Shown: piece by piece, positions 1 through 12,391 of the stretch
Position numbering within the stretch: position 1 is the first letter of the stretch
How the letters are laid out: each line of letters starts with the position of its first letter
NCBI GenBank assembly: GCA_945787125.1
Contig: CALZHW010000108.1
Span: 1-12,391, forward strand
Origin: an uncultured Ectothiorhodospiraceae bacterium
GTDB lineage: Bacteria > Pseudomonadota > Gammaproteobacteria > S012-40
DNA: 12,391 nt
Direction: 5' to 3'
The notes under the pieces: generated by a model
What the model saw: the letters and a program-made list of their open reading frames with translations, nothing else
Database searches by the model: none
What the model was told of the DNA's origin: nothing
Translations under genes and position numbers: made by a program

Positions 1-1576
1 CGATGATGACGCCGCTGAAGAAGCCGCCGCCACCCTGGCAACCGTCGACAGTGACTTTGGCCGCACCACCGACCCTGTACGCATGTACATGCGAGAAATG
101 GGCACCGTTGAATTATTGACCCGCGAAGGCGAAATCAAGATTGCCAAGCGCATCGAAGCCGGCCTCGGCCAGGTTTACAAAGCCCTGGGCAACTTCCCCA
201 ACAGCATCGCTATCCTCATCGAAGGCTATATCCAGATCGAAGCCGGCGAAACTAGTCTGGCCGATTTCATTCGCGTCTTTGCCGATCTTACTGATGAAAT
301 TGCGCCACCTGCCAGTGCCGCCAGCAAATCTGACGACGATGATGATGAAAAACCAGTCGATACCGGCCCGGATCTGGAAGAAGTCCGCGCCTGCATGAAA
401 ACGATATCCACGCTATACACCAAACACCAGAACCTGGTCAAAAAGAGCGGTCTCAACGAGCCGAAACTAAAAGAGCTACGCGAAGAAACATCTGAAGCCT
501 TTCTTGCATTCAAATATTCACCAGCCTTCATTATCACCCTGGTCAAGAACCTGCGCGCAGTCGTTAACGAGATCCGCACTCATGAACGCATCATCATGAA
601 CATCTGCGTCAACGAAGCACATATGCCACGCAAGGAATTCATTACTTCATTCCCTGACAATGAAACAAATCTCGACTGGTTTGACCAAACAGTCAACTCA
701 AACGAATCATATGTAAAGGTTCTGCAGGAGCACGAAGACGAAATCCGCAGCGCCCAGAACAAACTGGTGGAGATTCAAGAAACCTGTAGCCTCACCATCA
801 CCGACATTAAAGATATCAACCGCATGATATCGATCGGAGAAGCCAAGGCCCGCCGCGCCAAGAAAGAGATGGTCGAAGCGAACCTGCGCCTGGTTATCTC
901 CATCGCCAAGAAATACACCAACCGCGGCCTGCAGTTCCTCGACCTGATCCAGGAAGGCAACATCGGCCTGATGAAAGCCGTCGATAAATTCGAATACCGT
1001 CGCGGTTACAAGTTTTCGACCTACGCCACCTGGTGGATTCGTCAAGCCATCACCCGTTCGATTGCCGACCAAGCTCGCACCATCCGTATTCCGGTGCACA
1101 TGATTGAGACCATCAACAAACTCAACCGTATCTCGCGTCAGATGTTGCAAGAGATGGGACGTGAAGCCACACCAGAAGAACTGGCCGAGCGCATGGAAAT
1201 GCCAGAAGACAAGATCCGTAAAGTACTCAAGATCGCCAAAGAACCAATTTCAATGGAGACACCAATTGGTGATGACGAAGACTCAAGCCTCGGCGACTTC
1301 ATCGAAGACGGCAACGTCATGGCACCACCTGACTCAGCCACCTTTGAAGGCCTGAAAGAGGCGACCACCGACGTCCTCGAAGGCCTCACCGCACGTGAAG
1401 CCAAAGTCCTACGGATGCGTTTCGGCATCGACATGAACACCGACCACACGCTGGAAGAGGTTGGCAAACAGTTCGACGTCACCCGTGAACGTATTCGTCA
1501 AATCGAAGCCAAAGCACTGCGCAAACTGCGCCACCCAAGCCGCTCTGAAAACCTGCGCAGCTTTCTGCAAGATTAG
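1..1576 (+). CDS. rpoD: RNA polymerase sigma-70 factor RpoD, 5'-truncated at the window edge (reading frame begins at nt 2)
   Basis: The frame-2 translation begins [52 protein letters not shown]. It continues through region 2 ([73 protein letters not shown]). It ends with region 4 ([55 protein letters not shown]), which is a canonical primary-sigma C-terminus. There is no start codon inside the window. The nested ORFs on both strands are artefacts. Confidence 0.97.
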
Positions 1577-1583
1577 GCAAACA

Positions 1584-1625
1584 AAAAAATCCGCCTCATT
1601 GTTGTTAATGAGGCGGATTTTTTAT
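1584..1625 (+). terminator. rho-independent terminator of rpoD
   Basis: The stem ATCCGCCTCATT pairs with AATGAGGCGGAT across the loop gttgtt, followed by TTTTTTAT, beginning 8 nt after the rpoD stop (1574-1576). Confidence 0.9.
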
Positions 1626-1676
1626 CTTGCTGGTTAGCGCTATAAACACACGCTATACTACGCAGCTTCCAAATAA

Positions 1677-1753
1677 GGGCCTGTAGCTCAGTTGGTTAGA
1701 GCAGTGGACTCATAATCCATTGGTCGAGTGTTCGAGTCACTCCAGGCCCACCA
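1677..1753 (+). tRNA. ileX: tRNA with anticodon CAT, most likely tRNA-Ile2 (lysidine-modified, ileX-like); elongator tRNA-Met not excluded
   Basis: It has a cloverleaf structure. The acceptor pairs GGGCCTG with CAGGCCC and is followed by the discriminator A and an encoded CCA. The D-arm is GCTC-AGTTGGTTA-GAGC. The anticodon arm is GTGGA-CTCATAA-TCCAT (anticodon CAT). The variable loop is TGGTC and the T-arm is GAGTG-TTCGAGT-CACTC. The C4 and C5 acceptor bases and the TGGTC variable loop resemble E. coli ileX more than metT. The position directly downstream of rpoD matches the E. coli rpoD-ileX synteny. Confidence 0.9.
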
Positions 1754-1845
1754 TATAAATCAAAGGCTTACGCGGACTGTGCACGAAAGCATAGTTGGTC
1801 CGCCTTCTTAGCCGAAGCACACCGGTAGGCGCCCTTCAGATAAAT

Positions 1846-1880
1846 AGCCAGCCCAAACCTATAGGGCTGGCTTTATTATT
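1846..1880 (+). terminator. probable rho-independent terminator downstream of the tRNA
   Basis: AGCCAGCCC pairs with GGGCTGGCT across the loop aaacctata, followed by TTTATTATT. Confidence 0.6.
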
Positions 1881-1967
1881 AACCCCACCCATTAACAAAA
1901 TCAACAAGTTAGACAATATAATACATCAGCTTTTAAAGCCCCACTTAGAAACATTGAAAAATAACTC

Positions 1968-2012
1968 TTGACGCACACCCTTATTTTTACTAATTTCTGT
2001 AATAACAGAAAC
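1968..2012 (+). promoter_or_regulatory. sigma-70-type promoter (TTGACG-17-TAATTT) overlapped by the palindromic operator ATTTCTGT-AATA-ACAGAAAC (1993-2012)
   Basis: The -35 element is TTGACG (1968-1973). After a 17-nt spacer the -10 element is TAATTT (1991-1996). An 18-nt perfect inverted repeat, TTTCTGTAATAACAGAAA (1994-2011), overlaps the -10 and the likely +1, which is the classic autorepressor geometry. It lies 17 nt upstream of the regulator's ATG. Confidence 0.55.
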
Positions 2013-2028
2013 AACTGAAGATTAAGAA

Positions 2029-2556
2029 ATGAAGCTGACACCTGTAATGGAAAAATATATTCTTCACTGGGGAGAAATGGGTACCCGCTGGGGTGTTAAT
2101 CGTACCGTGGCACAGATCCATGCGCTGCTCTTCTTGTCTAGCAGGCCATTAAATGCTGAGGAGATTACTGAGACCCTAGGGGTTGCCCGCTCTAATGTAA
2201 GCACCAGTATTAAAGAACTGCAATCCTGGGGCCTGCTCAAAACTGTTTCCCAGATGGGAGATCGACGCGAGCACTTTTCGACAATGAAGGACCCCTGGGA
2301 GTTGTTCTACACCATTATGGAAGGCCGAAAACAGCGGGAGCTTGATCCAACCATGACTGTATTACGTGAGTGTGTGCTTGAAAGTGAGATTGATAATGAA
2401 ACCCCCGAAGAGGTGAAGGCTCGCATTAAAGATGTACTGGAGTTCATGGAAACGCTTGATACCTGGCACGACCAAATAAAAGACTTACCAAAATCGACTC
2501 TTTTAAAGCTAATCAAGCTAGGCGCTAAGGTTAAGAATTTTCTGGGCAAGACATAA
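2029..2556 (+). CDS. GbsR-family (MarR-like winged-helix, COG1510-type) transcriptional regulator
   Basis: The N-terminal sequence HWGEMGTRWGVNRTVAQIHALLFLSSRPLNAEEITETLGVARSNVSTSIKELQSWGLLK matches the GbsR/OpcR family signature (WG.NRT.AQIHALL ... ARSNVS ... L..WGL). The protein is 175 aa and sits next to a palindromic operator. Confidence 0.8.
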   Translation: MKLTPVMEKYILHWGEMGTRWGVNRTVAQIHALLFLSSRPLNAEEITETLGVARSNVSTSIKELQSWGLLKTVSQMGDRREHFSTMKDPWELFYTIMEGRKQRELDPTMTVLRECVLESEIDNETPEEVKARIKDVLEFMETLDTWHDQIKDLPKSTLLKLIKLGAKVKNFLGKT

Positions 2557-2574
2557 CTATTTTTTCGCCTATGA

Positions 2575-2594
2575 ATTTCTGTTAATACAGAAAT
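2575..2594 (+). promoter_or_regulatory. second copy of the palindromic operator (ATTTCTGT-TAAT-ACAGAAAT) in the promoter region of the downstream operon
   Basis: A perfect 8-4-8 inverted repeat lies 25 nt upstream of the ATG at 2620. The RBS AAGGAG is at 2605-2610. A possible -10 element, TATGAAT, is at 2570-2576. The half-sites are identical to those of the operator at 1993-2012. Confidence 0.6.
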
Positions 2595-2619
2595 CAAAGA
2601 AATAAAGGAGATTCACATT

Positions 2620-3006
2620 ATGAATTCACTCACCCTTTTCATTATCGAAGTTCTGCTTTGTTTTGGTATTAGTATTTCGGTGATTTATTTACTCAAGCCA
2701 TTACTGCGTGATGTCCTTGTCGAGACCTGTGGCACACAAACACGGGCTGAGTTTTGGGTCATGTTTACCCAGTTGATGTTGATTATCTCGCCATTACTAA
2801 TTGTGATCTACTTTGCCCCCACTCAAGGGCACGACGCAATAAATGCCGCCGAAGCAATACAGAACACATTATTTAGAAGTTTACTAGGGGATTTTATAGC
2901 CCTGATGATGATTGGCCAGGTTATCTGGAAATCAATCCAACGCGAACCTCAACTAAATGAAACTCATGTTGATACGCAACTTGAATCAAGTGAACTGGAA
3001 AAATAA
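2620..3006 (+). CDS. small hypothetical integral membrane protein (about 3 TM helices)
   Basis: The ORF has a strong RBS (AAGGAG). It has hydrophobic stretches LTLFIIEVLLCFGISISVIYLL, FWVMFTQLMLIISPLLIVIYF and LLGDFIALMMIGQVIW. I recognise no family. Confidence 0.6.
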   Translation: MNSLTLFIIEVLLCFGISISVIYLLKPLLRDVLVETCGTQTRAEFWVMFTQLMLIISPLLIVIYFAPTQGHDAINAAEAIQNTLFRSLLGDFIALMMIGQVIWKSIQREPQLNETHVDTQLESSELEK

Positions 3007-3007
3007 T

Positions 3008-4291
3008 ATGAATGTACTTATTACAGGTGCCAGCGGTTTCATTGGTAGCCATATTACCCAGACACTGATTAAGGATGGGCACATCGTTACTGTTTGTGTG
3101 CGAATTCCTAAACTAGCCCAACAACGCTGGCCAAGCGCTCACGCCATCACAACCGACTTCAGTAAAGATCACCATTCATCTGAATGGTTGCCACGCCTTG
3201 ACGATATCGACGTTGTTATCAATGCCGTTGGCATTATCCGTGAAACCGGCTCACAAACCTTTGAAGCACTACACACTGCGGCCCCTTGTGCTTTGTTCAA
3301 GGCTTGTGAGAAAGCAGGTGTAAAAAGAGTCATTCAAATTTCAGCACTAGGTGCGGATGAAACTGCCTTTAGCCAATATCACCTTAGCAAACGCGCTGCC
3401 GATGAATGCCTCATGGAATTAAACGTAAATTGGTCAATATTAATGCCATCGATAGTTTACGGTCCTGGAGCCAAGAGCATGACCTTTTTTAGAGCCTTGG
3501 CGTCCTTACCATTGACGCCAATTATTGATAAGGGTGATCAGCCAGTACAACCTATTCATATAGATGATCTTATACAAGCAGTATCACAGATCATTCAGCC
3601 AGAGACATCTGGCCAACATCAAATCGAATTGGTTGGCCCTAAGGCTATTACGATTAAAGAGATTTATTCACTACTACGCCATTGGCTGGGCTTGGGAAAT
3701 GCAAGGTTCATTTCACTACCCTACCAACTCACACTCATTGCTGGGCGTTTAGGTGGTTTTCTTGGCAACACACCGATGACAACAGAGTCCGTCCAAATGC
3801 TGCGCAAAGGCAATACAGCTGACGTCACTCCATTTATTAAACAGTTTGGCTTTGAGCCCATTAGCTTTGAACAAGCACTGATAAATATACCGGCACAGCA
3901 GACTGATCGCTGGCACGCCGGTCTTTATTTCTTAAAACCGTTATTACGATTTTCTATCGCTTTTATATGGATCTTCACTGGCATCGTTTCTGCCTTTGTT
4001 TTCCCGATAGAACAAAGCTATGCCATGCTGGCCAAAGCGGGAATTACTGGAATCTGGGCGCCAATAATGCTCTATGGAGCAGCAGCTACAGACCTTACAT
4101 TGGGCTTGGCGACACTAATGGCATATCGCCTACCTATCGTTGTATCGATACAGATTGCAGTAATTATTCTCTATTCGATAATTATCACCTTTTCACAGCC
4201 TGAACAGTGGATACATCCATTTGGCCCGGTAAGTAAAAATATTCCATTTATTGTTGCAACGCTTACCATGCTCGTGCTGGAGAGAAAGTAA
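3008..4291 (+). CDS. NAD(P)-binding SDR/NmrA-like oxidoreductase fused to a C-terminal DoxX-like membrane domain
   Basis: The sequence from the ATG at 3008 begins MNVLITGASGFIGSHI (a Rossmann GxxGxxG). It has the YHLSK (YxxxK) catalytic motif and SIVYGPG. The C-terminal 140 aa or so are multi-TM (FIWIFTGIVSAFVF...PIMLYGAAATDLTLGLATLMAY...IAVIILYSIIITFSQPEQWIHPFGPVSKNIPFIVATLTML) and are homologous to the stand-alone ORF at 5815-6207. The ORF-track start at 2957 overlaps the previous gene and is less likely. Confidence 0.75.
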   Translation: MNVLITGASGFIGSHITQTLIKDGHIVTVCVRIPKLAQQRWPSAHAITTDFSKDHHSSEWLPRLDDIDVVINAVGIIRETGSQTFEALHTAAPCALFKACEKAGVKRVIQISALGADETAFSQYHLSKRAADECLMELNVNWSILMPSIVYGPGAKSMTFFRALASLPLTPIIDKGDQPVQPIHIDDLIQAVSQIIQPETSGQHQIELVGPKAITIKEIYSLLRHWLGLGNARFISLPYQLTLIAGRLGGFLGNTPMTTESVQMLRKGNTADVTPFIKQFGFEPISFEQALINIPAQQTDRWHAGLYFLKPLLRFSIAFIWIFTGIVSAFVFPIEQSYAMLAKAGITGIWAPIMLYGAAATDLTLGLATLMAYRLPIVVSIQIAVIILYSIIITFSQPEQWIHPFGPVSKNIPFIVATLTMLVLERK

Positions 4292-4764
4292 TGGACTACG
4301 AAACCCTTAAGTGGCTCCACATATTAAGCTCAACACTATTGTTTGGCACAGGTCTTGGCAGTGCTTTTTATAAGTGGTGCGCAGACCGCTGCGGTAACCT
4401 TCAAGCCATTTCCCATACCAACCGAATCGTTGTCATTGCGGATTGGGTTTTCACCACACCGACAGTGATCATTCAGCCAGTGACTGGCGTGCTACTGGTA
4501 AACACAATGGGAATCGCACTTACTGAACCGTGGCTGCTCGCTACATATATTCTTTACGCTATTGCCGGTGGTTGTTGGCTCCCTGTTGTCTGGCTGCAAA
4601 TCCGTATGCGGGATCTCTCCCTACAAGCTATACAAAAAAACACCCATCTTGATGACACCTATCACCGCCAAGCTCGCCTTTGGTTCTGGTTAGGCATGCC
4701 TGCATTTACAGCTATGGTGATTATCTATTTTCTGATGGTATTTAAGCCAACCATCGGTATATAA
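4291..4764 (+). CDS. DUF2269-like integral membrane protein
   Basis: The N-terminus MDYETLKWLHILSSTLLFGTGLGSAFY resembles the KWLH-type start I recall for the DUF2269 family. It has four predicted TM segments. Its start (TAATG at 4289-4293) overlaps the upstream stop, which indicates translational coupling. Confidence 0.6.
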   Translation: MDYETLKWLHILSSTLLFGTGLGSAFYKWCADRCGNLQAISHTNRIVVIADWVFTTPTVIIQPVTGVLLVNTMGIALTEPWLLATYILYAIAGGCWLPVVWLQIRMRDLSLQAIQKNTHLDDTYHRQARLWFWLGMPAFTAMVIIYFLMVFKPTIGI

Positions 4765-4774
4765 GGAGTACAGA

Positions 4775-5392
4775 ATGTCGAATATTAAAGAACCTGTCAT
4801 CAAGCAAGCATTAGGTGAAAGCTGGGAAGAACTTGCCGAAATCGTCAAGCAACACTATGACATCACCCCAGGTGAATCCTCTAAAATGACCATCAGAGGC
4901 GTAATGGATGAAGTCTATCACTCAAAGATCGCCAAGCTTTTTCTACTGCCCGGTAGAATCTTTGGCGCATTGGTACCCTATAAAGGAACGGACATCCCAA
5001 CCGAGGTACGAAACTGGACATCTGAAAATAATCACAAGGCGATGTTTTGGTATAGAACTCTGGACTTCCCTAATAAACCACCATTGATTTTTGCCTCTCG
5101 TATGGAACACATAACAGATGATGAGATTATTGAATATGTACGTTATGGCATGGGTATACGCATGGGGATGTCGGTTGATGATGGTGCTTTAATTTTTAAG
5201 AGCAAAGGTTATGTGTGGAAGATTGCCGGTATCACAATACCAATTCCAACATGGTTTATCCTGGGTGATGCAGAAATCATCGAAAAAGAAATTTCAAAGA
5301 ATGAGTTTTACATTGACTTCAATATGATCCATCCATTGTTCGGCCGAACATTTTCATACTCAGGTACCTTCTCAATTGCGGAGGATAAATAG
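4775..5392 (+). CDS. soluble hypothetical protein, DUF4166-like
   Basis: The 205-aa ORF begins 11 nt after the previous stop with the RBS AAGGAG (4765-4770). It has no TM segments. The family assignment is from memory of DUF4166, which is often adjacent to NAD-binding dehydrogenases, and is tentative. Confidence 0.5.
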   Translation: MSNIKEPVIKQALGESWEELAEIVKQHYDITPGESSKMTIRGVMDEVYHSKIAKLFLLPGRIFGALVPYKGTDIPTEVRNWTSENNHKAMFWYRTLDFPNKPPLIFASRMEHITDDEIIEYVRYGMGIRMGMSVDDGALIFKSKGYVWKIAGITIPIPTWFILGDAEIIEKEISKNEFYIDFNMIHPLFGRTFSYSGTFSIAEDK

Positions 5393-5393
5393 A

Positions 5394-5825
5394 ATGGCAT
5401 TACCTCCAAACATGAAAGAAGACTGTAAAGTAATTTTGTTTGATGGTGTGTGTAAGCTGTGCAATTTTTGGAGTCAATTCATAATAAAAAATGACCGAAA
5501 AATGATATTCATGCTTGCATCAGTGCAATCATTAGAAGGCCAACAAATACTCAAACATTTCAATATGCCGACAGACCATTTCGACACCATGTTATATGTG
5601 GAAGGCGATCAGTCATTTGAAAAAAGTGATGCCTTTCTTAAAATCGTCAACCAACTAGATCTCCCATGGAAATTATTAAATATATTTCGATTCCTGCCAG
5701 GGTGGTTTCGCAATTGGTTATACGACCGAATTGCGTTAAATCGGTATGCATTATTTGGAAAGTATGACCAGTGCTTACTGCCAACGCCAGACCACGCAAA
5801 AAGGTACTTAAGAAATGGCGACTAG
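5394..5825 (+). CDS. DCC-family thiol-disulfide oxidoreductase (DUF393)
   Basis: The sequence VILFDGVCKLCNFW carries the D-x-x-C-x-x-C motif of DCC/DUF393 proteins. The preferred start is the ATG at 5394, preceded by GGAGGA at 5380-5385, rather than the upstream in-frame ATG at 5376, which overlaps the previous gene. Confidence 0.75.
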   Translation: MALPPNMKEDCKVILFDGVCKLCNFWSQFIIKNDRKMIFMLASVQSLEGQQILKHFNMPTDHFDTMLYVEGDQSFEKSDAFLKIVNQLDLPWKLLNIFRFLPGWFRNWLYDRIALNRYALFGKYDQCLLPTPDHAKRYLRNGD

Positions 5826-6207
5826 TTTAGTAAAAGTCAATCATATTGGCCGTTATGGATTGGCTTTTGTTTTTTTCTACCATGGTTTAATACCCAAAAT
5901 ACTCTGGCCTAGCCAGGTAGAAACTAGCTTAGTAATGGCGCATAATTTTGGTGTGTCTGCGACAATAATTTCGTCCGCTGCAGGTGCAATAGAAATTCTG
6001 CTAGCGCTTACTATTGTTTTTTATATAAAATCCTTAATACCTGTGTACATCGCTGCTCTCATGCTCATAGTTCTACTATTTGATGTTTATTTGGTGATGC
6101 CTGAATTGCTAACAGAAGCTTTCAACCCGGTTTCAACAAACATTTCGGCCTTAGTGTTGTGTTATTTGATATACATTACTCAAACGCGAAAAGCGATTAC
6201 ACTATAA
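5815..6207 (+). CDS. DoxX-like family membrane protein (stand-alone paralog of the C-terminal domain of the 3008-4291 gene)
   Basis: The 130-aa ORF has four hydrophobic helices. YGLAFVFFYHGLIPKILWP...PELLTEAFNPVSTNISALVLCYLIY aligns with the fusion protein's FIWIFTGIVSAFVFP...PEQWIHPFGPVSKNIPFIVATLTML. Its start overlaps the previous gene by 11 nt. Confidence 0.65.
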   Translation: MATSLVKVNHIGRYGLAFVFFYHGLIPKILWPSQVETSLVMAHNFGVSATIISSAAGAIEILLALTIVFYIKSLIPVYIAALMLIVLLFDVYLVMPELLTEAFNPVSTNISALVLCYLIYITQTRKAITL

Positions 6208-6290
6208 ATGCTAGACAAACTCCCATTCCATTGAACTCACCACTACTACATCCTGTTAAGATGGCCCGGCCTATTCCGAGCCACCACTTC

Positions 6291-7445
6291 TCACAACTTC
6301 ATTGTTGAAGGACTTTTAACTAAGTCCTTCATTACACCTTCCAGACCGGAGTAGACATTGATATTGCCGATACGCTCGGTCACTTTTTCCAACACTTCCA
6401 ACTCCTTTAGACGCATTAAGGTTGGGTTGCCTTCAATCATCTTGGCAGTATTATGCAACGAGCGTGTCGCCGCGGTCTCTTCACGCCGCTTGATCAAATT
6501 AGCCTCCGCCGCCTTTTCTGCCTCAACAACCTGATTGAGGATGGTCTTCATATCACCAGGCAAAATGATGTCACGCACACCGACACTCTTGACCGAGATA
6601 CCGTGCTCCTCAACTCGCTGACGGATACCGTCAGTCATCACCTTGTTCAGTGCATCTTTATCGTTCAGCAACTGGTCCAAAGTTTTGGTGCCTACTGCTT
6701 CACGCAGCTGCAACTGAAACTCCCGGTACAGGTAATCGTTGAAATCCGCCAGCTTGCTCTGAGCCAGCTGTGGATCTTCCACCTTATAAGCAGCAGAAAG
6801 GTTAAGCCTCAGGCTCACCCGATCTTTAGTCAAAATCTCCTGACCACTGACCTCGACATTCTGCAAACGCAGGTCAATGTGCTTGACCACAACATTACGA
6901 TGATACTTCCAGTAGCCGTAGCTACCTGGCTGCAACAACGCTTCCAGTTTGCCGTTGACCAACAGTAGACCGACATGATTATCTTCCACTTCGGTGTAGT
7001 AGATGGTCTTAGACGCACTGCGCACCAACTGTGTGTTATGACCGCGGCCCAGCAGTGCCAGCAACGCCTTCGACACACGGAAGTCCTCAGTGATATCAAC
7101 ACGCTTCAACTCGATCTTCTCTAGACCCTTCCAGTAGATTTTGAAACTACCTGGCGCGACGATATCGACCAGCAGACCATCGTGGTACAACAGCCCCACC
7201 TCATAGTCGCTGAGCTGATACGCCTCAAGGTAACCTCGAGTCTTATCGGCAAAGGTAGAAACCAAAAACTTACCCAGACTGTGATCCAACTCATGACGAG
7301 TGATATCAAAGCGCTCAGTTTTTACATTGCCAAGCAGATCGACGTAACGATACCTTCCTGGCTCAAGGACACCCGCAAAGCGATTCTTCTTAAACAGGAA
7401 GGCCCTTTCGTTATCTGCAACATCTATTCTTTTAACGAAAAACAT
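6291..7445 (-). CDS. cytoplasmic SPFH/band-7 (stomatin-prohibitin-like) domain protein
   Basis: The C-terminal half (ILTKDRVSLRLNLSAAYKVEDPQ...ISVKSVGVRDIILPGDMKTILNQVVEAEKAAEANLIKRREETAA) is an SPFH core followed by a coiled-coil tail. The preferred start is the ATG at 7445 (MFFVKRIDVADNERAFLF), preceded by GGAGG. The ORF-track start at 7484 is GTG. There is no N-terminal TM helix. Confidence 0.75.
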   Translation of the reverse strand: MFFVKRIDVADNERAFLFKKNRFAGVLEPGRYRYVDLLGNVKTERFDITRHELDHSLGKFLVSTFADKTRGYLEAYQLSDYEVGLLYHDGLLVDIVAPGSFKIYWKGLEKIELKRVDITEDFRVSKALLALLGRGHNTQLVRSASKTIYYTEVEDNHVGLLLVNGKLEALLQPGSYGYWKYHRNVVVKHIDLRLQNVEVSGQEILTKDRVSLRLNLSAAYKVEDPQLAQSKLADFNDYLYREFQLQLREAVGTKTLDQLLNDKDALNKVMTDGIRQRVEEHGISVKSVGVRDIILPGDMKTILNQVVEAEKAAEANLIKRREETAATRSLHNTAKMIEGNPTLMRLKELEVLEKVTERIGNINVYSGLEGVMKDLVKSPSTMKL

Positions 7446-7700
7446 AATGCCTCCTAAATTATTATTACTTTTAAAGTCGGGCACCCTCCATTGCAGGGGC
7501 GGAATATGACATTCAACAAACAGGAATGACTACTGAGAGGTTAATCGAATCATTGCCCAATATTCGTCTGTACAAGCCCGAACATACCTACCAATGCTCG
7601 AAGAACTTCAACGCCATTCGCGCCCACCAAAGCGGTCACACTCGGTCACTGCCACGTTGTTTAAAGTGAAATACCACTTCACATCAAACAAGGGTGCCCT

Positions 7701-12391: not shown

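Follow-up and report, generated by a model that had tools for sequence, protein, structure and literature searches.

The window, which is the whole stretch of DNA analysed here, is 12,391 nt long. Upstream of the regulator gene on which we focus are rpoD (83-1576) with its terminator, a tRNA gene with a CAU anticodon (1677-1753) and, after this tRNA-Met, a second intrinsic terminator on the forward strand (1846-1880), in which AGCCAGCCC and GGGCTGGCT form 9-nt arms of 100% complementarity that are followed by TTTATTATT. As this terminator shields the regulator from upstream transcription, the regulator has its own promoter. The regulator itself (2029-2556, forward strand) is a GbsR-type member of the MarR family with 175 aa, and its recognition helix, ARSNVSTS, occupies residues 53-60.

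Downstream of the regulator lies the six-gene cluster noted in the preliminary description, and it is present as six tightly packed genes on the same (forward) strand (2620-6207), the unit being ended by a convergent SPFH gene after gene 6. The first gene (2620-3006), whose Shine-Dalgarno sequence AAGGAG is found at 2605-2610, encodes a predicted membrane protein of 128 aa that has no family match and is kept downstream of the regulator in many gammaproteobacterial loci. The second (3008-4291; its reading frame opens at 2957 and M18 at 3008 is the likely start) encodes an NDUFA9-like NAD(P)-binding SDR fused to a DoxX_3 membrane domain (Epimerase, 4.4e-18; NAD_binding_10, 1.2e-16; DoxX_3, 8.4e-27), and its SDR domain is most similar to the 39-kDa/NDUFA9 subunits of complex I (best E 1.1e-24). 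These are followed by genes for a DUF2269 integral membrane protein (4291-4764; 7.4e-59), a DUF4166 protein (4775-5392; 6.4e-36), a DCC1-like thiol-disulfide oxidoreductase with a CKLC motif (5394-5825; 8.5e-28; its reading frame opens with TTG at 5376 and the ATG at 5394 is the likely start) and a stand-alone DoxX_3 membrane protein (5815-6207; 5.5e-15). A PDB sequence search found no relatives of either the DUF4166 protein or the DCC1-like protein. Cytochrome bd genes are absent from the window, as are gbsAB/opu osmoprotectant genes, and the latter were also not found downstream in the related loci examined.

Several comparisons place the regulator in its family. It matches the Pfam MarR_2 profile over residues 24-80 (42.4 bits, cutoff 27; E 7.9e-11), its best sequence match in the PDB is 1ku9_A, or MJ223 (E 6.1e-12, residues 13-140), and it aligns with positions 20-158 of the 171 in the NCBIfam CudC profile NF047500 (E 1.8e-13). 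In its AlphaFold2 (AF2) model the wHTH block has a pLDDT of 86-93 and the C-terminal part is poorly defined; a Foldseek comparison of the model with the PDB gave 5jbr as the best match and 1ku9 as the second, the rest being mostly MarR-family regulators. Homologs with 80-97% identity abound, and come from Sedimenticola, Thiodiazotropha, Motiliproteus, Sessilibacter and a large number of uncultured Gammaproteobacteria; NCBI labels the close ones 'GbsR/MarR family' and JGI labels them 'GbsR (MarR family)'. The MarR_2, MJ223 and CudC-profile matches and the naming of the homologs agree with one another, and with the earlier assignment of the protein to the GbsR family. The score against the CudC equivalog is 50.7 bits, below its cutoff of 218, and the sequence comparisons indicate that the regulator is a family relative and no orthologue of CudC/GbsR.

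The palindromes and their distribution

Two near-identical palindromes bracket the regulator gene, and both are predicted here to be operators, to which no strand is assigned. O1 (1993-2012) has the sequence ATTTCTGT-AATA-ACAGAAAC and spans both the -10 of the regulator gene and the region of its predicted +1. O2 (2575-2594) has the sequence ATTTCTGT-TAAT-ACAGAAAT, a perfect 8+4+8 palindrome, and is placed in the gap that separates the regulator gene from the cluster, starting 19 nt past the stop codon and ending 25 nt before the ATG at 2620. The two sites have identical 7-nt cores, each with a 4-nt spacer. Identical half-sites, a common spacer length and a distance of about 25 nt from the second palindrome to the next gene had all been described previously, and they were seen exactly so in our analysis. 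When TTTCTGT-N4-ACAGAAA was searched for with up to two mismatches, O1 and O2 were the sole matches in the 12,391 nt, each with 0 mismatches, and in dinucleotide-preserving shuffles of the window there was a mean of 0.04 matches, with two or more matches in 0 of 200. A conserved flank on the forward strand, ACTGAAG (2014-2020), resembles a third half-site and lies 9 nt after the right arm of O1.

A scan of one genome per species provided 80 loci that encode relatives 56-88% identical to the window regulator, and these come from Gamma-, Alpha- and Betaproteobacteria as well as from MAGs labelled Planctomycetota and Verrucomicrobiia. Together with the window they make up 81 loci and 863,534 nt, in which the motif, with two mismatches allowed, has 160 copies where block shuffles have 2.9, and 76 exact copies where 0 are expected. 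As the 80 loci were picked via the regulator gene, these counts reflect an association of motif and regulator that is partly by construction, and this selection is addressed by the reverse scan described below. Nearly all copies fall into two positions: 78 of the 160 are at the position of O1, about 35 nt before the regulator ATG (78 of 81 loci), and 67 are at the position of O2, just past the regulator stop codon (67 of 81 loci). The remaining 15 are all operon-linked, and no copy was found elsewhere in the 81 loci. Thirteen of these are from Psychrobacter, where a third site precedes a second fatty-acid desaturase gene and a DCC1-like gene; one is the true O2 of a frameshifted regulator (locus L026) and the last is found between cluster genes 1 and 2 (L032). 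In some lineages O2 is missing, and the cluster there abuts the regulator gene. The genes that recur downstream across the lineages encode DUF4166, SDR, DCC1-like, DoxX_3 and DUF2269 proteins and, sometimes, fatty-acid desaturases, and no cytochrome bd gene was seen in this set.

Conservation extends over the full 20 bp of the palindrome, whose flanking A and T carry 1.3-1.6 bits, and at both types of site a right-hand flank, T.ACtGaA, is also conserved (up to 1.8 bits). O2 is usually a better palindrome than O1, as 49 of 66 distinct O2 sites are perfect palindromes compared with 30 of 75 distinct O1 sites. The recognition helix of the regulators, ARSNVS(T/N)S, is near-invariant, which fits the near-invariant half-site. 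A different helix, ARSNVSMS, is present only in three betaproteobacterial MAG loci, and these are the sole loci with TTTCAGT-N4-ACTGAAA, which they have at both sites; this co-variation of helix and half-site represents one lineage and one evolutionary event. A locus from Thiodiazotropha (L034) combines a diverged helix with a degenerate O1, and has neither O2 nor the cluster.

Since the loci above were chosen through the regulator gene, metagenome contigs were also scanned in a way that was blind to the protein, with the exact 20-bp pattern as the sole query. The scan returned 128 exact occurrences, of which 25 were too near a contig end to judge. Among the 103 informative matches, 84 (82%) have a regulator homolog within 300 nt. 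The other 19 have room on both sides and no regulator homolog; four of them adjoin DoxX/DUF2269/SDR or DUF4166 genes, and of the other 15, ten are inside long ORFs, a placement that fits chance. Among the metagenome loci with a regulator homolog, 52 extend for 1 kb or more downstream; they carry genes for DUF4166, SDR-DUF1731, DCC1-like, SDR-DoxX, DUF2269 or fatty-acid desaturase proteins, and cytochrome bd genes (cydA/cydB) are absent downstream in all 52.

This distribution bears on what the palindromes could be. It might be proposed that a different, unlinked transcription factor binds them, the adjacent regulator having other targets, and the few exact sites without a nearby regulator homolog would be in keeping with this. 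We regard it as very unlikely, given that the regulator gene is flanked by the sites in some 80 loci from different phyla, that most of the informative matches of the blind scan adjoin a regulator homolog, that a change of half-site co-occurs with a change of recognition helix and that the architecture matches that of the GbsR and CydE operators. It is less probable still, and close to negligible in our estimation, that the palindrome is a dispersed REP-like repeat without a regulatory role. Its palindromic nature would suit such a repeat, and nothing further does so; against it, the window has two copies only, every copy in the 864 kb of related loci is at a conserved operon position, and the blind-scan matches with neither regulator homolog nor cluster gene are few, being the 15 mentioned above. 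The repeat was rejected on copy number, conserved positions and the blind scan. As comparative evidence, the bracketing of the regulator gene supports the earlier proposal of one repressor for two operators, and the recurrence of the same gene set in the related and metagenome loci supports the proposed coupling of the palindrome to the downstream cluster.

Promoter context of O1 and O2

The regulator promoter, on the forward strand, has the -35 hexamer TTGACG (1968-1973) and, after a 17-nt spacer, the -10 hexamer TAATTT (1991-1996), and TTGACG-17-TAATTT is the best sigma-70-like promoter in the window (10.6 bits). The last four bases of the -10 hexamer (1993-1996) are inside the 20-bp O1, three of them within its 18-nt core. 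In the relatives TTGACA is found at x=-26 from the palindrome, and all 37 distinct gammaproteobacterial loci have TTGACA-17-TAATTT as their best sigma-70-like promoter (mean 12.4 bits), with a mean -35 score of 7.3 bits at a fixed position and with the last three T of TAATTT as the opening bases of the palindrome core. Because O1 shares bases with the -10 of a conserved promoter, we infer from this conservation that it extends over the -10 hexamer and the start site, in keeping with the preliminary description, the +1 being a prediction. A different arrangement is seen in Psychrobacter, betaproteobacterial MAGs, Burkholderia and Cupriavidus, where the -35 itself, as TTGACA or TTGACT, is part of the operator and falls in its spacer and right arm. 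For Burkholderia and Cupriavidus, the regulator mRNA seems to have no leader.

The position of O1 is also relevant to the question of whether the palindromes act as RNA hairpins, for attenuation, processing or stability, rather than as DNA bound by protein. The O2 region does fold into an 8-bp hairpin (-8 kcal/mol, z -4.05). However, O1 overlaps the -10 and +1, so that its left arm is largely untranscribed, and it is the sequence and not merely the pairing that is conserved, with uncompensated arm changes in 45 of 75 distinct O1 sites. The same sequence is found at both sites across phyla and matches the operators of characterised family members, and no Rfam family matches the region. The uncompensated changes and the lack of an Rfam match led us to reject the RNA-structure reading, which we regard as very unlikely.

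The explanation that we favour, and consider very likely, is that the GbsR-type regulator represses both its own gene and the six-gene cluster via O1 and O2. It would bind as a dimer to each of the 20-bp palindromes (consensus A-TTTCTGT-N4-ACAGAAA-T) and act as a repressor, although MarR-family proteins occasionally activate transcription. At O1 the dimer would sit on the -10 hexamer and start site of the regulator's own sigma-70 promoter, which would result in negative autoregulation. At O2 the bound dimer would be a roadblock to read-through and the six cluster genes would be kept off, with a trickle of regulator mRNA still being made. The repressor would then be released by a signal.

With regard to O2, its gap of 25 nt to the ATG and the Shine-Dalgarno sequence within this gap mean that the operon transcript must either cross O2 or start within it or just after it, and a bound protein would therefore repress in either case. 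Both inspection by eye and a position-weight scan of the gammaproteobacterial loci failed to find a conserved sigma-70 promoter at O2, the best mean score around it being 2.7 bits as against the 12.4 bits at O1. Together with the cluster abutting the regulator in the lineages that lack O2, this is consistent with co-transcription of regulator and cluster. A roadblock is favoured by these two observations and by the lack of a hairpin before the T-run that precedes O2 in the window; O2 probably blocks read-through within one transcription unit, and does not serve a separate promoter.

It is nevertheless possible, at odds that we put clearly below even, that the regulator gene ends in a terminator with a T-run (TTTTTT, 2560-2565, forward strand) and that O2 belongs to a promoter of the operon's own, which the repressor would sterically occlude. 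The repressor and its regulon would be the same, and only the mode at O2 would differ. T-runs do precede O2 in nearly all lineages, and strong terminators, with hairpin and T-run, precede it in four of the related loci (L001, L015, L032 and L048) and in B. cenocepacia and C. metallidurans. In Psychrobacter, O2 and the third sites carry TTGACA within the operator and TATAAA 17 nt downstream, and weak -35-like signals are present at x=-11 and x=8 in the gammaproteobacterial loci. On the other hand, the gammaproteobacterial group has no conserved promoter position around O2, the T-run of the window has no preceding hairpin (dG -1.9 kcal/mol, z +0.4), the best candidate promoters near the window O2 are weak, and, if the -35 were placed within O2, transcription would start no earlier than the Shine-Dalgarno sequence. 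In Psychrobacter a separate promoter is clearly the more probable role of O2, and it is a plausible one in Burkholderia and Cupriavidus, where, as in some gammaproteobacterial loci, a convincing intrinsic terminator comes between the regulator gene and O2.

The T-run itself is of further interest, as its spacing from O2 is fixed. In the window it ends 10 nt before the TTTCTGT core of O2, and for most lineages the distance from the end of a T-run, or of AAAATTT, to the O2-type sites is exactly 9 nt, the third sites included. Of 47 distinct contexts in which the T-run has four or more T, 36 have this 9-nt spacing, as do six of eight independent metagenome sites. A preceding hairpin is significant in few loci. 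The T-run was rejected as a plain intrinsic terminator, since the hairpin is rare, and absent from the window, yet the spacing is fixed; as an UP-element or -35 it fits Psychrobacter only.

Roadblocked RNA polymerase stalls about 13-15 bp before an obstacle. It could be speculated that O2 and the T-run together make up a composite, protein-gated intrinsic terminator that is conserved across Proteobacteria, and we look on this as an unlikely elaboration of the roadblock. In such a device the bound repressor would halt RNA polymerase with the 3' end of the RNA in or near the U-tract, and the stall would promote release of the transcript after the regulator gene. One promoter could thereby keep making repressor with the cluster off, and read-through would resume once an inducer removes the repressor. 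A plain terminator would need no fixed spacing, and the spacing observed would suit a polymerase that the repressor stalls over a U-rich hybrid.

Relationship to known GbsR-type repressors

The closest characterised systems are CydE of Alishewanella sp. WH16-1 and CioR of Chromobacterium violaceum, GbsR-type repressors of cytochrome bd operons in which the regulator is the first gene of the repressed unit and is hence autoregulated (PMC6096048, PMC11837568). The CydE footprint, TTTCAGA-AATT-TCTGAAA (PMC6096048), and the operators of the window are both 7-4-7 inverted repeats with TTTC...GAAA ends. They differ in the inner half-site, which is CTGT/ACAG in the window and CAGA/TCTG in CydE. The targets also differ from those of CydE and CioR, being NDUFA9-like SDR-DoxX_3, DUF2269, DUF4166, DCC1-like and DoxX_3 proteins, and the window has a second operator after the regulator gene. 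The window regulator is 47% identical, over its full length with 172 residues aligned, to a Ralstonia regulator whose gene immediately precedes those for cytochrome bd subunits I and II. On the basis of this identity, and of the other half-site and other regulon, we assign it to a sister group of CydE/CioR and not to that group itself.

These relationships have consequences for the ligand. The preliminary description held that GbsR-type regulators characteristically respond to small quaternary amines or aromatic compounds, and this is true of the osmostress subgroup: passages of PMC6207618 describe founding members from Bacillus that sense choline or glycine betaine via an aromatic cage, which is predicted for GbsR, the regulator of osmoprotectant genes. 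It does not hold for GbsR-type regulators in general, as in the same passages the cage, of about six aromatic residues near the linker, is absent from the groups that are not concerned with osmostress, including MJ223. The present protein is a sister of CydE and CioR, for which the reported signals are sulfate in the case of CydE (PMC6096048) and, for CioR, cyanide in vivo and Zn/Fe in vitro (PMC11837568). The alignment of the regulator with MJ223, whose structure (1KU9) was the model template for GbsR proteins according to those passages of PMC6207618, has four gap positions only, which speaks in an indirect way against the insertion of a cage. W90 and F83 show hardly any variation in the regulator family, in contrast to F93 and Y94, and C115 is 82% conserved.

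Both of the modes proposed for the window have counterparts in B. subtilis. As described in passages of PMC7396694, GbsR of this species acts as a roadblock from an A/T-rich inverted-repeat operator with a 4-bp spacer that is downstream of the start site. The window regulator shares with it the family, the MJ223 fold, an inverted repeat with a 4-bp spacer and, as proposed for O2, the roadblock. A difference is that the relevant passages of PMC7396694 and PMC6207618 describe no autoregulatory operator for gbsR. OpcR, another GbsR-type repressor of B. subtilis, has in the PMC7396694 passages an operator that overlaps a core promoter element and represses by steric occlusion, much as is proposed for O1. 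The OpcR operator overlaps the -35, whereas O1 lies over the -10/+1, and spacer length and targets differ as well; an OpcR-like arrangement at the -35 does, however, occur in the relatives from Psychrobacter, Burkholderia and Cupriavidus.

An autoregulated MarR-type repressor is in itself a conventional mechanism. The novelty lies in the subfamily, with an extremely conserved operator and a conserved regulon, and within the papers that could be searched no description of any of the three was found. Nothing was found that joins GbsR with DoxX, nor anything on DUF4166 or anything relevant for GbsR with desaturase, and DUF2269 receives incidental mentions only. The regulon is predicted with high confidence and is made up of genes that encode almost entirely domains of unknown function. 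Together with its operator the system is conserved in Gamma-, Alpha- and Betaproteobacteria and is present in the tractable Burkholderia cenocepacia, Cupriavidus metallidurans CH34 and Psychrobacter. Complete genomes with the system include those of Motiliproteus (OZ246016), Psychrobacter (CP195536) and CH34 (NC_007974 and NC_007973). Loss of the repressor should switch the cluster on, and this would offer a direct route both to the function of the cluster and to the inducing signal.

Some indication of that function may be drawn from the genes and from the relatives of their regulator. The NDUFA9-type subunit of complex I sits near the quinone site. That the core target is an NDUFA9-like SDR with a DoxX anchor, and that the sister group controls a quinol oxidase, suggests that the cluster could be a second stress module, linked to the respiratory chain or to quinones, that a GbsR-type regulator controls. 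In B. subtilis, MarR repressors of the MhqR type control quinone-detoxification genes, including that for the DoxX-like MhqP. These belong to a separate MarR subfamily, and the likeness is one of analogy only, in that a MarR-family repressor is again placed over oxidoreductases and a DoxX-family membrane protein.

Sequences flanking the predicted operators

The two predicted operators are accompanied by conserved flanking sequence. In the window a T-run (2560-2565) ends 10 nt upstream of O2, the operator that precedes the gene cluster, and we found T-runs at equivalent positions in the related loci (L001-L082) and in metagenome loci. For nearly all operators preceding cluster genes the gap from the end of the T-run, or of AAAATTT in its place, to the operator is exactly 9 nt. 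The T-run occurs whether or not a hairpin lies ahead of it, and its fixed spacing from the operator is not accounted for by a plain terminator. In two model organisms, Burkholderia cenocepacia (L081) and Cupriavidus metallidurans CH34 (L082), a strong terminator stands ahead of O2.

On the right, operators of both types are bordered by a conserved element, T.ACTGAA (up to 1.8 bits), which is seen throughout the related loci and lies in the window at 2014-2020 beside O1, the operator before the regulator gene, and at 2596-2601 beside O2. It resembles a third half-site placed 9 nt past the right arm. At some loci, such as L046 (tctgtaaTTTCTGTatatACAGAAAttacaga), the left flank mirrors this element, so that a nested symmetric element of 34 bp is formed.

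The operators also coincide with predicted promoter sequences in other lineages. The predicted regulator promoters of B. cenocepacia (6957-7003 of L081) and C. metallidurans (6958-7003 of L082) have TTGACA within the operator, followed after a spacer of 16-17 nt by TAAATT or TAGAAT. The regulator ATG lies only 7 nt past this second hexamer, which implies a leaderless regulator mRNA. In Psychrobacter (L059-L080) TTGACA is found inside all three operators, which thus overlap the -35.

The SDR protein and variation of the regulon

The cluster's SDR-DoxX_3 fusion protein (3008-4291) has an NAD(P)-binding domain that most closely resembles NDUFA9, the 39-kDa accessory subunit of respiratory complex I, with PDB matches to 9g83_P (1.1e-24), 7arc_P (2.6e-23) and many mitochondrial NDUFA9 chains (approximately 1e-14). 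This likeness, seen at the level of sequence, hints that the cluster could have a quinone-related role.

In Psychrobacter (for example L067, at 6561 and 9788) the genes after the regulator encode a fatty-acid desaturase, a 174-aa unknown protein, an SDR with DUF1731 and a 152-aa unknown protein. Next comes the third operator, and beyond it another desaturase gene and one for a DCC1-like protein. In a Pelagibius sp. (L043, 7330-9213) one 627-aa protein contains, after its N-terminal region, an SDR epimerase domain fused to DUF1731 and a DCC1-like domain. This fusion supports a putative link in function between the SDR and DCC members of the regulon. In one regulator copy, from a Thiodiazotropha MAG (L034, 5967-6522), both the recognition helix (ARSNIDTS) and the wing (GDPRD) have diverged; its O1 is degenerate (TATCAGT...), neither O2 nor the cluster is found downstream of it, and the copy appears to be either decaying or re-purposed.

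RNA elements elsewhere in the window

The rtcR/rtcBA locus has a tRNA-like element on the minus strand, a short way downstream of rtcA (7769-7840, with 7716-7730 and 7787-7880). The Rfam tRNA model scores it at 40.8 bits against a gathering score of 29. ARAGORN called no tRNA at 7769-7840, and a second T-arm-like hairpin follows the element. An overlapping Y-RNA-like (YrlA) match is weak and below gathering (19.6 bits, E 0.21), and the window has no Ro/Rsr gene. The element may be a tRNA-like non-coding RNA tied to the RNA-repair operon. Directly past the rtcA stop codon lies a long, AT-rich, near-perfect palindrome (8056-8106; TAGTACCTAAGAAAT...ATTTCTAAGGTACT), which is probably a terminator; a microRNA-family match here is spurious and produced by the palindrome itself.

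A tRNA with a CAU anticodon directly follows rpoD (1677-1753) and was called by ARAGORN as tRNA-Met, a putative identity. The CAU tRNA near rpoD in Escherichia coli is the lysidine-modified tRNA-Ile2, ileX.

Follow-up and report, generated by a model that had tools for sequence, protein, structure and literature searches.

Six co-directional open reading frames at positions 2620–6207 of a 12,391-nt stretch of DNA from an uncultured Ectothiorhodospiraceae bacterium, analyzed here at its full length (the window), raise the question of whether the membrane and redox proteins they encode belong together and what they do. The two modules that make up this cluster are widely conserved and have no assigned function, and a literature search turned up no work on DUF4166 and found DUF2269 mentioned only in passing. 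An NAD(P)H- and thiol-linked role in membrane redox chemistry remains the best reading of the cluster, which we tentatively interpret as an inducible reductase system working at the cytoplasmic face on a lipophilic, quinone-like substrate.

The family assignments proposed in an earlier note from the letters alone hold under Pfam HMM searches, in which the five assigned cluster proteins all score above curated cut-offs (Table 1). The small membrane protein yields no family match in Pfam or NCBIfam; its conserved residues are E10, C37, A43, F45 and W46, and its orthologues lie directly upstream of the SDR-DoxX_3 fusion gene in loci L001, L004, L005, L006, L018, L084, L085 and L105. Junctions within the cluster are tight. 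The stop codon of the small membrane protein gene (3004–3006) is separated by 1 nt from the fusion ATG at 3008, the fusion and DUF2269 genes share 1 nt in a TAATG at 4289–4293, the DUF4166 ATG at 4775 follows a 10-nt gap and an AGGAG, the DUF4166 stop at 5392 lies 1 nt from the probable DCC start (ATG 5394), and the DCC and DoxX_3 genes overlap by 11 nt (5815–5825). Both overlaps, at 4291 and at 5815, had been reported in the earlier note and are present in the sequence. Two mechanically listed starts were discarded: a fusion gene beginning at 2957 is incorrect, as the database and all homologues have the 427-aa form, and TTG 5376 was set aside for the DCC gene in favor of ATG 5394, which is preceded by GGAGGA at 5380–5385. 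A scan for promoters and terminators within the cluster gave no signal above shuffled expectation. The 1-nt gaps and overlaps, together with co-conservation elsewhere, bear out the operon structure, and as judged from its sequence the cluster is a real operon with its own putative repressor.

Table 1. Features of the operon and of its predicted control region (window coordinates).
Feature	Position	Strand	Basis
Operator O1, ATTTCTGTAATAACAGAAAC	1993..2012		Exact TTCTGTN4ACAGAA match
GbsR/MarR-type winged-helix regulator, 175 aa	2029..2556	+	MarR_2 7.9e-11
Operator O2, ATTTCTGTTAATACAGAAAT	2575..2594		Exact TTCTGTN4ACAGAA match
Small membrane protein, 128 aa, ~3 predicted TM helices	2620..3006	+	Family-less
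NDUFA9-like atypical SDR-DoxX_3 fusion, 427 aa (predicted)	3008..4291	+	Pfam, profile, fold
DUF2269 4-TM membrane protein	4291..4764	+	Pfam 7.4e-59
DUF4166 cytoplasmic beta-barrel (modelled)	4775..5392	+	Pfam 6.4e-36
DCC1-like thioredoxin-fold protein	5394..5825	+	Pfam 8.5e-28
Stand-alone 4-TM DoxX_3 protein, 130 aa	5815..6207	+	Pfam 5.5e-15

The regulator, which is probably a ligand-responsive repressor of the operon, was earlier called GbsR-like, a call sustained by its MarR_2 match, by a top PDB match to MJ223 (1ku9; 6e-12), the template used in modelling GbsR-type regulators, and by a weak top NCBIfam match to CudC (50.7 bits, far under the 218-bit cut-off). Its gene adjoins the fusion gene in 15/28 loci and is missing from about half of them, an AraC-type regulator standing in its stead in some. 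The window contains two copies of a 20-bp palindrome, ATTTCTGTnnnnACAGAAAT. The first copy (O1) lies just upstream of the regulator gene and overlaps a putative promoter (TTGACG-17-TAATTT), a position that implies autoregulation, and the second (O2) falls within the 63 nt that separate the regulator from the first structural gene. The palindrome tracks this type of regulator across phyla: it is found in 15/15 regulator-containing loci, mostly upstream of the regulator as well as upstream of the structural genes, and its position is constant in those of Gammaproteobacteria, Betaproteobacteria and Magnetococcales. Among regulator-less loci it was not found, with the sole exception of L019, where two sites are present and the regulator is not within the fetched locus. 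In the Moraxella locus (L026) the palindrome stands after the structural genes, 2 kb from the regulator. This operator, ATTTCTGTn4ACAGAAAT, had escaped the earlier note and is defined here for the first time. As part of our overall explanation, we consider it possible that the adjacent regulator represses the operon through the two palindrome copies.

Comparison across loci reveals that the operon joins two independently conserved modules and is not one fixed six-gene unit. Module A comprises the small membrane protein, the SDR-DoxX_3 fusion and DUF2269, with DUF4166 as a further member restricted, within this module, to the present gammaproteobacterial clade; Module B, an autonomous two-gene module docked here, comprises the DCC1-like protein and its own DoxX_3 membrane partner. 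DUF2269 adjoins the fusion in 26/27 loci with room for it (Gammaproteobacteria, Betaproteobacteria, Magnetococcales and one Firmicute), the same two genes are found on the Cupriavidus metallidurans CH34 chromid, and the pairing with DUF2269 holds even in L025 and L026, which encode SDR and DoxX_3 as separate genes. In Module B, the gene immediately upstream of DoxX_3 is DCC in 48/48 close relatives from metagenomes where there is room for it, and the modal overlap is 11 nt, as in the window; the pairing recurs in Aliikangiella. Coupling between the modules is optional: Module B stands alone in about 44/48 cases, and DCC with the second DoxX_3 was not found in the other 27/27 SDR-DoxX_3 loci examined. 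A flavin monooxygenase and MsrA occupy the DCC/DoxX_3 slot in a 93%-identical relative; in L084, the closest relative, DUF4166 is followed after 8 nt by a class A flavin aromatic hydroxylase and, about 230 nt beyond that, by MsrA, a context that fits an aromatic or oxidative-stress theme. The joint arrangement, though rare, recurs in L092 (DUF2269-DUF4166-DCC-DoxX_3, as in the window) and in L105 (small membrane protein, SDR without DoxX domain, DUF2269, DUF4166, DCC, DoxX_3). The co-conservation that the earlier note proposed to measure is borne out for the sub-modules and their joint order and fails for the six genes as one unit. Soil lineages carry DCC, a DoxX_3 protein and DUF4166 (L149) or a DoxX_3 protein and DUF4166 (L151). 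Among the 150 best DUF4166 clusters, 18 have the length of a DCC1-like/DUF4166 fusion, with CxxC kept in 18/18; five such fusions were confirmed by Pfam, and one fusion of DUF4166 to Sacchrp_dh_NADP (saccharopine-dehydrogenase-NADP) was found. Recurrent adjacency and these Rosetta-stone fusions, SDR-DoxX_3 among them, argue for a functional link between the components. Accessory neighbors (fatty-acid desaturase, DAO-Rieske flavoprotein, hemerythrin, isochorismatase) differ between lineages and indicate no single substrate.

By profile and by modelled fold, the nearest relative of the SDR domain is NDUFA9, and the domain is accordingly classed as NDUFA9-like, a relationship absent from the earlier note. 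The fusion protein (DoxX_3, 8.4e-27; Epimerase, 4.4e-18; NAD_binding_10, 1.2e-16) consists of an SDR at residues 1 to about 300 and a 4-TM DoxX_3 domain at residues about 318–418 (nt about 3959–4261), and its more than 3000 homologues have a near-constant length of 427–428 aa. The SDR part retains the invariant TGASGFIG (GxxGxxG), R32 and the triad S112/Y124/K128, the triad being unchanged in 58 sequences. Top matches in a PDB profile search are all complex I NDUFA9/39 kDa subunits (1.6e-33 to 1e-24), as are the top Foldseek matches of the AF2 model (pLDDT 89.5; NDUFA9/NUEM in 15/15); identity to the NDUFA9 or Coq11 type is only about 20–25%. NDUFA9 lies above the ubiquinone tunnel, at the surface of the membrane, and carries bound NADPH (PMC8762328), and in fungi a fusion joins the NDUFA9-like SDR Coq11 to Coq10, a protein that binds CoQ (PMC6056717).

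DUF4166 is modelled as a 10-stranded calycin-type beta-barrel like those of nitrobindin and fatty-acid-binding proteins (FABP), a ligand-binding fold missed by the earlier note, and is presumed to bind a hydrophobic ligand; its nearest folds are binders of haem, bilins or fatty acids, not quinones. Residues G42, R94, E120, P158, G164, H186, G190 and G197 are at least 96% conserved in the wider family (H186, 97%). In DUF2269, H10, D51, Q62, W96, Q103, K152 and P153 are invariant, and 2/12 members show weak similarity (E about 1e-3) to UPF0093 (PF03653), the HemJ family. These features would suit the handling of tetrapyrroles (haem or porphyrin), with DUF2269 as a HemJ-like haem-b membrane protein whose invariant H10 lies in TM1, DUF4166 as a nitrobindin-like haem or tetrapyrrole binder with its conserved H186, and the SDR and DCC as sources of reducing power for reduction, detoxification or trafficking. 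We regard this as unlikely: the HemJ similarity is sub-threshold, DUF4166 shares only 5–10% identity with nitrobindins and the equivalence of its histidine is putative, the neighborhoods examined show no haem-biosynthesis or haem-uptake genes, and the SDR stands closest to NDUFA9, a subunit at the quinone site, and not to the reductases of biliverdin or protochlorophyllide.

Also doubtful is a role in membrane-lipid modification or biosynthesis. In that case the membrane proteins would hold a lipid or isoprenoid headgroup as substrate for the SDR, working as a keto-reductase, epimerase or dehydratase, with DUF4166 serving as lipid carrier. In favor of it, the retained triad is typical of catalytic extended SDRs, NCBIfam gives weak matches to HpnA and the sterol demethylase SdmB, DUF4166 resembles FABP and LolA folds, and the Moraxella regulon (L026) includes a FA_desaturase gene. 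Against it, the desaturase link is confined to that locus, all NCBIfam matches are far under their cut-offs, and a dedicated ligand-responsive repressor with an optional CxxC partner fits stress or detoxification better than constitutive lipid biosynthesis.

The DCC1-like protein carries the motif DGVCKLC (DxxCxxC). Its DoxX_3 partner and the fused DoxX_3 domain are distant paralogues (25% identity, E 2e-8) that have the motif PE..(H/E)xF(G/N)PVSxN in common; the topology suggested by the AF2 model would put the most conserved DoxX_3 motif on the periplasmic side, at the end of TM3/TM4 and distant from the SDR in the cytoplasm. The second DoxX_3 gene has a GC content of 0.374, the window minimum. 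Obligate pairing of a CxxC protein with a DoxX-clan membrane protein recalls the DoxX-SodA-SseA complex, a precedent (cited in PMC7907618) that the earlier note had invoked and that would imply a membrane thiol-oxidoreductase complex for low-molecular-weight thiol homeostasis. The analogy does not survive closer comparison and this role appears quite improbable, since SodA and rhodanese are encoded neither in the window nor in the related loci examined, the membrane proteins belong to DoxX_3 (PF13781) and reach only 18.1 bits against DoxX (PF07681, cut-off 23.6), homologues of DoxX_3 have no conserved cysteine, and DCC is missing in 27/28 loci with the SDR-DoxX_3 core.

There is a slim chance that the system is non-catalytic: the NDUFA9-like domain would bind NADPH for structural reasons or to sense redox state, and the complex would modulate a respiratory enzyme such as complex I. 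Catalysis by NDUFA9 itself has not been demonstrated and its NADPH is considered structural (PMC8762328), and the plant homologue DCC1, reportedly a functional thioredoxin, alters complex I activity (PMC6603150); against this, the present system possesses a membrane anchor and a repressor of its own, the triad is invariant, and nuo genes are unlinked in every locus examined. Chance juxtaposition of unrelated genes, which the rarity of the exact six-gene set and the absence of DCC and DoxX_3 from 27/28 core loci might suggest, is effectively refuted by the near-invariable sub-module adjacencies, the recurring joint order, the DCC/DUF4166 fusions and the tight junctions.

The reading we prefer remains that of an inducible reductase system. 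All soluble proteins of the cluster lack signal peptides, which would place them in the cytoplasm and suggests that any thiol chemistry would be cytoplasmic and reductive, as opposed to a disulfide exchange in the envelope. The membrane thiol/quinone relay proposed in the earlier note is sustained in part, its NAD(P)H- and thiol-linked redox role being kept. DoxX_3 and DUF2269 may form a membrane dock at which cytoplasmic reductants gain access to a redox-active substrate soluble in lipid; isoprenoid quinones, quinone-like electrophiles or their derivatives are the most plausible candidates. The SDR would deliver hydride from NAD(P)H and DCC a dithiol, and DUF4166 would bind or shuttle the hydrophobic substrate or product. 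A small ligand would release the repressor and switch expression on, and on balance the system would serve to reduce, detoxify or maintain a redox lipid of the membrane in an inducible manner.

In Bacillus subtilis, MhqR-mhqNOP constitutes a MarR-type quinone/electrophile detoxification operon with a nitroreductase and a ring-cleavage dioxygenase. Operons of this type resemble the present one in that a single regulon brings together a repressor of the MarR superfamily, a reductase dependent on NAD(P)H and a membrane protein of the DoxX clan, MhqP and CatD being DoxX proteins (PMC7189620). Here, an NDUFA9-like SDR takes the place of the nitroreductase as predicted reductase and DoxX_3 that of DoxX as membrane protein, the dioxygenase is absent, and DUF2269, DUF4166 and DCC lack counterparts in those operons. 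With GbsR-type (MJ223-like) MarR regulators of osmoprotectant genes the regulator has in common its winged-helix architecture, its length of ~175 aa and its MJ223 and CudC matches, but it fails the CudC equivalog cut-off and its targets are not choline or glycine-betaine genes. The mycobacterial DoxX-SodA-SseA system likewise has a DoxX-clan membrane protein, proposed as the link between thiol chemistry in the cytoplasm and the membrane (cited in PMC7907618), whereas in the present operon the partner proteins comprise an SDR, DUF2269, a calycin barrel and a thioredoxin-fold DCC protein. Plant DCC1, namesake of the DCC1-like family (PF04134), has the family and the CxxC motif in common with the bacterial protein and provides a second tie from the operon's families to complex I; unlike it, bacterial DCC has a DoxX_3 membrane protein as its partner or forms a fusion with DUF4166. 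The SDR, for its part, resembles NDUFA9/39-kDa/NUEM and Coq11 in its GxxGxxG NADPH-type Rossmann fold, its YxxxK and, presumably, a working site at the membrane surface beside a quinone site (PMC8762328). It differs from them in being covalently fused to its own 4-TM DoxX_3 anchor and encoded with DUF2269 under a dedicated repressor, unlinked to nuo or ubi genes, and our analysis lends no support to its membership in complex I. The fusion or linkage of Coq11 to lipid-binding Coq10 (PMC6056717) finds its parallel in the linkage of the present SDR to the DUF4166 barrel.

The forward strand of the window carries the 3′ part of rpoD, a tRNA-Met gene, a regulator of 175 amino acids (aa) and six packed genes, followed 3′ of the operon by a convergent SPFH gene and the rtcBA/rtcR locus. 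The families that an earlier note had named for the operon all score above the curated Pfam cut-offs (DoxX_3 with Epimerase/NAD_binding_10 for the fusion, then DUF2269, DUF4166, DCC1-like and a second DoxX_3), and both overlaps it had described, TAATG at 4291 and 11 nt at 5815-5825, are present in the sequence. Since every family is a known Pfam entry, the operon contains no new fold and no new family. The first operon gene encodes 128 aa with about three transmembrane (TM) helices, matched no family and is separated by a 1-nt gap (3006/3008) from the SDR-DoxX_3 fusion, which starts at 3008 and is thus a 427-aa protein, as in the database. AGGAG lies within the 10-nt gap before 4775, and the DCC1-like gene (DCC) probably starts at ATG 5394, 1 nt past the DUF4166 stop. 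Scanning the operon for internal promoters and terminators yielded nothing above shuffled expectation.

Coordinates of features in the window and in related loci (L014 to L173)
Feature	Sequence	Position	Strand	Remark
Terminator hairpin and T-run, AAAAAAATCCGCCTCATTGTTGTTAATGAGGCGGATTTTTT	Window	1586-1625		After rpoD
tRNA-Met (CAT) gene	Window	1677-1753	+	Downstream of rpoD terminator
Operator O1, 20-bp form	Window	1993-2012		Just upstream of regulator
Regulator	Window	2029-2556	+	
Operator O2	Window	2575-2594		In regulator/operon gap
Six-gene operon	Window	2620-6207	+	
SPFH/Band_7 protein, 397 aa	Window	6291-7484	-	Convergent to operon
T-arm-like GGGGTTCGACTCCCC	Window	7716-7730		
tRNA-like element	Window	7769-7840	-	
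rtcB-rtcA RNA repair operon	Window	8104-10408	-	Identity by eye from ORF translations
RtcR-like activator gene	Window	10627-12216	+	Divergent from rtcB-rtcA; by eye from ORF translations
~500-aa flavoprotein	L014, Nitrosomonas	6459-7958		Directly 3′ of DUF2269
Split locus	L026, Moraxella lacunata	1833-5899		
Hydroxylase and MsrA	L084, ENA contig k141_125399	4031-5862		
Joint locus	L105, RCMZ01000259.1	1231-4375		
Regulator, both operators, fusion, DUF2269	L172, Cupriavidus metallidurans CH34 chromid NC_007974.2, ~394-396 kb	4310-6715		
~500-aa flavoprotein	L173, Legionella adelaidensis plasmid	6793-8307		Directly 3′ of DUF2269

Downstream of the operon, the SPFH/Band_7 protein is extended at its N terminus by 160 aa that match no recognised family, and its gene is not kept beside the operon in other loci. 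About 600 nt, apparently non-coding, extend from rtcA to the SPFH gene. Some 265 nt past the rtcA stop lies a tRNA-like element that reaches 40.8 bits with the Rfam tRNA model (gathering score 29), received no ARAGORN call and has an aberrant-looking anticodon arm, CTGAT-AGTT-ATCAG; a second T-arm-like sequence follows it. We take the element to resemble tRNA mimics of the YrlA/Y-RNA-like kind that accompany rsr/rtcBA operons; the window contains no Ro (Rsr) gene.

Twenty-eight distinct loci in which SDR and DoxX_3 are fused or split, the window included, were compared by scoring the window proteins against the ORFs of each locus. These loci were drawn from exact-protein look-ups, a scan of GTDB species genomes, two plasmid/chromid records and the window itself; the scan patterns were generic SDR motifs, so that about 60 of 80 loci held unrelated SDRs and were discarded. 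DUF2269 adjoins the fusion in 26 of the 27 loci with room for it, L021 being the sole exception, and this pair, the core of what we term Module A, spans Gammaproteobacteria, Betaproteobacteria (Aromatoleum, Massilia, Nitrosomonas, Burkholderia, Trinickia, Comamonas and Cupriavidus), Magnetococcales, Legionella and a Firmicute. The regulator adjoins the fusion in 15 of the 28 loci, DUF4166 in nine, restricted to the closest gammaproteobacterial clade, and the small TM protein in eight. In L084, whose fusion is 93% identical to that of the window, a class A flavin aromatic hydroxylase and MsrA replace DCC and the second DoxX_3.

Other genes accompany Module A in individual loci. The L084 hydroxylase, UbiH/COQ6-like with scores below cut-offs, lies 8 nt downstream of DUF4166 and is followed by MsrA, and an ECF sigma factor, a putative anti-sigma factor and a 318-aa DoxX gene are found near this operon. 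The flavoprotein of about 500 aa occurs in L014 and L173, which belong to unrelated lineages, and may be another optional redox partner; the L014 copy combines DAO and Rieske 2Fe-2S domains (Pfam), and the L173 copy is annotated as FAD-dependent oxidoreductase only.

Module B consists of DCC and the stand-alone DoxX_3. When metagenome contigs were scanned with the stand-alone DoxX_3 alignment, a DCC1-like gene lay immediately upstream in all 48 close relatives with room there; the overlap was most often 11 nt (21 cases), which is also its length in the window. Aliikangiella carries the pair, and Microbulbifer and Hahella carry DoxX_3 solo. Within the window the two genes have the lowest GC (0.377 for DCC and 0.374 for DoxX_3; core 0.41-0.47, flanks 0.48-0.52), and the low GC of 5394-6207 is consistent with later acquisition. 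The proposal that the six genes form one set stands as far as the sub-modules recur and the joint order is found again in L092 and L105, but not for DCC and DoxX_3 adjoining the fusion, which was seen in the window only. We thus conclude that DCC and DoxX_3 are an autonomous, usually free-standing two-gene module, docked onto Module A in the window.

The two modules are tied to each other in further ways. L092 has the same order as the window, DUF2269-DUF4166-DCC-DoxX_3, and L105 combines an AraC-type regulator, in place of the MarR-type, with a small TM protein, SDR, DUF2269, DUF4166, DCC and DoxX_3; the L105 SDR (292 aa) is without a DoxX domain, and the terminal stand-alone DoxX_3 is the only one in that locus. 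Soil lineages have neighbouring genes for DCC, for a DoxX_3 protein extended at its N terminus and for DUF4166, beside F420/NADP- or Zn-dependent dehydrogenases. An exhaustive DUF4166 profile search returned 725 clusters, and among the best 150 of these, 18 have the length of a DCC1-like/DUF4166 fusion (CxxC kept in 18/18, five confirmed by Pfam) and one is a DUF4166/saccharopine-dehydrogenase-NADP fusion. P0314, P0318, P0322, P0337, P0398 and P0316 comprise natural DCC1-like/DUF4166 fusions about 325-343 aa long, in which CxxC is kept, and one DUF4166/Sacchrp_dh_NADP fusion of 636 aa. Fusion and adjacency thus join five widespread families (DoxX_3, DUF2269, DUF4166, DCC1-like and bacterial NDUFA9-like SDRs) in one network; this network and the modular architecture are new here.

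The regulator belongs to the MarR_2 family (Pfam), with MJ223 as its best solved relative, and its best curated match, CudC (NF047500), reaches 50.7 bits, far short of its cut-off of 218. Its earlier description as GbsR-like is therefore accurate for the fold class and not as an equivalog, and with this score and no opu or gbs genes nearby in the window the protein falls outside the choline-responsive GbsR/CudC group. The palindrome TTCTGT-N4-ACAGAA occurs in exactly two exact copies in the window, O1 and O2, of which O1 overlaps a plausible, putative TTGACG-17-TAATTT promoter. If one mismatch is allowed, the palindrome is present in 15/15 loci that carry the regulator, from Thiodiazotropha to Burkholderia, Cupriavidus and Magnetococcales, and both positions are usually occupied; it was not found in the regulator-less loci, L019 being the sole exception. 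ATTTCTnTnnnnACnGAAA is invariant in the operator alignment, and in the Moraxella locus L026 the palindrome precedes the structural genes and is 2 kb away from the regulator. This comparative evidence strongly supports the prediction of an autoregulated repressor-operator pair, and the operator is new here. The split L026 locus reads regulator, fatty-acid-desaturase-family gene, stand-alone DoxX_3, operator, DUF2269 and separate SDR, so that the operator stays with the structural genes rather than with the regulator.

Homologues of the fusion number more than 3000 at E ≤ 0.001, the 120 listed being almost all of 427-428 aa; among the matches listed, the nearest relatives are uncultured marine Gammaproteobacteria and Sedimenticolaceae/Thiodiazotropha. 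Look-ups of the window proteins by exact sequence returned no record. In a PDB profile search the best matches of the fusion are all NDUFA9/39-kDa/NUEM complex I subunits (1.6e-33 to 1e-24), headed by an NDUFA9-like subunit from an alphaproteobacterial supercomplex, and Foldseek with the AF2 model of the fusion (pLDDT 89.5, pTM 0.83) returned NDUFA9/NUEM for all top 15 hits. Among homologues, TGASGFIG (the TGxxGxxG motif), Y124 and K128 are invariant, and R32 and S112 are fully or almost fully conserved. With GxxGxxG, YxxxK and NDUFA9/39-kDa proteins as closest relatives, the domain is an NDUFA9-like atypical SDR, an assignment that is new. The fusion's own TM anchor argues against its being a complex I subunit, and inspection of the gene neighbourhoods revealed no nuo genes.

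The simplest reading of these components would be a reductase system at the cytoplasmic face, acting on a lipid-soluble redox substrate. Two different cytoplasmic reductant carriers, one an NAD(P)H SDR and the other a thioredoxin-fold protein with CxxC, would each be tethered to a DoxX_3 membrane unit, with DoxX_3 and DUF2269 forming the membrane dock; DUF4166, a hydrophobic-ligand barrel fused or adjacent to either carrier, would handle the ligand, and a small-molecule signal would induce the system via the repressor. We tentatively favour such a system with a quinone-like substrate, at somewhat less than even confidence. The DoxX proteins MhqP and CatD belong to quinone/catechol-response operons. 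The quinone assignment is made by analogy: NDUFA9 overhangs the ubiquinone tunnel (PMC8762328), a fungal fusion joins the NDUFA9-like Coq11 to the CoQ-binding Coq10 (PMC6056717), MhqP and CatD are putative oxidoreductases (PMC7189620), and the operon of the closest relative, L084, contains a UbiH/COQ6-class hydroxylase.

Alternatives can be weighed against the membrane and ligand-binding components. DUF2269 (PF10027) matches its profile at 198.6 bits over positions 2-150 of 150, has H10, D51, Q62, W96, Q103 and K152 as invariant residues and returned no match in a PDB sequence search. Two of 12 DUF2269 members match UPF0093 (PF03653), which we take to be the HemJ family, at E ~1e-3 and 20.5 bits, where the cut-off is 34.2; this sub-threshold resemblance is a lead and not a membership, and a role of the operon in tetrapyrrole handling is unlikely. 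Cys95 of DUF2269, considered as a redox residue, was ruled out because it is replaced in five loci (L011, L012, L016, L024 and L102). DUF4166 (PF13761; 124.2 bits, positions 1-184 of 184) is modelled as a 10-stranded antiparallel barrel around a ligand cavity, which places it among calycin/nitrobindin/FABP-like proteins, a predicted assignment that is new. Lipid modification, a second reading to set beside this barrel, is likewise unlikely.

Both DoxX_3 domains belong to PF13781 (fused domain 94.1 bits, stand-alone protein 56.2 bits, cut-off 25), and share the motif PE..(H/E)xF(G/N)PVSxN at 25% identity; the AF2 model gives the fused one four TM helices, preceded by an amphipathic helix. DoxX (PF07681), to which Mtb DoxX and MhqP belong, gives 18.1 bits with the stand-alone protein against a cut-off of 23.6 and no match with the fused domain. 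DCC (PF04134, 98.3 bits) carries the motif D-G-V-C-K-L-C (N-terminal DxxCxxC), is a predicted redox protein and had no match in a PDB sequence search. A mycobacterial-type thiol complex, as in the DoxX-SodA-SseA analogy drawn earlier, is improbable; the superoxide dismutase and rhodanese/sulfurtransferase partners are absent from the window ORFs and the related loci. No cysteine is invariant in homologue alignments of either DoxX_3, and the absence of conserved cysteine pairs sets these domains apart from VKOR/DsbB-type quinone-linked thiol oxidoreductases. The operon's soluble proteins are without signal peptide and so probably cytoplasmic. A disulfide system of the periplasm, of DsbA/DsbB- or MauD/MauE-like type, was also ruled out, since DCC and DUF4166 lack signal peptides and DoxX_3 lacks conserved cysteines.

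The NADPH-binding SDR fold of NDUFA9 has no known catalytic role (PMC8762328) and a plant DCC1 protein modulates complex I (PMC6603150); that the operon encodes a non-catalytic modulator is, with the SDR motifs kept among homologues, quite improbable. Chance juxtaposition can be dismissed as very improbable, the family assignments being confirmed and adjacency and fusions being recurrent. The remaining weight falls to some explanation outside those named here.

Beside the favoured cytoplasmic-face reductase we place a more specific and doubtful possibility, a free-standing bacterial counterpart of the eukaryotic complex I quinone-site/CoQ synthome machinery. A membrane-anchored NDUFA9/Coq11-like NADPH enzyme would act with DUF2269 on the quinone pool or on damaged quinone, DUF4166 would be a Coq10-like quinone chaperone, and a second, thiol-based input would come from a DCC1-type thioredoxin docked by a DoxX_3 of its own. 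NDUFA9 is a human disease gene. If true, this possibility would give the NDUFA9 lineage its first catalytic function and provide roles for DoxX_3, DUF2269, DUF4166 and DCC1-like proteins at once; were the system to prove an ordinary reductase of quinones or electrophiles, its value would lie mainly in annotation. The conserved repressor and operator offer an experimental handle toward the inducer, and the CH34 chromid, which we credit with both the NDUFA9 and DCC1 lineages, is a tractable bacterial system that could reveal the chemistry.

Our literature search found no paper on the cluster, none joining two of DUF4166, DUF2269, DoxX and DUF393, no mention of DUF4166 and only uninformative mentions of DUF2269; DoxX papers on GIG/bufferin and RpoE2 DoxX operons were set aside as concerning another family and context. 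In the MhqR-type quinone-detoxification operon, the MarR repressor, the NAD(P)H reductase and the DoxX membrane protein have analogues here, whereas the window operon has no ring-cleavage dioxygenase. MarR-controlled reductase/DoxX detoxification operons are the closest functional analogues of the window operon, which differs from them in every component.

Follow-up and report, generated by a model that had tools for sequence, protein, structure and literature searches.

An SPFH/Band-7 protein gene without a membrane anchor and its tRNA-like RNA at the end of an rtcB-rtcA RNA-repair unit

Results

Organization of the locus

The window, by which we refer to the whole stretch of 12,391 nucleotides that was analyzed, carries rtcB, rtcA, a tRNA-like RNA and the gene of an SPFH/Band-7 protein on its minus strand, with rtcR in divergent orientation (Table 1). 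The preliminary description had placed the SPFH gene on the strand of rtcBA, and this was confirmed. The gene lies 658 nt downstream of rtcA, and the gap between the two contains a match to the Rfam tRNA model. In the list of open reading frames, the corresponding minus-strand frame spans 6291..7484. The longer frame, starting at a GTG at 7484, was nonetheless rejected, as both the Shine-Dalgarno sequence and the N-termini of homologues point to the ATG at 7445 as the biological start: (T)AGGAGG is kept in the aligned relatives, and homologues, at 379-388 aa, share this start with an MFFVK-type N-terminus. The gene borders that had been assigned earlier are thus correct. The hairpin that directly follows the SPFH stop codon is probably the end of the transcription unit; past the 3' end lies a convergent DoxX_3 gene, the end of which is at 6207.

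Table 1 Features of the rtc unit in the window, in the order of transcription of the minus strand.
Feature	Position	Strand	Remarks
rtcR (sigma-54 activator of the rtc operon)	10627..12216	+	Divergent; NCBIfam NF038308 RtcR 787.6 bits (cut-off 650)
Sigma-54-type promoter TGGCACGGCAGCTGCA	10466..10481	-	Upstream of rtcB; only close match in the window
rtcB (RNA ligase)	9170..10408	-	Pfam RtcB 2.3e-130
rtcA (RNA 3'-phosphate cyclase)	8104..9114	-	Pfam RTC 1.3e-77; NCBIfam NF003246 412 bits (cut-off 352)
19-bp AU-rich hairpin from the rtcA stop codon	8059..8105	-	-23 kcal/mol, z -5.06; no U-tract; window-specific
tRNA-like RNA	7766..7844	-	Matches the description of 'b7a-tRNA'; 323 nt upstream of the SPFH start
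Second, partial tRNA-like element	7716..7767	-	RNAalifold helices with compensatory changes, also with more distant loci
Rest of the conserved leader, from the RNA elements to the SPFH start	7446..7715	-	Conserved blocks in alignments A2 and A5
Shine-Dalgarno AGGAGG	7450..7455	-	4 nt 5' of the ATG; read from the sequence
SPFH/Band-7 ('slipin family') protein gene	6291..7445	-	384 aa; final gene of the rtc unit
Beta module 1 (copy of the SPFH N-terminal beta sub-domain)	7299..7436	-	aa 4-49; repeat HMM i-E 4.9e-22
Beta module 2	7086..7229	-	aa 73-120; repeat HMM i-E 3.9e-23
Beta module 3 (start of the Band_7 domain proper)	6864..7004	-	aa 148-194; repeat HMM i-E 3.1e-27
SPFH alpha/beta core	6558..6863	-	aa 195-296
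Long C-terminal helix	6354..6557	-	aa 297-364; AF2 helices 297-339 and 341-364
GC-rich 10-bp hairpin after the SPFH stop codon	6260..6285	-	-18.4 kcal/mol; weak U-tract

Sites equivalent to the sigma-54-type promoter of the window are found in loci L001, L003, L004, L034 and L045. The interval from rtcA to the SPFH gene contains no sigma-70-like site, no sigma-54-like site and no canonical terminator, and within it the leader at 7446..7715 shows no promoter-like site on the minus strand and no sigma-54 match. Two internal sigma-54 candidates were considered and discarded, namely TTTGGCATGACTTGCC, in which the GG-to-GC spacing is two nucleotides short and which covaries in the relatives as a hairpin would (GGCA/TGCC), and the conserved 'CTGGCRCA', which has no conserved -12 GC. 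The hairpin at 7689-7702, followed by UUUGAUG, was likewise dismissed as a terminator of the non-coding RNA, given a z-score of +0.56 relative to shuffled sequence and a U-run that is not conserved. None of the relatives L001-L005 and L007 in alignment A2 shares the hairpin that begins at the rtcA stop codon. As neither a promoter nor a canonical terminator was found between rtcA and the SPFH gene, co-transcription of the latter with rtcBA is plausible, judging from these missing consensus matches. The earlier statement that no strong intrinsic terminator separates rtcBA from the SPFH gene thus essentially holds, with the caveats of the hairpin at 8059-8105, which has no U-tract, and of the weak hairpin at 7689-7702. 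An independent promoter and terminator, which would have set the gene apart from the rtcBA transcript, were both missing from this interval when searched for by consensus.

The SPFH protein and its repeated beta modules

The protein is a member of the SPFH/Band-7 superfamily, as its match to Pfam Band_7 (PF01145; aa 152-323 of 384) is far beyond chance, with 103.5 bits against a cut-off of 23.6 and an E-value of 1.7e-29. A homologue search returned at least 8000 candidates at E <= 1e-5, the best at 1.6e-234, which NCBI names simply 'slipin family protein'; the nearest solved relatives are stomatins. Both parts of the superfamily architecture, the SPFH alpha/beta fold and the long C-terminal helix that follows it, are found, and Foldseek aligned the model of the window protein over about 260 columns with the cage subunits of stomatin, HflK/C, prohibitin and erlin. 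In solved SPFH assemblies, it is the long C-terminal helix that builds the walls of the ring or cage. The homologous helix in our model, which is of the monomer, suggests that the window protein may also assemble into a ring or cage. The NCBIfam models of HflK score well under their cut-offs (TIGR01933, 40.4 against 159.4 bits; NF008181, 23.9 against 660), and no recognisable RNA-binding domain was found in the protein.

The absence of an N-terminal hydrophobic segment, noted from the translation at the outset, was borne out for the window protein, where the maximum of the Kyte-Doolittle 19-aa window is 1.15, and for all 119 homologues, where it is at most 1.46 and none reaches 1.6. Partner genes of membrane-bound SPFH proteins are missing as well: NfeD was found neither among the annotated ORFs of the window nor among the recurrent neighbour clusters, and FtsH is not among the recurrent neighbours of the homologues.

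Ahead of the SPFH core, its N-terminal beta sub-domain is repeated in two additional copies. Altogether, the N-terminus holds three homologous beta modules of about 45 aa (aa 4-49, 73-120 and 148-194), the third of which falls within the Band_7 match. Comparison of the module pairs by hhalign gave probabilities of 96-97% and E-values of 1e-9 to 1e-11 (97.0% for module 1 with module 2 and 96.6% for module 1 with module 3); modules 2 and 3 are also related by blastp, with 36% identity and E 6e-7, and module 2 reaches an hhalign E-value of 2e-11. Module 1 forms five strands in the AF2 models, and the fold of the modules matches the N-terminal part of prohibitin, HflK, QmcA and stomatin. Among the SPFH relatives, the number of modules is 3, 4 or 5. 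Only module 1 is basic, with a net charge of +4 in the window protein and a family mean of +2.5. The preliminary description had read the N-terminal half as an internal duplication of an SPFH-entry-like motif. The repeat itself stands, on the hhalign probabilities and on repeat HMM i-E values of 5e-22 to 3e-27, while the copy number of two should be corrected to three. The pair of motifs that had been picked out corresponds to modules 1 and 3, with module 2 overlooked, and the second motif is the beginning of the Band_7 domain and not an N-terminal extension.

The tRNA-like RNA and the spacer

The Rfam tRNA model matches positions 7769-7840 of the minus strand with 40.8 bits, and a purpose-built covariance model (R1) gives the tRNA-like RNA of the window 68.8 bits. 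ARAGORN called no tRNA at 7766..7844. The element has a 6-nt anticodon loop, only four acceptor-stem pairs and no CCA. The partial element that follows consists of a hairpin resembling an anticodon stem-loop (7753-7767), a small hairpin (7731-7742) and a T-arm, GGGGTTCGACTCCCC (7716-7730); a further T-loop-like motif is present in 63 of 93 spacers of SPFH loci. Identity of the non-coding RNA with YrlA or another Y RNA was rejected, as the score with the Rfam YrlA model, 19.6 bits, falls short of the gathering score of 69.

Linkage across genomes

In 96 of 97 loci, the SPFH gene has a tRNA-like RNA upstream of it and on its own strand; 93 of these were detected by nhmmer within 1 kb and three more by the covariance model. 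In metagenomic data, more than 550 loci were found. The distance from the RNA to the SPFH gene has a median of 392 nt and a range of 191-840 nt. For the protein neighbours, we considered well-flanked loci, defined by an identity of 43% or more and by 4 kb or more of sequence on either side (n=34). RtcB is nearby in 17 and some RNA-repair enzyme is present in 20 of these, while rtc genes are missing within 4-6 kb in about half of them and in 10 of 11 Planctomycetota loci. As about half of the loci have no rtc gene at this distance, RtcB is not an obligate partner of the SPFH protein. The nearly universal and tighter partner is the tRNA-like RNA (96/97 loci), not rtcBA (about half).

Indeed, the pair of RNA and SPFH gene stays intact through at least four gene orders: rtcB-rtcA-RNA-SPFH in the window, L001-L007 (L006 without rtcA), L035 and L045; rtcB-RNA-SPFH-rtcA in L034; RNA-SPFH-rtcB-rtcA in L010, L012, L013 and L025; and RNA-SPFH-RlaP in Citrobacter and E. 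coli. Recurrent linkage to rtc genes, for which the preliminary description had proposed a neighbourhood survey, is thus real, and the objection that the subfamily might show no conserved rtc linkage fails, because the linkage recurs in other genomes despite the shuffling of gene order. Further recurrent neighbours are RlaP, a CCA-adding-type nucleotidyltransferase, an HNH nuclease (21 loci) and long tRNA arrays. In 20 of the 97 loci, 5-24 same-strand tRNA genes lie directly upstream of the SPFH gene, and in many loci the tRNA-like element is the final member of a long array of ordinary tRNAs. The anticodon of the SPFH-proximal tRNA-like element varies freely and is often non-canonical.

The pair is found in units with predicted control by RtcR and sigma-54, together with RtcB, RtcA, RlaP or the CCA-adding-type nucleotidyltransferase. 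In Citrobacter, rtcR is divergent from the promoter CTGGCACGCTTCTGGCA, about 310 nt upstream of the slipin gene, and in L010 a TGGCAC-N5-TTGT site stands ahead of the tRNA-like elements, SPFH, rtcB and rtcA. In E. coli, the set of sigma-54 promoter, leader RNA, slipin and RlaP is present in about 30% of the complete genomes; strain WAT (NZ_CP012380) is an example with slipin and RlaP. In the enterobacterial version, only a T-arm-like remnant of the RNA is seen (12.2 bits), and the slipin copies are flanked by a zeta-toxin gene and by RelE/ParE-XRE genes.

A role in phage defence, which had also been considered for the protein, is unsupported. No family of the PADLOC-DB 2.0 defence-system models matches it at E <= 0.01, by which its membership in a known defence system was rejected, and 50,697 phage records contain no homologue. 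Matches labelled as plasmids are only chromids or mis-labelled chromosomes that are predicted to be non-mobilizable.

Discussion

Interpretation of the module

The window gene belongs to a module of a Band-7/SPFH protein and a tRNA-like RNA. We consider that this module may act as a soluble, RtcR-driven ribonucleoprotein cofactor or scaffold for RNA repair, and we give this explanation about an even chance. The RtcR-dependent sigma-54 promoter would drive the pair as the tail of an rtcB-rtcA-RNA-SPFH transcript, once RtcR is activated by damaged tRNA fragments. The SPFH protein would then assemble into a soluble homo-oligomeric ring or cage and bind its cognate tRNA-like RNA, and the resulting particle might serve RtcB and RtcA as a cofactor or scaffold in the handling of broken tRNA or rRNA. 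Such a role would be analogous to that of Ro60(Rsr) and Y RNA in the Salmonella rsr-yrlBA-rtcBA operon. Counting against this explanation are the many loci without rtc genes, the absence of a recognisable RNA-binding domain, with module 1 alone being basic, and the lack of a phenotype of the P. aeruginosa SPFH deletion in the assays listed below.

The constancy of the RNA could also be read in cis, with the tRNA-like RNA and the spacer serving as a leader of the SPFH mRNA instead of a trans-acting partner, and with a target of the SPFH protein other than RNA. The leader might, for example, be an RNase P/Z processing site, a stabiliser or a stress-sensing attenuator, and the protein might work in protein or membrane quality control under translational stress. 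The RNA is always upstream of the gene, on its strand and at a narrow distance, the spacer is conserved along its whole length to the Shine-Dalgarno sequence, and no canonical terminator lies between the two. With the sigma-54 promoter upstream of the RNA element in E. coli and Citrobacter, the slipin mRNA physically has this RNA as its 5' leader, and only the T-arm-like remnant is left there. Nonetheless, compensatory changes keep the D-arm, T-arm and anticodon stems as in a free-standing tRNA, the element often ends a long array of ordinary tRNA genes, and a processing signal does not explain the recurrence of RtcB, RlaP and a CCA-adding-type enzyme. We regard a cis-acting leader as unlikely. 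We hold as similarly unlikely that the locus is a conflict module travelling with supernumerary tRNA arrays, in which a tRNA mimic that cannot be charged is a decoy or sensor for anticodon nucleases and other ribotoxins, and an SPFH cage sequesters the toxin, the decoy or damaged tRNAs and so shields translation beside spare tRNAs and repair enzymes. The arrays directly upstream in 20 of 97 loci, the HNH nuclease in 21 loci, as for horizontally transferred L-arrays (PMC8421152), the variable anticodon, the toxin genes beside the enterobacterial copies and the published idea that operonic tRNAs are sponges for toxin RNases (PMC8421152) would all fit. However, tRNA array, HNH gene and toxin gene are all missing from the window, and the negative results for PADLOC models, phages and mobile plasmids given above also count against such a module. 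It should be noted that this explanation overlaps with the RNA-repair particle that we prefer and does not exclude it.

An ordinary membrane-associated scaffold of the HflK/C or QmcA type, with its rtc neighbourhood due to chance or hitch-hiking, is highly improbable. Membrane scaffolds share the SPFH fold and the long helix, and the NCBI name says nothing beyond 'slipin family protein', but a transmembrane segment or hydrophobic hairpin occurs in 0 of 119 homologues, neither NfeD nor FtsH recurs as a neighbour, and the HflK NCBIfam score (40 against 159 bits) is far too low. Chance cannot produce a tRNA-like association in 96 of 97 loci together with four rtc gene orders.

To our knowledge, all SPFH assemblies solved so far are membrane-bound cages, with the vault as the one exception. 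If soluble SPFH particles are indeed linked to a tRNA mimic, the fold would thus have been put to a new use. Taken further, such a membrane-free cage, with a wall lengthened by a variable number (3-5) of beta modules, might enclose or display repair enzymes and, with them, tRNAs or tRNA-like RNAs. It would then be a vault-like bacterial ribonucleoprotein compartment in which the quality of tRNAs is controlled, perhaps related by evolution to the particle of major vault protein (MVP) and vault RNA; we consider this extension quite improbable. The finding itself is not new as a discovery. Its re-examination is of value in showing that the constant partner of the SPFH protein is the RNA and not RtcB, and in making a first functional test of this recurrent part of bacterial RNA-repair operons tractable. 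About 30% of the complete E. coli genomes offer a version whose sigma-54 promoter is clear and whose partner is RlaP, and the SPFH gene of the P. aeruginosa rtc locus (PaFlo8) is available as a deletion mutant (PMC13086221).

Comparison with known systems

Pairing of an SPFH protein with a tRNA-like RNA was already described in 2012 and 2016. In Pelobacter carbinolicus, Pcar_R0061, a 'mutant tRNA-Asn', is followed by the stomatin-like Pcar_2837, rtcA1 and rtcB, with rtcR divergent (Aklujkar et al. 2012, PMC3543383). The components and the regulator are those of the window, and in both cases the tRNA-like RNA is defective at the acceptor end or in the anticodon loop while its cloverleaf pairing is kept; the order differs, being RNA-SPFH-rtcA-rtcB in Pelobacter and rtcB-rtcA-RNA-SPFH in the window. 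The authors call the Pelobacter protein a membrane protein (PMC3543383), whereas the family of the window protein has no hydrophobic segment. In P. aeruginosa, PaFlo8 (PA14_60630), reported in 2026, is an SPFH gene of patchy phylogenetic distribution inside an rtcR/rtcB/rtcA locus, and its deletion gave no phenotype in the assays of growth, virulence, motility, biofilm and peroxide in the retrieved parts of the article, RNA-damaging stresses being outside these assays (PMC13086221). PaFlo8 is likened here to the window protein by its locus, not by sequence, and this does not imply membership in the three-module subfamily. Beyond 10.1101/312249, PMC3543383 and PMC13086221, our literature search returned no experiments that connect RtcR or RtcB to SPFH, slipin or stomatin proteins.

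Among other SPFH proteins, stomatin/slipin, HflK/C, QmcA, prohibitin, erlin and flotillin form cages that are anchored in the membrane and arch as domes over a patch of it. The family described here differs from these in having no anchor and no NfeD partner, in its extra beta modules and in its context of RNA and RNA repair. The likeness to major vault protein is one of organisation and not of demonstrated homology: no Pfam Vault or MVP_shoulder match was found in the window protein, and the N-terminal modules alone match the N-terminal part of SPFH proteins, not the MVP repeats. The horizontally transferred L-arrays of tRNA genes with an HNH nuclease neighbour (2021, PMC8421152) resemble the many SPFH relatives that stand at the 3' end of an array with the same HNH and RtcB neighbours; the window differs, with one complete and one partial tRNA-like element and no array. 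In the text of that article, the words SPFH, HflC and prohibitin do not occur, and 'band' refers to gel bands only.

The Salmonella rsr-yrlBA-rtcBA operon is alike in combining a ring- or cage-former (Ro60, Rsr) and a tRNA-mimicking RNA (YrlA/YrlB) with RtcB and RtcA under RtcR and sigma-54. The folds are unrelated (TROVE/vWA in Ro60, SPFH here), so the likeness is a functional analogy. The window is not itself an Rsr/Y RNA module, as the YrlA score of 19.6 bits stays below 69 and no TROVE gene was found among the window ORFs scanned or the recurrent neighbour clusters. In rtc operons such as this one, the Band-7/b7a-tRNA pair takes the place that Rsr and Y RNA have in others.

Burroughs and Aravind, in Nucleic Acids Res in 2016, reportedly proposed the Band-7 protein as a scaffold or cofactor of RNA ligation. 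The scaffold for the RNA-repair machinery that the preliminary description suggested is thus their published hypothesis (Burroughs and Aravind 2016) and not a new idea. As summarised in 10.1101/312249, a Band-7 protein with b7a-tRNA, adjoining RtcB, was proposed to be interchangeable with Rsr/YrlA, and b7a-tRNA is there a predicted, strongly tRNA-like non-coding RNA without experimental validation of the RNA itself. In the window, the Band-7 gene has rtcB and rtcA upstream on its strand and the tRNA-like RNA, with its 40.8-bit Rfam match, adjacent to it. Set against the module as summarised in 10.1101/312249, nothing essential differs. By its sequence, the window is thus another instance of the Band-7/b7a-tRNA RNA-repair module (Burroughs and Aravind 2016).

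Layout and predicted transcription of the unit

The real start of the SPFH gene is ATG 7445 and not that of the longest reading frame, because AGGAGG, read from the sequence, lies 4 nt 5' of it and because homologues of about 384 aa share the MFFVK-type N-terminus of the window protein; the coordinates in the preliminary description were thus correct. At the other end, a GC-rich hairpin lies beyond the stop codon and a convergent DoxX_3 gene terminates at 6207, which makes the SPFH gene the last of its unit, as had been proposed. The plus-strand ORF run that converges on it (2957-6207) shows no obvious connection to the rtc unit; after its two unannotated ORFs come DUF4166, a DCC1-like thiol-disulfide oxidoreductase and DoxX_3 (Pfam).

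Features of the SPFH gene, its RNA and their surroundings (window positions, or residues where marked aa)
Feature	Position	Strand	Remarks
rtcR (sigma-54 activator)	10627-12216	+	divergent from rtcB
Sigma-54 promoter match TGGCACGGCAGCTGCA	10466-10481		upstream of rtcB; sole close match in window
rtcB (RNA ligase)	9170-10408	-	
rtcA (RNA 3'-phosphate cyclase)	8104-9114	-	
Non-coding stretch	between rtcA and SPFH gene	-	658 nt
AU-rich hairpin	8059-8105	-	19 bp, near-perfect; -23 kcal/mol, z -5.1; begins at rtcA stop codon
Conserved non-coding block	7845-8040	-	5' of tRNA-like element
tRNA-like RNA	7769-7840	-	Rfam tRNA model, 40.8 bits
Second, partial tRNA-like element	7716-7767	-	directly 3' of first
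Terminator-like match	7689-7702		rejected
SPFH ORF, longest form	6291-7484	-	
SPFH gene	6291-7445	-	384 aa
Beta module 1	aa 4-49		repeat HMM i-E 5e-22
Beta module 2	aa 73-120		repeat HMM i-E 4e-23
Beta module 3	aa 148-194		repeat HMM i-E 3e-27
GC-rich hairpin	6260-6285		after SPFH stop codon; -18.4 kcal/mol
157-aa ORF	4291-4764	+	no annotation
444-aa ORF	2957-4291	+	no annotation

A simple scan of the minus strand from 6100 to 8300 found no sigma-70-like site. Two sigma-54 look-alikes in the spacer were rejected for wrong spacing or a deficient -12 element, and one such look-alike covaries as an RNA hairpin would. The expectation that no strong intrinsic terminator separates rtcA from the SPFH gene was essentially borne out: the AU-rich hairpin is without a U-tract and is missing in the aligned loci L001-L005 and L007, where the gene order is unchanged, and the terminator-like match is no more stable than shuffled sequence. 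The hairpin may have arisen as a small palindromic insertion, or it may serve as an RNase III site or a partial terminator. As neither a promoter match nor a canonical terminator lies between rtcA and the SPFH gene, the simplest reading of the sequence is that the gene would be co-transcribed with rtcBA from the RtcR promoter.

Gene neighbourhood of the SPFH family

The proposed neighbourhood survey covered 116 loci with SPFH homologues, 32 of them in species-representative genomes, four from exact-protein look-ups and 80 on metagenome contigs. Of these loci, 97 have 700 nt or more of sequence 5' of the SPFH start; in 93 of the 97, nhmmer found a same-strand tRNA-like match no more than 1 kb upstream, and a covariance model added an element in three of the four that were missed; the median gap to the SPFH gene is 392 nt. 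Unbiased clustering of the surrounding ORFs gave RtcB at 39 loci, an HNH nuclease (HNH_5) at 21, RtcR at 20, RtcA at 18, an XRE-type regulator at 10, RlaP (PF10127, 'RNA repair pathway DNA polymerase beta family') at eight and a CCA-adding-type nucleotidyltransferase (PolyA_pol + HD) at seven. A family of about 335 aa with no Pfam, PADLOC or PHROG match occurs at nine loci (L008 7156-8205, L051 1271-2278, L056 4802-5809 and six more), and its gene lies directly 3' of the SPFH gene in L008, L048, L051 and L056.

The linkage to rtc genes noted in the window recurs among the 34 well-flanked loci (4 kb or more on either side, identity of 43% or more): 17 contain RtcB, 20 at least one RNA-repair enzyme, and 25 an RNA-repair enzyme, an HNH gene or a tRNA array. 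The RNA-SPFH pair is placed after rtcA in the window-type order, between rtcB and rtcA in Microbulbifer, before rtcB in Pseudoalteromonas and others, and with RlaP only in Citrobacter (rtcR divergent) and E. coli. Only one of 11 Planctomycetota-type loci (36-40% identity) has rtc genes; the tRNA-like element is kept in nearly all. Planctomycetota loci also contain Rfam Acido-Lenti-1 copies (L026 2737-3006, L019 5731-5777) and a group II intron (L022 2787-4732) near the SPFH gene.

At 20 loci, 5-24 ordinary same-strand tRNA genes lie directly 5' of the SPFH gene, as long arrays ending there. Arrays of 11-24 genes abut it (at about 6001) in L043, L050, L055, L059/L060, L063, L068, L074, L075, L085, L086 and L100; an HNH nuclease is usually found with them, and in many cases also RtcB, RlaP or a CCA-adding-type enzyme. 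These arrays resemble the horizontally transferred 'L-arrays' of PMC8421152, and SPFH recurs as their last gene.

The E. coli version, found in 1629 of 5426 complete genomes, sits as a slipin-RlaP pair between yjbD and lysC (L119 4001-7416, strain WAT), with a zeta-toxin gene next. A sigma-54 promoter, CTGGCACGCTTCTCGCA, lies about 310 nt upstream of the slipin gene, and the leader of about 300 nt keeps a T-arm-like element. In Citrobacter freundii (L118 4254-8919), rtcR and a RelE/ParE-XRE pair are upstream of slipin-RlaP.

The tRNA-like RNA

The tRNA-like RNA of the window is not called by ARAGORN; its anticodon loop counts six nucleotides, its acceptor stem has just four pairs, and CCA is absent. 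Its partial neighbour consists of an anticodon-stem-loop-like hairpin with the 7-nt loop CUGUUAA (GUU), a small hairpin and a perfect T-arm; the D-arm and acceptor are missing, and compensatory changes in relatives preserve its helices. A further T-loop motif is present in 63 of 93 spacers, and the remaining spacer, as far as the SD, is also conserved among relatives. A YrlA identity was rejected, the Rfam score being far under threshold. The block 5' of the tRNA-like element contains the hairpins GGCCGGGCAAAATGGGTTGTTCGGCC and GGCA-N5-TGCC and a conserved CTGGCRCA; judged by spacing or by the -12 element, it is not a sigma-54 promoter.

The anticodon of the SPFH-proximal element, as given by ARAGORN, varies widely (e.g. 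Met, Ile, Lys, Thr, Asn), and often the loop is non-canonical or ARAGORN calls no element there. Among L001-L116, CAT occurs at 18 loci, GAT at 10 and TTT at seven, with many others and several non-canonical loops; the anticodon is unconserved, while the D- and T-arms hardly vary.

The SPFH protein

By both profile and fold, the window protein belongs to the SPFH superfamily. Its Band_7/SPFH domain spans aa 152-323 (Pfam E 1.7e-29), the closest solved relatives in a family profile search are Pyrococcus stomatin (E 4e-28) and human stomatin (about 2e-25), and close relatives are named 'slipin family protein' by NCBI. The hydrophobic N-terminal segment said to be lacking is indeed missing: the peak 19-residue Kyte-Doolittle mean is 1.15, and all 119 homologues stay below the usual threshold of 1.6, so that the absence of an anchor is a family trait and an annotation artefact is excluded.

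The two SPFH-entry-like motifs described earlier do belong to a repeat, but the homologous modules number exactly three by the repeat HMM, those two among them; pairwise profile comparison relates the modules with probabilities of 96-97% and E 1e-9 to 1e-11. Module 3 is the opening part of the Band_7 domain itself, so that the first 147 residues consist of two additional copies of the SPFH N-terminal beta sub-domain, with short helices after each. The same HMM counts three modules in the Microbulbifer, E. coli and Planctomycetota proteins, four in relatives of 451-456 aa and five in relatives of 516-544 aa. The period is about 72 aa (four or five copies: L013 6001-7632, L101 6001-7548 and proteins P0058, P0062 and P0063). 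The whole predicted model matches the cage subunits stomatin, HflK/C, prohibitin, erlin, QmcA and flotillin; it also matches the major vault protein (MVP), with a weaker score and more columns aligned.

Proposed role

The findings on the window gene and its RNA fit the published Band-7/b7a-tRNA module, a tRNA mimic and a stomatin-like protein that enter RtcR-controlled RNA-repair operons as one unit. Only sequence, fold and synteny are shown here; that the protein assembles, binds RNA and influences repair we infer. Most likely, the module would be induced together with rtcBA, and the protein would build a soluble ring or cage by self-assembly via its C-terminal helix, and this assembly would bind the tRNA-like RNA; the resulting RNP would serve as cofactor or scaffold for the handling of damaged tRNA or rRNA, by analogy with Ro60-Y RNA. 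That protein and RNA form a soluble vault-like SPFH RNP compartment is improbable.

Three rivals to the RNP reading remain. The tRNA-like RNA, which precedes the gene on the same strand, might be a cis-acting leader of the SPFH mRNA; alternatively, the RNA-SPFH pair might be a ribotoxin decoy or sequestration device travelling with spare-tRNA arrays. The third, an ordinary membrane scaffold adjacent to rtc genes by chance, is nearly excluded; the family is anchorless and its rtc linkage recurrent. A role in phage defence, also suggested earlier, found no support, the window protein having no match among PADLOC defence-protein models.

Comparison with known systems

The window protein differs from classical slipin and HflK/C scaffolds in having neither a membrane anchor nor NfeD/FtsH features, and it is not MVP; the module is likewise distinct from Rsr/Y RNA, to which it does not belong. 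The same arrangement of components was described in 2012 for Pelobacter carbinolicus, where a stomatin-like gene, rtcA and rtcB come after a 'mutant tRNA-Asn' and rtcR is divergently oriented (PMC3543383). According to the summary in 10.1101/312249, Burroughs and Aravind (2016) generalised this arrangement, named the RNA b7a-tRNA and proposed Band-7 and Ro/TROVE as alternative scaffolding cofactors with cognate RNAs. A 2026 study places P. aeruginosa PaFlo8 in the rtc locus, its deletion giving no phenotype in standard assays (PMC13086221). Long tRNA arrays are reported to have HNH and rtcB neighbours and to be induced under translational stress (PMC8421152); the words SPFH, HflC and prohibitin are absent from that paper.

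The observation of the preliminary description is confirmed and its linkage real; the scaffold reading is here, too, something we only infer. As both had been published, the window is a further case of a known, still uncharacterised module, to which the present analysis adds a beta module repeated three to five times, the absence of an anchor throughout the family, the RNA, ahead of RtcB, as primary partner, its bipartite tRNA-like form, the attachment to tRNA arrays, and an E. coli version that is common and genetically tractable.
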